Part shown: positions 1 to 64,000 of the stretch, in pieces
How positions within the stretch are numbered: position 1 is the stretch's first letter
Layout of the letters: each line of letters opens with the position of its first letter
Assembly: GCA_951406725.2 (NCBI GenBank)
Contig: OX597822.1
Coordinates: 22,320,001 to 22,384,000, forward strand
Direction of reading: 5' to 3'
Source of the DNA: Octopus vulgaris
Lineage: Eukaryota
DNA length: 64,000 nt
The notes under the pieces: model-generated
What the model was told of the DNA's origin: nothing
Database searches by the model: none
What the model saw: the letters and a program-made list of their open reading frames with translations, nothing else
Program-made: the position numbers and the translations under genes

Positions 1-1691
1 GCAATCAGGAGACACTGTAAGATGTTTTATCTAATACCCTATTGATTCTGCCAACTTTACATCATGCTTAATCTTAACAACAACATCAGTATGATCATAT
101 ATAGGCTTTAACTACTTTACTATATCAATGTTATTTATATTATGAGCATAAGAAAAATAAAGGACAAAATCACAGTGGTGTTTGAACCCAGAATGAAAAG
201 AAGTGCACAATAAATACCAAAGTGTATTTTGTTTGATGCTCTAAAGATTCTACCAAACCACCTCCCTTTAAATAATTTGTATTAAAAGTACATCCAACTG
301 ACACTCATGATCAAGTACAGCGTGTTAACATGTACTGTTCTTTTACTAGTTGTTACAGGTGTCTACATGGTCAGGAGCTAATATAATCACCCTCAAAGCT
401 CCATCAACCTCGATCCAGTAGCACATCCAGGATGGATGAAGCGAAGGCTGCACTAACATTTAGCTGCTGCTCGTTACAGCTGAGTAGGCCGAAGCAACAT
501 AGAATAAGCTGCCTTGCTCAAGGACATAACACAAAGCCTGTTCCAGGCACTGGACTTATGGTCTTATGAACATAAAGTAAACACCCTAACCATTAGGCTA
601 TGCACCTTATATAACAAAAATAAAAAGTGATTAATTATTTCAAGATTTATTTTGTTATTCTTGTTTGTCACCTGAGGGAACACTTTAGATAATGTGAAAA
701 GTTACAGCAAAACTTTTTTTCCATCATACGATTTTGAACTACCTTGCTGGTGACTTAATTTTATATCAGCAGCCAAAAATCTGTTGATGCAAAAAGATTT
801 CTTGCAACTAAGTCATACAGCTACTAGAATTATAATTTCGACTATAGATCTTTGGTAAATTCTCCAGATAGAACTTGTCCACATGTCTGCACATAAATAA
901 AAATTCAAATCTCCTTCTATTTTAGATTTGTTTATGAATGCATGAAAATGTTTTATTTTCCAACCAGGAAAGTTTATATTTTATGTATTCAACTGTTAAT
1001 AATAAACAGAATATTGCATTGTTAGCTGTCAACCAGTTGACTAAATATCTGTTGTTGTTATTGCCTAGCACATGTGATCCTTCACTGAGCAGATCTCTGG
1101 TGAAAAGCATTCTAGTAGTGGTCATTTAGTATGAGAGAACACATAAAGGCATCCTCTTTTGGCTTGTTGACTGTTAAGTTATTGGTTCAAGTATCTTTGG
1201 TCCCACCAAATATATTTTGATGGTTCTATATAATGAACTTCTTTGCATCATTTTGTTTCGAATTGAACAAACTTAGTAAATTCTAAATAATGACACAGTA
1301 GCATTTCCCAGGGTTGCCTTCTGCATGATGAAATATACTAAAGTAGGGAAGCTAATGTGTTTAATGTTGTGCTAACCCCAAAATTACTCTCATAATTAAA
1401 ACAAAAATCATTATAATTATTGATAATTCTTGTCAAGAAAGTCACAGGAGCCAAATCTAAAATTCAGTGGGCTCAGTGCTTTTTATGTGGCACTAGCACA
1501 GGTGAGGTCAGTTTTGGCCTGATTTTTACAGCTGAATGCCCTTCCAAATGCCAACCACTTTACAGTGTGGACTTGATGCTTTTTACATGGCACCAGTACT
1601 GACAGGGTTACCAAGTAACTTACAAGACAAGGAATTTTGAGAGGGGTAGGCGTATTGGAGGAGGGGATCTTGTCAGATGATGAAAGATTGC

Positions 1692-2015
1692 CTGAAGAGA
1701 AACTAGGAGACAGGTATATCTAGCCAAGGGAGAAGCAGAAAAGGAGTTTGCCTATGTTCATTACCGTGAAGATCAAAGAACTAAAGTGTTTTGGATTGAA
1801 AGACTGTGTGAAAGAAAATCGTGATGTCATAGGAGAGAAATGTGTCTGCATGGATGATGGTGCTCTTGCATTTAAGGATTCTGCAAAGAAAGAGGCTTGG
1901 AGTTGGCATTATGAAATACTGCTGAATGTGGAAAATGAATGGGAGGAAGAGAGCTTGCCAATGGTTGATGCAATTGATTGACCAGCTACCTAAATAGACA
2001 GCAATATATTGGATA
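1692..2015 (+). mobile_element. RTE-clade LINE ORF fragment (EN-RT linker)
   Basis: ORF 1748-1981 (ENRDVIGEKC..MDDGALAF..LLNVENEW) aligns to the RTE ORF at 62103-63800 (ENRDVVGEKF..MDDGSLAL..LLNKENEW). Confidence 0.85.
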
Positions 2016-2060
2016 GGTGCTATCCCTTAGTTGGTTTCTCAACCTCTAACTCACAGAGAA

Positions 2061-2095
<35 letters not shown>

Positions 2096-2310
2096 TGAGA
2101 ATAATATAACATGAGGAAGGAGTATATCAGGTTTTAATAGTAGATCACAGTATTTCTTTCTGCACTGCACAACAGTTTTAAGTTCCCAAGTTTATATTCA
2201 TATTCCAATATAGAAGATCATTCTTTATAATTATTATATAGCTGAATATTTTTCAGCAACAAAGTGTGGATACTTCATTGGGTGGAATACGATAGATTAT
2301 ATAATGGGTA

Positions 2311-2645
2311 ACGATCCCTTTCGGTCATGAGTGATTATGGGATTGCACCTAGAAAGTTACCCTCTGAGGCACAAGTCTAAGCAAGGATGCTTTATGGAAG
2401 ACCAGCAGTTGCCCATGTATATTAGCCTCCCTTCTCCACGCCACCAATGTTATCCAAGGGAAAGGTGAAGGCCAATACAGCTTGGCAGCATTGACCTCGC
2501 AACTCATTTCTACACCTAAGTGAACTGAAGCAATGTGAAATAAAGTGTCTTGCTCAAGAACACAATACAAAACCTGGTTTGGGAATCAAACTCACTACCT
2601 CACAATTGTGAGCCTGACACTCTAACCACTGAGCCATGAGCCTTC
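2311..2645 (-). mobile_element. tRNA-derived SINE
   Basis: Minus strand begins with A-box TGGCTCAGTGG and B-box-like GTTTGATTCC, then GTGTTCTTGAGCAAGACACTT; an internally deleted relative lies at ~4763-4885 (+). Confidence 0.75.
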
Positions 2646-2659
2646 ACATTGATTATTTG

Positions 2660-2693
2660 TATATACATACATATATGTATGTATGTAGGTATG

Positions 2694-2790
<97 letters not shown>
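2660..2790. repeat. (TA)n/(TG)n compound microsatellite
   Basis: Directly visible. Confidence 0.95.
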
Positions 2791-2791
<1 letters not shown>

Positions 2792-3842
2792 AGGATGCCT
2801 ATATCTATATGTGTTTCTGTCTTCTTGTCTATGATAGTTGAAAATGAGCATCACAACAACAAGTGGTGTTGTTCATTTTCAATCTTCCATGGAAATACAT
2901 CTGGTCATGGAGAAATACTACCTTACTTGGAAATAGATGTGGTATGGTGGTGATAGGAAGCACATTAGGCCATAGAAAAAAAATCTACCTCAATGAATTC
3001 CACCTGCCCTATGTAACATTAAACATTAAAATGATGATGATATATATGCACTCAGGTATATACATACACACACACACACACATATAGATGAGTGTTTATG
3101 TGTGTGTGTGTGTGTGTGTGTGCATGTGTGCACATGTGTGCACGTGTGTGTGTGCATGCATGTGTGTTGATATTCTTCATGATATAAAATTCCTCCAATC
3201 AGAGATAAAAGTTTTCTCTATATCTTCAACTTGATAGGAAATTAAAAATATTTATTTTTAGACATTATCTTATTGATATTAGTATATTATCTCAATGTTA
3301 TCTACTCTATATGATATCTAAGGCTATCATGATGACATTTTTAATATCTTTCATAAACTGATAAATCTCTGAAAATAAAAATTATGGAATATTGACTTCT
3401 TTGTTTTACATTCCTTCTTTTTATACACACACACACACACACTCACATGCATGTGTGGGAATGTGTATATGGATGTGTATGTGTAAATAGATAGATAGAT
3501 AAATAGATAGATAGATAGATATTGATTTTGTGTGTGCGTACATGTGTACCCATATGTATAGTCGTGTTTCTGATCATTCATGCAATCCTACATATAATTG
3601 GCTCAATAGACCATCTTACATTGACTTTGGCAATAATAATGAAGAAAACTTTTAACACGCTATACACAGCATAACTTACTGCACACAAGACATCATAGTA
3701 GCTGTGTATAACTTTAAGCGTGACACAAAAGCAAGCCTCAGTAACTCCTCTAGTAGTTTTCCTCAGGAAGTAATGACAGTAATTTGCATTTCCTCAAGAT
3801 AATATCTGGAGATAATTGTGAGAGACAAATGTGTGTGTATTG

Positions 3843-4148
3843 TTGTTTGTTCCTTCTCGAGCCATGCCTGGCTCATAAGAGCCAGTTTCCCAGTTTCTTG
3901 GCGTATAGGTTCCCCACCTGGATGGGATGCCGGTTCATCGCAGGTGAGCTGCAAGATGCAGGAGGAAAGAGTGAGAGAAAGTTGTGGCGAAAGAGTCAGT
4001 AGAAGTTTCGCCATTACCTTCTGTTGGAGCCGCGTGGAACTTAGGTGTTTCGCTCATAAACACACACATCGTCCGGTCTGAGATTCGAACCCATGATCCC
4101 TCAACTGCGAGTCCACCGCTCTAACCACTAGGCCATGTGCCTCCACAC
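3843..4148 (-). mobile_element. tRNA-derived SINE (tRNA-Arg-like head)
   Basis: Minus head GGCACATGGCCTAGTGGTTAGAGC..CTCGC..GGGTTCGAATC; second copy at 12854-13153 (+). Confidence 0.85.
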
Positions 4149-4219
4149 ATATAGAGAGACGAAATACTGCAAAGCCTTTCGGCCAGCGTGCTGACATTTC
4201 TGCCAGCATGCTACATTAA

Positions 4220-4442
4220 TGTGTGTGTATATATTTGCGTGTCTGTGTTTGTCCCCCCAACATCACTTGACAACCGATGATGGTGTGTTTAGGTCCCTGT
4301 AACTCAGCGGTTCGGCAAAAGAGACCAATAGAATAAGTACTAGGCTTACAAAGAATGAGTCCTGGGGTTGATTTGCTTGACTAAACGCGGTGCTCCAGCA
4401 TAGCCACAGTCAAATGACTGAAGCAAGTAAAAGAGTAAAAGA
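4220..4442 (+). mobile_element. 3' half of the microsatellite-containing SINE family
   Basis: Matches 7060-7248 (GCGGTTCGGCAAAAGAGACC..GGTGCTCCAGCAT..AAGTAAAAGAGT). Confidence 0.8.
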
Positions 4443-4999
4443 GACATATACCCAAATATTTTCTATTCCTGCTTATTATCATCAGAGGAGGTATCCAGAC
4501 AAAACTCCAGTCTGACTGAAAATGACTTCATTCAATAGATTAAACACATCAACATGGTACTAATTAAGATAAAATTTCAGCACATCTGTTTAGAAGAATG
4601 TACTTAAATAGTAATAGTTTCTTTCCTTGGGAGAACCTCCCAGGGGTTTGACAATATCTGTTACAGAAATAATTATTGATAACTATCTCAGCATCAGTAC
4701 CTATGTCAATAGGTACTTGCATGATGAACTCTTGGATTGTCATAATTTTCTGGTTGGTACCAGAAGGCACATGGCTCAGTGGTTGCCTTTCCCTTGGATA
4801 ACATCAGTGGTATGGAGATGGGAGGCTGGTATGCATGGGCGACTGCTAGTCTTCCATAAACAACGTTGCCCAGACTTTTGTCCCTCTGTGATACCACCTG
4901 CATTGTCTCCAGAAGTTATTGAACCTCATGGTATGGGAGAGAAGGCTAACTACGCACTGCTGTGAAGATGGTTACTAATAGAAGACCTCTTGTATGAAG

Positions 5000-5640
5000 C
5001 ACCTGTGAACAAACGGTTATTGAATTTACTCTGTCTGAGAACTTCATTCTTTGTATTTCCAGCTCCTTGAATCAACAGGATAATTATAATGGAAGAAGAT
5101 ACCCCAAAAGTATCATAAAAACCTTCCTTCCATTATAAAATGGTGACCCCAATCTAAAAGGATTTTCAGCAGCTGAAAGCTTCTATTGTTAAAATGGCTC
5201 ACCCGAATGAAGAACTTAGTTTCTAAATGCAGCAACGAGAGGACATAGTTCAAGCAAGCTGGCCATCTACTTCGCATCCTGAGTTTGAATACCAAAGTTT
5301 TGCCATTGTTACAATTCCTAAAAGAATGAGCTTCACACGTGGACGACTTCACACCTTATCTTCCAGTTGTTGAATGTTGTAGATATTCCCACTAGCTTCT
5401 CTGTGCTGTGCCTTGTGTTTTTCTATGTTTGTGTGTTCACTCTTCCTCGAAACAGAAAAGTGGTACAAACTTATACACACGGATGAACAGAAGAGAAGAA
5501 CCGCAAATTCTTCTCCTGCTCGTTTTCACCTGAGGTACCATGCTCCGTAGACGAAGTAAACAAACGCCATGTTGAGAAATAATGAAAACTGCTAGGAACG
5601 AGCCAGTAAACTTGTAATGACGAGATTGTTTCCTGACGTT
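5000..5640 (-). mobile_element. Possible decayed L1/Tx1-like LINE C-terminal fragment
   Basis: Frameshifted minus peptides (ILLGIVTMAK../..KLRMR..LHLE..NN.SF..W) resemble L1-clade ORF2 ends; weak. Confidence 0.35.
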
Positions 5641-6859
5641 TCATTTTTGCCATTTTTCCTGTTGAAGCCTGCAGCCATCGTTCCCATTGACCACCATGTT
5701 CAAATGCCTCAATTGTTGTCAGAGACGGAAAACCACCAATTTGCCAATTTCTGATGCCATCTTGAAAGAAAAAAAAAAAACAGAACAAATATTTTTTTCA
5801 GTGGACTGTAACACAAGTTTGGCAACTAAAAAAAAATTTCTTTTACAAATTTTATTAGGGAAATTTTTTAATGCACACACATTTAATATTCCAACAACAC
5901 TTTTGTCAGTTCTTTGGTCCTTTTCTCTGTGAAAGTTTTGTACATTCCCATACTTTTTTCCTTTTTCCTTTCTTTCCTCTGTAAACAATGAGTCTTCCCA
6001 GCTTGCCCATGTACTCTGGTGACATCACACTTTGGTTTACTCAATTGGATGCATATTTTTCCACCCATGCTGTACTTCACCAACAGCAAGCTACTTATCA
6101 TACAGCCACTCCTGCACCTATGACACAGCCACTCCTGTGCCTATATGTATAACTTTTTCTTTCTTCCTTCTCACATTGTTTCTCCTAGCACTTCATGTTC
6201 AGGTATGAAGTTCACACAGTCCTGCATTCTTAATCAGTAGCAGGCAATTTCTTTTTTGACTTAAAGGAAGCAAAACTCTGCTTTCTCTCATTTATTTCTC
6301 TCCTTTTAACTTTTCTTTAAAGAAGAGCACTGTCCGAAACATTGGATTTTCCACTCCTCCTGGTGACTTCACTGAACTCTTGATATATACCCATTATATG
6401 ATAGGTAACTTTGGCAGTATACTTGTTGATACCATAGGTAATATCAGGAAATATGACACAAATACAATAATAATAATTCAACTTTTATCAAATTATTTTT
6501 TGGCTCATATGAAATGATAACATGATGCTAATTTTCAAAAGAAAAATATTTATCACCTGACAATTAAATAAAACAAATTTATTATTTATATAACTTCTCT
6601 CATAATTTACTCTGTCTCTTCCTCATCATCCTCATCCTCTGTCTCAAGGATTCTTTCTTTCTCACTGTATGAGTATTTGTGTAATCTTCTTTAATACATT
6701 GGCTGCCACCAAATCTTGCATGTGCACTCATCCTGCACTCTTTATTTTAACTTTCTCTGCATCTCTCTTTTATTCTCTCCCCATTTCTCAATATGATATA
6801 ATGGGTGACTAGCAAAATCAACCAACTAGCATTTATATGATTATTATCATATACAGATA

Positions 6860-7248
6860 TAGGTGCAGGAGTGGCTGTGTGGTAAGTAGCTTGTTTACCA
6901 ACCACATGGTTCCGGGTTCAGCCCCACTGCGTGGCACCTTGGGCAAGTGTCTTCTACTATAGCCTCGGGCCGACCAAAGCCTTGTGAGTGGATTTGGTAG
7001 ACAGAAACTGAAAGAAGCCTGTCGTATATATGTATATATATATATACGCGTGTGTGTGCTTGTGTGTCTGTGTTTGTCCCCCTAGCATTGCTTGACAATG
7101 TCCCCGTTACTTAGCGGTTCGGCAAAAGAGACCAATAGAATAACTACTGGGCTTACAAAAGAATAAGTCCCGGGGTCGAGTTGCTCGATTAAAGGTGGTG
7201 CTCCAGCATGGCCGCAGTCAAATGACTGAAACAAGTAAAAGAGTAAAG
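6860..7248 (+). mobile_element. Full-length bipartite tRNA-derived SINE with internal (TA)/(TG) tract
   Basis: A-box TGGCTGTGTGG, B-box GGTTCAGCCC, CTTGGGCAAGTGTCTT core, 3' half ending AAGTAAAAGAGT; several copies in the window. Confidence 0.88.
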
Positions 7249-7313
7249 GAGATATGAACACACGTAGATACATAAGCAAACAAGTATGCATACATACATA
7301 CATGTATATATAA

Positions 7314-7340
<27 letters not shown>

Positions 7341-7344
<4 letters not shown>

Positions 7345-7508
7345 CATGCACACACATATATATATGTATAGATATGCATTCGTACATACATGTACACACA
7401 TACACGCATATATATATATATATATACGCATATATATATATATATGCATTCGTACATATATATATATATATGCATTCGTACATACATGTACACACATACA
7501 CACATACA

Positions 7509-7588
<80 letters not shown>

Positions 7589-7656
7589 TGTATGTGTGTA
7601 CATGTATGTACGAATGCATATCTATACATATATATATATGTGTGTGTGCATGTCTC
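7341..7656. repeat. Inverted duplication within a compound microsatellite
   Basis: GAGACATGCAC..GATATGCATTCGTACATACATGTACAC..ACGC mirrored by GCGT..GTGTACATGTATGTACGAATGCATATC..GTGCATGTCTC. Confidence 0.85.
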
Positions 7657-8696
7657 ACACATATAATTTTATATGAAATATACTCAGTATGGAGCTGAGA
7701 GGACCATAGATCAAGAGAGAACTCAATACATTTGTGAAGGAGAATGAGTATGATTTTTTAGTAGCAAATAGCCCTTTGGATAATTCCTTTCATGGGTCCT
7801 TTAGTAATAGTAAACTGAAGTCTGCTTATTATGGGCATATTTTGTACACATACCTTCTTTTTAGAATATACAGGGTAGCTGGTTATGTCAGGCAACACAT
7901 ATAGTCTCTGTATTAGTGTGTTTATGGATGCATGAGCAAATTTACTTTTGTTATCACAAGATTAGTTTTGGCTGCATGTTATCCATTACAGTTGTGCCAA
8001 ATTCTGGATAAGATAAGATTTTATTACACCATTCATCGATTCATACATTAACATTCATTGATTGATACATTAATTTATGGTTAACTTTACAGAACTTCTA
8101 GCAAATAGGTTAATATCTCAGAGAGAAATCTTGTATGATTTCAGTACAATTTCATGAGTCATGCAAAATCAGATGTTTGTACATCCACTGCACACTGATC
8201 AAGGCCAGGGTAAGTTAGTGTATGGATCCTAAATAGTAACCTTGCCATTTTCTTGAACTTTAAGCACCTGATTTTTGAGTGCAGAAGAACCCATGTATCA
8301 AGATTAGCTGGTATATGTTGGAGCACACAAACTTGTCACTTCTGGTGTTTCTAGGTGTGTATTTTACTAGTTAGTTCACTTATAATTATTTCTACCAATC
8401 CAGCAGCATGTTTGAAGAACCAGTGAATGGAAATCAGCTAGCACAGGGCTGAGAGATAAATGAATACAAAGACTCCACTATGAATTATTTTACAATAAAT
8501 TTGATAAACTGCTAACTGGCATGCTTAAGACATATAGAAGACCCATTCTAGAAGACGTCAAATTAGTAGACCATTCCACAGGAGATACTCATTTAATTCT
8601 AGTTCAAATCGAAAATACAAAGTTTAATTGCCTAAAAATTCTGGAAATTTACAAAGATATAATATTGTCATTTAAGCAATTTAAAATATCTAAATA

Positions 8697-9130
8697 TAAT
8701 AATAATAATAATGAAATTATTGTATACAGGTCTCAGGTGCACCACAACTTGTCAGAAAGTGCGTATAAAGCATATGCAGTAATGTACAAATGTCTGGAAA
8801 GCAAACAGTGTATGAGTCAGATACATGCTTGCGTGTGTCTGGAGGGGAGAAAATCAGGTGTAGTGTTGGCGAATCTCAGGAAGCATGGAAGTTTTGAAGG
8901 ATGCAGTGCTCCGACAACTAATAACTGATGCCAGCAGTCTGTTCCATGTTTCAGCAACTCTTAGCGTGAAAAAATGTTTCCGAAAGTCATGGGAGCTGTG
9001 CTGTTTTCTGACTTTGTAAATATGTCCACGGTTGTTAGACAGGTGGAGTTTGAAAAGGTGCTCAGAGTTATTGTTTGTAAGATGGTTAATAATTTTATGG
9101 GTGTCTGCCAAGTCAGCTGCCAGACGTCGG
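8697..9130 (-). mobile_element. CR1-clade LINE 3' fragment with (TTA)n tail
   Basis: ORF 8854-9150 has typical CR1 C-terminal motifs RGH..K and RKHFFTLRV..WN.L, followed by a 3' UTR and simple-repeat tail. Confidence 0.85.
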
Positions 9131-10965
9131 CAGATACACAACCCTAACATAATATAGATTTGTTTTGTGGTCTAATGTTGTAAATGAAACTATATTCATT
9201 CGAACAAGTTACATGTGCTATAGTTTCATTTACAACATCAGGTTGAAACTGTTTACAATAAAATCTTTCTTACCTGTGTAAAAATTCTAATTTGATTTAA
9301 TGGGTATAGCTACATTGTCTATAACATATCAATAAAAATCTGATTTATTTTATTGATTATAATTTACGAGCAAAATGATGTTCAAAATTAATTATGATGA
9401 GCTCAATGCATCAAAAATAGAAAAATAGAATGTTAAGTCTGTTAATTTAGCATCGGAAAATGAAAAGCAAAATATAAACAATGCAGTAATCTGTCTATTT
9501 GGCATTGTCATTTAATTTTATTATTATAATTTATTTAATTTAATGTTCATTGGATCTCTGAAGTATGAGTATTGAATGAGCCTTAAACACCCACAAAAAT
9601 TGAAGATGGTATATAGCACTGGGGCCACTGAAAATGCGAAAACCATAGCATATGTTATGTTTGTTACTGGCTTCATCTGATACTATCCTTGCATCTCACC
9701 ATTCTGTGTTGTTATCACAAAGCTAAGGTAGACAAATTGTTCAGTTTGGTGTTTACTTGTAAAAGTTAAAATGATAGATTGTTGCTTTAATATTTGCATT
9801 CACAAGCGACAAACATTTACCATAACACGTTTCTTATAGATTTGCATTTTATATTATAAAGGATGTTTCTGTTCCCTTTATCAGATTTTGACAAATATCA
9901 AGGAGAAGATTTCCAAAAAACGAAACAGAAAAAAAAAAATACAGGATCTAAACATATGTGCATACACAAACAAACATATGAAGTTACAAATACATACACA
10001 TAAAAATATACGTATATTGATATATATGCACATATATTTGCATGTGTATAAGTATGATGAATATTTTAAAACAAACTCACACATATATATACATACAAGG
10101 TTGTGGGTAAATGTATGTGTATGTTGGTATATGTATGAGTATTCACATCTACATACTATATAGTTTACATGCATATAAGTAATTGTTCATTTATGCACAA
10201 CTATATGAAAGTGTATGTCTATATGTGTATGTGCATGTGTGTTACTCATGCATTGTTAACACAACCACATTCTCAAACATTCTCATATTTTTCTTATAAT
10301 CTTCACAAGATTAAAATTCAGTAGTGAATGCATTGCTTTCACTTGTAAGCAGCCTTTTATTTGTTCATTGTTGTTGTTGTTGTTAGTAACAACAACAACA
10401 ACAATAATATCCTATTATTGATGTGAGATTAACTAAATCCAACTTAACCATTGTTGGAAAGGAACTAAGCAAGTTGAGCTGATAAGTGAACCAAATAGAA
10501 ATTATGAAAAATAAAAACTACAAACAGAAGAAAAAGGAAAGAAGTTGGTTTAAAAAAAGCCTGAGAAATTTTTAAAGAAATTTACAAATAAATATTCAAA
10601 CCACACACCCACATAGAGAGAAACAACACACATGTACATCCATAGAATACATGTCCACAAACATACGTTTGTATGAGTGAATGAGTGTGTGTAGGCTTGA
10701 TGGTTCGAATGGGAGAAATAGAACCTAATACTTAAAAAAGCGTATATATATATTCCTTTTAATGCTTAGCTATAAAATTACATAAGTGACTCAAAGGCCC
10801 ATAGTTTCATGCAAGTATTTCAATAGGCTTTTTTGTGAAACTCTAAGCTCCTAAATCACTTATGTGGCTGTATAGTTAAGATGACATATGTATATATATA
10901 TATATATCTATGTATGTTTGTATGTATCTATGTATATATGTGCATGTGTGTGTGTATGTATATAT

Positions 10966-11500
10966 ATCATCATCATCATTACATCCACTTTTCCTTTTTG
11001 CTTGGGTTGGATATGTCTTTTACAACACTGCATTCCTGCTTTTGTTGTATTCTTTTGTCATCTTTATGATATTCAGCATCCTGGAATTAGCTTTCATCTT
11101 TTCTAAGTATGCTTTCCATGGTCTTCCAGTTTCCTTTCACTTGGATCTCCTGGCACTTCTTTCCTTATCTATAATCCTCCATATTCATTATATGTCTGCA
11201 CCAATGCAGGCTTCATTCTGTCACATTACAATTAATTGTTCTTATACACAGCTTATCCCTCCATACATCTAATCCATCTCATTCATGCACACTAGCCTGT
11301 ACATCCAGTAGAGTATGCTAGCTTTATTTCACTCCAGCCTGCACACATCCTCCATATTCAGTGCCCATGTCTCATTGCTATGCAGTTTTGCAGTTTCTAC
11401 ACAAGCAACACAGAAATTCTGTTCTACTGCAAAAAAAAAAATAGCCTACTTATTACCAGCAGAGGTAATGGCCCAGTTCTTATCATGACCAACCCATGCA
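10966..11500 (-). mobile_element. Heavily degraded RTE 3' fragment
   Basis: (CAT)n tail on +; GCCCATGTCTCATTGCTATGCAG resembles the LHGSETWA region at ~61890-61920. Confidence 0.55.
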
Positions 11501-11799
11501 TACAAACATAAGCGTTTCTCTAGTTCAAAGTGTGAAATTGCTTTTGTTATCTACATTCCCATGATGAAGCATTGCATCTTTGTCAGAAATCAGCTCCTTT
11601 CTTGCAGGAAGACTCCAAATAATTAAAAATAAAAGAGAGAACACACAAATGCACACACATACACACATGCACACACAGACATGCACACACCTATCGACTC
11701 CAGGAAATAAGGAGTTGTCTGCATTTAACAAGACCATATCTCACAATGCTTTTGCAGTGTCAGTTCTAGTACCAACATTTGAGTTACTGGAGTGAACAT

Positions 11800-12516
11800 T
11801 TGATGAAATCTGCATCCAAACATCAAAACTAGAAAGGTACTGACCCCCACTGGCAACCTCCACATTAACGGTGACACTGATAGTGTTTATGTGAGATGAA
11901 GAGATGGTGGTAGAGGCATAATGTCAGTCCAAATAGCCTTTGAATGTCACAGTGTATCACTTGGACAACATCTGCTTATTGGTAAAGAAAGAAATGAGTC
12001 CATTACATGCATATTCAAAAGTGAGAGTAATAACATCTTCAGAGTTAGGGAAGAACTACTGAGCAGCTACTCTGAAAATACTACTGACTTATGCAATCCA
12101 AAGAAGGCTGGACTGGCCTACCTAACATAAGCTCGGAGGAGAAGCAGACAGCATCATCCAAGCAGAAAGCAATGTATGGGTGCATATCCTGTAAGGTAGA
12201 GGATAACAACATCATTGACAGGAAAAGTACTCTCTCTTGGATCTGTGATAGATGCATTACATTCCACCAACAAGGATGTGCTTTTGCTATCCAGGAACAG
12301 GAGATAGCTACAAAATACCTGATAAACTAGAGAGACAGAGATACCATAAAACCTCCACATTATGATAGAAAATGTTGGCTCTGTATACCAGTGTGGAAGA
12401 TATCATCCACAACACCTACAGCTGTTCTCAAAATGTCTACGTGATACTGCTTACCCATGAGGGATGATATACTTGTAAAGACTATTTACAATGCTATCCA
12501 CACAAAGGATTGCCCT

Positions 12517-12587
<71 letters not shown>

Positions 12588-12850
12588 CAGTGGCTTGTCA
12601 GAACCAGCATGTATTCACATCTTTAAAAACAAGGGATACTAGTGGAGCACTCCAATAAAAACAACAATTCAGCACAAACAGACTTGATATGGTTCTATGG
12701 GACAAAAGTCATGCACTGTTGTTGAGGATAGCTGCCTGGTAGAAGTGAATGTGCCACTAAAGTATGGGAAAAAGAGAACATTTATGGTGATTTAATGTGG
12801 AACATACAGCTCTTGTACCCTGACTATAAATTTTCATTTGTTCCTGTCAT
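11800..12850 (+). mobile_element. Degraded Dong/R4-type LINE (C-terminal Zn-knuckle/RLE region)
   Basis: Peptides AFAIQEQEIATKY, KCWLC and MRDDILVKTIYN match the A-I-Q-D/E-Q, CxxC and RHD motifs of R4/Dong elements; interrupted by (CA)n at 12518-12570. Confidence 0.65.
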
Positions 12851-12853
12851 CAT

Positions 12854-13153
12854 GTGAAGATACATGGCCTAATGGTTAGAGCAGCGGACTCGCAGTCAAG
12901 GGATCACGGGTTTGAATCTCAGAGCGGGTGATGTGTGTGTTTAAGAGTGAAACACCTAAGCTCCATGCAGCTCTGGCAGAAGGTAATGGAGAAACTTCTG
13001 CTGACTCTTTCGCCACAGCTTTCTCTCACTCTTTCCTCCTGCATCTTTGCAGCTCACCTGCGATGGACTGGCATCCTGTCCAGGTAGGGAACCTATACGC
13101 CAAGGAAACAGGGAAACCAGCCCTAATAAGCCAGGCATGGTTCAAGAAGGAAC
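12854..13153 (+). mobile_element. tRNA-derived SINE (same family as 3843-4148)
   Basis: ATGGCCTAATGGTTAGAGC..GGGTTTGAATC head; body reverse-complementary to 3843-4148. Confidence 0.85.
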
Positions 13154-13524
13154 AAGCCTATCATCATAAGTGCATTAGGCTATATACCTACAAATTTACA
13201 CAAAACTCTAGAAATTCCAGTATTTTCTGAGAGAGAGAGATAGCAAAAGAAACTGACATGCACTCTCCAAATCCAGTCCATTAGCAGCATAGGGAAGATT
13301 TGAAAGATATTCCAATGATTCTCCATCTGAGATCCCTTAGATGAATAGATGCACACACTTCAACATGTGCATCAGCAGTTCAATGAAAACACCAACTCAG
13401 CCACATGTTTACAGACTCTGGGAACCCTCTAAACTCAATAAGTCTTGTTAATTTATCAGTGACCAGCTTGAACTCTCTTAAGAAGAACAAATAAAACTCA
13501 AAGAAACATACATACATAAATACA

Positions 13525-14072
13525 TGGTGGCTTCCCCCTCGTTATCGAGTATGGCCATTGCATGAAACTTAATCTATGCTGTTATCGTGCAATGCCTGTG
13601 CAAGAAGATTTTTTTTAAAGTGAGGAAAGGCTGTGCACTGAGTCAATCCCACTCACTAAGCAACAGCATCCATTGTCCGAAAAGAAGAACAAGTCAACAT
13701 CATCGGTAACTACTGAGCCGCATGTTTTATATCGGAGTTATCCCAGTTACCTGAGTTACCTTCTCCTAGAAGGATGCCCTAACAAAGGCTAGGAGTCCTT
13801 CACTCCCAATGGTTTAACCGCACGATTGGGTATTCAGTCCGATTATTTCTATGTCCCTGCACATGATACAGCCTAAAGACATTTATTGGATGGCTGTTGA
13901 CTCTCAAGAGTTCCTTCGCCCTTTGACGGGTTTTGTTTTTCATCCTGCAGGGTGTCCAATAAACACCCTCCTCACCAAGCAAGCTTGGTGGGGTTGCTGG
14001 TTTAGTTGCCAGCAACTCGACCATGCAACAAGTTATACTGGATTACATGTTACCAGTAGCACTCGAAAGTGA
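13525..14072. mobile_element. Unclassified interspersed repeat, possibly RTE 5'UTR-derived
   Basis: More GC/CpG-rich block bounded by (ACAT)n tracts; no internal homologue in the window to confirm. Confidence 0.35.
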
Positions 14073-14076
14073 CCTG

Positions 14077-14203
14077 ACATACATACATACATACATACAT
14101 ACATACATACATACATACATACATACATACATACATACATACATACATACATACATACATACATACATACATACATACATACATACATACATACATACAT
14201 ACA
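14077..14203. repeat. (ACAT)n microsatellite
   Basis: Directly visible, about 30 units. Confidence 0.97.
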
Positions 14204-15252
14204 TGCATGCATGTATGCATTTATATAGGGAACAGTTTTTGATGTTGACATAATGAAGAATATGACTGCTCCTGGTTCTAGTTCCCTTATCTAGATTTTA
14301 ACATGTTTTTCATTTGTGTCCTTTAAAGTTTGTTTGAACAGTGAAGTTCTTAAATTCATCAGCATTTCTAGACTTTCACAATATTATCAGGATGTAAGGT
14401 GTCATTGCTGACTCCTTTGTGATAGGCAAATGTGATTTCTATAACCCTTACCACTAAAGTTTGTTAAGATATTTATATGATTAGGCCAGAATTTAAAGAC
14501 TGATTACTAGATTAATCAATTAGTCATATGTCTATTTTGTTTGTAGTATGTGTGCTGTTTACGTGTTTATTGTGGTGTGTCATAACTAACACTGCCATCA
14601 TTATTCATTTATTTAAGTGGAGAAATCTTTGCAGTGTTATTTACTAGTGTTCTTTTATGCAGTTTTGTGTTATAAAGCTTAGTATGTGGCAGTTGCCCCT
14701 TCTAGTGTAGTGTGATATAAGTAAATGTTGTTTGACTGCTGTATACATGTGTGTGTGTATCAAATATCAATTTGACTTAACTCCTACCGTACATGTAACT
14801 CCTGCCAAATACAGTGAGTGCTACTTTTGTTTGTTTACTTACTTATGTATCTGCATGTATGTGTGTGTGTGTGTGTGGTACATAATTATATCATTGTATC
14901 ATCCAGGCTATCAGAGGTTGTTATACACCACTGACCACAAAGCACTTCTGCACATTGTAGCTTTCGAATGATGTCACTCTCCTGCCTTAGCTTTAGTAGG
15001 TAGTCCAACGTTCCCCTGAGCAGAAAGTCAGTTTGTCAAAGAGTTACTCATTTACAGTCGAGTGGAAGTAAAGTGCTTTCTTGAGAACACAATGCACCAC
15101 TGGTCTAGGAATTGAAACCATGATCGCAAAACAGATTAAGCAACACTAATAATAAATAAAAAAACATAAAAATTAGCAAACTTTTGATGGTTTTCTTGAC
15201 ATTTCAAAGTTATGATGCTAGGTGTTTCCAATATTTTGTCCAACCTCTGTAT

Positions 15253-15642
15253 ATCATCATCATCATCATTCATCATTTAACGTCCGCTTTCCATGCTAGC
15301 ATGGGTTGGACGATTTTGACTGAGGGCTAGCAACCAGATGGCTGCACCAGGCTCCAGGCTTGATCTGGCAGAGTTTCTACAGCTGGATGCCCTTCCTAAT
15401 GCCAACCACTCTGAGAGTGTAATGGGTGCTTTTTACGTGCCACCTCCACAGGGCCAGTCAGGCGGTACTGGCAATGACCTCGCTCGAATCTTTTTACATG
15501 TGCTACCGGCACAGGTGCCAGTGAAGCGATGTTGATAACGATCACGCTCGAATGGTGCCCTTTTACGTGCCAGTTGGCTGCTCTGGCAACAATCACACTC
15601 GAATGGTGTTCTTGGCACCCTACTAGCACAGGCATAAGTGCC
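15253..15642 (-). mobile_element. RTE 3' UTR/tail fragment
   Basis: (CAT)n-TTTAACGTCCGCTTTCCATGCTAGCATGGGTTGGACG is identical to the terminus of the RTE at ~60890-60950. Confidence 0.88.
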
Positions 15643-15896
15643 AGTATATATATAAATACACATACACACATACACACAGAGTTACATATATGTATATGTA
15701 TGCTTGTACGTTTTACATCTATTTTTCAATGTTAATATGAGTTAGACAAATATATTATTGATGCTTTGTTTTAAAGCCAGATGACCTTCTTGTCACTAAC
15801 CTCTATCTCTTTTTCAAGTAAAAGATGTCTTATTCCACATAGCTTCAGAGGCATTAAGGAGGTGAATGATTTATTGACAGGAGTAATAGCAACATT

Positions 15897-16565
15897 CATA
15901 TCATATCATATCATATCATATCATATCATATCATATCATATCATATCATATCATATCATATCATATCATATCATATCATATCATATCATATCATATCATA
16001 TCATATCATATCATATCATATCATATCATATCATATCATATAACCAGTGTTGGTGTGTTTACATCCCCATATCTTAGTGATTCAGCAAAAGTGACTGCTA
16101 GAATAATACCAGGCTGAAATTATAAGTACTCAGTTTGATTTGTTTGACTAAAATTCTTCAAAGTGGTGCCCCAGCATGGCCACAGTGTAATGACTGAAAC
16201 AAATAAAAGATGAAAAAAAAGATACTTCTCTCAGTTTTTGTCTTTCAAACTCACTTGCAAGACTGGTTAACAATGGGGCTACTGTAGAAGACACTTGCCC
16301 GATATCATATCATATCATATCATATCATATCATATCATATCATCATCATATCATATCATATCATATCATATCTTATATATATATTATATTATATCATATT
16401 ATATATATAATATATTATATTATATTATATTATATTATATTATATTATATTATATTATATTATATTATATTATATTATATTATATGATATATATCATATC
16501 ATATCATATCATATCATATCATTATAATTTTCATATCATATCATATCATATCATATCATATCATA
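15897..16565. repeat. Two (CATAT)n/(TATAT)n pentanucleotide tracts around SINE fragments
   Basis: Tracts at 15897-16041 and ~16303-16565; SINE pieces between them. Confidence 0.92.
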
Positions 16566-18722
16566 TTACATTACACTATTAATTTTACTAGTTGCTCAAG
16601 TTTGAGAAAGACTGTTTTGCAATTTCTTACTGAACAACCTACACAGATGAGTTATTTATTGTGATCAAATGTTTATACTGCACATTAGCTCACTCCTTCC
16701 ATCAAATTGATATTGCCTGTACAGATGCACTGTGTGTCACACTCAGATGTGTGTGTGTGTGTGTGTTCATGTATACACGTGCATATATGTATATAAATTT
16801 ATGTATATTCTCTCTCACACACTCTCTTTCTCTAACATATATGCATATACGTATTGAAGTTGGAGGGGGCTTGTGTGTGTGTGTGTGTGTGCATGAGCAT
16901 GCACATAAATATGTGTGTATGTGTGTGTGTGTGCATGAGCATGCACATAAATATGTGTGTATGTGTGTGTGTGTTCTGGGATAATTGTAACCAGCAGCTC
17001 TTTGTTTTCACATACAGTAGTATCACTACATCAGTCTGCTATTTCAGTTTCTATGCTTCATCTGATAATCTGTCTTTATTTCTATATTTCCCTGCTGCTG
17101 GTTAGTTTGGGAAGTTTTCAAATGAAAACGTAAATTGAATTTAGTTTCAAAGATATCTAATTATAACATCAAATGACAAACTTGGCTAGATGAAAAGAGT
17201 GACACCTGGATATTCTTTCAAGCGAAAAGTGGAAACTTTCTGAATGTCATATGTGGGGAGTCTGTGAATACTTTGTGTGTCATAAAAGTTTAAAGGTGAT
17301 TTTATCAGAGAAACTCTGTTTGTGATTGATGAATGCACTAAGACTCAGTGATTTTTAAATCAAAGTGATGCATTTGAATCCTTATGTGAAGTATATCAAG
17401 AGGAGTCTAACTCCAGTGTAATTCACGTGCCTTTGCCTTTAGCCTTCAGGGTAACTTCTATCTAGTAAAGGACCTGATAGAAATTGTAATTTAATCTCAC
17501 ATAAACCACATGTTGCAATCTTGAAAGAAGAAAGGCAATGTTACATTATATATTGCAGATATTAGATAAAAGATGGAATGGTCTGAACTACAAGGTCGTT
17601 TTCTTCTATCATTTCATCAGAGAATGAAGAACAATGCCCAAGACTAAATTTTTTCAGGATCTCTAAGACTGGTCAGGTTCAGTGGTAAGGTATCCACAAA
17701 CTGGAGACTTGATCCGAATGCTTGCAACAAGGTTGACTCAACTTGGAGTACCAAACATCCAGGATTTATGTTAATCTGAATGATGGTTTAGACTAACAAC
17801 ACAATGACTCAGGACACAAAAGAGTTGGAATAAACAGCACAAGGCATCTTGTTTAATTCCTTCACTGATCCATAATTCTCAATGGTATATTATTTTATCA
17901 ATCCCACATGGACGAAAGACAAATTTAAACTCAACAGGATTTGAACTCAGAACACAAGGAGTTGAAACAAATACAAGACAATTTTGTTCTAAACTCTAGC
18001 AAGTTTTATTGGAGGTATTCCAACTATTGCCATCTGATCTTTTATTTCAGGCATTGTCTACTAAATCTACAGCATCCAATAAAATAAGGGAAAAGCTTTA
18101 AGTAGTCATGCACTTTCTAAAACTAGCTGCAAATCTCCCTCAAATCACAGCTGACCCTCTTATTAAAGAAAAGACACCTTTGATAATGTAGTCCTAGAGA
18201 CCCTTAAAAAATAACATTGATATCAAGCTTACATATGGCTAAACAACAACCAACATGCTTTCAGTATATATTACTGGTATATAGAAAGTATTGCTTGTTC
18301 AACATGAAAAGAGCTGAAGTGACAATATTGAACTCATTAGTGTTTGTAGAGTTAACACAAGCGACACCCTGTAGCAAAGAAGATGATAGAGAAATGCTTT
18401 AACTCTAATGATTGACACAACATTATTACATGCTTGGATTGATAGAGTGACACATAAGAGAACTGATTTATAAGAATGTTAAAACTGATGGATGTAAAAA
18501 TTGTATGTAGAATCACTGCAAAACTAATACAATGTATCTTTGCTTTGGTTTAAGTGCATTTTGAGTGTATGCCAGAATGTGGAATCACTGATGTCATATC
18601 TTTCGAAAATAATGACACATATATCATCATGGTACATGTAAGAGCTTGGTTGGAGAATGAATAAGTTCACCTAGTGAAAATGTTACACTTCACAAACACA
18701 GAAAATGATAGAATAGAAAAAC

Positions 18723-18759
<37 letters not shown>

Positions 18760-18762
18760 CAC

Positions 18763-18836
<74 letters not shown>

Positions 18837-18911
18837 TCTATAAAATAATATGTTACAATTACTCAATAGTCAAGATAAAACTCTGAGTTTCAGATGCCAT
18901 ATATATATATG

Positions 18912-19071
18912 TAATTAAGAAAAATAACCTCTATTAAATAATTCAATAGTGAAAGACTTTATCTATATCATATAGGAAAATATTTATTCTTGTATATTTA
19001 AATTTTTCTAAATGATATAGATAAAGTTTTTCACTATTGAGATACTTAATAAAGGTTATTTCTCTTAATTA
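18912..19071. repeat. Imperfect AT-rich inverted repeat (~70-bp arms)
   Basis: TAATTAAGA..CAATAGTGAAA.ACTTTATCTATATCAT vs ATGATATAGATAAAGT.TTTCACTATTG..TCTTAATTA. Confidence 0.85.
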
Positions 19072-19192
19072 TATATATATATATATATATATTATATATT
19101 ATGAAATTTGATTTGGAATTGCTAAATTGAATTTTTCCCTGTAAGTTTGGAATTATATTCCCTACTATTATTATTATATATAACATACATAC

Positions 19193-19489
19193 ATCATCAT
19201 CATCATTGTTTAACATCTGCTTTCCATGCCAGCATGGGTTGGACGATTTGACTGAGGACTGGCAAACCAGATGGCTGCACCAGGCTCCAATCTTGATTTG
19301 GCAGAGTTTCTACAGCTGGATGCCCTTCCTAATGCCAACCACTCCAAGAGTGTAATGGGTGCTTTTACGTGCCACCGGCACGAGGGCCAGTCGGGCGGTA
19401 CTGGCAATGGTCACGGAAAATCATGTTTTTTTCCATATGTCACCTGCACACCGGCACAAGTGCCGGTAAGGCGACGCTGGTAACGATCA
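19193..19489 (-). mobile_element. RTE 3' UTR/tail fragment
   Basis: Closely matches 15253-15540. Confidence 0.88.
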
Positions 19490-19555
19490 TATAATTTACT
19501 ATTCTGTTAAGGTAGTATCCACAAAAAAAGTAAACCATCCAGTGAGAGATAAATT

Positions 19556-19721
19556 TCATTTAATGTACACAGTATTTAAATAAGAGCTACTATTAGTTTC
19601 CTGCCACAGAAACACTGAAATTAGATAGATTAGGAACTTCATATAAACCTGCCTAATCTCAGTGTCTCTATGGCAAGAAACTATTTATAGCTCTTATTTT
19701 AAATACTGAGAACATTAAATG

Positions 19722-19722
<1 letters not shown>
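19556..19722. repeat. Imperfect inverted repeat (~75-bp arms)
   Basis: TCATTTAATGT..AAATAAGAGCTA..TGCCA.AGA.ACACTGA vs TCAGTGTCTCTATGGCA..TAGCTCTTATTT..ACATTAAATGA. Confidence 0.85.
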
Positions 19723-19768
<46 letters not shown>

Positions 19769-20233
19769 GTATGTACCTGAGTAAAACTTACCAGGTAATA
19801 AGCTATTGATGGTTTTTACATTATCAAGATTAAATGTTTTGGTAAGTTTAAATTGAAGCTAAAGTCACTTAGTAGCTATCTTATTAATTCGTTTTCTATC
19901 ATACATGTTTTTGAAATGCAGTAGCATTCATTGCATGCTTCTTACATTAATTATTGATCTATGAGTATTTTATGATGATAAGAGTAACACATTAGGGTGG
20001 AACAAATATCACATGGAACATTTATCAAAAATACCAGTTTATGAATATTCTCACTAATATCAATTCAGTATGCTTCTTGCTTCTTCTAATTAGGATAACC
20101 ATGTATCTCCTCTGCTGCAAGACACCTGTCTAACCTCTCATTACCAAGCACAAAGTCACCCCACTCAATACTACACTCACCTCATTTGAGGGATCTTGTC
20201 TTGCAAGTTGGTGAATTTGCTGGTGCTAATACC

Positions 20234-20442
20234 TATTTCTTTATTACCCACAAGGGGCTAAACACAGAGGGGACAAACAAGGACAGACATAGGTATTAAG
20301 TCGCATACATCGACCCCAGTGCATAACTGGTACTTAATTTATCGAAGGCAAAGTCGACCTCGGCGGAATTTGAACTCAGAACGTAACGGCAGCTGAAATA
20401 CCGCTAAGCATTTCGCCTGATGTGCTAACGTTTCTGCCAGCT
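20234..20442 (-). mobile_element. tRNA-derived SINE with 9-bp TSD, inserted in an older RTE-tail-type repeat
   Basis: Reverse complement of 26525-26743; flanked by GCTAATACC at 20225-20233 and 20440-20448. Confidence 0.85.
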
Positions 20443-20931
20443 AATACCACATAAAAAGCATCCAGTACTCTTTATAAGGTGTTTAGCATTAAGAAGGTAT
20501 CAAGCTGTAAAACCATGCTAATGCAGTCAGTAGAGGTTGGTGCAGTCCTCAGGTTTGCAAGCTCCTATCAAACCACCCAGTCAATGCTAGCATGGAAAAT
20601 GGATGTTAAATGATGATGATGATGATGATACATATTCACATATATGCATGCACACATATACTCACATGCCACCCTATCTCTCTTTTACCCATTCTGTCTC
20701 TCTCCTCCACTCACTCACCCTTATAGCAATAAATCTGTTCCTTCATCATACTTAATCCTTTCCTCATCTTGCTTACAATCATCATCCTCTCTCTCATTTT
20801 TCACTCAGTATAATAATTCCTTAGTCTTACCAGTTAAAAGATGACCTCACTATAACTGGTATCACAAAACACAAAGCCCAATAAATTCTGTAAAGTGGAT
20901 AATATTAGGAAGTGTATCCAACTACAGGAAC

Positions 20932-21182
20932 TGTTGTGGTGAGAGTCATTGACACCCTTGGGGGATTTTAAAAATGGACTAGCTGGACTCTTATGAGGAG
21001 TAATGTATTGGTTGAGACAAGGTTTGATAAGAGTCGTTAAGAGATCCGTTGAGTCGATGTATTACTTCCACGCTGAACATGCACCAAACCTGTAAGTTGC
21101 TGTAATGGTAATTGTTTGAATTACTGTGTATTGGTCCCATCACTAGAATGTGGTAGGGGTTTGATTCCCCTGCTCACAATAT
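20932..21182 (+). repeat. 5' LTR (3' boundary uncertain)
   Basis: First ~90 bp align to 25642-25730; followed by the putative PBS TGGATGCAGC at ~21185. Confidence 0.75.
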
Positions 21183-21433
21183 ATTGGATGCAGCTGTGCA
21201 GTGTTAATCAGCAAGAAGAGATGTCTTCTTGGGGTTAAAAAATCGCACTAAAATCAGTTCGAGTGAAAAACAAGGGTGCTAACAAGAGTGCTTAGCACAG
21301 CGGAAGACAAGAATGCTGAGTGCAATGAACAATACTACTGGGGATATAAAAGTGGTAATGAGATATTCGAAGCTTGCATTGGACATTAAAATTTGTTTTT
21401 GATACAAAATAATCAAAGAAAAAAATCATTAAC

Positions 21434-24400
21434 ATGGAAGACCCATTGGCTTGCATGGTGCAGTTGCAACAGTAACAACAGCAATTACAACAACAACTAC
21501 AACAGCAACAAAAACAATATCAACAGTTACTGGAAGTAATGTTGAAGAAGTCTGAAAATACTTCAGGTTCGTTCTCATCAGACGGTGTAGTAAACTCAAT
21601 TGGAGAATTTATTTTATAACCCAGAAGAAGGTACTACTTTTTCTGCATATTTTAGAAAATACGAAGAAATCTTCAAAGAAGAATGTAATATGTGGAATAA
21701 TGAGAAGAAGGTGTGACTACTTTTAAGAAAGTTATCCCCAGCTGAACACAAAAAATACCGTAATTATATTCTGCCAATAAACAAGGTGAGATTTGTTTTG
21801 ATGAATCAATTAATTTATTATCGAGAATTTTCAGTGAAAGAATTTCCCTATTTAATACTTGTTGGCAGTGTTTAAATTTAGTTAAAAAAGATGATGGAGA
21901 TTTCGTCACCTATGCTGAGGTTGTTAACAGAGAGTGTGAAAAATTCAATTTAAATAAATTAACCCCAGATTTTTGTCTAATTTTTGTTCAAGGGTTAACT
22001 GAAAGAAAAGATACTGAAATACGTTCCCATATATTAACAAAATTAGAACAGGAACAAAAATTAACTCTACAGGCAGTAGCTGAAGAATGCCAGAGGATTA
22101 TAAATTTAAGACATGACACAGATAAAATTGAAAAAGATTGCTCTCATATACATGCGTATCAACCTGAAACAGATAAGAAAAAGGAAAAATTAACATCAAG
22201 AACAAATCCATGCCATAGGTGCTGAGGTTCACATTTTAGAAGTAATTGTCGTTTTAAAAATCATAAATGTTTTGAATGTGGAAAAATCAGACCTAAAAGC
22301 TCGTATTGTATAGCGAAACAGAAAAAAAGGTTCAAACAAAAAAGATTCTAGGAAGAATGTATTGTTAAAAAAAATTCTAAGCGAGGCTCAGAAAATAAAA
22401 TTTGTGTTCATAAAAATGAATAATGTGAATATCAAGTTACAATTGGATATGGGCAGTGATATCATGATAATTAATACACATACATGGAGAAAATAGGGAA
22501 ACCAAGATTAAAGGTAACTTCAAAAATTGCACAAGGTGTTTCAGGAAAAAAATTGCATTTTATGGGTGAAATTATAAGTAATGTCACATTTCATGGAAAA
22601 ACCTTCAAATACAACGATTTTTTTGGAACAGTCTGGATGGACCTATTTAACTTATGGGACCTCCCCATAAATATTTTTTGTAAAAATGTGAATGGTTCTT
22701 TCACCAGTACAAATAAGGTGTCAGAGGATTTAAAAAAAGAATTTTAAAAAATTTTTTATGAAGTTTCTTTTGATGAATTGGGTCTTTGCACCAAAACAGA
22801 GGTGAAGTTTCAAGTGAAAGAAAATGCTATATGAGTTTTTAATCCAAATCAAATGGTACCTTTCACAGCATTGAAACAAGTCAACGAAGAGTTGGATAGA
22901 CTTGAAGAGCTTGGCGTTATTGAAAAAATTGATTACACAAAATGGGCATCTCCAACAGATTATGTCAAGGAAAAAAATAATAAAATCCAAGTATGAGCTG
23001 ATTTTTCAATGGGATTAAACGAATGTTTGATGCCATATAATGACCTGTTTCTGATTCTGGAGGAAATTTTCATAAAGTTGCATGGAGGAAAATTTTTTTC
23101 AAAGTTGGACCTATCTGAAGCATATTTGCAGGTGAAAGTCGATGAGGAATGTTCAAAATTATTGACAATAAATACCCATAAAGGGTTGTATAAATTTAAT
23201 CGACTCCTCTTAGGTATAAAGATAGCACCTGGCATTTTCCAGCAAGTTATGGACATTATGTTCGCAGGTTCAGATTTCACTGTAGCTTACCTTGATGACA
23301 TACTCATAAAAAGTGAATCTCGAGGTCAGCATGCTGAGCATGTTAAAAAGGTCTTTAAAAGAATAAAAGATTATGGGTTTAAGCTCAGCGAGGAAAAGTG
23401 TGAATTTTTTATGCCAAGGGCAGATTCTTGATGAAAATGGATGCAGACCAGACCCGTCTAGGGTGAGTGCAATAAAAAATATGCCTCCCCCAACAAACAT
23501 TGGATGCAGCTGTGCAGTGTTAATCAGCAAGAAGAGATGTCTTCTTGGGGTTAAAACATCGCACTAAAATCAGTTCGAGTGAAAAACAAGGGTTAGGGTT
23601 AGGGTTAGGGTTAGGGTTAGCATTTTTTTTTACAAGCATTTTGGGGGCTCGTAAATTACCACCAGATATACATGCCGAATATGCATGATTTAAGAGCACC
23701 CCTGAATAATTTGTTAAAAAAAGACATTACATGGAACTGGTAGGACAAATGCCAGAAAGCTTTTGAAGACATTAAAAAAGGTCTTAATCTTGGAATTGTC
23801 ATTATCACATTTTGACCCGAGTTTAGAAATAGTAGTGGCAGCAGATGCTAGTGAAAGTGGTATTGGAGCTGGGATTTTACACAAATATGAAGATGGTAGC
23901 CTGAAAGCAGTAGCTCATGCTTTGCATTCATTATTGCAGTCAAATAGAAAAAGAGGCATTAGCCATCATATTTGTGGTAAAAAAAAATTTCCATAAATTT
24001 TTACATGGAAGAAGGTTCCATCTGCAGACAGACCACTGCCCATTATTGATGAACTATGGATAAAAAAAGGGTATCCCCACACATACAGCCAACTAATTGC
24101 AGTGCTGGGGAATGATCCTACTGAATCATGACTTCAAAATGGAGTATTTGTCATCAAACAAATTGGGACAAGCAGATGGTTTGTCAAGGTTTCTACCAAA
24201 ATACAATGAACTGCTAGAAGACACAGTGATAGTGGCATTAAAAGCCGAAAATGAAATAAAAAATATATTGTGCAATGTTGTGCATGAATTGCTTGTGACA
24301 TTGGAGGAAATAAAAATTAATGCAGAGATGGACGAGTTTATTATAAAAATGAAAAAATATTGTGATCAGAAGAAACAAATAAAAAATTACATGTGGCTGG

Positions 24401-25539
24401 ATGTAACACAGTTTCAAATTTGTATTCGATATGTGATAATGTGCTTATGTATGCACAGAGGGTTGTAATGCCTACCTCACTACAAGGTCGAATGTTAAAG
24501 GAATTCAAAACTGGACATCCAGGAATTTCTAGGATGAAGTCACTTATGAGGAGTTACGTTTTCTGGCCAAAAATGGATCTAGATACTGAGAAGTTGGTAA
24601 AATCCTGCAGTGGTTCTGCTCTTGCAGTGAAATCACCACCCATAAAATTTCAACCATGGCCCAAGACCGATATTCCATGGTCCAGACTACACATAGACTT
24701 CGCAGGACTGTTAAACTGATCGTATTATCAAAGAGTGGTAGATAGCTTTTCAAAATGGCCAGAAATGTGTTAATGTAGAAAACTGACATCCAGGGAAACA
24801 GGGGAATTTCTACATGAACTTTTTGCTAGGTATGGTGTTCTGGATACCATAGTTTCCGACAACAGTACACAATTCACATGAATTTAAGAATTTTTGCAAG
24901 ATGTATTCCATTGAACATATAACTACTCCTCTGTATCACCCAGGATGAAACGAGCAAGTGGAAAGGTTCATGGATGCATTTAAAGGAGCATTAAAGAAAT
25001 CAGGAAATGAGCTAGTTGATGATACAGCATTGACACAATTCTTGAGGATTTACAGAATAACTCCAAACCCAAATGCTTTTTCAGGCAAGTCACCTGCTGA
25101 ACTAATGTTTGCTCACAAAATAAAGTCAATTTTCGACAAACTGTTACCAGTAAGAAAAACAAACAGGGAAAACATTAAATATATGATAAAGCATTTTAAT
25201 ATTGGTGACAAGGTGTTTTTCAAAATATATAAAAATGGAAGATAAAGTGGGGAAGATGGAGTAGTGACAAAGAGAATAAGAAAAATGACATGTATGATAA
25301 GAGGCAAAAAATGGGAACACAAAAGACATTTAAACCAGCTAAAAAATAGATATACAGAAAAAAAAAGAGATACTCTTGAAAGTGTCCTATGAAATAGATG
25401 TTATTTCACTGTTGTCAATGCACTTGACACCCCAACTACTACAATAAAAGGCTTGCTATCTATTCATGGTTCGAACAACATGAGAAATAGGAAACAAACA
25501 GAATGGCTAGAAGTAGTGCCTAAATGGAAGAAATATTAA
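21434..25539 (+). pseudogene. gag-pol pseudogene
   Basis: Q-rich gag start, two degenerate CCHC knuckles (~22210-22310), protease QLDMGSD (~22440), RT AYLDDILI, RNase H VVAADAS, integrase GHPGISRMK and WSRLHIDFAG; many stops and frameshifts. Confidence 0.92.
23589..23620 (+). repeat. Interstitial telomeric repeat AGGG(TTAGGG)4TTAG
   Basis: Directly visible inside the Gypsy pol region. Confidence 0.95.
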
Positions 25540-25641
25540 ACTTCCTTAGGAGGAAAATCTCAAAAAGGGAAATGCAATGAAAGAAAATAAATAAAAATAA
25601 TAATATTAACTTCCAGCGTAAGTCAATCTCAAAGGGGGAGT

Positions 25642-25849
25642 TGTTGTGGCAAGAGTCATTGACACCCCTGGGAGATTAGAAGAATGGACTAGCAGAACTC
25701 TTATAAAGAGTAGCATATTGGTTGAGACAGTGATCAGTAGGAGTCATTGGGAAGACATTTTGGAGTCTCGTGAAGTATGTTGTGCGAATACATTGATTTT
25801 ACCTCCACGTCGTTAAATTATATATCCAACGTATGCCTAGGATATAAAA
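25642..25849 (+). repeat. 3' LTR
   Basis: Follows the PPT and ends at TSD GGAAC. Confidence 0.8.
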
Positions 25850-26524
25850 GGAACCATACCCAAAATGAGACAGTGGAGCACTAAGTAGTCATCTGATACA
25901 TCAGATCTTATGAAACCATCCAAACCATGTGAACATGGAGAGCAGACATTAATTAATGATGATTATAAAGATGATGATAATGATGACAATGATATATCCT
26001 CATCCTTTTAGATATGCTTTCCACGTTAAATTGTTTTGGAAGGTTTGTCACCACACAAGTCAACTCTTATTGGATTTACTGCCATCAGATGGGTCAGAGA
26101 ACCAGATCACATTTGTTTTATTTTTTGCCCTTCTTGTCACTTACCACTTGACAGAATGTATTTGGTAATTTTATTATGGCACCAACACTAGAGAGGTTGC
26201 CAATTCCTCAAGAAAACAGGTTTTTTGGATTCTCTCTATCTTAATACACTTTCTCTATTTATTCATTAATCACTTTTGCAGAGTATACTGAATGCATTTT
26301 ATCATAGTACCAGTACTGTATATTAACTCATATACACACCCAGGTGTAAAGAGTCTCCACTACTTTGTGACATGAATTTTAGGAGAGAGCAATGATAGAA
26401 GAAGGGCCAGAGTGGGTGGAGGGAGCAAGTGCATAATGGTAGAAACGAGTGGTTAAGGTGAGTAAAAGAGAGTGAATGAAGAGTAATAGTAGAGGGGTGG
26501 ACAATGGCAAGAGATGAGTGATAG

Positions 26525-26743
26525 GGCGGTGAGCTGGCAGAAATGTTAGCATGCTGGGCGAAATGCGAAGCCGTATTTCGTCTGAGTTCAAATTCCGCCG
26601 AGGTCGACTTTGCCTTTCATCCTTTTGGGGTCGATTCAATAAGTACCAGTTACGCACTGGGGTCGAAATAATCGACTTTATCCATTTGTCTGTCCTTGTT
26701 TGTCCTCTCTGTGTTTAATCCCTTGTGGGTAGTAAAGAAATAG
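26525..26743 (+). mobile_element. tRNA-derived SINE
   Basis: GGCGGTGAGCTGGCAGAA head, B-box GAGTTCAAATTCC, GTCGACTTTGCCTTTCATCC body; partner at 20234-20442. Confidence 0.85.
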
Positions 26744-26969
26744 ATAGAGATATGTCAGGGAGATGAGTAATGGGGAGATGAGAGAATATCACACATGCAA
26801 GAGCAGCACTAAATATTAACTTGACATTAGATATATCATGTTGCTCAGCTTCCATCCATACTACTATTTGTTAAACTTGAATTTGTGCATTGATATATCT
26901 GTGTAAACGTACATAGGAAAAGATTCTCTCACTTGAAATCTGTTGTGTTTGTATATTCTGGTCATCATA

Positions 26970-27365
26970 CTCTCTTTACTCTTTTCAGTCATTTGACTGC
27001 AGCCATGCTGGAGCACCGCCTTTAGTCGAGCAAATCGACCCCGGGACTTATTCTTTGTAAGCCCAGTACTTATTATATCGGTCTCTTTTGCCGAACCACT
27101 AAGTGACGGGGACGTAAACACACCAGCATTGGTTGTCAAGCAATGCTAGGGGGACAAACACAGACACACAAACACACACACATACACATATATATATACA
27201 TATATACGACAGGCTTCTTTCAGTTTCCATCTACCAAATCCACTCACAAGGCATTGGTTGGCCCGGGGCTATAGCAGAAGACACTTGCCCAAGATGCCAT
27301 GCAGTGGGACTGAACCCGGAACCATGTGGTTGGTTGGCAAGCTACTTACCACACAGCCACTCCTG
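26970..27365 (-). mobile_element. Bipartite SINE (family of 6860-7248)
   Basis: Reverse-complement match along its full length. Confidence 0.88.
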
Positions 27366-27784
27366 TTTTTTTTTTCTGATTGCCAATTTAACAACTACAA
27401 GAATTTGTCATGATGAAATTTAAAGCATAGGCACTATTTACATTTTTTTTCTCCTTACCTCATGTCAAGACTTGGGTTTGTTTGAACCATGAATAGATAG
27501 TGAGCCTTTTACTGTAGTTGTTGGGGTGTCAAGTGCATGGACAACAGGGAAATAACACCTATCTTATTGCAATCTCAGTTATGAGGGCATGGAAGGTGTT
27601 GTGTCTATGGGAGTTGTTGAGATTCACAAGTCCTTCATTGAAGTGGCATTAGTGTCTCAGAGGTGGAGTCATCATGGAACCTTGTGGAGAAGAGGTGCTA
27701 CATCTGTAATTTTAGTGCAAAAGATTATCATATTTGATAACAATTTGACAGTTATTGTGTGTGTGTGTGTGTGTGTGTATACAT

Positions 27785-28163
27785 TATTTTATTTGTTTCA
27801 GTCATTTGACTGTGGCTATGCTGGAGCACCATCTTTAGTCAAACAAATCAACTCCAAGACCTATTCTTTGTAAGCCTAGTACTTATTCTATTGGTCTCTT
27901 TTGTCGAACTGCTAAGTATGGGGATATAAGCACACCAACATCGGTTGTCAAGCGATGGTGGGGGGGGGGACAAACACAGACACACAAACACACATACACA
28001 CATACATATATACGACAGGCTTTCAGTTTCTGTCTACCAAATCCACTCACAAGGCTTTGGTCGGTCCGAGACTATAGTAGAAGACACTTGGCCAAGGTCC
28101 CACACAGTGGGACTGAACTCGGAACCGTGTGGTTGGTAAGCAAGCTACTTACCACTCAGCCAC
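27785..28163 (-). mobile_element. Bipartite SINE (family of 6860-7248)
   Basis: Reverse-complement match along its full length. Confidence 0.85.
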
Positions 28164-28172
28164 ATATATATG

Positions 28173-28224
<52 letters not shown>

Positions 28225-28813
28225 ATGGGAGTGAGATATGAAATATTTAGTTGCAAATATGAAGAAAATAATGAGGAACAGATGTCAGAAGTGTGTAACA
28301 TATTAGTATTAAATAGTTAATAAGTTCTTCCTTGAATAGATATTCTATTATACAATGGAAACAGACAAAGAAATAGTTGATATATTCAAATCAGTAATAC
28401 ATCATTGTTTTATTGTTATTTATTATAGCTTATTTTATTCACTCTGCAGGAATCAAACTCGGAAACGTGTAAGAATGAATTAAGTGTTGTAAAATATTTT
28501 AGTTTAGCTGGTTGTCATTTCTACTAACAACACATCTCTAACTCTTGGAAATAAATAATAAAATATTAGCAGAAGGCGTATGAAGACAGAGGCCAATGAC
28601 ACACAAGTTATGCAAGAAACAAAAATCTTTCAAATCTATAGAAAATGGTGTATTGACTGACTGCCAGAATATATTGATTTTCAGAAATAAAAGAAAAAAA
28701 AAACTATTTATCTTCTTAACAATAAAAGTCCAAACTAATCTTTACATTGTTTTATATTTCCTTCAAATTCATTCTATATATATATAAATTTCTATATTTG
28801 GTTTCATTTCTAG

Positions 28814-28869
28814 ATATTTCAGCCGGAAGACAGGACTATACTTCTCCATGATTTATCCTGTATGGCCAG
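28814..28869 (+). CDS. Probable 56-nt internal exon of an M1-family aminopeptidase (ERAP1-like C-terminal domain)
   Basis: Acceptor TTTCATTTCTAG| and donor CAG|GTAAAG; phase-0 reading IFQPEDRTILLHDLSCMA(R) resembles the xF.P.DRA.LI.DAF.LAR motif of aminopeptidase A/N. Neighbouring exons not found; a second frame (YFSRKTGLYFSMIYPVWP) is also open. Confidence 0.55.
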
Positions 28870-29291
28870 GTAAAGTTTCCAAAATATTTTTATAACATTC
28901 CTAAAAAAAAACAATCTCTTAATCTGAGCTACTTACATCTTTATTATCAACTTTGCTTCAGTTTATATTTCAATAATGACAGTGTTGTAGCAAATAACAT
29001 TTTAGTTGTTTCCCATTGACTTTTGCATAAACAACTTATTGATTCATTTTTCATATTGTGTTTTCTACCATGGCTAAAAATTTGGGATAAAACAATTGTA
29101 ATTCAAAATATTGTGAACACAGGATATATTTCTCTTTCTAAAATATCTATGTATTATGCTCCATGAATCAGAATATTTTGTATTGTGTCCTCTAATTAAA
29201 TGTATGAACCGATAAATATATATGGTCTATATATGTTTTTTGAAATATATTTATCTCCCAGCATTGTTAAGGTTACTGGAAGAGCACTTAA

Positions 29292-29512
29292 CCCTTTAGC
29301 ATTTAAACCGGCCATATCTGGCCAGAAGTATTCTGCCTGTTTTATGTTCAAACTGGCCAGATCTGGTCTCTCACACTAACCCTACAATATCATTTAAAAA
29401 ATTAACAGCTACCTCATCATAATCTCATATCTACAAGATAATGCATGATTAGTTCAAAGTAATGTGGATAAAAAAGCATTAATTTTGGCAGAATAATGCG
29501 AACACTAAAGTG
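29292..29512. mobile_element. piggyBac-like MITE
   Basis: TTAA at 29288-29291 and 29513-29516; imperfect TIRs CCCTTTAG../..CTAAAGTG. Confidence 0.7.
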
Positions 29513-31430
29513 TTAAAGTATATGTGGTATGATATCGATATATACACAGTTCCTTGTTTGAAAAATGGATAAGGTTTAGAAACCAGAAGGGCAACTAGCT
29601 GTAAAACCAATGCTGCAACAATATAAATTTATTTAACACAGGGTAACATGGTAATTCAGATATAAAATGAGTGAGCATTTATACAAATTCAAATGTGAGT
29701 TATACAAAAGAATAAGTTATTTTGTATTATCCTTACTGTTGAAACCACATGCTATTTTCCAGGGATATGACTTTTCATTGAAGAATTCTGTTAATTGGAT
29801 TGAAGAATTCTTATAATGATACAATTCCAGCTAATAAGTTTTACCTATTTTGCGTGTACTTTTCCATAAGTAAAATACTGTTTCATATTTTGTATTGTTG
29901 TATTTTGGGTTGGTTCTCTTTTTCTTTTTTTTACCAAATAAACACATGCACTATATATTGTTTATTAGTGTTCTTATTCTAATTCATCTCTATTGTCCAG
30001 AAATCTTTCACCACACATCTTTGACCTCTTCAGCAACACTATCCATCCTCATGTGTGCTCTTACTCAGCTTAGTACCAAAGAGATTTGAAACTGAAAATG
30101 TCCTGTATACATTTTTTCATGTTTACATCTAATTTTCTATGCTAGCATGGGTTAGATGAATATACACTATTGCAGCATTACTTTACTACTAGCTGACTGC
30201 CCTTCCTATTGATAATCTTTATCTGCTTTTCAAGTAAGAGGCAGATCTCACACACTTTTGAAAGCACAGAACCTACTGATTTGTTGGCAGGGAAATGAGC
30301 CTAGAGCTCAGAGATTTTTCATGTACAGCACAAGAATGAAACCATTTGCACAGATTTACACACATACATACTCAGCTACAAACCTGTATACATAATAGTC
30401 TTCTACTCAATTCATTCTAATTGTGAAGTGTAATGGGTCCATTTCATTATAGCATTGACACCAGAGAGATAGTCATGTCCTCAACAAGGCTGAAGAGTTC
30501 ACTCTTACCTACATATCTCCATTTCTTTGCCAACCACTTTATAAAGTATATTCAGTGTATTTTAGTTTGGCATTTTTGGCTTTGAGAGATTGCTTTGACT
30601 TTTGGATGCCTAAAAAGTTTGCACTATATTTTGTCACTTGTTCATGTCATATGTGAGCAAGAAGATTACTGGAAGATAGAGCAGCAAGCAAAAGAGTAAC
30701 TGAAGAGCAACGAGAGAAAGAGAGAGAGAGAAAGAGAGAGAGAGCTTGCTGATTGTTGGTAAGATGATATAGAAAACAGTATGAGTGAATGGTAGTGGAG
30801 GAAGACAGAGTAATGGAAGTGAGAAAGTATGACGTATATGAACATATCCAAGTCCCACAATGCATTGAGGTCTAAGGATATCACTTCAGTATTCTCATGG
30901 AATATATCTAAAATACACTATCCATCCATCTCTGAGTGATGAATTCAAGAAATACTAAATTTCTCAAATAATATCCACAATAAAAGACATGTTAGATGGT
31001 GTAGTCTTAGACATACTCTTATGGCTGGAACATGTTCGGTCGCTGGTTTGTTCAGTCAAAGTTAATGTAGGACTAACCAACAACAACCAATAGACTTGAA
31101 TCTCTTTTCTTGAAGACCATGTTGTATTTTACTTAATTTTTTTCTTCTTCCTTGGCACTCAACCATTAATGACTCCTTTGTTTCACATTCTTGCAGACAT
31201 TGTCTATATTTAGGCTGACAGGGTACAAATGAAAGAAACACTAATGCAAGGGCTATTGGTCAACCAATATGACACAAAAAGAAAAAAAGTTCTTTTTCTA
31301 ATTCCACACAAGACCTAATTACAGTTAATAGAATTTCTTTGGAGAGAAATTAACAAATGTTGTTACCAAGAATAAGATAGAAATAGCACCAAAGATCTAG
31401 CCATCGGTTGATGTGCTTAAGACTAATAAT

Positions 31431-31465
<35 letters not shown>

Positions 31466-31649
31466 TAATATAACATACAGAATATGTATAACATACAGAA
31501 AATTGCACTACTGGCCATTGCACACATCCTATGCAAAACACTTTCAATACAGTAACTATCAGAGCATCATAACAAATCACAGCACATGCCCAAGGCACTC
31601 AGAGCTGTGCTCGGTAGTGAAGTGAAAGCACGCTATAAAAATAAAACTA

Positions 31650-31684
<35 letters not shown>

Positions 31685-32133
31685 CAACAATAACAATTGC
31701 CCTGATGCAGTACCAGGCACTGGTTCTCATGGCTTCTGATCTTAACTGATTGGAAGTGTTGTCATGTACATGATTTGTCTTGGTATAAAAGATGGGCTAC
31801 AACAAATGTTCTGCTCAATACACAGATTTGCTTGTCAGTTGCTCGACCTTAACCAATTGAGCATGTCCCTTGGTGGCTGACCATGTGTGCATCTCTGATC
31901 ACAAGCAGAAGTAGTTGGGAAGCATTATAGTCATGTGTTGAGAGGAATTCTTTTGAATAATTCACCTCTGGAAACATGGGTGTTTTGTTACTTGACCTGA
32001 AGAAAATTCTAACTGGGTCCCACCTGATATGTATCTGGTGTACCCTTATCAGATGGGTAGTTATGTTGGGTAAACTAGACTTCATATATTTGAACCCCAG
32101 TGTCACTTTGATGGCTTATACTATTCTCTCAAT

Positions 32134-32136
<3 letters not shown>

Positions 32137-32188
<52 letters not shown>

Positions 32189-32209
32189 TTAATAATGATA
32201 ATAATAATG

Positions 32210-32240
<31 letters not shown>
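32137..32240. repeat. (AAT)n microsatellite
   Basis: Directly visible; shorter tracts at ~31425-31470 and ~31653-31695. Confidence 0.95.
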
Positions 32241-32241
<1 letters not shown>

Positions 32242-32242
32242 T

Positions 32243-34560
32243 GTTTAACGTCTGTTTTCCATGCTGGCACGGACGGTTTGACTGATGTCTAGAAAGCTAG
32301 CAGCTGCAACAGGCTCCATTCTGATCTGACAATGTTTCAACAGCTGGATACCATTCCTAATGTCAATCACTCTGAGAGTGTAGTGGGTGCTTTTTATGTG
32401 CCACCAGCACATGGAGCCAGTCAGGTGGGCCTAGCATCGATTATGTTTGGATGGTGCTTTTTACATGCCACCGGCATGGGAGCCAGTCAGGCAGTCCTGG
32501 CATAGATCACATTCAGATAGTGCTTTTTATGTGCCACTGGCATGGGAGCCAGTCAAGAGGCACTGGCATTGACCACATTTGGATGATGCATTTTATGTGC
32601 CACCGGAACGGGGGCCAGTCAAGAGGCACTAGTCACAGCTACGATTTTGATTTTATTTGACTCAACAGGTATTCTCAAGCATATCACATCACCCAATGCA
32701 TCAGCCTTGGCTGTGATCTCACTTTAGTTGCCAGGTCTTGTCAATCACAGCATATCTCTAAAGGTTTTGGTCTCCTGTCATTGCCTCTGTGAGGCCCAAC
32801 TTTCAAAGGTCATGCTTCACCACCTCATCCCATATCTCCCTGGGTCTACTTCTTCCACAGGTTCTTTCCACAGTTAGGGTGTTGCACTTCCTCACACTGC
32901 TGTCCTCATCCATAAGTAACATGACCATACCAGTGCAATTGTCTCTCTTGCACACCACATTTGATGCTTCTTATGTCCAACTTTTCTCTCAGAGCACTCA
33001 CACTCTGTTGTGTATGCGTACTGACATTTCGCATCCAGCAGATCATACCAGTTTCATTTCTTTCAAGCCTACGCATGTTTTCAGCAGTCATGGCCGTGTA
33101 GCATGGCAGATCGCACACATGCATCATACAGTCTACCTTTCATCCTGAGCAAGAGGCCCTTAGTTGCCAGCAGAATAAGAATAGCTTGGCACAAAACAAA
33201 ACTGCATCTCATCTATGCTAACTTTCTCCCTAATTAGTTGGGCTATGATCCTCTCTGTAACTTTCATCACCTGATCCAATAATTTGATACCCCTGTAGTT
33301 ATTTCTATCTAAAGCATCACCATTACCCTTGTAGCAGTTGACTATGGTGCTGCTACACCAGTCATTGGGTATGACTCCTTCATGAACTACCTGATTTATG
33401 ATGCGGGTGATAAGACCATAATCCACACCATACAATATTTTAAACATCTCAGCAGTGATTCCTGATGGGACAGGTGCTTTCCCTGTCTTCATATTCTTAA
33501 TTGCTTTATCTACCAGGGTACTATCTATTCAGATAGCTGGTCAATCAATTGCATCAACCATTGGCAAGCTCTCTTCCTCCCATTCATTCTCCACATTCAG
33601 CAGTCTTTCATAATAGCAACTCCAAGCCTCTTTCTTTGCAGAATCCTTAAATGCAAGAGCACCGTCATCCATGCAGATACATTTCTCTCCTATGACATCC
33701 TGTTTTCTCTCACTCACTGTCATGCAACCCAAAATACTTCATTTCTTTGGTCCTCGCATTATTGAACATTGGCAAACTTCTTTTCTGCTAATCCCTTGGC
33801 TATATATACCTGTCTCCTAGCTTCCTTTCTGGCTATCTGATACAGTCCCCTGCTACCCCCACTCTTCCAAGCCTGTTTCTTTGCTCTAATGGCCCTGTCT
33901 ACTGTATTGTTCCACCACCATGTTACCCTACGCCTGGAAGGGACTTTGCACCAGACACTGATTTGGTCTGTGGCACTCAGCAAGCTGACTTGCAGGAATT
34001 CTCAACTGCCTTCTATGTCACAGGACTGTAGCTCCTCTTCCCTCTCTTCAAATTTCTCAGTAAGGATATCCCTAAATCTCTGACCATGTGAAGGTTCTTA
34101 AGCTTCCAAGTCCCTTTTTTCCAGATTGGTTTGCTTTTTGGCATCCTTCTGGCCTCGAGTCTAAAGTGATTAATAATAAGTCTATGCTGGAGAGTACATT
34201 CTTCACCAGGGAGGGTCTTTGTATTTAAGAGCAACCATGCATCCCACTGTCTGGTGAGAATGAAATCAACTTGGCTAGCAGAGTCACCTGACTGGTAGGT
34301 TATTGGATGGCTGGCTGGCTTTTCTCTCAAAGCACTTCCACTCTGTCGAGTATGCACACTGACATTAAACATATAGCGGAGCATACTGGCTTTGTTCCTT
34401 ACAAGCTTACACAGTCCTCAGCAGTCACGGCCCATGTTTCACTGTGATGTAGCATGGCTGTTCATACACATGCATCATACAGTCTTCCTTTTACTCTGAG
34501 CGAGTGGCCCTTTGTCTCCAGCAGAGGTAGGAGCTCTCTGAACTTTACCCAGGCTATACA
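32243..34560 (-). mobile_element. Internally deleted, composite RTE LINE
   Basis: ORFs 34013-34384 (endonuclease end SQVDF/QHRL), 33759-33983, 33541-33732, 33160-33492 (NYRGIKLL) and 32906-33127 (LHWYGHV) plus 3' UTR; the YADD core is missing. Confidence 0.9.
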
Positions 34561-34564
34561 TCCA

Positions 34565-35345
34565 GAGACACAAGCTAAATGGAAATGGAGGCTGTGGATG
34601 CTCAAGGATCTTTTGAACAGGCAGAGATTGAGAGATGTCCTAAAGGAGGCCTTTGATGAGAAGAAGGGAGAGATAGAAACATATGACATAGAGGACAATT
34701 GGAAGTTCTGACAGGACAATCTACTAGGGCAACAGACCAAATTTATGGTTGGAGCAAAATCTCTGCCTGACCAAGGGTAACGTGGTGGTGAGACAATGAC
34801 ATTGGCAGGGCCATAAAAGAAAGAGATGTGTCTGAAAAGAGTGGAAAGGAGTGGGTAATTAAGAAACCTATCAGAAGGCTAAACACTAGGTTTATCTAGC
34901 TAAGGTAGAAGCAAAAAGAAAAGAGGTTTGCCAAAGTCTTACAGCTTGAAGGTGAAAGACTTGAAGTGTTCTGGATTGCTAGACAGTGTGTCAGTGAGAA
35001 TTGAGACGTTGTGGTAGAGAAGTTTGTGTGGACGGATAATGATATGCTTGCGCTTAATGATGTGGACAAGAAAGAGGCATGGAAAAGCTATCCTAGTGGA
35101 TAGCTTTGAACTCATATTTGCCCTCGTAGCAGATTCCATATCAGAGCTACAAGAGAAATTCCAGGTGCAGAAGCAAAACCTGGAGTCTAAGAGCCTTAAG
35201 GTTAACTTAGCAAAGACTAAAGTCCTAGTCAGCAAAATAACTAACAGGACCCTATCCACTTAAAGGTAGGTGGCCTTGTTTGATTTGAAGGGAAGTTGTA
35301 GGTAGGAACTCCATACGGTGTACCTAATGTAAGTTATGGATGTTC
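34565..35345 (+). mobile_element. Degraded RTE fragment, opposite orientation
   Basis: WKWRLWMLKD..IEDNWKF and ALVADSISELQEKFQV..KVNLAKTKVL align to the RTE ORF. Confidence 0.85.
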
Positions 35346-35799
35346 GTGTTTCTGTGTCTGCGTGTGTGTACCTCAGTCTCTTTGTGCATGCATGTTGAAG
35401 TGTTTCTATGTGTATAGGTTTGTATGACTATGTACATACATCTGTTATGTATGGATGCGTGTTTCCATATGTGTCCTTGTGTGTGTATGAAGTGTGCATT
35501 TGTATATGGTCATGTGTTTCAGTCTACTTTTGTGTATGTATGTATGTGTTTGTGGGTGTGCCTGTCTGTCCATATTACCTATGCACCTATCTATCTGCTT
35601 GTTTATCTGTTTACTTACATATCCATTTACTTATATATATATGTATGTATGTATGTGTGTGTGTGTCTGTGTGTGTATATGTAGACATATATATATATAT
35701 ATATATATATGTCTACATGACACCCTACTAACAAATCTACCTGTATATGTATAAACTGTGGATATTGGGATATCACTACCTTCTACATATATCTCCTAT

Positions 35800-36320
35800 T
35801 TAGTACTGGGATGTTTCATTTATGAGGACGTACTTCTGTGTATGTCTGAGTGTTAGGTCCATTGGGTGCTCAGATAAAATGTGAATGTCAAGTCGACCCA
35901 GTGTGCCTCCATATTGGTCTTTGGCATGTTGGTAGAGTATGAAGAACTGTTTTTTGTCATCATATTGCCTCTAATGTTCATTTAGTCTCTCCGCAATGTT
36001 TCTAGATGTCTTACCAATATACATCATGTTTTTGTCTCTACAAGCACCCTCTATGCACCTTATTTTGCACACTACATTTCTACTTCTACAGTTAATTCCA
36101 GGATTAATACTATATACCATGCAGTTCTCATTGGTGCATGTGGTATTCTCAAAGTGGCACAGCCTACATAATTGTGATCTGATGGAGCTCCCTGGCTTTT
36201 CAACAATCTTAATGCTGAATTTGATCTCCTTCAAAGCATTCCTAAATATTTGGTCCTAGTTCTCCATGGGCTGTGGCCTCTACAAACATCATTCCTTGAT
36301 ATTTGTCAGTCTTGTAACAT
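35800..36320 (-). mobile_element. Penelope-like element fragment (GIY-YIG endonuclease)
   Basis: ORF 35971-36234: Cys-rich linker then NVV(C)KIRC..C....MYIGKTSRNIAERLNEH, the GIY-YIG signature of PLEs. Confidence 0.8.
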
Positions 36321-37496
36321 GTGGTCACCCTGATTGCTTTGTCAAAAACTGGAATAGAATACAGCATTATTTGAACTTAGATCACAAAGTGTCAGAACAA
36401 ATTTCTCAAAGCACGTTATCTAACTAATGACTCAGATGATGTACCACTCAAGGTATTGATTTACTGATTTTCAAACATACAAAATGTCAACAATATCGAT
36501 CTCATCAGTCGTGGTGAGCATGTAAAAGTAATGGACACTGTCCTTTCCCTCTAGTTAAATCTTTATACTCCCACCACCAAAACAACCCCACTAAATGCTA
36601 TTTAACATTTAATATGGCATCCACCATTCTGTGAATTCCCTATCTTTGCCATTAAAGAACAGATAATCCTGCAATCATCAGCTGTCAGTTATTTGCAATC
36701 ATCTTGTCACAAAATAATTACAGCATATTCTAGAATTTTGATAGAAATATCATTTCCACCTGATACTTCATTAGGCATTATTCTTTGTAACCCAACTCTA
36801 GGCTCTGGTCCAGTACTTCATGTACAATGTTGACAACACTAACATTGATTTTTAAAGCTACAACAATAGAAATTACCCGGAATCAATTAATCTGTCACTG
36901 CTGTGATAAGTTGATCTTTTTGATTGCGTAACAGTAACAAAACGCACCTATCAAACCCACCGGGATCATCATGGTATTAAAAAATACCTGTTACTCTAAA
37001 TTAGAAAAAGGTAAACAATTTTTATTACCTTAGTATTTGAAATGATACATAATATCAGAATGTTTTCACATATAAATTTCATGTCATCTATTTGTGTTCA
37101 ATTATTATCAAGATATAATAACTTTGTACTGGAATGGCTCTGAGCTACTTTCTACCTTTTTATAAAATTTCAGTAATGTGCTTCTTTTAAATTTTGCACG
37201 AAGCATAAGCAATTGGCTATAAAGACCCTTGTATTGCTTTGTCAGGCTCTTGGTACAATTTCTTTCATTTCAACACTGGTTTTTTTTTTACTGATTTGCA
37301 TGTTTCAAGACTGATCAACAGTCACTTCAAAATGACTAGTACTCAGGGTAGTAACTCACTATGAAAGCATCATATGCGGAAAATATTTATGAATCATCCA
37401 TGAGGACATTTGCCAAACAATATGTCAGTTCTATTGTGTAATCTGAAACTATTACAGAGTCTGACAGAAGAACCTTATGGCAAACCTAAACTTATA

Positions 37497-37564
<68 letters not shown>

Positions 37565-37569
37565 CATAT

Positions 37570-37880
37570 AGTGGTTAGGGTAGCGAACTTGTGGTTGTAG
37601 GATTGCGGTTTCGATTCCCAGATCAGACATTGTGAGTGTTTATTAAGTGGTGGTGAACCCTGCTGTACTCTTTCCCCACAACTTTCTCTCACTCGTTCTT
37701 CCTGTTTCTATTGTACCTGCATTTCGAAAAGCCTGCCTTGTCACACTCTGTGTCATGCTGAATCTCCCCAAGAACTACATTAAGGGTACACGTGTCTGTG
37801 GAGTGCTCAGCCACTTGCACATTAATTTCACAAGCAGGCTGTTCCATTGATTGGATCAACTGGAACCCTTGTCATCGTAA
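37570..37880 (+). mobile_element. tRNA-derived SINE (degraded)
   Basis: GTGGTTAGGGTAGCG head with B-box-like GTTTCGATTCC; CTCTTTCCCCACAACTTTCTCTCACTC shared with the 12854 family. Confidence 0.7.
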
Positions 37881-39194
37881 TCAGCTCACTAAATATCAGC
37901 TGTGCTGATCCTGCCCATGAGAAAGGAACAAATAATACAATATGGCTGTGTGTCATAACACCTGGGCAATGCCAGGATACACTACTAGTATATATATATA
38001 TATATAAAATATAAATTAGACATAAAACCATTATCATGCAACTCAAACAGTGACAGACATAAACCAATATATAAATAACAAATAATATATATTTCTATAA
38101 AACATATACCTTACAACTAGATCTCAAAAAGTATAAAAATGAATGATCAATTTATAATATATTAATTAAAATATCTACGTACGTTTCATGGCTACAATTA
38201 AATTTTATATTAATCAAAATGTTTTTGTATTAATTAAAATGTATTTATATTACATATTTCAAAGTAGATTTATTTAGATGTTTATTTAATTAATTAATAT
38301 TATATTAATGAATTTTGATTACATTATAGTTTTTTAATTAATTTAGTTTATTAATTAGTGGTCATAATATAGATAATGATTGAATTACTACTGAGTTAAT
38401 ATTGAATGTGTCTAAAAGTTGTTTTATTTAAATAAAGATTTGACTCCAACGTAACCATATTTTTTATATATATTTATATATTTGAAATAAATTAATTTGT
38501 ATAAGATTATTAGAGAATATACAGTAAATAGTAGTTATATAAATTATTTTAATTTATAGAGTTCGAGTATAATTTATTGTAGTTAATTATAAATTTTAGG
38601 TTTATAGTGAAAGATATTATAGAGTATAGTGATTATATTCTCTATTAGTGACTTTGTTCTCTTTATCTATCAAAGCTAAAATATATTTGTAGTTTTCATT
38701 GATAAAATATATTTGTAATTTTCATTGTGAAAAGAATTTTTCCATCTGTTTATTCCATTTCTGTTAATAAGGTAATTCCACAAGTTTTCTTATAAACGCT
38801 TAAAAAGACGTTTACCATTTTGAAATTTTAGTTAATGACATGGTTTTGGAGAGTTAAGTAAACTTTTTTATTCAGGAAATTTTATTTTAACTATTGATTG
38901 TTAAATTTGAATCTATAATTATTTTAGTTGTTTATGATAATTTAGATATGTATATATTTATTTAATTATTATTAGTATATATTAATCATTATAACTGTAT
39001 GTAAATTGTTAGTCACTGTGGTATATAGATCATAAAATAGTCATACGATTTTTTAAAGATAGGTTATACGTTTTTAATTTGATTTTTAATTTTTAAATTG
39101 TATTTCATAAATATATTCTATAGATATTTATGATATTTATATACTAATGGACTAATTTATTTATTTTTGGTTATATGTTTATATATTTATTGAT

Positions 39195-40230
39195 AGAGAA
39201 AACTGCACTGGTATGGTCATGTGATGCATATAGACAGCGCTGGATTAACCATTAAGCAAAATAAGCATGTGATTAGGGCATCAAGGGAAGGAGGGGACAT
39301 CATAGAAATGGTAAATGGTTCACGGCAGAAAAGAAATCCCTTTAAACTTGTTTAAATAATATTCGGGATACCTTTATCTCTACAAAGTATAGTTGCAGGT
39401 GTGTTATCTAAGATTAATTTTGAGAGTCTGATCAAAGACTTTGCAATTCAAAAAGGTAGGAGGTAACTTCTCAAATATAAATAAATAAGTAGAAATATGC
39501 AAAAATAAACATTATTTTCCCTCTTACTGTTTTGTTTTGTTTTGAAAAATAGAAATTTATTTTATGATTTGTTATTGCTTATATTTTGGATTAGATAATC
39601 TTTTATGGGGGTGCTTAGGGCCTCGATGGGTCTTAATCCAGCCCTACATCTAGACAAGGACAATTGTGTATATAAGTGCCGATCTCTAACCATGGAGGGA
39701 ACCAGTTGTAGAGGTAGACCAAGGAAGACATGGGATGAAGTGCTGAAGCAAGATCTTTGAATTTTGAGCCTCACAGAGGCAATGACTAGTGACCGAGACC
39801 TTTGGCGATATACTGTGCTTGAGAGGACTCATCAAGCCAAGGGAAATCATAGTCATGGCATATATTGGTGTCATGTAACTGACATGCTTTCTGGTGGCAT
39901 GTAAAAGCATCGTTGGAGCCTCAGGCCTCACAGAGGCAAAGTGGCTGAGTTCCTTTCTAGTGTTGGGCCTCACAGAGGCAATTACCAAGACCTTTGGCAT
40001 TATGTTGTGCTTGAGAAGAAGACCCATCAAGCCAAACAAAATGGTAGTTGTAGCTGATACCAGTGTCACGCAATTGGCACCCATGCCGGTGGCATGTAAA
40101 AGCACCTATTATACTCTTGGAGTGGTTGGCATTAGGAAGGGCATCCAGCCATAGAAAATCATGCCAAATCAGATTGGAGTCTGGTGCAGCATTCCATCTT
40201 ACCAGTCCTGGTCAAACCATCCAACCCATA
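39195..40230 (+). mobile_element. RTE 3' end (RT C-terminus plus 3' UTR) interrupted by a MITE
   Basis: RKLHWYGHVMHI|DKDNCVYKCRSLTMEG..RGRPRKTWDEV rejoins across the insertion. Confidence 0.85.
39235..39646. mobile_element. hAT-like MITE
   Basis: 14-bp TIRs CAGCGCTGGATTAA / TTAATCCAGCCCTA (12/14 match); 8-bp TSD CATATAGA / CATCTAGA. Confidence 0.82.
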
Positions 40231-41320
40231 TATATATCAGCAGCAGTAGCATCAGTATCATAGTTTTGACAACCACACTTTCATGCTGGCAGATTTCCTC
40301 TAGCCAAATATTCTTCTTGTTGCCAACTCTAATCTATTTCCAAGTAAAATGATATTAAACATAGCCCTTGAGGCACAGAGGGTTCAGTAACTGGCCATGT
40401 ATGAATAGTGACCTTGTTTTCACACAGCATACAAATGACTTCAAAAAGAAGAGTAGACACATATACAGACTCAAACAGACAGACATACATGTGGAGTGGA
40501 GTGAAATACACAGGGTTTCCTGCTGTATGACAATATAATAGCAAAATGGGTGCTAGCGTAGTTGATGTTGTAAGCCTATTGTTTAATTTTTAATTAAAAT
40601 TACACTCTTAGTGATAAGAATGATTATAAAATAGCATCCTCCTTGGTTTCCATACCTTCTTCCTTGAGCATTGTTTCACCCTCATTAATTATTTTTTTTT
40701 ACCTTTTCAATATTTTCCCACCATAACACTTTATTTCTCTCTCCTCGTCTCTCTCTTTTTCTTCTTATGAAGGACTATCTTCTGAAATATGCAGACACGC
40801 CATTTCAATTTCTCACACATTAAACTAACACCATTACTTGTCAAACTTTGTTCTTTCTCTATTCAAAGTTTGCCTGTATATAGTAGACCACACACACGTA
40901 TGTATATATACACCACTTAAAACACACACACACTCTCTCTCTCTCTCATTATATATATATATATATATATGCCAGCATAGAAAACGGACGTTAAACGATG
41001 ATGATGATAATGATATATATGTGTGTGTGTGTGTGTTACAGAAAAAGATAGAGGGAGACTTAATGTCTGAATGAAACCCAGGAATGCCAGAGCCCATGAT
41101 TCTGATTTTGAAAACTCAGAGACTAACGGGAGGAAGTTATTTTCAGAACAGAGAACTAGTCTAAATGCTTATATATATATGTATGTATGGAAGTATTACT
41201 ACTACTACTACTACTACATGTTATATAGTTGCTGCTATGCAATACTTTATTGCAAACATGAATGTAAGTTGTTAAGTTGTTCTCGCAAATTGAAGAACAA
41301 GATACATCATTATACATACA

Positions 41321-41379
<59 letters not shown>

Positions 41380-42314
41380 GAAACAGTTTATATGTAACTT
41401 CCAACAATTCAAAGCTAAATCCCCATCAGAATTTGCTTTGTTATTCAATCCAATTATTTGATAAAATTTGAAAATAGGAAAATAAAAACATAGAATTACT
41501 CGGTAAATAAACTGGAAACAAATAAAATGAATCTGCATTCAGGAAGAGATCAAATATCAAATGTTTGGTTGATGTTAACTTCAAACTAAATATGAACTTA
41601 ACATGCCAATAATAAATTGTTTCTCTGTCAACAAAATCATTTCACCATTTCAGCAAAACAACAACCCTTGCTTCAATTACGAAATGTCCATCACCAATGC
41701 TCTAGTTCAGTGTATACTATTTTATAATAGTTCAATATATAATATGGATATACAATTATTTCACTTCTGGCCTGCTGAATTTAAAAGCTATTACCAAATA
41801 AAAAGCCCAGCCCATACATAGGTATAAGTTAGTGTTAACATGTATAATACTCAGGGTGGTAAAAGGTTAGCTAGGAATAAATATGTACGGAGTAAAACAT
41901 GATATTAATTTAATGACTAATATTATTTTACTATTATCTAGTAAGAATAGAAGACACTTCAGACATGCCTTATTCTGATATTGTTAGCTCAGCATTGTGA
42001 TAATTGAATGACTAAGCAAATGTGCAAAATTGTGTATTTGTATGTAAAAGAACTGTTTAAAAGAGAAATTGTTCAGAGCTGCCAACAACATGGAAAACAA
42101 CTGTTAAATTAGTATCAACATATATTTGTATTGATGCATACTAGATATAAATATGTGGTCAAGAAAAAATATAAGCCACTGGTCAGTGGCCTGGCCTGAA
42201 TGCTTGCAATGGAGGGGACTCCATCAGAAGCACCCTAAAGTGTTAAATAGGGATGTTCAACCAATCATTTGACTAAGTCCACCATTACATTGTTGAAATT
42301 TTTCTCTTTCTTCT

Positions 42315-42690
42315 ATGTTTTACTTGTTTCAGTCATTAGATTGAGGCCATACTGGGGCACTGCCTTGAGGAATTCTAGTCAAATGAATCAGTCCTAGTAC
42401 TTTTTTTAAAACTTGGTACTTATTCTATTGGACTCTTTTGCTGAACCTCTAAGTTACAGGGATGTAAGCATACCAACATTGGTTGTCAAGCGATGGTGGG
42501 GAGAAATACACACACACACACACACACACCACACACACGATGGGCTTCTTCCACTTTCTGTCTACCAAATCCACTCACAACGCTTTAACCAGTCCATGGC
42601 TATAATTGAAGACACTTGCCCAAGATACCACACTGTGGGACTGGACATGGTTGTAAAGCAAACGTTTTACCACACAACCATGTCTGTGCC
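42315..42690 (-). mobile_element. Bipartite SINE, older copy
   Basis: Diverged reverse-complement match to 6860-7248. Confidence 0.75.
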
Positions 42691-42726
42691 CAAGAATTCA
42701 TTTTCAACATGTTTGCTTATAAAGTA

Positions 42727-44914
42727 AAAGGTGCAAGAGGTACCTGAAAATACATTTGATAATTTAATAAAGCAACAAGCAAATATATTTAAATAAAAAT
42801 GTGTACACATGTCCTTCATAAGCTTTGACCCCACTTGGACAATGTTGCATTTTAGTGAAGCTATAGTATTGTGAAGATGTTAACTAGTCTCCCTTGCAAC
42901 AGTGTTCCAATTGCAGTAGTCCATAGGATTTAAATTTGGAGAGTTTGGCGGCCACAAATTTAGTAGTACATGGTTGTAAAAATTGTCTGACATCCATACT
43001 CAGTTTATGTGGGCTTTGTGAAAAGGTGTTAAGTCTTGTTGAAACATGCATGGCCTTCCACTGCATACTTCATCCATTCAAGGCTTAACAAATGTCTCCA
43101 GCACCTCAGCATGTCCAGCAACATTAATTCTAAGACCCTGTGGGGAAAATGTGAAGTGATATAACATGACCTTCATCACTTACAAATTCTAAAACCATCA
43201 CAGTTGCTGAAAACTTAGTGTGTATCACTCTGGAATGGCAGAAGAATTTCCACGTGGCCATCTGGCAATTTTCCTGTTAGATGCTTGATCTTGGTCAAAG
43301 TTTTTATCATCAGAGAAGAACTAAGACATCACACCCATGAGGGCCTTAATTTTGATAAGTAACTTCTTAGAATAGATCACATGGTTTCCCTTTTTGATAC
43401 TGTCGAAACATTCTTAAAAGAAATTTCCAATTCCATTCAAATTTCGTATATAAAAGATCTTACAACATTTGGAAAGTTGTGTCCTATACATACAGGGTGT
43501 TCCAGAAATATTTAACCATATTTAAAACTCTTCCTAAAGAACTTCAGTTCAGGTAATATTAGCTACATTTTACAGAAAGATTTGCATATGTCTTTTGCTC
43601 ATGTGCCTGTTGTTTCATTCGTCTATGACAGGTTTGTAAACAAACATAGTATCAAAAGCAAAATGTGACCAGATTGTCACTTTGAAAATAGCTGGAGTGA
43701 GCAACAAAGATATAACAGTTGAATGTGTGCCATAAAACAGAGTTCAATACCTGGAAACGATATATGGATTCCACTACTAGTTCTAGCAAGCCAATTCCTG
43801 GCAGGAAATTATAAATTCATACAAAACAAACTGTTGAAGCTCTGAAGAAGCAAATGAACCTAAATCCCTGCAGGAGTGCAAGAAAATCTGCTAAAGCTCT
43901 TTATATTTTGAAATTGTCAATGCAGAGGAATTTTAAAGGAGATTTAAAGATAACTGCATACAAGAAACAATCCCAGCAGGTAATTTCAAATTTCAGCAGC
44001 TTCCAAGAAGAAATAGCTTGGCAGGGGTAAAACCGTGTTAGCTGAGATTAAGTGCATTGCTAAGAAATGTGTTGATCTGGTCCAATGATAAGATCTTCAC
44101 CATGGAGACAGTTACCAATGGGCAGAATGACAAGCTTTATGCTATAATGCAGGAGACTTGCCCGAAGGTAGCAGGAGTTATTTATGCTGTCAGAAGCCAG
44201 CTTCACTCATGATATGAGCTGCAGTTGCATCTGATGGAACCAAGTCTCCTTTGATCTTCAGTCATGCTAGATCAACAGTGGAAATGTTGGATAAAACTGT
44301 GTTACCCTGGGTCACAGAAACCTTTGATGACCATTACATCTTTACTCAAGGCAGGGATCTGGCCCACACATCCAATTTGACACTGAGGTGGTGCAAAGAG
44401 AATTTTAGCAGTTTTTGAGACGACGATATGACCTTCCTTGAGTCCAGACATCAATCCCATGAACTTCGCTATCTGGTCCATCTTAGAGAGTGATGTTTCT
44501 GCTCATTCCTATTTAAATGAGTCCGATCTGAAGAAAGTCCTTCTGTTTTCATGGCTCAAGTTGGATGAAGAGGTGGTACGGTGCTCATGCAACTCAGTGA
44601 CCACTTATTTGCAGGTTATGATCAAGGTGAAAGGTAGTCATTTTGAAATGTAATTACAGTAATGGATTGACAATTTACATTTGAACATGTGTGCCAAATT
44701 CCATTATCCTACCTTAAGTTTATTTTGAATAATTAAGAAATATCAATGGGTAAATTTTTTCTGGGATACCATGTATAACAACAACAATGACTGCATGTCT
44801 TTTCATTTGTGTTAGTATTTTATCTGCCATGGGGTGTGTAAAAGAAATAAAGACATTTTTACTGGTTTGAAGAGAGTAACAAATAAGTATCCTCAAATAC
44901 CTGTAAATACCCTG
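42727..44914 (-). mobile_element. Decayed Tc1/mariner (maT/DD37D-like) element, host of a nested insertion
   Basis: Minus strand LWPPNSPNLNPMDYCNW at ~42900-42960; N-terminus MADKILTQMKRHAV at ~44780-44830; degenerate TIRs. Confidence 0.7.
43493..44773 (+). mobile_element. Decayed maT/DD37D transposon
   Basis: TA TSDs; TIRs CAGGGTGTTCCAGAAATATTTAACCAT / ATGGGTAAATTTTTTCTGGGATACCATG; SPDINPMNFAIWSILE motif about 37 codons after the second catalytic position once one frameshift is corrected. Confidence 0.85.
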
Positions 44915-47274
44915 CATATAGAGTAATTAACAACACAAACAACTTCTGTCACACCCATGTCAAAATGACATACCCAAACACTGTGCTAAGCTAACACACT
45001 TATGAGAGAAGACCATGCAAAGATGACAAGAACAACACAAAATGAAATCTAAACGTCATCCACCCAAGCTCTTTACCAGCACTGATTAAAGATGACATCC
45101 ATGGTAATTACTGGAAGATGTGCCATTGTGTGCACACAACCTACAAAAAGAGCAGACAAACAGTAATTGTTGTACTCCAACTGAGTCCCTTTGCTTGTTT
45201 CTGAAGTTACCACGGCTGGAATCTGTCACAATATAGAAATTGACTAAGAGAGAGAGAGAATTAGAATAGCAATAATCATGAGAGAGTAAAACCAATCTAA
45301 ACTGTTAATTCACCGTTGTATGTCAGGTTGGGCAGTATGGGACACAGCTAGGTAGAAACATAGTACAACTAGAAAAATGAGCCTGTATTTGTTGTGCTTA
45401 GTGATTTGGTTGACTACCATCATGTAAATTGTCTGATCACTTAGTCATCTATCTGTGTCATATGTCTGACTTATCAGAACTGACATGCACAACAGTAACA
45501 ACCACAACTTAATAATAGAGTTTAGGTTGGCACTTTGAAAGATTTCATTTTTTTTTTTTGTTTGATAACTTCATTGCCCATTAATTATTGTTAGATCCAG
45601 GAGAATTTTCAATGAATTTGGTATAAATCATTAACTCCTGTTCAGTTTGTATCATTCACCACTGAACATTAAGTCACAGAAGAGGTACTGTATCATAATG
45701 AAGATCTTTACCATAGACATCTCTGTGAACTGGTATCCTTCTAAGTTTATTGTTTTATTTTAGTCAATACCTTCCTTATATGAAGAATACCAAAAGAACT
45801 CTGTATTTTTATGGATTTCCCAATTTCTCTGTCTCTGACTGGTTAATTAATAAATTGATTTATCATAATTCCCTCACTCATCTCATGTTTTATTTACAGA
45901 TTTTTTTCGAGTTTACCTTCAATATTTGTAGTTTTTACTGAAAGCCATGTTGAGATTTCTGTGTGCTTTCTCCTAACATTGAAAGTCACATCAATTTTGC
46001 ATTGTTGGTAAAGATAACACTCAGAATATCATTTGATATTATCCCGTGAATGACTGAACTCAGTTCCCATTTTAGCAGTTTGAGGAACTACCAAATATAT
46101 ATAAATATTCTGTAATCAATATCCTGCAATCGTCAACTGAAGGTTCATCAGTTTTGATATTATCTTACTTGCTGCTTCACCTGCAACTGAAAGTAAAGCA
46201 AAACAATTCTGTATCTCAATCTAACTCATATCTGAAATTGACTTATTGATTGATACTGTCTCACTGGAATTATCTGCAATTTGATTGATATGGTCTTGTA
46301 ATACTTTCAACTACATTCATGTTCACTTTATTTCTTTCCTCCCTGGTAAATGAAATAACAAATCTCCAAAGGCTACGACTAAACTTCCATACCTTTCACT
46401 ATTATTATTATTTAATAAGTCATGACATGTGTTTTGTGTACGTTTCTGTTTCTGTGACCATTTAGATTCTTCTAAAAGAATTAAGGCATTACATACAATT
46501 AGTCAAAAATAATGCATGGCATGGCTATTAAATATTTCTGTATGGCAAACCATATTTACAGTTTGCACCACTAACTATGTTTGACATATATTTCCATATT
46601 ATAAATATTAAATAAGTTTCACTAAACAAAAATACAGATCTAGGACATTATCTACAGATAGGAAAGATTGTATATGATGGTACAGAGTCTGAAACAGGAG
46701 ATATGGAATGACTGAGTAGATATGTGAGTAATAGATGGAGAAGTAAGACACTAGCTAGCTCCGAGGTGCAGGTGCTGGTGTATAGCAACAGAATAAGCTC
46801 TTGTGAATCAATTAGGTCACCTCTTTTGGGAAATGGTATGGAATATTTCTGTGAGTAGTAGAATGTGAGAACAGCATTATATTGTAAGTTTCATATGATT
46901 TTGTATGATTTTGTTGGTCAGGGCAGAAATATTTTCTGTCTCTAAAGATGAAGGGCAGTTTTTCAGTTTTTTATTGTAGCTTTTGCTAATATATGAATGA
47001 GAGATTGCCAGGAGAGAAGATAAGTTTATGCAAAACCTAATAGCTTGAAATGTTAATCGATTTCAGCTACATTTTGCCCAAGGTTTTGCTATGAACAATA
47101 TTTGCACTGTTGAAAGTGGCAAAAATTATGTTCCTAATACACAATATTTTCCTTATTTCTATTTATGGAGCTAGATATTACCTCTATTTATGGAGGCAAT
47201 ATTAACTAAATGTAAGATATGTAGGTTGTATGGGGATGGCACACACCTGTCACATTTCAAAGTTTATAATCATA

Positions 47275-48463
47275 TGAGGTTAAATCAAAACTTATATGCA
47301 CTCTTGATTCTGTAATTTATTTAAACAAACCCAGGGGTTGAACAGTTACAAGATTTTTTGATATAGTCACCTTACTCCTTAATACACTTCTTCAAGCTTA
47401 TTTGATCAGAGAAGATTTTTGGCTGGTCACACAGCCATTTATGTGCCACTTCCTGCACTTCTTTGTCTGTAGAGAATCAACAACTTCATAAAGGATATTT
47501 GAGTGATCCAAAGAGGTAATAGTCAGAAAGGGAAAGATCTGAACTACATATGGAATGTTCTAGCAACTCAAAACCCAATATTTTTTAATGGTTTTAATGG
47601 CATGGGCAGCCATATGTGGGTGTGCATTGTCATGCAACAATTACGTTTGTTTTGACAACAGACCTTGTTATTTAGTGCAATATTTCCAGGTAATATTCCA
47701 GTATAGGCCTATTTTTGTTCAAAGAAACAGTTAGCATCACATTTTCTATAGAAGTTTGAGTCTTGAATTTTTTTTACGCTGGTGATTCCAGATGTTTCCA
47801 TTCTATATTCTGCTTTTTGGATTTGTCTCAAAGTGATGGAGCCAGGTCTCCTCACATGTCACTATTCTGTCTAAAGAAGCTTTACCTTCATTGTTGTAGC
47901 AGTTGAGTAAGCATTGACAGATCTCCACATGATTGCACTGAAGCATTTTGGTAAGCTCTCTTGACATCCATCTCGCACAGACTTTACAGAAGCAAAGCTT
48001 GCTGTGGATGATTTCATATTCAGAACCATGACTAATTTGCAGAGAACAGGCCAACTCGCTTGTTGGTTCACCTGAACCATCTCTCGAGCTTATTGAATCT
48101 TCACATCAGTGGTAGATGCTGATGGGCATCCTGCTTCTTTGTGCTTCATGTTTGTCTGACTATTTTAAAACTTCTTGATCCACTCATACACCTTCTATAT
48201 TTCTGTATTGTACTGAAACTCTGTGATGAAGTTTAGCACTGATCCACCTTCAGACCAGAAAAATTGGATCATTGATTTCTGTTCTTCCAACAGAGTGGCC
48301 ATGTTTACTCTGTAACACAAGAAAGAAAACTGGAGTGATCAAAGTCAAACCTCGATTACATAACCACAAGAGTACCACCTTTTAGCACGTGAGCACTGAA
48401 AGCAGTGTAGCCAGCCTAAAGAAAGCTCTGGCTAAAATGGGAATAAGTTTTGACTTCGCCTTG
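47275..48463 (-). mobile_element. Decayed mariner (DD34D) transposon
   Basis: KVCARWMSRELT (WVPRxL), RIVTCEETW, LHDNAHPH and SDLSLSDYYLF motifs; TIR core TCAAAACTTAT at both ends. Confidence 0.87.
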
Positions 48464-51070
48464 TGTATTCCATAGCTCAGTACCTTATACAAAAACCTGT
48501 TGTTCTCTCCACTTTTATACATTATTAACCAGATTAACTGTGCAAATGATTAAATGAAGGTTGCTTTATCAACCTATCTGTAATGTTTCAAAAGTAATTA
48601 TACATATTCTGTCAGTGTAATGCATAACTGAATGAATCCACACAACCATCTCCTCAAATCGCAACATATGATTTTGGCCTGGTGCAGCCTTCGGACTTCC
48701 CAGACTCCAGTTGAACTGTCCAACCCATGCTAGCATGGAAAGCGGACGTTAAACAATGATGATGATGATGATGATGTAGAGTGATATGTGCAATTTAAGG
48801 ATATCAACAGTGAGCCTTCTAGAATTTTAGAAGGTGAGGAATCTTTATGATGTTACTCCACTTCAGTTTTGGTTGGGTTTTAAAATTCTTATGATTTTGC
48901 CCAGGTTCTGTGAATTTGACACAGTATTGGCACAAGAAGTCATAGGCATTGATGAATGGAATAATTCATTCACACCCTTCAGTGTTTACAGATTTTGTTA
49001 TGATTCTGAAGTTTTAGATAAATAGAAGAAAGAGTAATGGCATGGATAGTCAAATCAGGCCCTTTGGCAATATGTGTGAAAGTTCTTAACAGTACCAACA
49101 AGTATCACTAAACTCTCTGAATATCAAAGGCTGTTTTCATTGATATGACTTAGACAACTCACTACTGTATACACATACACACACACAGTTACATAGACAA
49201 TATAATAATGATAGTAGATATGTTTCTTTAGAATTTACAACTGCATTTGTAGAAAGATTTTGCTGAAATTGCTTACAGTTGATGTGTTGGCATAACTTTA
49301 ATTCAGTGTTTCTCACAAGGTGGTGGTGATGGGATATTTCTGATGACAGTAAAGAGACTGGAGAAATTACCATGTTTAATAGAATGAAGTTTTTTTCCAA
49401 TTTGTCTAATACCATAACATAGAAAGACAAATTATATAGATGTAAACTTTATTTTATCTTCTCATTAATAAAGAGTGGGAGAAGGACAAAAAAAAATTCA
49501 CTACTATTTTGTGTGCCTTCTATGTCTGTTTGGGAACCACTACCTTTTTTAATATCTATTTCTCTTTAATTGCATATTTATAATGTTGCATTGCATCAGT
49601 TACGTAATGGAAAATTTGTTAAAAAGCAAAGTAAAAACTGAATAAAAGCAAAAAGAAGCCTATAATAAAATCTGTGATAATACATTATCAAAAATTGTGA
49701 GTATTATAAATATGACTGTATAATTGTAAATATTATAAATAGGTTCATATAATTGTAAATATTATAAATGTGGTTAGATGAATGAGACTTTTATTTGACT
49801 ACATGATGCTCGATATTGTAATCATGTCTAGATAATTGGGAAAACTAGTTCAAGTCCCATTGCTTTACTGATAGGAAAAGGTAAAATTTTAAATTTAAGC
49901 TGTTTCTACATTTAAAATATTAGCTTTTATATAAAATATATGTTTAAATACAAAGAGCTTTTAAAAGGATTAGAAACATTAACTCAGTTTTCATGTACAG
50001 AAAAATAGATGTTATACTAGGTGCTTTGTAACTGGGTAAATAATTCAAATTTGTCTTTATCAATGAATGCTTGATATATAATCGTTCAATATTAACTAAA
50101 AGAGTTTATTTTGAAAACATTTTATTTCATATTCTACAAACCCAATATATACATTCTACAATATTTACATTTACTTAGATGACTTCTCTATAGACAACAT
50201 TCCTGGTCAATATTTTATATTCATCATTATGTGTCTTTCTGCCTGTGTATTTGAATTTGTTTTGATTTGCAAATATTCTCAGGTTTGTTGTATTACCTGT
50301 CCTGCTTAACAGCAACATATATTTGTCCCTGGTGGAACACTAGAGTCAGAATATACAGTCTGCTCTGCTTTAAACTTTACCTTTGATTCCTATTTCTTGA
50401 CATAACAAAAACTGGTATTAGAGGAAACAGCAATCTTTTTAGAATGAACGGTAAATCAGTGTTGGCTGGCAGAAGAGAAATTCAAGGAACCTCCTTTCAA
50501 TATCAATGCTGCTAAGTTTACTGACAGTCAATAAATTTTTAGTAACATTGAAGACCATAATGTATCAAGATCTATTGCAGAGGCAATTTTTGTGGTCTAA
50601 ATATTAGAAAAGCATTACTGAGGCTCTTATCTTTAGTTTGATGGTGTGACGTGGCAGGCTACTTACATTTAATGAATTCATAAACAGTTTGATTGTCTTG
50701 TATTATTGAGTTAGAGGTTTTCTGTGTAAACACATTTCTAGGAATTTTATTCATAATTTCATCATTCAGTTGATCAAATTCACCATTTTTGGCTCTTAAA
50801 ATAGCTCTTGAAGACATCCATTATTCATTTTCATAATGTATTCAGCCAAAATGCATTCTCTTTGCTCTTGAGAAAGCTGTTCACATGCTCGTCTATGTTG
50901 TACAGCACCTTGTTTTAAAACATGCTCATGCTATTCATGAAGGAACTACTTTTTCTTGTTTTCATGAAGCTGTTTCTATGGTCTTTCATTTTCCCATTTC
51001 TCTTGCTTTCATTGTCTATTTCTTTGCTTGCTGCTTCTTTCTCTGAGACATTTTGCATTGCTCATTGAGG

Positions 51071-51823
51071 CAAGTGAAATCAAAATCAAATTTGATGACT
51101 GGCATCCATGCTAGCGGGGTGCAAAGAGCACCATACGAGTGTGATCGTTTGACAGAGCGGCTAACCAGCTTCCGTGCCATGGCACATAAAAGGGCACCAT
51201 TCGACTGTGATCGTTACCAACGTCACCTTATTGGCACCTGTGCCGGTGGCATGTGTAAAAAGATTCGAGCACGGTCATTGCCAGTACCGCCTGACTGGCC
51301 CCTGTGCCATGGCATGTAAAAGGGCACCATTTGAGCATGATCGTTACCAACGTCGCCTTACTGGCACCTGTGCCGATTGCATGTGTAAAAAGATTCGAGC
51401 ACGGTCATTGCCAGTACCGCCTGACTGGCCCCCATGCCATGGCACATAAAAGGGCACCATTCAAGTGTGATCATTACCAACATCGCCTTACTGGTACCTG
51501 TGCCGGTGGCATGTGCAAAAAGATTCGAGCGCTGTCATTGCCAGTACCGCCTGACTGGCCCCCATGCCATGGCACGTAAAAGGGTACCATTCGAGCGTGA
51601 TCATTACCAACGTCGCCTTACTGGCACCTGTGCCGGTGGTACGTAAAAAGCAACCACTACACTCTTGGAGTGGTTGGCGTTAGGAAGAGCATCCAGCTGT
51701 AGAAACACTGCCAGATCAAGATTGGAGCCTGGTGCAGACATCTGGTTCGCCAGCCCTCAGTCAAAATCATCTAACCCATGCTGGCATGGAAAGTGGACGT
51801 TAAACGATGATGATGAGGATGAT
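51071..51823 (+). mobile_element. RTE 3' UTR/tail containing a 130-bp tandem array
   Basis: Ends GGACGTTAAACGATGATGATG; units start at 51176, 51306, 51436 and 51566. Confidence 0.88.
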
Positions 51824-54101
51824 GATAGACAAAGTTAATATCATTTATTCTCAACCGAAGAAAGGCTTGATAACCTCACTACCTCCTCCTAGTCAAAAAA
51901 AAAAATTTGAAGGGGTTTCTAATAAACTAGCCTCTCAGTCCACAAGAAAAATAGGGACGATTCTTCCTCTTTCTTTTGTCTTCTTTTCTTCAGCTGTGTG
52001 ACCCATGCTGATCCTTTTGTTTTTCTTTCTTCCTTTCTTTCAACCGTTGCGCTTCGTCTTCTATCCTGTTGCGCTCCAACAATTGGACAGAATAAAATAT
52101 GCTTGAATTAAAGTACAATTGCAGCTGAGAAGAATAGAAAATTATGTAGTCTAAGTAAACCCATTGCCTTGCATATATAGTTACACATAACACTGATATA
52201 GATTTAAATTTCTTTTTATTTTATAAACAGTAAGTCAGTGCTTAAGGAAATAAAACTTTTACAAACTTTGAATTTTAAAAAAATGTTAATCATTTTATTA
52301 CATTAGTTGAAAATTTTTTATATTTTTAACCATAATTAAGAGACTTGATGGGTAAGGCCAGAACAATGTGAGACAATATAAAGTAAACTACAAAGAAGAA
52401 AAGAAAACAAAATTGTAGTTTTACCCTATATCTCTATGTTTTGGGACTATGTTTCCATCTTCAGGACATGTGCAAAAGTGAGGGATGGAAAAGGTCATTG
52501 CTCAGATTTGTGGGTGAGGAAGATGACATGTGCAAATTGCTTACTATCATGACACCAATCTCTGCATATCACCTTCCTCCCTACACATCTAAACAACAAC
52601 CTTTTCCAACCCTAACTTTTCCATGTGTCCAGAAGAAGAGATCAAAATCCTGAAATATAAAAATAAAATGAAAAACTTGAACTTTCTTTTCTTTTCTTCT
52701 TTGCAGTTTACTTTATATCTTCTTGCATTGTTCTGGCCTTACCCAACTACTCACATTAAGGAAATATCACACAATGCTTCACAAAAATTACTCCATGATT
52801 AATAAACAACACATGCATAATATACCTTTTTCACTACCCAGAAACATTTTATTCAATATCCATCTCTCATCCTTAATACTGCCTTCTCCACCAACATTTT
52901 ACACTGACCCCTTCTTTAAGCCACCATATCATCTCATCTTTTCTTCTGGCATACATCTCTTACTCTCCACAAGGACTGCACCTGCCTCTCTTCTTCTCAC
53001 ATTCCTGCAATCTACCCAACCACTCATCATTTCTCTCCCTCCCATCCTTCCCCAATCTACTTTATTATGATTATTGTTCTGCTACTTTTCACTCTTGTGT
53101 GTCATTAGTCACACCACCCTACCCCTTATCCACTATTCACTACATCCACCACCCACCCAACTCATTCCAAGCTCTGCAGTTGTCACCTACTCTTCCATAG
53201 CTCTCCTACTTATCATCCACTTGAACTCGTAATGCATTCATTATATTCAACCCCTTGCCCATTTACCAAGCTCTCAACTAGCCATAACTTCAAGATACCC
53301 ACACTCCTCTTTCTTCTGCCTTCATTCATAGTTTTAGGGTCTGCACAAACACTCACAGCCACTACTCTTATCTCTTCCCTGCTCTACCCCAACCACCTCT
53401 CTGCCCTTTCTTCTAAAATGTGAGTAGCTCCAGCAAGAAATCTGTTCTGTTCTGGTTCCTTCCCCCCTACTTTAACCCCTTGCCTCATTGCATAAAACTG
53501 CCTCTCTCAGGGTTTGTAATCTTGCAAGCCTCAAGGTGACCTCATTAGTACTGGTAGCATAAAAAAAGCACACTTTAGCTGTAGGAGCCAAGCTAAAGTA
53601 GACAGTGGAACACACTGCTGTCCTTGAACTCACTGAATCCTGGCAAAACTGTTCAGCTCACACCAGCATAGAACATGGATGTTAAATGATAATTGATAAT
53701 GAAGACGATAAAGAAATATCATACATATGATGAAAATTATTTTCCCTCTTATCTTTTTTCATTATTCTTATATCACTGAATAAAATGTGCTTCAATAAAG
53801 TGCAATTAAAAAAGACAGAAATAGAAAATTATGAAACTTAAGTTCTAGTCACACATGACTTTGATATGTTCTTTTTCTTTATTTTTTTTTATTTCATAAA
53901 TAGTAAATCAGTGTTTGAGAAAATGATGTTTTTCTACAAACATTTAATTTCACAAACTGAATATTATTTTCTTATATTATTCTAAAATTTGAAATATTTT
54001 TAACTGTAATTGATAAATATTATATACATTATAAAGAAATTTTCCGAGTGTCTACATGTGACAAAATAATTACTTTTCTTAATATATTGCATTATTCTTA
54101 A

Positions 54102-54160
<59 letters not shown>

Positions 54161-56024
54161 TATATATATATTCTTACATATATATATGTAGTTGAATTTC
54201 CTATTATCAAAATTTAGTTGTCATCATTATGATGTCTTTATGGCTGATTTGAAGGAGACTTGGCTGCTATTTTAAACAACTTGAGTAATTACATAAAAAC
54301 TCACATTTGAGAATATGTGTGTGTATGTTAGTAATACTTATAGAAGATAATGAATGTCAAAAGGTATGTTTTTATGATAATTTTGCCTGCAATATTAATG
54401 TGACATTTCAGCTAAAATTTCATTATAGATATTTTAACCAAAGCTTCCTTATCAATAATAACAAAGTAGTAAATGATAAGTTACGTTGAAATATTTTTCT
54501 TCACAATAAAGAATGTTTCATGACTTTTTGAAAACTTCACAGTTGTTGGATAACAATAAATATTTCAGTAGAAAATATTATATTTATCTTGCAAGCACAA
54601 AATTTACTGTTTTACTGACTGAAAATTTTTGTAAGATAGTTTAGCTACCTTAAAAAATAAATAGTTCCTTTACAAGCACATGCCACTCTTCTATAAATTG
54701 AAGGCTCTAGTAAATCTGTTGCCATTTTCATTACTTTTCTCTTTCTTCTTCCAACCTCTCATGTTCCCTGAAAATAAAAAAATACAATGAACTTGACCAA
54801 AAATAAAACACAGATATATTTTCCTTATGCTGCATATATAAATTCACTCTTTTATAGTTTCATTTCTATCTTTTTATCCACCCATCTTCTCCCCTATTGG
54901 AAGGGTCATGGAAGCAGAGTATTCAGGCACCTCCTCCATAGAGTCCTATTAGAAGCAACTATCATTAAACTTTCCAGCTGGATTCCCAAGCATGACCAAC
55001 TGAGGCTATGGATACTATCCAACCACCTCATTCTTGGTGCACCCATAGCTCCCCTACTGGTCAGATTGGCAGGAAGAATCTATCTTGTGATTCTTTCCAG
55101 CAACGTTCTAATCACATGTCATTTGTATAAGAGCTCTGATCTCTCAGTGTGAAGAAGCAGTGACTCAAACTGCAGAGACTCACTGATCTTCAAGCTATGC
55201 AGCTTGTTGAATAACATTACACCAGAGACCTTTTTGAGGAAACCCATTTCATTTCTACAAGCAGCAAATTAACAGAGTCATTAGAGTGTTGAAATGAATG
55301 CCATACAGTTTTTGTTCTCATTCACAGCCCCCTGAGTTCAAACCCCACCTAGGTCAATTATTAGGTTTTGCTTTTCATTCCATCAGGATCAATAACAATG
55401 TATTAATCCAAGGTGATGGATTGGTGGAACTGAAAGCGTGATGGGCCAAATGCTTTATACTATTTGTTCCATTTCTTCACCTTCTGAGTTCAAATTGTGC
55501 CATGTTTTATTTGGGCTGTAGACTTGACACATTGCCCAATCTAACGCCATCATCTGGCAGCGTGGGTGCTAGTTGTTATGGGTATTGTCTTCTCTCTTAA
55601 AAGATAAAAGATGGAAACGACAAATAACCAGAAATTCATCTGAATGTGTGATGAGTGGACAGATGGACCAAGAAGCATGGCTCTTATTACAATGAAAATT
55701 ATAAATGTGAATGTATAACATCGACACCTTTTATCTTTTCCTTGTTTCATTCATTTCACTATGACCATGCACCACTTTGAAGAGTTTTAGTAGAACAAAT
55801 AAACACCATGACTTATTTTTTTAAGCCTAGTATTTATACTATCAGTTCCTTTTGCGAAATTGCTGAGTTACAAGAACATAAATACACCAGCACTGGTTGT
55901 CAAAGGGTGGTGGAAGCATATCTATATATATATATATATGTATTTGTATATATATATGTATATATATATATATGTGTATGTATATATATATGTATATATA
56001 TGTATATATATATATATATATATA

Positions 56025-56799
56025 TTTTTTATTTTTATTTTATCTAGTTTCAGCTCACGAGCTGTGGCCATGCTGGGGCACCGCCATTCGGTGTTGCTAC
56101 ATGATTTTACCTCACGAATGCTTTTTAGCAATTGCCCTCATTTGCACCTCCTGCCGTGAAGTTGGTTCATCTGGGACAACTGACAGGAAGAGATCCAGTT
56201 TTATTTTAAAGACATCTGCATCCACCCCATGCAGGTGTCTCAGATCCTTCAGGAGGATACTGAAGAGCTGTGAACCTCTGAAGCCCAGGCTATCACAGTA
56301 TCTTGTCCTACATCTTGATGGCAAATTTGGAGTCCTTGGCACTATGCAGTGGCGCCCAGTTCTAGTTTCTCGATGCCAAAGTTTGGGACAAGTCCTTCCA
56401 GGATCTTCCAGATGTATATTATGGCATATCTTTCTCGCCTACGCTCTAAGGAATAGAGTCTTAATCTCTTTAGTCTTTCCCAATAGCTTATAGGCTGCAC
56501 AGAGGTTATCTTCTTCGTGTAGCTTTGCTGGATTGCCTCAAGTTCTGTGATTGATTTGACACTGGATGGTGACCATAGCTGAGAGCAATAGTCAAAGTGG
56601 TTTAAGACAAGTGTCCTCCCGAGGACCATCATGGTTTCCTGGTCTCTTGTTCTAAAGGCTCTAAGAATCCCTCCGGTCAGCCGCCTACATTTCATTGCCA
56701 ATTTAGTAACATGCACATGAAAGGTTGCATCATTACTCATGTAAATACCCAGGTCTTGCACTGATTGTGCCTCTGGGATTGCAATCCCTCCAGGTTCAG

Positions 56800-56800
<1 letters not shown>
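56025..56800 (-). mobile_element. CR1-clade LINE 3' fragment
   Basis: [16 protein letters not shown] and [19 protein letters not shown] motifs; (AAAAT)n-like tail. Confidence 0.88.
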
Positions 56801-58450
<1,650 letters not shown>

Positions 58451-58451
58451 T

Positions 58452-59140
58452 ACTTTGATGCTTTGATACTTTGATAGGTTTCGGCCATTATTGGCCCAGG
58501 CCATGTCTAACTTAATAGCACCACCTGGTGAAGTCTTTCAAGTCAGAATTTGGGCACTATGGCCCACTCAAGTAGAGAGTTATTGTTTACAGAGACATAT
58601 CCGGGTGTAGGGGGTTTATCCGGGATTTCTTGAAGGAATCTGTCCAAAGACTTTTTGAACCCTATAGGGTCAGTTTCTGTTTTAATGTGTTTTGGTGTAA
58701 TGTTAAAGAGAGCGGGGCCAATTGAGGTGAAATAATTGTGCCGTATTGTTGTTATGAGATGAGAGTGCGATTTTTGTTTTGGACGGATGGCACGGGGCCC
58801 AAGCCTTGGATGTACCTTAAAGGTGATGCCAACATCATTTGGGCAATGCTGATGGAATATTTTCCACATCATGCAGATGATGTAGCGCTCACGGCGACGT
58901 TGGAGAGAATAAAGTTTTAGCTTTTCTAGTCGACCCCAATAGTTGAGGCCTGTCATGCCATCTATCTTTTTTGTGATTGCCCTTTGAGGTGCTTCAACTT
59001 TTATGATACTTTGTTTTGTGTGGGGAGACCACAGTGGACAACAGTATTCAAGGTGGGGTCGGGCAAAAGTGGAGAAGAGAAGGATAATGGTGTGGATATC
59101 TCTCGACTGGAAAGTTCTGAGAATCCAGGAACACATTCTC
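58452..59140 (-). mobile_element. CR1-clade LINE 3' fragment (open 197-aa C-terminus)
   Basis: RPHLEYCCPLWSPH, LYSLQRRRERY and FKKSLDRFL..IPD.P motifs; (GTATCAAA)-like tail. Confidence 0.9.
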
Positions 59141-59344
59141 TCTAAGTCTCTCTAAAAGAGAACAGCGGCAGCATTCCCGGAAAATAATAGTTATCGCCAT
59201 ACTAATATGGCATTCTTATAAAAATAAGAAAAAAGCTGTCCGCTTATTAGCTCCATGAGGCCATCGCCTTAAGTTAGCTATTTGATACACAAACTGTATC
59301 CATATAACCTTCGAACAAGGGAGGTCAGTTGCTCCACACTACTT

Positions 59345-59404
59345 GACCGGCAGCTACAGACGCGTTTCGGAGTATTGCCCCTTTTCAATGCAGCGTAGCC
59401 AGCC
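59345..59404 (-). ncRNA. Minimal type-I hammerhead ribozyme
   Basis: Reverse complement of the motif at 59884-59943; loop II is CAAUA instead of AAAUA. Confidence 0.78.
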
Positions 59405-59883
59405 AGTAGGTGTCGCTTCCGACAATCTCTGTTCGATGGTTTTATTTACCTAGTTTCGGTGGAATACATCCACTTGTTTTCAATAATAGAAATATTAAAA
59501 TAACTAAGTCTCTCTAAAAGAGAACAGCGGCAGCGTTCCCGGAAAATAATAGTTATCGCCATACTAATATGGCATTCTTATAAAAATAAGAAAAAAGCTG
59601 TCCGCTTATTAGCTCCATGAGGCCATCGCCTTAAGTTAGCTATTTGATACACAAACTGTATCCATATAACCTTCGAACAAGGGAGGTCAGTCGCTCCACA
59701 CTACTTATAAGAATGCCATATTAGTATGGCGATAACTATTATTTTCCGGGAACGCTGCCGCTGTTCTCTTTTAGAGAGACTTAGTTATTTTAATATTTCT
59801 ATTATTGAAAACAAGTGGATGTATTCCACCGAAACTAGGTAAATAAAACCATCGAACAGAGATTGTCGGAAGCGACACCTACT

Positions 59884-59943
59884 GGCTGGCTACGCTGCAT
59901 TGAAAAGGGGAAATACTCCGAAACGCGTCTGTAGCTGCCGGTC
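59884..59943 (+). ncRNA. Minimal type-I hammerhead ribozyme
   Basis: Stem I GCUGCA/UGUAGC, core UUGAAAA (59900-59906), stem II GGGG-AAAUA-CUCC, GAAA, palindromic CGCG loop, GUC site (predicted cleavage after 59929). Confidence 0.78.
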
Positions 59944-60459
59944 AAGTAGTGTGGAGCGACTGACCTCCCTTGTTCGAAGGTTATATGGATACAGTTTGTG
60001 TATCAAATAGCTAACTTAAGGCGATGGCCTCATGGAGCTAATAAGCGGACAGCTTTTTTCTTATTTTTATAAGAATGCCATATTAGTATGGCGATAACTA
60101 TTATTATCTATATATATATATACATATATATATATGTATATATATATGTATATATATATGTGTATATATATGTGTATATATATATGTGTATATATATATG
60201 TGTATATATATATGTGTATATATATATGTATATATATATGTGTATATATATGTATGTGTATATATATGCATGTATATATATATATGCATGTATATATATA
60301 TGCATGTATATATATATATGTATGAATATATATATGTATATATATGTATGTATATATATATATATGTATGTATATATATATGTATATATATGTATATATA
60401 TGTATGTATATATATATATGTATGTATATACATATGTATATATATACAAACACATATAT

Positions 60460-60734
60460 ATCATCATCATCATTTAACGTCCGCTTTCCATGCTAGCATG
60501 GGTTGGACGGTTCAACTGGGGTCTGGCAAGCCCGAAGGCTGCACCAGGCCAGTCAGATCTGGCAGTGTTTCTACAGCTGGATGCCCTTCCTAACGCCAAC
60601 CACTCCGAGAGTGTAGTGGGTGATTTTATGTGCCACCGACACAGGTGCCAGACGAGGCTGGCAGACGGCCACGCTCGGATGGTGTTTTTTTATGTGCCAC
60701 CGACACAGGTGCCAGACGAGGCTGGCTGACGGCC
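60460..60734 (-). mobile_element. Duplicate RTE 3' terminus
   Basis: Essentially identical to ~60890-61165. Confidence 0.92.
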
Positions 60735-60742
60735 TATATATG

Positions 60743-60778
<36 letters not shown>

Positions 60779-60802
60779 TGTATGTATACATATATGTATA
60801 TG

Positions 60803-60849
<47 letters not shown>

Positions 60850-60888
60850 GTGTGTGTGTGTGTATATATATATGTATTTATATATATG

Positions 60889-63800
60889 TATCATCATCAT
60901 CATCATCATCGTTTAACGTCCGCTTTCCATGCTAGCATGGGTTGGACGGTTCAACTGGGGTCTGGCAAGCCCGAAGGCTGCACCAGGCCAGTCAGATCTG
61001 GCAGTGTTTCTACAGCTGGATGCCCTTCCTAACGCCAACCACTCCGAGAGTGTAGTGGGTGATTTTATGTGCCACCGACACAGGTGCCAGACGAGGCTGG
61101 CAGACGGCCACGCTCGGATGGTGTTTTTTATGTGCCACCAACACAGGTGCCAGACGAGGCTGGCTGATGGCCACGCTCGGATGGTGTTTTCTTATGTGTC
61201 ACCGACACAGGTGCCAGACGGGGCTGGTGGACGGCCACACTCGGATGGTGTTTGTTACGTGCCTTCAGCACGGAGGCCAGTCGTTGCGGTACTGGCTACG
61301 ATCACGTTCGGATGGTTTTCTTATGTGCCACCGGCACTGGTACCACAAGGATACAAATTCCATTGATGTTCATCTATTTTGATTTGGTTCGATTTGATTT
61401 GATTTGATTCGATTTGATTCTCACTTGCCTCAACAGGTCTTCACAAGTGTCACAAGAAGGAAGGTATGCACAGGTGGACTGACTACGTCCCAGGTAGGGG
61501 CCACGGATTATGGCTTCACTAGTCTTGCCGGGTCTTCTCACGCACAGCATACTTCCATAGGTCTCGGTCTCTAGTCATTTCCATGGTGAGACCTAACGTC
61601 CGAAGGTCGTGCTTCACCACTTCGTCCCAGGTTTTCCTGGGTCTACCTCTTCCACGGGTTCCCTCAACTGCTAGGGATTGGCACTTTCTCACACACCTAT
61701 CTTCATCCATTCTCGCCACATGACCATACCAGCGCAATCGTCTCTCTTGCACACAACAACTGATGCTTCTTAGGTACAACATTTCTCTCAAGGTACTAAC
61801 GCTCTGTCGAGTAAGTACACTGACATTACACATCCATCGGAGCATACTGGCTTCGTTCCTCACAAGCTTACGCATGTCCTCAGCAGTCACGGCCCATGTT
61901 TCACTGCCATGTAGCATAGCTGTTCGTACACATGCATCATACAGTCTGCCTTTTACTCTGAGCGAGAGGCCTTTAGTCACCAGCAGAGGTAAGAGCTCCC
62001 TAAACTTTGCCCAGGCTATTATTATTCTAGCAGTTACACTTTCAGCGCACCCGCCCCCACTACTGACTTGGTCACCTAGATAGCGGAAGCTATCAACTAC
62101 TTCTAGTTTTTCCCCCGGAAAGTGACGGAAGTTGTTTTCTGCAGATTTTCGGAGGTCAATGCTCCAGAGCATCTGCCACATACAAAAACTATCTTCCCAG
62201 TTAGCCTACCTTTGGCATTGCTGCACCTCTTATGTGTCCATAGCTTACACTGGGTACATCTTATAGAGTTTCTACCTACACCTTTTCTACAGATCGAGCA
62301 GGGCCATCTTCCTGAGGATATTTGTGGATTTTCTAACTTTCTACTTATTAGTACTTTGGTTTTAGCTAGGTTGACTCTAAGGCCCCTCGATTCTAAACCC
62401 TCCTTCCACACCTGGAACTTCTCCTCCAGTTCTGATAGTGACTCAGCGATTAGAGCGAGGTCGTCAGCATAGAGGAGCTCCCAGGGGCAACCTGTCTTGA
62501 ATTCCTCCACAATTGCCTGGAGGACTATGATAAATAGGAGGGAGCTGAGTACTGAACCCTGGTGGACCCCAACCTCTACCTTGAATTCTTCTGTGTACAT
62601 GCTGCCAACTCTAACCTTACTTACGGCATCTCTGTACATGGCTTGCACAGCCCTCACCAGCCATTCATCTATCCCTAGTTTCCTCATTGACCACCAGATG
62701 AGGGATCGGGGAACCCTATCAAAGGCTTTCTCCATGTCAACGAAAGCCAGGTACAGGGGCTTATCTTTGGCTAGGTATTTCTCCTGCAGCTGCCTTACCA
62801 GGAATATAGCATCAGTGGTGCTTTTCCCTGGGACAAACCCAAACTGCATCTCATCTAAACTAACTCTCTCTCTAATTAGTTGGGCTATGACCCTCTCCGT
62901 AACCTTCATTACCTGATCCAACAGCTTGATACCTCTGTAATTATTTGTATCCAGGGCATCACCTTTACCTTTGTAGCAGTTGACCAGTATGCTGCTACAC
63001 CAGTCATTGGGTATGACTCCTTCGTGTATCACCTGGTTGACTATACGGGTGACTAGGTTATAGCCGACACTGCCAGATATTTTGAGCATCTCTGCAGTAA
63101 TTCCTGATGGGCCTGGGGCTTTCCCTGTCTTCATGCTTCTAATTGCCTTAGCTACCACGGAACTATCAACTCGGATAGCTGGTCCCTCTGTTGGGTCAAC
63201 ATTCGGCAGACTCTCTTTATCCCATTCATTTTCTTTATTCAGCAACCTTTCATAGTGGCATCTCCAAACCTCTCTCTTTGCATCCTCATTTAGCGCAAGT
63301 GAACCATCATCCATGCGAACAAACTTCTCTCCTACCACATCACGATTCTCTCTCACACACTGTCTTGCAACACGAAATACCTCAAGTCTTTCATCCTCAC
63401 AGCTCAGAACATTGGCAAATTTTTTCTTATCCACTTCCCCTCTAGCTAAATAAACCTGTCTCCTAGCTTCCCTTTTGGCTGTCTGATACAATTCCCTGCT
63501 ACCACCGTTCTTCCAGTCCTTCCAAGCCTGTCTCTTTTGTCTAATAGCCCTGTCAACCACAGTGTTCCACCACCATGTTACTCTGGGTCGAGATGGTACT
63601 TTGCTCCATCCACAGATCTGGTCAGTGGCTGTCAGCAGATTGTCCCGTAGGAATCTCCAGTTGTCTTCCACATTAAGTGAAGCTATATCCCCTTCTATTT
63701 CGTCAGAGGCTTCGAGTAGTATGTCTCTAAATCTCTGTCCATTTGCAGGATCTTTAAGCTTCCAGACCCTTCTCCTCCAAGCTGGTCTTCTTCTGGGCAA

Positions 63801-64000
63801 CCATTTAGCTCTGATCCTGAAGTCGCTAACTACTAATCTATGTTGGGGAGTACATTCTTCGCCTGGGAAGGTTTTGGCATTTATAATCAGCCCTCTTTCC
63901 CTTTTTCTGGCAAGGATGTAGTCAATCTGGCTGGTGTGTCTGCCAGAACGGTAGGTGACTAGGTGAGAGGTGGGTTTCCTGAAGTGGGTATTGCAGACCA
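60889..64000 (-). mobile_element. Young RTE-clade LINE, continuing beyond the window edge
   Basis: Endonuclease C-terminus, RT, 3' UTR with subrepeats and (GAT)n tail. Confidence 0.96.
61519..63998 (-). CDS. RTE endonuclease/reverse transcriptase (5'-partial; one apparent frameshift at ~62112-62116)
   Basis: Frame is open from the window edge (SQIDY..QHRLV) through NYRGIKLL, QFGF, HQGS and LLYADD; continues in ORF 61519-62181 (FRYLG, LRWYGHV, RGRPRKTW). Confidence 0.93.

What the first reader, a model, noticed from the sequence alone, without database searches (positions are those of the whole stretch)
23499..23623. Gypsy pol interrupted by a copy of its own leader followed by TTAGGG repeats
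Seen: 23499-23593 duplicates 21183-21277 (the PBS-proximal leader) with about one mismatch, far less diverged than the two LTRs. It stops at ..AACAAGGGT and runs in register into (TTAGGG)4TTAG, after which pol resumes (MPPPTNI | LQAFWGLVNY). CAT flanks both sides. Known: TTAGGG is the molluscan telomere repeat, and telomerase can add repeats at breaks using short telomere-like seeds. Inference: a late double-strand-break repair scar, with local templated copying then telomerase extension primed on AGGGT, then rejoining. That the copy starts exactly at the PBS is striking.
Basis: partly seen in the sequence, partly recalled or inferred. Interest (0 to 1): 0.75.

Follow-up and report, generated by a model that had tools for sequence, protein, structure and literature searches.

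The report
Three-step telomere-repeat break-repair scar
Inside a dead jumping gene, 128 extra bases (a copy of the element's own end region from 2.3 kb away, about five telomere repeats and a short filler) stand where related organisms have six other bases; this is likely the scar of a repaired chromosome break in which telomerase likely wrote the repeats, a kind of scar known from mammals, here in an unusual three-step form.

Summary
Real, inherited and specific to this locus. Window 23502-23629 (128 bp) replaces 6 bp in the pol of a decayed Gypsy-type copy. It consists of 92 bp copied from 21186-21277 (94/95 match with the 3-bp ATT overlap), 27 bp of perfect TTAGGG repeat in register with the copy's AGGGT end, and a 9-bp filler. 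None of 25 other-copy rows has it. Contigs from two studies of the same organism carry insert-specific letters; two other coded organisms bridge the site empty. The donor is this very copy: the insert has all 8 of its rare letters, including the G that makes the AGGGT seed (0 of 26 other copies). Two first-reader details fail: the copied stretch lies inside the 5' LTR, 170 bp before the PBS, and the flanking CAT is no target duplication. Most TTAGGG tracts here belong to repeat families, but 54 isolated tracts with the vertebrate in-register signature were also found; only 1 has a similar kb-range copy. Verdict: a variant of the short interstitial telomeric insertions known from mammals. Telomerase is likely, not shown. 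The scan noted a similar scar in another genome.

The parts
20927..20931 (+). Left target-site duplication GGAAC of the LTR element
   Evidence: Same 5 bases at 25850-25854
20932..21351 (+). 5' LTR of a decayed Gypsy-type element
   Evidence: Start and end motifs shared with the 3' LTR and bounded by the TSD; other copies start at the same TGTTGTGG
21183..21277 (+). Donor stretch, inside the 5' LTR; ends in AGGGT (21273-21277), whose G21275 is private to this copy
   Evidence: 94/95 identity to the insert; G at 21275 in 0 of 26 other copies
21353..21362 (+). Degenerate PBS-like motif just after the LTR end
   Evidence: Position; other copies read TGGCGACGAG or TGGCAACGAG at the same place; tRNA partner not tested
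22997..23431 (+). Reverse transcriptase fragment of pol
   Evidence: Pfam RVT_1 E 5.4e-25
23499..23501 (+). ATT microhomology shared by the pol left flank and the donor start
23502..23593 (+). 92-bp templated copy of the 5' LTR stretch, direct orientation, 2316 bp from its donor
   Evidence: best other family copy 82/95
23589..23620 (+). Perfect 32-nt TTAGGG tract; the first 5 nt overlap the copy's end, 27 nt (23594-23620) are new; ends GGTTAG
23621..23629 (+). 9-nt filler; with the tract's last AG it repeats the 8-mer at 23635-23642 of the right flank
   Evidence: chance match in 869 of 20000 random 100-nt windows of the element, so weak
23718..23996 (+). RNase H fragment of pol
   Evidence: Pfam RT_RNaseH_2 E 7e-10
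24366..24719 (+). Integrase zinc-binding fragment
   Evidence: Pfam Integrase_H2C2 E 1.6e-10
25642..25849 (+). 3' LTR, internally deleted, without the donor stretch; polypurine tract at 25631-25640
25850..25854 (+). Right target-site duplication GGAAC

Best explanation
A 128-bp composite insert replaces 6 bp in the pol of a long-dead Gypsy-type copy and is likely the scar of one germline double-strand break whose left 3' end was likely extended three times before rejoining. Step 1 (donor shown, mechanism inferred): the end paired through ATT with the same element's 5' LTR 2.3 kb upstream and copied 92 bases. Step 2 (register shown, enzyme inferred): the new end carried AGGGT, a seed that a private point mutation had made in this copy alone, and telomerase added 27 nt of TTAGGG repeat. 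Step 3 (weakly supported): the end paired through AG with the right flank, copied a few bases with T-slippage and was joined to it, as in polymerase-theta-type end joining. The scar has no function.
For: Absent from 25 of 25 other-copy rows, 21 of which have 6 bases at the site. Empty orthologous allele: organism B contig bridges 23456-23501 to 23632-23707 with 8 letters between and 0 differences in 122 bases; organism E likewise with 3 differences. Insert-specific letters in runs of two studies of organism A. The insert carries all 8 rare letters of this LTR; best other copy 82/95. The 5-nt in-register overlap has a chance of 0.0007. All three pieces read on one strand in the order expected for one growing 3' end (sequence). 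Tract plus filler occurs once in the genome. A TERT C-terminal exon is present. Same process elsewhere: 54 isolated perfect tracts; of 6 with an empty paralog, 6 show at least 1 and 5 at least 2 in-register bases (P about 6e-6), and a seventh shows 4.
Against: Microhomology at the seed fits polymerase template switching to existing TTAGGG DNA as well as telomerase; the genome has 13,740 (TTAGGG)4 matches, mostly in repeat families, some with 5 perfect units. No TTAGGG array at 13 contig starts or 9 contig ends, so the telomere motif is not shown from this assembly. The filler match is weak (4%). The in-register count is biased upward because flank bases help a tract pass the length filter. No contig spans the whole insert and the tool skips the tract; the raw-read run laid 0 reads. 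Only 1 of 54 other tracts has a kb-range copy, against 0.23 expected (P 0.21). TERT match is one exon at modest scores; a second TERT family search found nothing.
Confidence: 0.6

Rival explanations
1. Same single repair event, but the tract was copied or captured from existing telomeric sequence (a TTAGGG-bearing transposon, a telomere fragment, or reverse-transcribed telomeric RNA) through the AGGGT microhomology, without telomerase.
For: 13,740 (TTAGGG)4 matches genome-wide against 0 for the reversed pattern; 27 of the first 30 loci are repeat-family or degenerate-array tracts. The end had already switched template once. PMC7215372 (section read) names retrotranscribed telomeric RNA as an alternative.
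Against: The tract is perfect and carries no donor flank or variant unit, while family tracts are usually embedded in variant units. Tract plus filler has no second copy. Isolated tracts are short and perfect (median 24 nt).
Confidence: 0.27
2. Two separate events: a templated insertion first, then a later break at its end that received the telomeric tract.
For: Isolated tracts without any templated copy are the rule here (53 of 54).
Against: Needs a second rare event at exactly the same junction; both must postdate the split from organism B, whose empty allele is identical over 122 flanking bases.
Confidence: 0.05
3. The 92-bp piece was reverse-transcribed from an RNA of this LTR (by a retroelement enzyme or telomerase) rather than copied from DNA.
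For: The donor is an LTR with a tRNA-T-loop-like motif just upstream (21158-21168; motif recalled). TERC-ITS loci show RNA-templated pieces beside tracts (PMC8537989, passages).
Against: The piece neither starts nor ends at the PBS or LTR end. A trans-acting RNA would more likely come from another of hundreds of copies, yet the donor is the copy in which the break lies. No expression data.
Confidence: 0.06
4. Assembly artefact, or a feature encoded by the element family.
For: No laid contig spans the whole insert.
Against: Run X1 has a contig with the insert-specific C at 23557 starting exactly at 23499 at about double depth; run X2 (another study) crosses the left junction by 8 diagnostic bases. 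No other family copy has it.
Confidence: 0.02

Closest known systems
Short interstitial telomeric sequences (s-ITS) inserted at double-strand breaks in primates, rodents and horse (PMC2246262, passages; PMC7215372, passages and two sections)
   Same: Short perfect TTAGGG tract, at least four units, absent from the orthologous site of relatives, with a small deletion and added sequence, bases in register with the tract, often inside a repeat copy.
   Different: Here the in-register bases lie on a newly copied 92-bp piece, not on the original break end, and that piece comes from 2.3 kb away in direct orientation. Host is an invertebrate.
Complex horse ITS with flank duplications and inversions (PMC7215372, Fig. 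4 legend and Table 5: 3 of 66 loci with inversions, 2 with deletion, addition and duplication)
   Same: Local sequence duplicated beside the tract in one repair event.
   Different: Those duplications are of sequence at the site and mostly inverted; this one is a direct copy from a donor 2.3 kb off whose private mutation supplies the seed.
TERC-ITS (PMC2246262; PMC8537989, passages)
   Same: A templated non-telomeric piece followed by telomeric repeats, inserted in one step.
   Different: The piece is local LTR DNA with this copy's private letters, not telomerase RNA.
Polymerase-theta-type templated insertions (PMC8034613, passages)
   Same: Short microhomology at junctions, insert copied from nearby DNA, small deletion.
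   Different: A telomeric tract sits between two templated steps; polymerase theta involvement is untested here.

Membership tests
Short ITS inserted at a break | [quoted passage not shown] | tested here: met
   32-nt perfect tract at 22.3 Mb of a 119-Mb contig
Short ITS inserted at a break | Empty orthologous or paralogous site, one-step insertion | tested here: met
   Empty in 25 of 25 other-copy rows and in orthologous contigs of organisms B and E; no intermediate allele seen, few samples
Short ITS inserted at a break | End-joining-type changes at the site (deletion, addition, duplication) | tested here: met
   6 bp lost, 92-bp copy and 9-bp filler added
Short ITS inserted at a break | Bases in register with the tract at the 3' end | tested here: met
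   5 nt (AGGGT), chance 0.0007; on the copied piece rather than on the original end
Short ITS inserted at a break | Tract equals the host's telomere motif | tested here: inconclusive
   No terminal arrays at 22 contig ends; TTAGGG cited as the only experimentally determined cephalopod motif (PMC13218726, passage); host taxon taken from an earlier scan note, not tested
Short ITS inserted at a break | Written by telomerase | not testable with these tools
   TERT exon present; activity at breaks needs experiments
TERC-ITS | Added piece derives from telomerase RNA | tested here: not met
   Piece matches this element's LTR at 94/95 with private letters
Transposon-borne TTAGGG tract | Tract present in many family copies with shared flanks | tested here: not met
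   unique to this locus
Gypsy/Ty3-type LTR retrotransposon (host element) | LTRs with TSD, PBS, PPT; RT, RNase H, integrase in that order | tested here: met
   clade not placed on a tree
Reverse-transcription intermediate of the element | Piece bounded by the PBS or an LTR end | tested here: not met
   Starts 170 bp before the PBS-like motif and ends 74 bp before the LTR end

The most novel reading that the evidence does not exclude
In this animal's germline, telomerase acts as an interchangeable polymerase inside multi-step end joining: it extends freshly synthesised 3' ends between template switches and hands them back for rejoining. This scar, ordered and dated by a private seed mutation, and a mirror-order case at G000:C1:148.018 Mb would be fossils of that pathway, and the genome's many isolated tracts would be the first invertebrate record of telomerase-assisted break repair.
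Probability: 0.3. Interest if true: 0.6.

Novelty: new variant of a known kind. Interest (0 to 1): 0.36.

Why it matters
The scar itself is neutral DNA in a dead element. Its value is as a record: because the seed exists only on the copied piece, the order copy, telomeric tract, rejoin can be read directly, which ordinary interstitial tracts do not allow. It extends the break-derived short ITS class, described from vertebrates, to an invertebrate genome with at least 54 further candidates. It also suggests a cheap test: the 'random sequence' additions reported beside 12 to 18% of mammalian ITS could be kb-range templated copies. It is also a presence/absence marker between close lineages.

Tried and rejected
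PBS start: rejected. CAT as target duplication: rejected. Slippage from the seed: rejected, because a lone AGGGT has no TTA unit to expand (sequence). Outward-facing CCCTAA...TTAGGG pairs looked like telomere-capped fragments but are one palindromic repeat family. Whole-window repeat scan was swamped by microsatellites. Telomere arrays at 13 contig starts and 9 ends: none. Pfam Telomerase_RBD search: no match, and its control rang nowhere. Raw-read run X22 laid 0 reads with 3% read: no test. Runs X4, X19 and the right-junction contigs of X1 and X2 extend 34-41 letters into the skipped tract region and cannot be assigned to either allele from the tables; X2's 41 letters would start exactly at the first non-telomeric 31-mer but also fit an empty allele. 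Organism C (X12) gave no orthologous bridge. Protein atlas look-up returned no result. No tRNA gene in the window. Second survey batch (31 loci, 12 isolated) gave no further kb-range copy.

Full report
Observation. Window 23499-23593 matches 21183-21277 at 94 of 95 bases, 2316 bp apart; the one mismatch is 21241/23557. A perfect in-register tract follows, 23589-23620, the only TTAGGGTTAGGG in the window (3 overlapping matches, 0.20 expected). The host is a decayed LTR element with RT, RNase H and integrase fragments in Gypsy order and 72-100 stops per frame over 21431-25400. Its LTRs differ at 22 of the first 107 bases.

The empty site. A search of the own genome (2.8 Gb, 227 contigs) scored 40 of 640 candidates; other copies match query 1-122 and 251-381 with a short gap. 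Of 25 rows printed besides this locus (24 places), none has the insert; 21 have six bases at the site and 4 have small deletions. So 23502-23629 (128 bp) replaces 6 bp: 92 copied bases, 27 telomeric bases and a 9-base filler. The left junction has a 3-base overlap (ATT). The right-hand CAT belongs to the filler and is not a target duplication. The seed-to-tract junction is exact only here (5 matches at up to 2 mismatches, 3 for the control), and tract plus filler occurs once.

The donor. At 8 positions the window's donor has a letter shared by under 35% of 36 other copies; the insert has the donor's letter at all 8, including 21256 (0 of 31) and 21275 (0 of 26). The best other copy matches the insert at 82 of 95. 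The G at 21275 turns the family's usual AGAGT (18 of 39 rows, 13 unscored; AGGGT only in this copy) into AGGGT, which is in register with the tract. The insert was therefore copied from this very element after it had aged, and the telomere seed exists only on the copied piece.

The PBS claim. A GGAAC duplication bounds the element at 20932 and 25849; both LTRs end in the same 10-mer, so the 5' LTR is 20932-21351 and the PBS-like motif follows at 21353. All rows run on through the donor stretch, including LTRs that follow a polypurine tract. The donor is thus inside the LTR, and the TGG at its start is a variant carried by 5 of 36 copies.

Reads. Twenty of 24 listed runs hold part of the stretch. 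In organism A, run X1 has a contig over 23499-23580 with 0 differences, so with the insert's C at 23557, starting exactly at the duplication start, at depth 132 against 61-82 nearby; X1 may be the source sample. Run X2, from another study, has a 61-letter contig over 23449-23509 with 1 difference, crossing the left junction by 8 bases, below the tool's 31-letter bridging standard. In organism B one 130-letter contig lies on 23456-23501 and 23632-23707 with 8 letters between and 0 differences; organism E shows the same with 3 differences. At 122 identical bases against 84-89% for paralogs, these are orthologous empty alleles. The joints themselves were dropped by the tool's repeat filter and are read from the piece table. 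The event is later than the split from B, or still segregating.

Background. (TTAGGG)4 has 13,740 matches, the reversed pattern 0. Of the first 30 loci, 27 are internal parts of repeat families or degenerate arrays and 3 are clean. Three patterns chosen to avoid the families (only the first 100 places listed in 19 and 25) plus two loci gave 98 loci fetched with 5 kb each side; I judged 54 isolated and dropped 44 as family or array tracts. Median tract 24 nt. Six had an empty paralog among the loci held: 2, 3, 3, 2, 1 and 2 in-register bases, against chances of 0.25 for one and 0.063 for two (P about 6e-6 for five of six); a seventh has 4. The count is biased upward by the length filter. One of the 54 (L129) has a kb-range copy abutting the tract: 52 bp, 92%, donor 4 kb away, GGTTA overlap, mirror order, found at only those two places. 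Expected by chance 0.23, so P is 0.21. A TERT C-terminal exon lies at G000:C27:8.3155 Mb (Pfam TERT_C over cut-off; best solved-structure matches all TERT, E 0.006-0.09). No terminal arrays were found at 22 contig ends.

Mechanism. Shown: composition, donor identity, register, uniqueness, lateness. Inferred: one break, one 3' end extended by local copying, then telomerase, then a short copy from the right flank (8-base match, 4% by chance), then joining. The tract ends in GGTTAG, where vertebrate telomerase pauses (recalled; template unknown here). The main rival is copying from existing TTAGGG DNA through the same microhomology, which sequence alone cannot exclude. Kinzig et al. (10.1101/2022.10.31.514589, passages) state that end joining of an unprotected telomerase product would give such interstitial insertions.

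Comparison. Break-derived short ITS with deletions, additions, duplications and in-register bases are described for primates, rodents and horse (PMC2246262, passages; PMC7215372, passages and two sections), and the horse set includes local duplications beside tracts. A review lists TTAGGG for molluscs and ITS for vertebrates and plants (PMC6410037, passages). I found no paper on break-derived ITS in molluscs or on a seed supplied by a kb-range templated copy in searches (listings only; open-licence library). Supplements were not read and could hold such cases among the 'random additions'. The host is called an octopus in an earlier scan note; I did not test this.

Verdict. Real, inherited, neutral; a new variant of a known kind, with an unusually legible order of steps. 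Interest 0.36.

Noticed in passing
L129 4996-5065 (G000:C1:148.018 Mb), donor at L129 955-1006: 22-nt perfect TTAGGG tract followed by a 52-bp, 92% copy of a site 4 kb upstream, with a 5-nt GGTTA overlap; the piece occurs only at these two places. Possible mirror-order second case.
   Followed up: partly
L131, L157, L188 at their central tracts: Isolated tracts with very local repeats on the 3' side: a 62-bp palindrome (L131), an 18-bp repeat 26 bp on (L188), and a tract inside one unit of a 131-bp tandem duplication (L157).
   Followed up: partly
L097, L099, L103, L106, L108-L110, L112, L113, L123, L125: A palindromic repeat family of about 600 bp whose centre holds outward-facing CCCTAA and TTAGGG runs around an AT-rich spacer.
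   Followed up: no
L066-L095: At least three other dispersed repeat families carry internal TTAGGG runs; they account for most short telomeric matches in this genome.
   Followed up: partly
window 21151-21175: The LTR holds a tRNA T-arm-like hairpin (GGTTCGATTCCC in most copies) just before the donor stretch; no tRNA gene is called.
   Followed up: no
L050, L051, L057, L058, L060: Short family members in which the LTR and PBS region run within about 100 bp into the polypurine tract and the next LTR, like non-autonomous miniature elements.
   Followed up: no
L008, L025, L026, L027 at the empty site: Four other copies have small deletions at the same pol position, where a short direct repeat lies; possibly a weak spot.
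   Followed up: no
G000:C27:8315518-8315682 (L237): Exon matching the TERT C-terminal domain.
   Followed up: partly
window 59180-60108: 404-bp inverted repeat, 99% complementary, 121-bp spacer.
   Followed up: no
G000:C5:28.44-28.47 Mb, C6:61.48 Mb, C7:59.57 Mb, C14:18.37 Mb: Large degenerate interstitial telomeric arrays; L165 shows a TTAGGG-to-CCCTAA head-to-head switch.
   Followed up: no

What the first reader, a model, noticed from the sequence alone, without database searches (positions are those of the whole stretch)
59884..59943. Hammerhead core variant: U3-A8 covariation and palindromic stem III
Seen: core UUGAAAA rather than CUGANGA, so both partners of the C3-G8 tertiary pair have changed to U3-A8, which argues for conserved function rather than decay. 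Stem III is one A-U pair around CGCG (ACGCGU palindrome). Stem I extends past an internal loop (GGCUGGC/GCCGGUC). The only difference between the two copies falls in loop II. Known: minimal hammerheads with palindromic loop III cleave as dimers. Inference: active as a dimer, and missed by CUGANGA-only searches.
Basis: partly seen in the sequence, partly recalled or inferred. Interest (0 to 1): 0.7.

Follow-up and report, generated by a model that had tools for sequence, protein, structure and literature searches.

The report
Dimer-type hammerhead in a mobile retrozyme
This 60-base motif is a predicted self-cutting RNA (hammerhead) inside a 362-base non-coding repeat with over a thousand young copies in this animal genome; the element type and its odd core pair are already known, but its relatives changed a short palindrome twice and kept it palindromic, which suggests that two ribozymes work as a pair.

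Summary
The motif is a type I hammerhead (core U3-A8, helix III = one A-U pair around CGCG, predicted cut after 59929) in a 362-bp ORF-less tandem unit; 1,249 exact core matches in the genome against 5 in the control. Copies lie in (TA)n as two outward-facing arms; 40 of 46 two-armed insertions pair two different fixed ends, as a young Hydra-type Penelope-like element in the same genome does. This is an animal non-LTR retrozyme. U3-A8 is published (2011, 2014). The dimer idea gains real support: subfamilies carry CGCG, CAUG or CUAG in loop III, always palindromic, and a natural tandem folds into the double hammerhead as its lowest-energy state. Limits: the 3-8 pair never varies inside this family; a sister family spread a C3·A8 mismatch; the two copies in this window face opposite ways and cannot pair in one transcript; no cleavage or RNA data. 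The scan has noted such elements before in this genome and another. New member of a known kind; modest interest.

The parts
59884..59943 (+). Type I hammerhead, right-arm copy (U3-A8 core; private A at 59911)
59900..59906 (+). Core strand UUGAAAA: U3 = 59900, N7 = 59904 (A, C, U or G in relatives), A8 = 59905
59907..59919 (+). Helix II (4 bp) and loop 2 (CAAUA in the family; CAAAUA-like in older subfamilies)
59923..59929 (+). Palindrome ACGCGU (A15.1, loop CGCG, U16.1) and C17; predicted cut after 59929
59891..59893 (+). UAC side of internal loop 1 (partner U59936); predicted tertiary contact with loop 2
59345..59404 (-). Second hammerhead copy, left arm, family-type loop CAAUA
59708..60069 (+). 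One full 362-bp retrozyme unit, no long ORF in six frames
59705..60108 (+). Right arm; ends at fixed end A (unit position about 35-38) against (TA)n
59142..59706 (-). Left arm (1.56 units), inverted; stops at unit position 77, 21 nt short of fixed end B, at a LINE-like fragment
59743..59805 (+). 63-nt 'tail' between the two fixed ends A (unit 35) and B (unit 98)
60109..60461 (.). (TA)n-rich microsatellite, the target of the right arm

Best explanation
The motif is a type I hammerhead inside a young 362-bp non-coding retrozyme that is likely cut only when two tandem ribozymes pair through the ACGCGU palindrome, and that is likely pasted into (TA)n by a Penelope-like element's enzyme. Steps: (1) shown: head-to-tail arrays of the unit exist at many dispersed loci. 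(2) inferred: arrays are transcribed through. (3) predicted: two neighbouring ribozymes swap partners and form a shared 6-bp helix III (double hammerhead); U3-A8 stands in for C3-G8; loops 1 and 2 dock; each cuts after C17 and frees a 362-nt monomer. (4) inferred from mussel and axolotl retrozymes: a host ligase closes the monomer to a circle, which as a single ribozyme with a one-pair helix III cuts itself poorly. (5) inferred: a Penelope-like RT/GIY-YIG protein, most likely of the Hydra clade, nicks both strands of a (TA)n run and starts two cDNAs at two fixed points 63 nt apart; each runs back across the cut site for a part of a unit up to several units; the two cDNAs join to give the inverted two-armed insertion (the anatomy is shown, the enzyme is inferred). 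The copy in this window is probably a dead end.
For: Copy number and youth: 1,249 vs 5 control matches, 593 vs 10 for N7 other than A, partly other families; best 40 candidates mostly 98-100% identical, tandem at 362 bp on many contigs; no long ORF. Stems: on 43 distinct rows 93.3% of cells pair, 10 of 21 pairs change on both sides, covariation 0.333 vs 0.195 shuffled and at most 0.124 slid (related rows, so not a probability). Dimer: the central palindrome pair is U-A 22, G-C 17, A-U 4, broken 0; 32 of 34 old-subfamily motifs found by DNA similarity read CUAG (by eye); a tree from sequence outside the ribozyme needs two lineage-level double swaps CUAG/CAUG/CGCG; with both centre bases free, 93 of the 100 listed of 532 matches are palindromic, 25% expected (hand count; CCGG ones belong to a sister family); the free MFE of a natural tandem is the double hammerhead, -150.9 vs -131.3 kcal/mol for two single ones. 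Tertiary-contact bases named for the Schistosoma ribozyme (loop 1 U and last C, 3' A of loop 2) are invariant or at least 90% kept. Circle-folded monomer z -6.1 against 60 shuffles. Insertion anatomy: 71 of 81 arms end at unit 28-42 or 88-104, 63 of these 71 abut TA-rich DNA; 40 of 46 two-armed insertions pair end A with end B, 0 AA, 0 BB; a young element with a 708-aa ORF bearing the Hydra marks RWK, DKT, CxCX5C, CxxC, CxH (median 99.3% identity among 12 copies) shows (TA)n targets and long-end/short-end pairing in 6 of 7 two-armed insertions (by eye). Literature.
Against: No cleavage, circle or transcript is shown. A C3·A8 mismatch subfamily of the sister family spread (29 of 41 C3 hits, about 21 loci, with tandem arrays), so a perfect 3-8 pair is not needed to spread. 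5' ends of arms do not pile at the cut site (3 of 114 within 3 nt), which fits a circle but also an uncut multimer. In PMC11167929 ribozyme-dead RNA was inserted as well as wild type in vitro; in the 2026 preprint 8 of 9 frog retrozyme dimers did not cut in vitro. No sequence link to a driver: no blastn hit of the unit to either young autonomous family, and the tail aligns to the Hydra-type tail no better than shuffles (289 of 500). The 708-aa protein hit nothing in Pfam, NCBIfam or PDB, so its assignment rests on motifs. The palindrome evidence amounts to two events in this family plus one state in a sister family, and CAUG/CGCG are not fully resolved on the tree.
Confidence: 0.72

Rival explanations
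1. The ribozyme is real and dimer-type, but cutting and circles are not part of transposition: the enzyme copies uncut tandem transcripts, and the ribozyme only trims or regulates the RNA.
For: Ribozyme-dead RNA is inserted in vitro (PMC11167929); a C3·A8 subfamily spread; no 5' ends at the cut site; most arms are short (15 of 116 longer than 760 nt).
Against: Stems, palindrome and contact bases are kept across about 30% divergence of the unit, so source copies were selected for the fold; arrays of up to about ten units suit a circular template; mussel and axolotl relatives make circles.
Confidence: 0.17
2. The unit is the pseudo-LTR (end piece) of an autonomous Penelope-like element whose full-length master was not found; the arrays are truncated products.
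For: Inverted arms, tail and (TA)n targets are those of autonomous elements; U3-A8 was first seen in such ends; retrozymes are proposed to arise from them. Only two autonomous families were examined.
Against: Units follow each other directly with no ORF, in young and 70-85% subfamilies alike; tblastn with the 708-aa protein over 125 loci and the window and 50 more loci found only separate neighbouring insertions, none joined to a unit; the ribozyme has canonical, not minimal, architecture.
Confidence: 0.07
3. The hammerhead is a decayed passenger in a satellite-like repeat that grows by DNA-level events.
For: No Rfam match; no RNA on record; non-consensus core.
Against: Compensatory changes in helices I, II and the palindrome; dispersed short arrays with fixed ends in (TA)n are not what unequal crossing-over makes.
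Confidence: 0.04

Closest known systems
Animal non-LTR retrozymes (Cervera and de la Pena 2020, PMC7229834; axolotl HHR_Amex1, mussel 350-390 bp repeats; parts 2-4 of 6 read, supplement not readable)
   Same: [quoted passage not shown]
   Different: U3-A8 core; insertions are two inverted arms with two fixed ends in (TA)n, not described in the parts read; cutting and circles untested here.
Hammerheads of Penelope-like element ends, incl. the U3-A8 variant of Schistosoma Cercyon (PMC4209133, parts 1-2 of 4 read); natural U3-A8 in PMC3088659 (passages)
   Same: Same U3-A8 core change, palindromic helix III, dimer model.
   Different: Those are minimal (long helix II, short helix I, poor loop 1) and flank an ORF; this one has canonical helices and loops and no ORF.
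Hydra-clade Penelope-like elements (Craig et al. 2021, PMC8557442; passages and section 11 read) and Poseidon of Anolis (Frangieh et al. 2024, PMC11167929; parts 1-2 of 4 read)
   Same: Inverted 5'-truncated arm, tail at one end, (TA)n targets, two internal start points of reverse transcription, cutting and extension of both DNA strands.
   Different: They encode their own enzyme; the tail here is 63 nt (30-40 in the papers); no sequence homology to the Hydra-type element found in this genome.
Li, Clavereau and Pollet 2026 preprint (10.64898/2026.07.22.740005; parts 1-3 of 5 read)
   Same: Proposes that animal retrozymes are non-autonomous riders and offspring of Penelope-like elements.
   Different: Vertebrates mainly; argues from co-occurrence and homology, not from insertion ends; here no parent end was found.

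Membership tests
Type I hammerhead ribozyme | Core CUGANGA / GAAA / NUH around three helices, open end in helix I | tested here: met
   All core bases present with the published U3-A8 substitution; N7 is the varying position.
Type I hammerhead ribozyme | Helices supported by compensatory changes | tested here: met
   10 of 21 pairs change on both sides; 93.3% of cells pair.
Type I hammerhead ribozyme | Loop 1 - loop 2 tertiary contact bases (canonical type) | tested here: met
   Loop 1 U and last C, 3' A of loop 2 invariant or at least 90% kept; bases named in PMC2632901 passages. Sequence only; docking itself not shown.
Type I hammerhead ribozyme | Match to an Rfam hammerhead model | tested here: not met
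   No hit at gathering score or E up to 10; C3-G8 loci L041 and L049 were missed as well in the 150 of 156 rows listed. Library coverage, not a defining trait.
Type I hammerhead ribozyme | Self-cleavage after C17 | not testable with these tools
   Needs a bench assay.
Dimer-cleaving (double) hammerheads | Helix III of 1-2 bp with a palindromic loop that forms a shared helix in tandem copies | tested here: met
   Palindrome kept through swaps; double form is the free MFE of a natural tandem.
Dimer-cleaving (double) hammerheads | Dimer cuts faster than monomer | not testable with these tools
   Needs a bench assay.
Animal non-LTR retrozyme | Tandem unit of 150-450 bp with one type I hammerhead in each unit | tested here: met
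   362 bp; 27 of 64 loci carry two or more ribozymes on one strand.
Animal non-LTR retrozyme | Non-coding, no LTR-type layout, dispersed copies | tested here: met
   No long ORF; copies on many contigs; no ORF joined to a unit.
Animal non-LTR retrozyme | Strongly self-paired monomer circle | tested here: met
   Predicted -118.9 kcal/mol vs -84.1 +/- 5.7 in 60 shuffles, 64% paired.
Animal non-LTR retrozyme | Expressed as linear and circular monomer RNA | not testable with these tools
   Only assembled contigs of runs of unrecorded kind were offered.
Elements moved by Penelope-like machinery | Inverted arm, tail at one end, AT-rich or (TA)n target | tested here: met
   against the description.
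Pseudo-LTR of an autonomous Penelope-like element | Unit flanks an RT + GIY-YIG ORF | tested here: not met
   No joined ORF in the loci searched; no similarity to the ends of two young autonomous families. The whole genome was not scanned.

The most novel reading that the evidence does not exclude
This retrozyme family is a natural experiment that proves the double-hammerhead in living cells: lineages rewrote the centre of the loop III palindrome twice (CUAG, CAUG, CGCG; CCGG in a sister family) and always kept it self-complementary, so the palindrome works as a family-specific pairing code that licenses cutting only in tandem RNA; and its insertions record a two-start mechanism in which a Hydra-clade enzyme primes both target strands at two different fixed points of one RNA circle.
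Probability: 0.5. Interest if true: 0.5.

Novelty: new member of a known kind. Interest (0 to 1): 0.3.

Why it matters
The kind (animal retrozyme), the core change (U3-A8) and the dimer model are in print, so a specialist would not be surprised. What this family adds is test material: ready-made natural variants for the dimer model (three palindromes in one family, a fourth in a sister family, matched and mismatched pairs can be mixed), a natural C3·A8 subfamily to ask whether cutting is needed for spreading, and a near-strict end A + end B rule that speaks to the open question of how Penelope-like elements make inverted insertions and tails. It also shows that well over a thousand such ribozymes in one genome escape Rfam 15.

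Tried and rejected
Rfam: no hammerhead family at any threshold tried; the U3-A8 change as sole cause of the miss is not supported. Expression: no RNA holder listed; four contig sets laid hold the unit and its older subfamilies, but their kind is a guess, so they are not used for or against expression; two of them show mostly A>G and T>C differences, which cannot be told from subfamily differences without matched DNA. C3-G8 members of the window's family: none among 62 matches (one row is this family, with a U3-A8 core and a chance upstream word), the 100 listed, or the 41; these patterns fix stem II, so more distant members could be missed. I first took the CCGG palindrome and the C3·A8 subfamily for members of this family; 12 of 12 such loci fetched proved to be a separate family. 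Parent element: locus L103 looked like a unit ahead of an ORF but is an insertion into an old broken element; the two young autonomous families share no end sequence with the unit. 5' ends at the cut site: not enriched. Pfam, NCBIfam and PDB gave no hit for the 708-aa protein; the Atlas search could not be run for it. Lunse et al. 2017 and Przybilski and Hammann 2007 were not available; I saw them only as citations. A paper on this element in cephalopods was not found in searches, nor further U3-A8 papers beyond PMC4209133 and PMC3088659 in searches; the supplement of PMC7229834, which lists more species, could not be read and may hold this family.

Full report
1. Observation. The second copy is on the - strand at 59345-59404 and differs within the ribozyme only at 59911, the first base of loop II. 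The family base there is C (one row with A; C in 4 of 4 laid runs), so the copy that was flagged is the mutated one. Rfam 15 finds no hammerhead here.

2. The host element. Both copies lie in a 362-bp unit without a long ORF. The insertion 59142-60108 is two arms that point outwards: 1.56 units on the - strand and 1.1 units on the + strand, ending in (TA)n on the right and at a LINE-like fragment on the left. The genome (2.8 Gb, 227 contigs; an animal, octopus-like by recalled repeat features and by earlier AI notes, not determined here) holds 1,249 exact matches to the core pattern against 5 for the reversed control, and 593 against 10 with another base at position 7, some of them other families. 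The 40 best candidates of a DNA search give 170 matches, mostly 98-100% identical, in arrays of one to about ten units on many contigs. Older subfamilies at about 82-87% and 70-80% identity have the same layout.

3. Insertion anatomy. In 46 loci of contig C1 taken in order from the listing (two already held were skipped), 71 of 81 arms end at unit position 28-42 (end A) or 88-104 (end B), and 63 of these 71 abut TA-rich DNA. With 18 distinct loci added, 46 of 64 loci are two-armed with both ends readable: 40 pair A with B, 6 have one other end, none is AA or BB; 17 are single-armed and 1 is cut. Inverted arms, a tail at one end and microsatellite targets are the marks of Penelope-like elements (PMC8557442, passages), and a Poseidon protein cuts and extends both strands and starts at two internal sites that bound the tail (PMC11167929). 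The genome has a young element with a 708-aa ORF (L076) that shows the Hydra-clade marks RWK, DKT, CxCX5C, CxxC and CxH (12 copies 99.3% alike at the median), inserts in (TA)n and pairs a long with a short end in 6 of 7 two-armed insertions (read by eye). It shares no sequence with the unit (tail alignment no better than 289 of 500 shuffles), nor does a second young family. The driver is therefore inferred from anatomy, not identified.

4. Is the fold under selection? I aligned 44 ribozymes: 18 CGCG-type found by a pattern that fixes the core, 5 fetched, and 21 of the 34 old-subfamily motifs (13 left out: second copies, copies with indels or rearrangements, and L161, L176, L180). On 43 distinct rows 93.3% of cells pair and 10 of 21 pairs change on both sides; covariation 0.333 against 0.195 shuffled and at most 0.124 slid. 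Rows are related, so this is no probability. Three pairs of helix I, two of helix II and four of the outer stem switch. The bases that make the loop-loop contact in the Schistosoma ribozyme (U and last C of internal loop 1, 3' A of the CAAAUA loop; PMC2632901 passages) are invariant or nearly so, and one subfamily has CAAAUA itself. This is the canonical type I layout (helix I 6 bp, helix II 4 bp), not the minimal one.

5. The dimer. The two centre bases of loop III read GC in young, AU in intermediate and UA in old subfamilies, with no break in 43 rows; 32 of the 34 old motifs read CUAG (by eye). A tree built from 150 nt outside the ribozyme (45 of 50 loci usable) sets CUAG apart at 100/98 and needs two lineage-level double swaps; CAUG against CGCG is less well resolved. 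A genome pattern with both bases free gave 532 matches, 0 control; of the 100 listed, 93 are palindromic (CCGG 40, CUAG 38, CAUG 9, CGCG 6; hand count) where 25 would be expected. The CCGG ones belong to a sister family with an unrelated 358-360-bp unit (12 of 12 fetched). These bases cannot pair inside one hairpin, so keeping the palindrome points to pairing between two copies. In independent events it is two swaps and one further state: suggestive, not overwhelming. A natural tandem (L018, 422 nt) folds freely into the double hammerhead, -150.9 kcal/mol, against -131.3 for two single ribozymes. The palindromic loop III and the dimer model are known.

6. The 3-8 pair. [quoted passage not shown] In the window's family it is fixed: 43 of 43 rows, 34 of 34 old motifs. 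A long-helix-II family of this genome holds both C3-G8 and U3-A8 with the same flanks, which is the real covariation. Against a strict need: all 41 C3 matches have A8, and 29 of them form one subfamily of the sister family at about 21 loci, with tandem arrays. Either C3·A8 keeps some activity or cutting is not needed to spread.

7. This locus. Its two ribozymes are on opposite strands; a transcript across it folds into one 400-bp hairpin that buries the ribozyme. It cannot form the double hammerhead in cis and is probably a dead end. 27 of 64 loci have two or more ribozymes on one strand and could be sources.

8. Mechanism and rivals. Best reading (0.72): transcription of tandem arrays, dimer cutting after C17, host ligation to a stable circle (predicted fold z -6.1; shown for mussel and axolotl), and two-start target-primed copying by a Penelope-like enzyme. 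Arms read across the cut site (5' ends there in 3 of 114), which fits a circle or an uncut multimer; that rival gets 0.17, given. An end piece of an unseen autonomous element gets 0.07, a dead passenger 0.04.

9. Novelty. New member of a known kind. I found no paper on this family in searches, but could not read the supplement of PMC7229834 or Lunse et al. 2017 (seen as a citation). Earlier AI notes of this scan describe the same kind of element, the two-end rule and U3-A8 cores in this genome and another; a look-up by sequence found nothing. Interest 0.3.

Noticed in passing
L191-L196, L202-L207 (e.g. G000:C1:67409518): A second retrozyme family (unit about 358-360 bp, no blastn match to the window's unit) with the same canonical layout, U3-A8 core, CCGG palindrome, inverted arms and two ends in (TA)n; its end region aligns to that of the window's family better than 497 of 500 shuffles.
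   Followed up: partly
L202-L207; G000:C4:80857199-80857949: A subfamily of that second family carries a C3·A8 mismatch in the core and still spread to about 21 loci, with tandem arrays.
   Followed up: partly
window 59965-59977 (unit 258-270): 5' ends of arms cluster here: 22 of 116 against 4.2 expected (window chosen after seeing the data). It lies in the long helix that closes the ribozyme rod; a stall of reverse transcription or a transcript start.
   Followed up: partly
L076:2461-4584 (-) and 3' end; L077-L090: Young Hydra-type Penelope-like element with a 708-aa ORF that hits nothing in Pfam, NCBIfam or PDB; its end holds a hammerhead-like motif with core CCGAAGA (C at position 4) and a near-palindromic helix III.
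   Followed up: partly
L211-L222: A second very young family with a related GIY-YIG-like domain (many copies 96-100% alike, open frames up to 722 aa) ending in (TA)n; its 3' end was not searched for a ribozyme.
   Followed up: partly
L041-L047, L052-L055, L091, L095, L105, L111, L116: An older hammerhead family with a long helix II and the same ACGCGU palindrome occurs with both C3-G8 and U3-A8 cores.
   Followed up: partly
window 58460-59141 (-): 3' fragment of a LINE-like element (open frame of 186 codons, CR1/L2-like by recalled motifs; no Pfam hit) abuts the left arm, which lacks its last 21 nt and its (TA)n; perhaps a later insertion that clipped it.
   Followed up: partly
window 18811-18898 (-): Remnant (84%) of the 3' end of the Hydra-type element next to a (TA)n run.
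   Followed up: no
window 60304-61263, 32386-32630, 51174-51656: A 439-bp duplication of a SINE-like repeat with 63-66-bp internal tandem units; related units elsewhere in the window.
   Followed up: no
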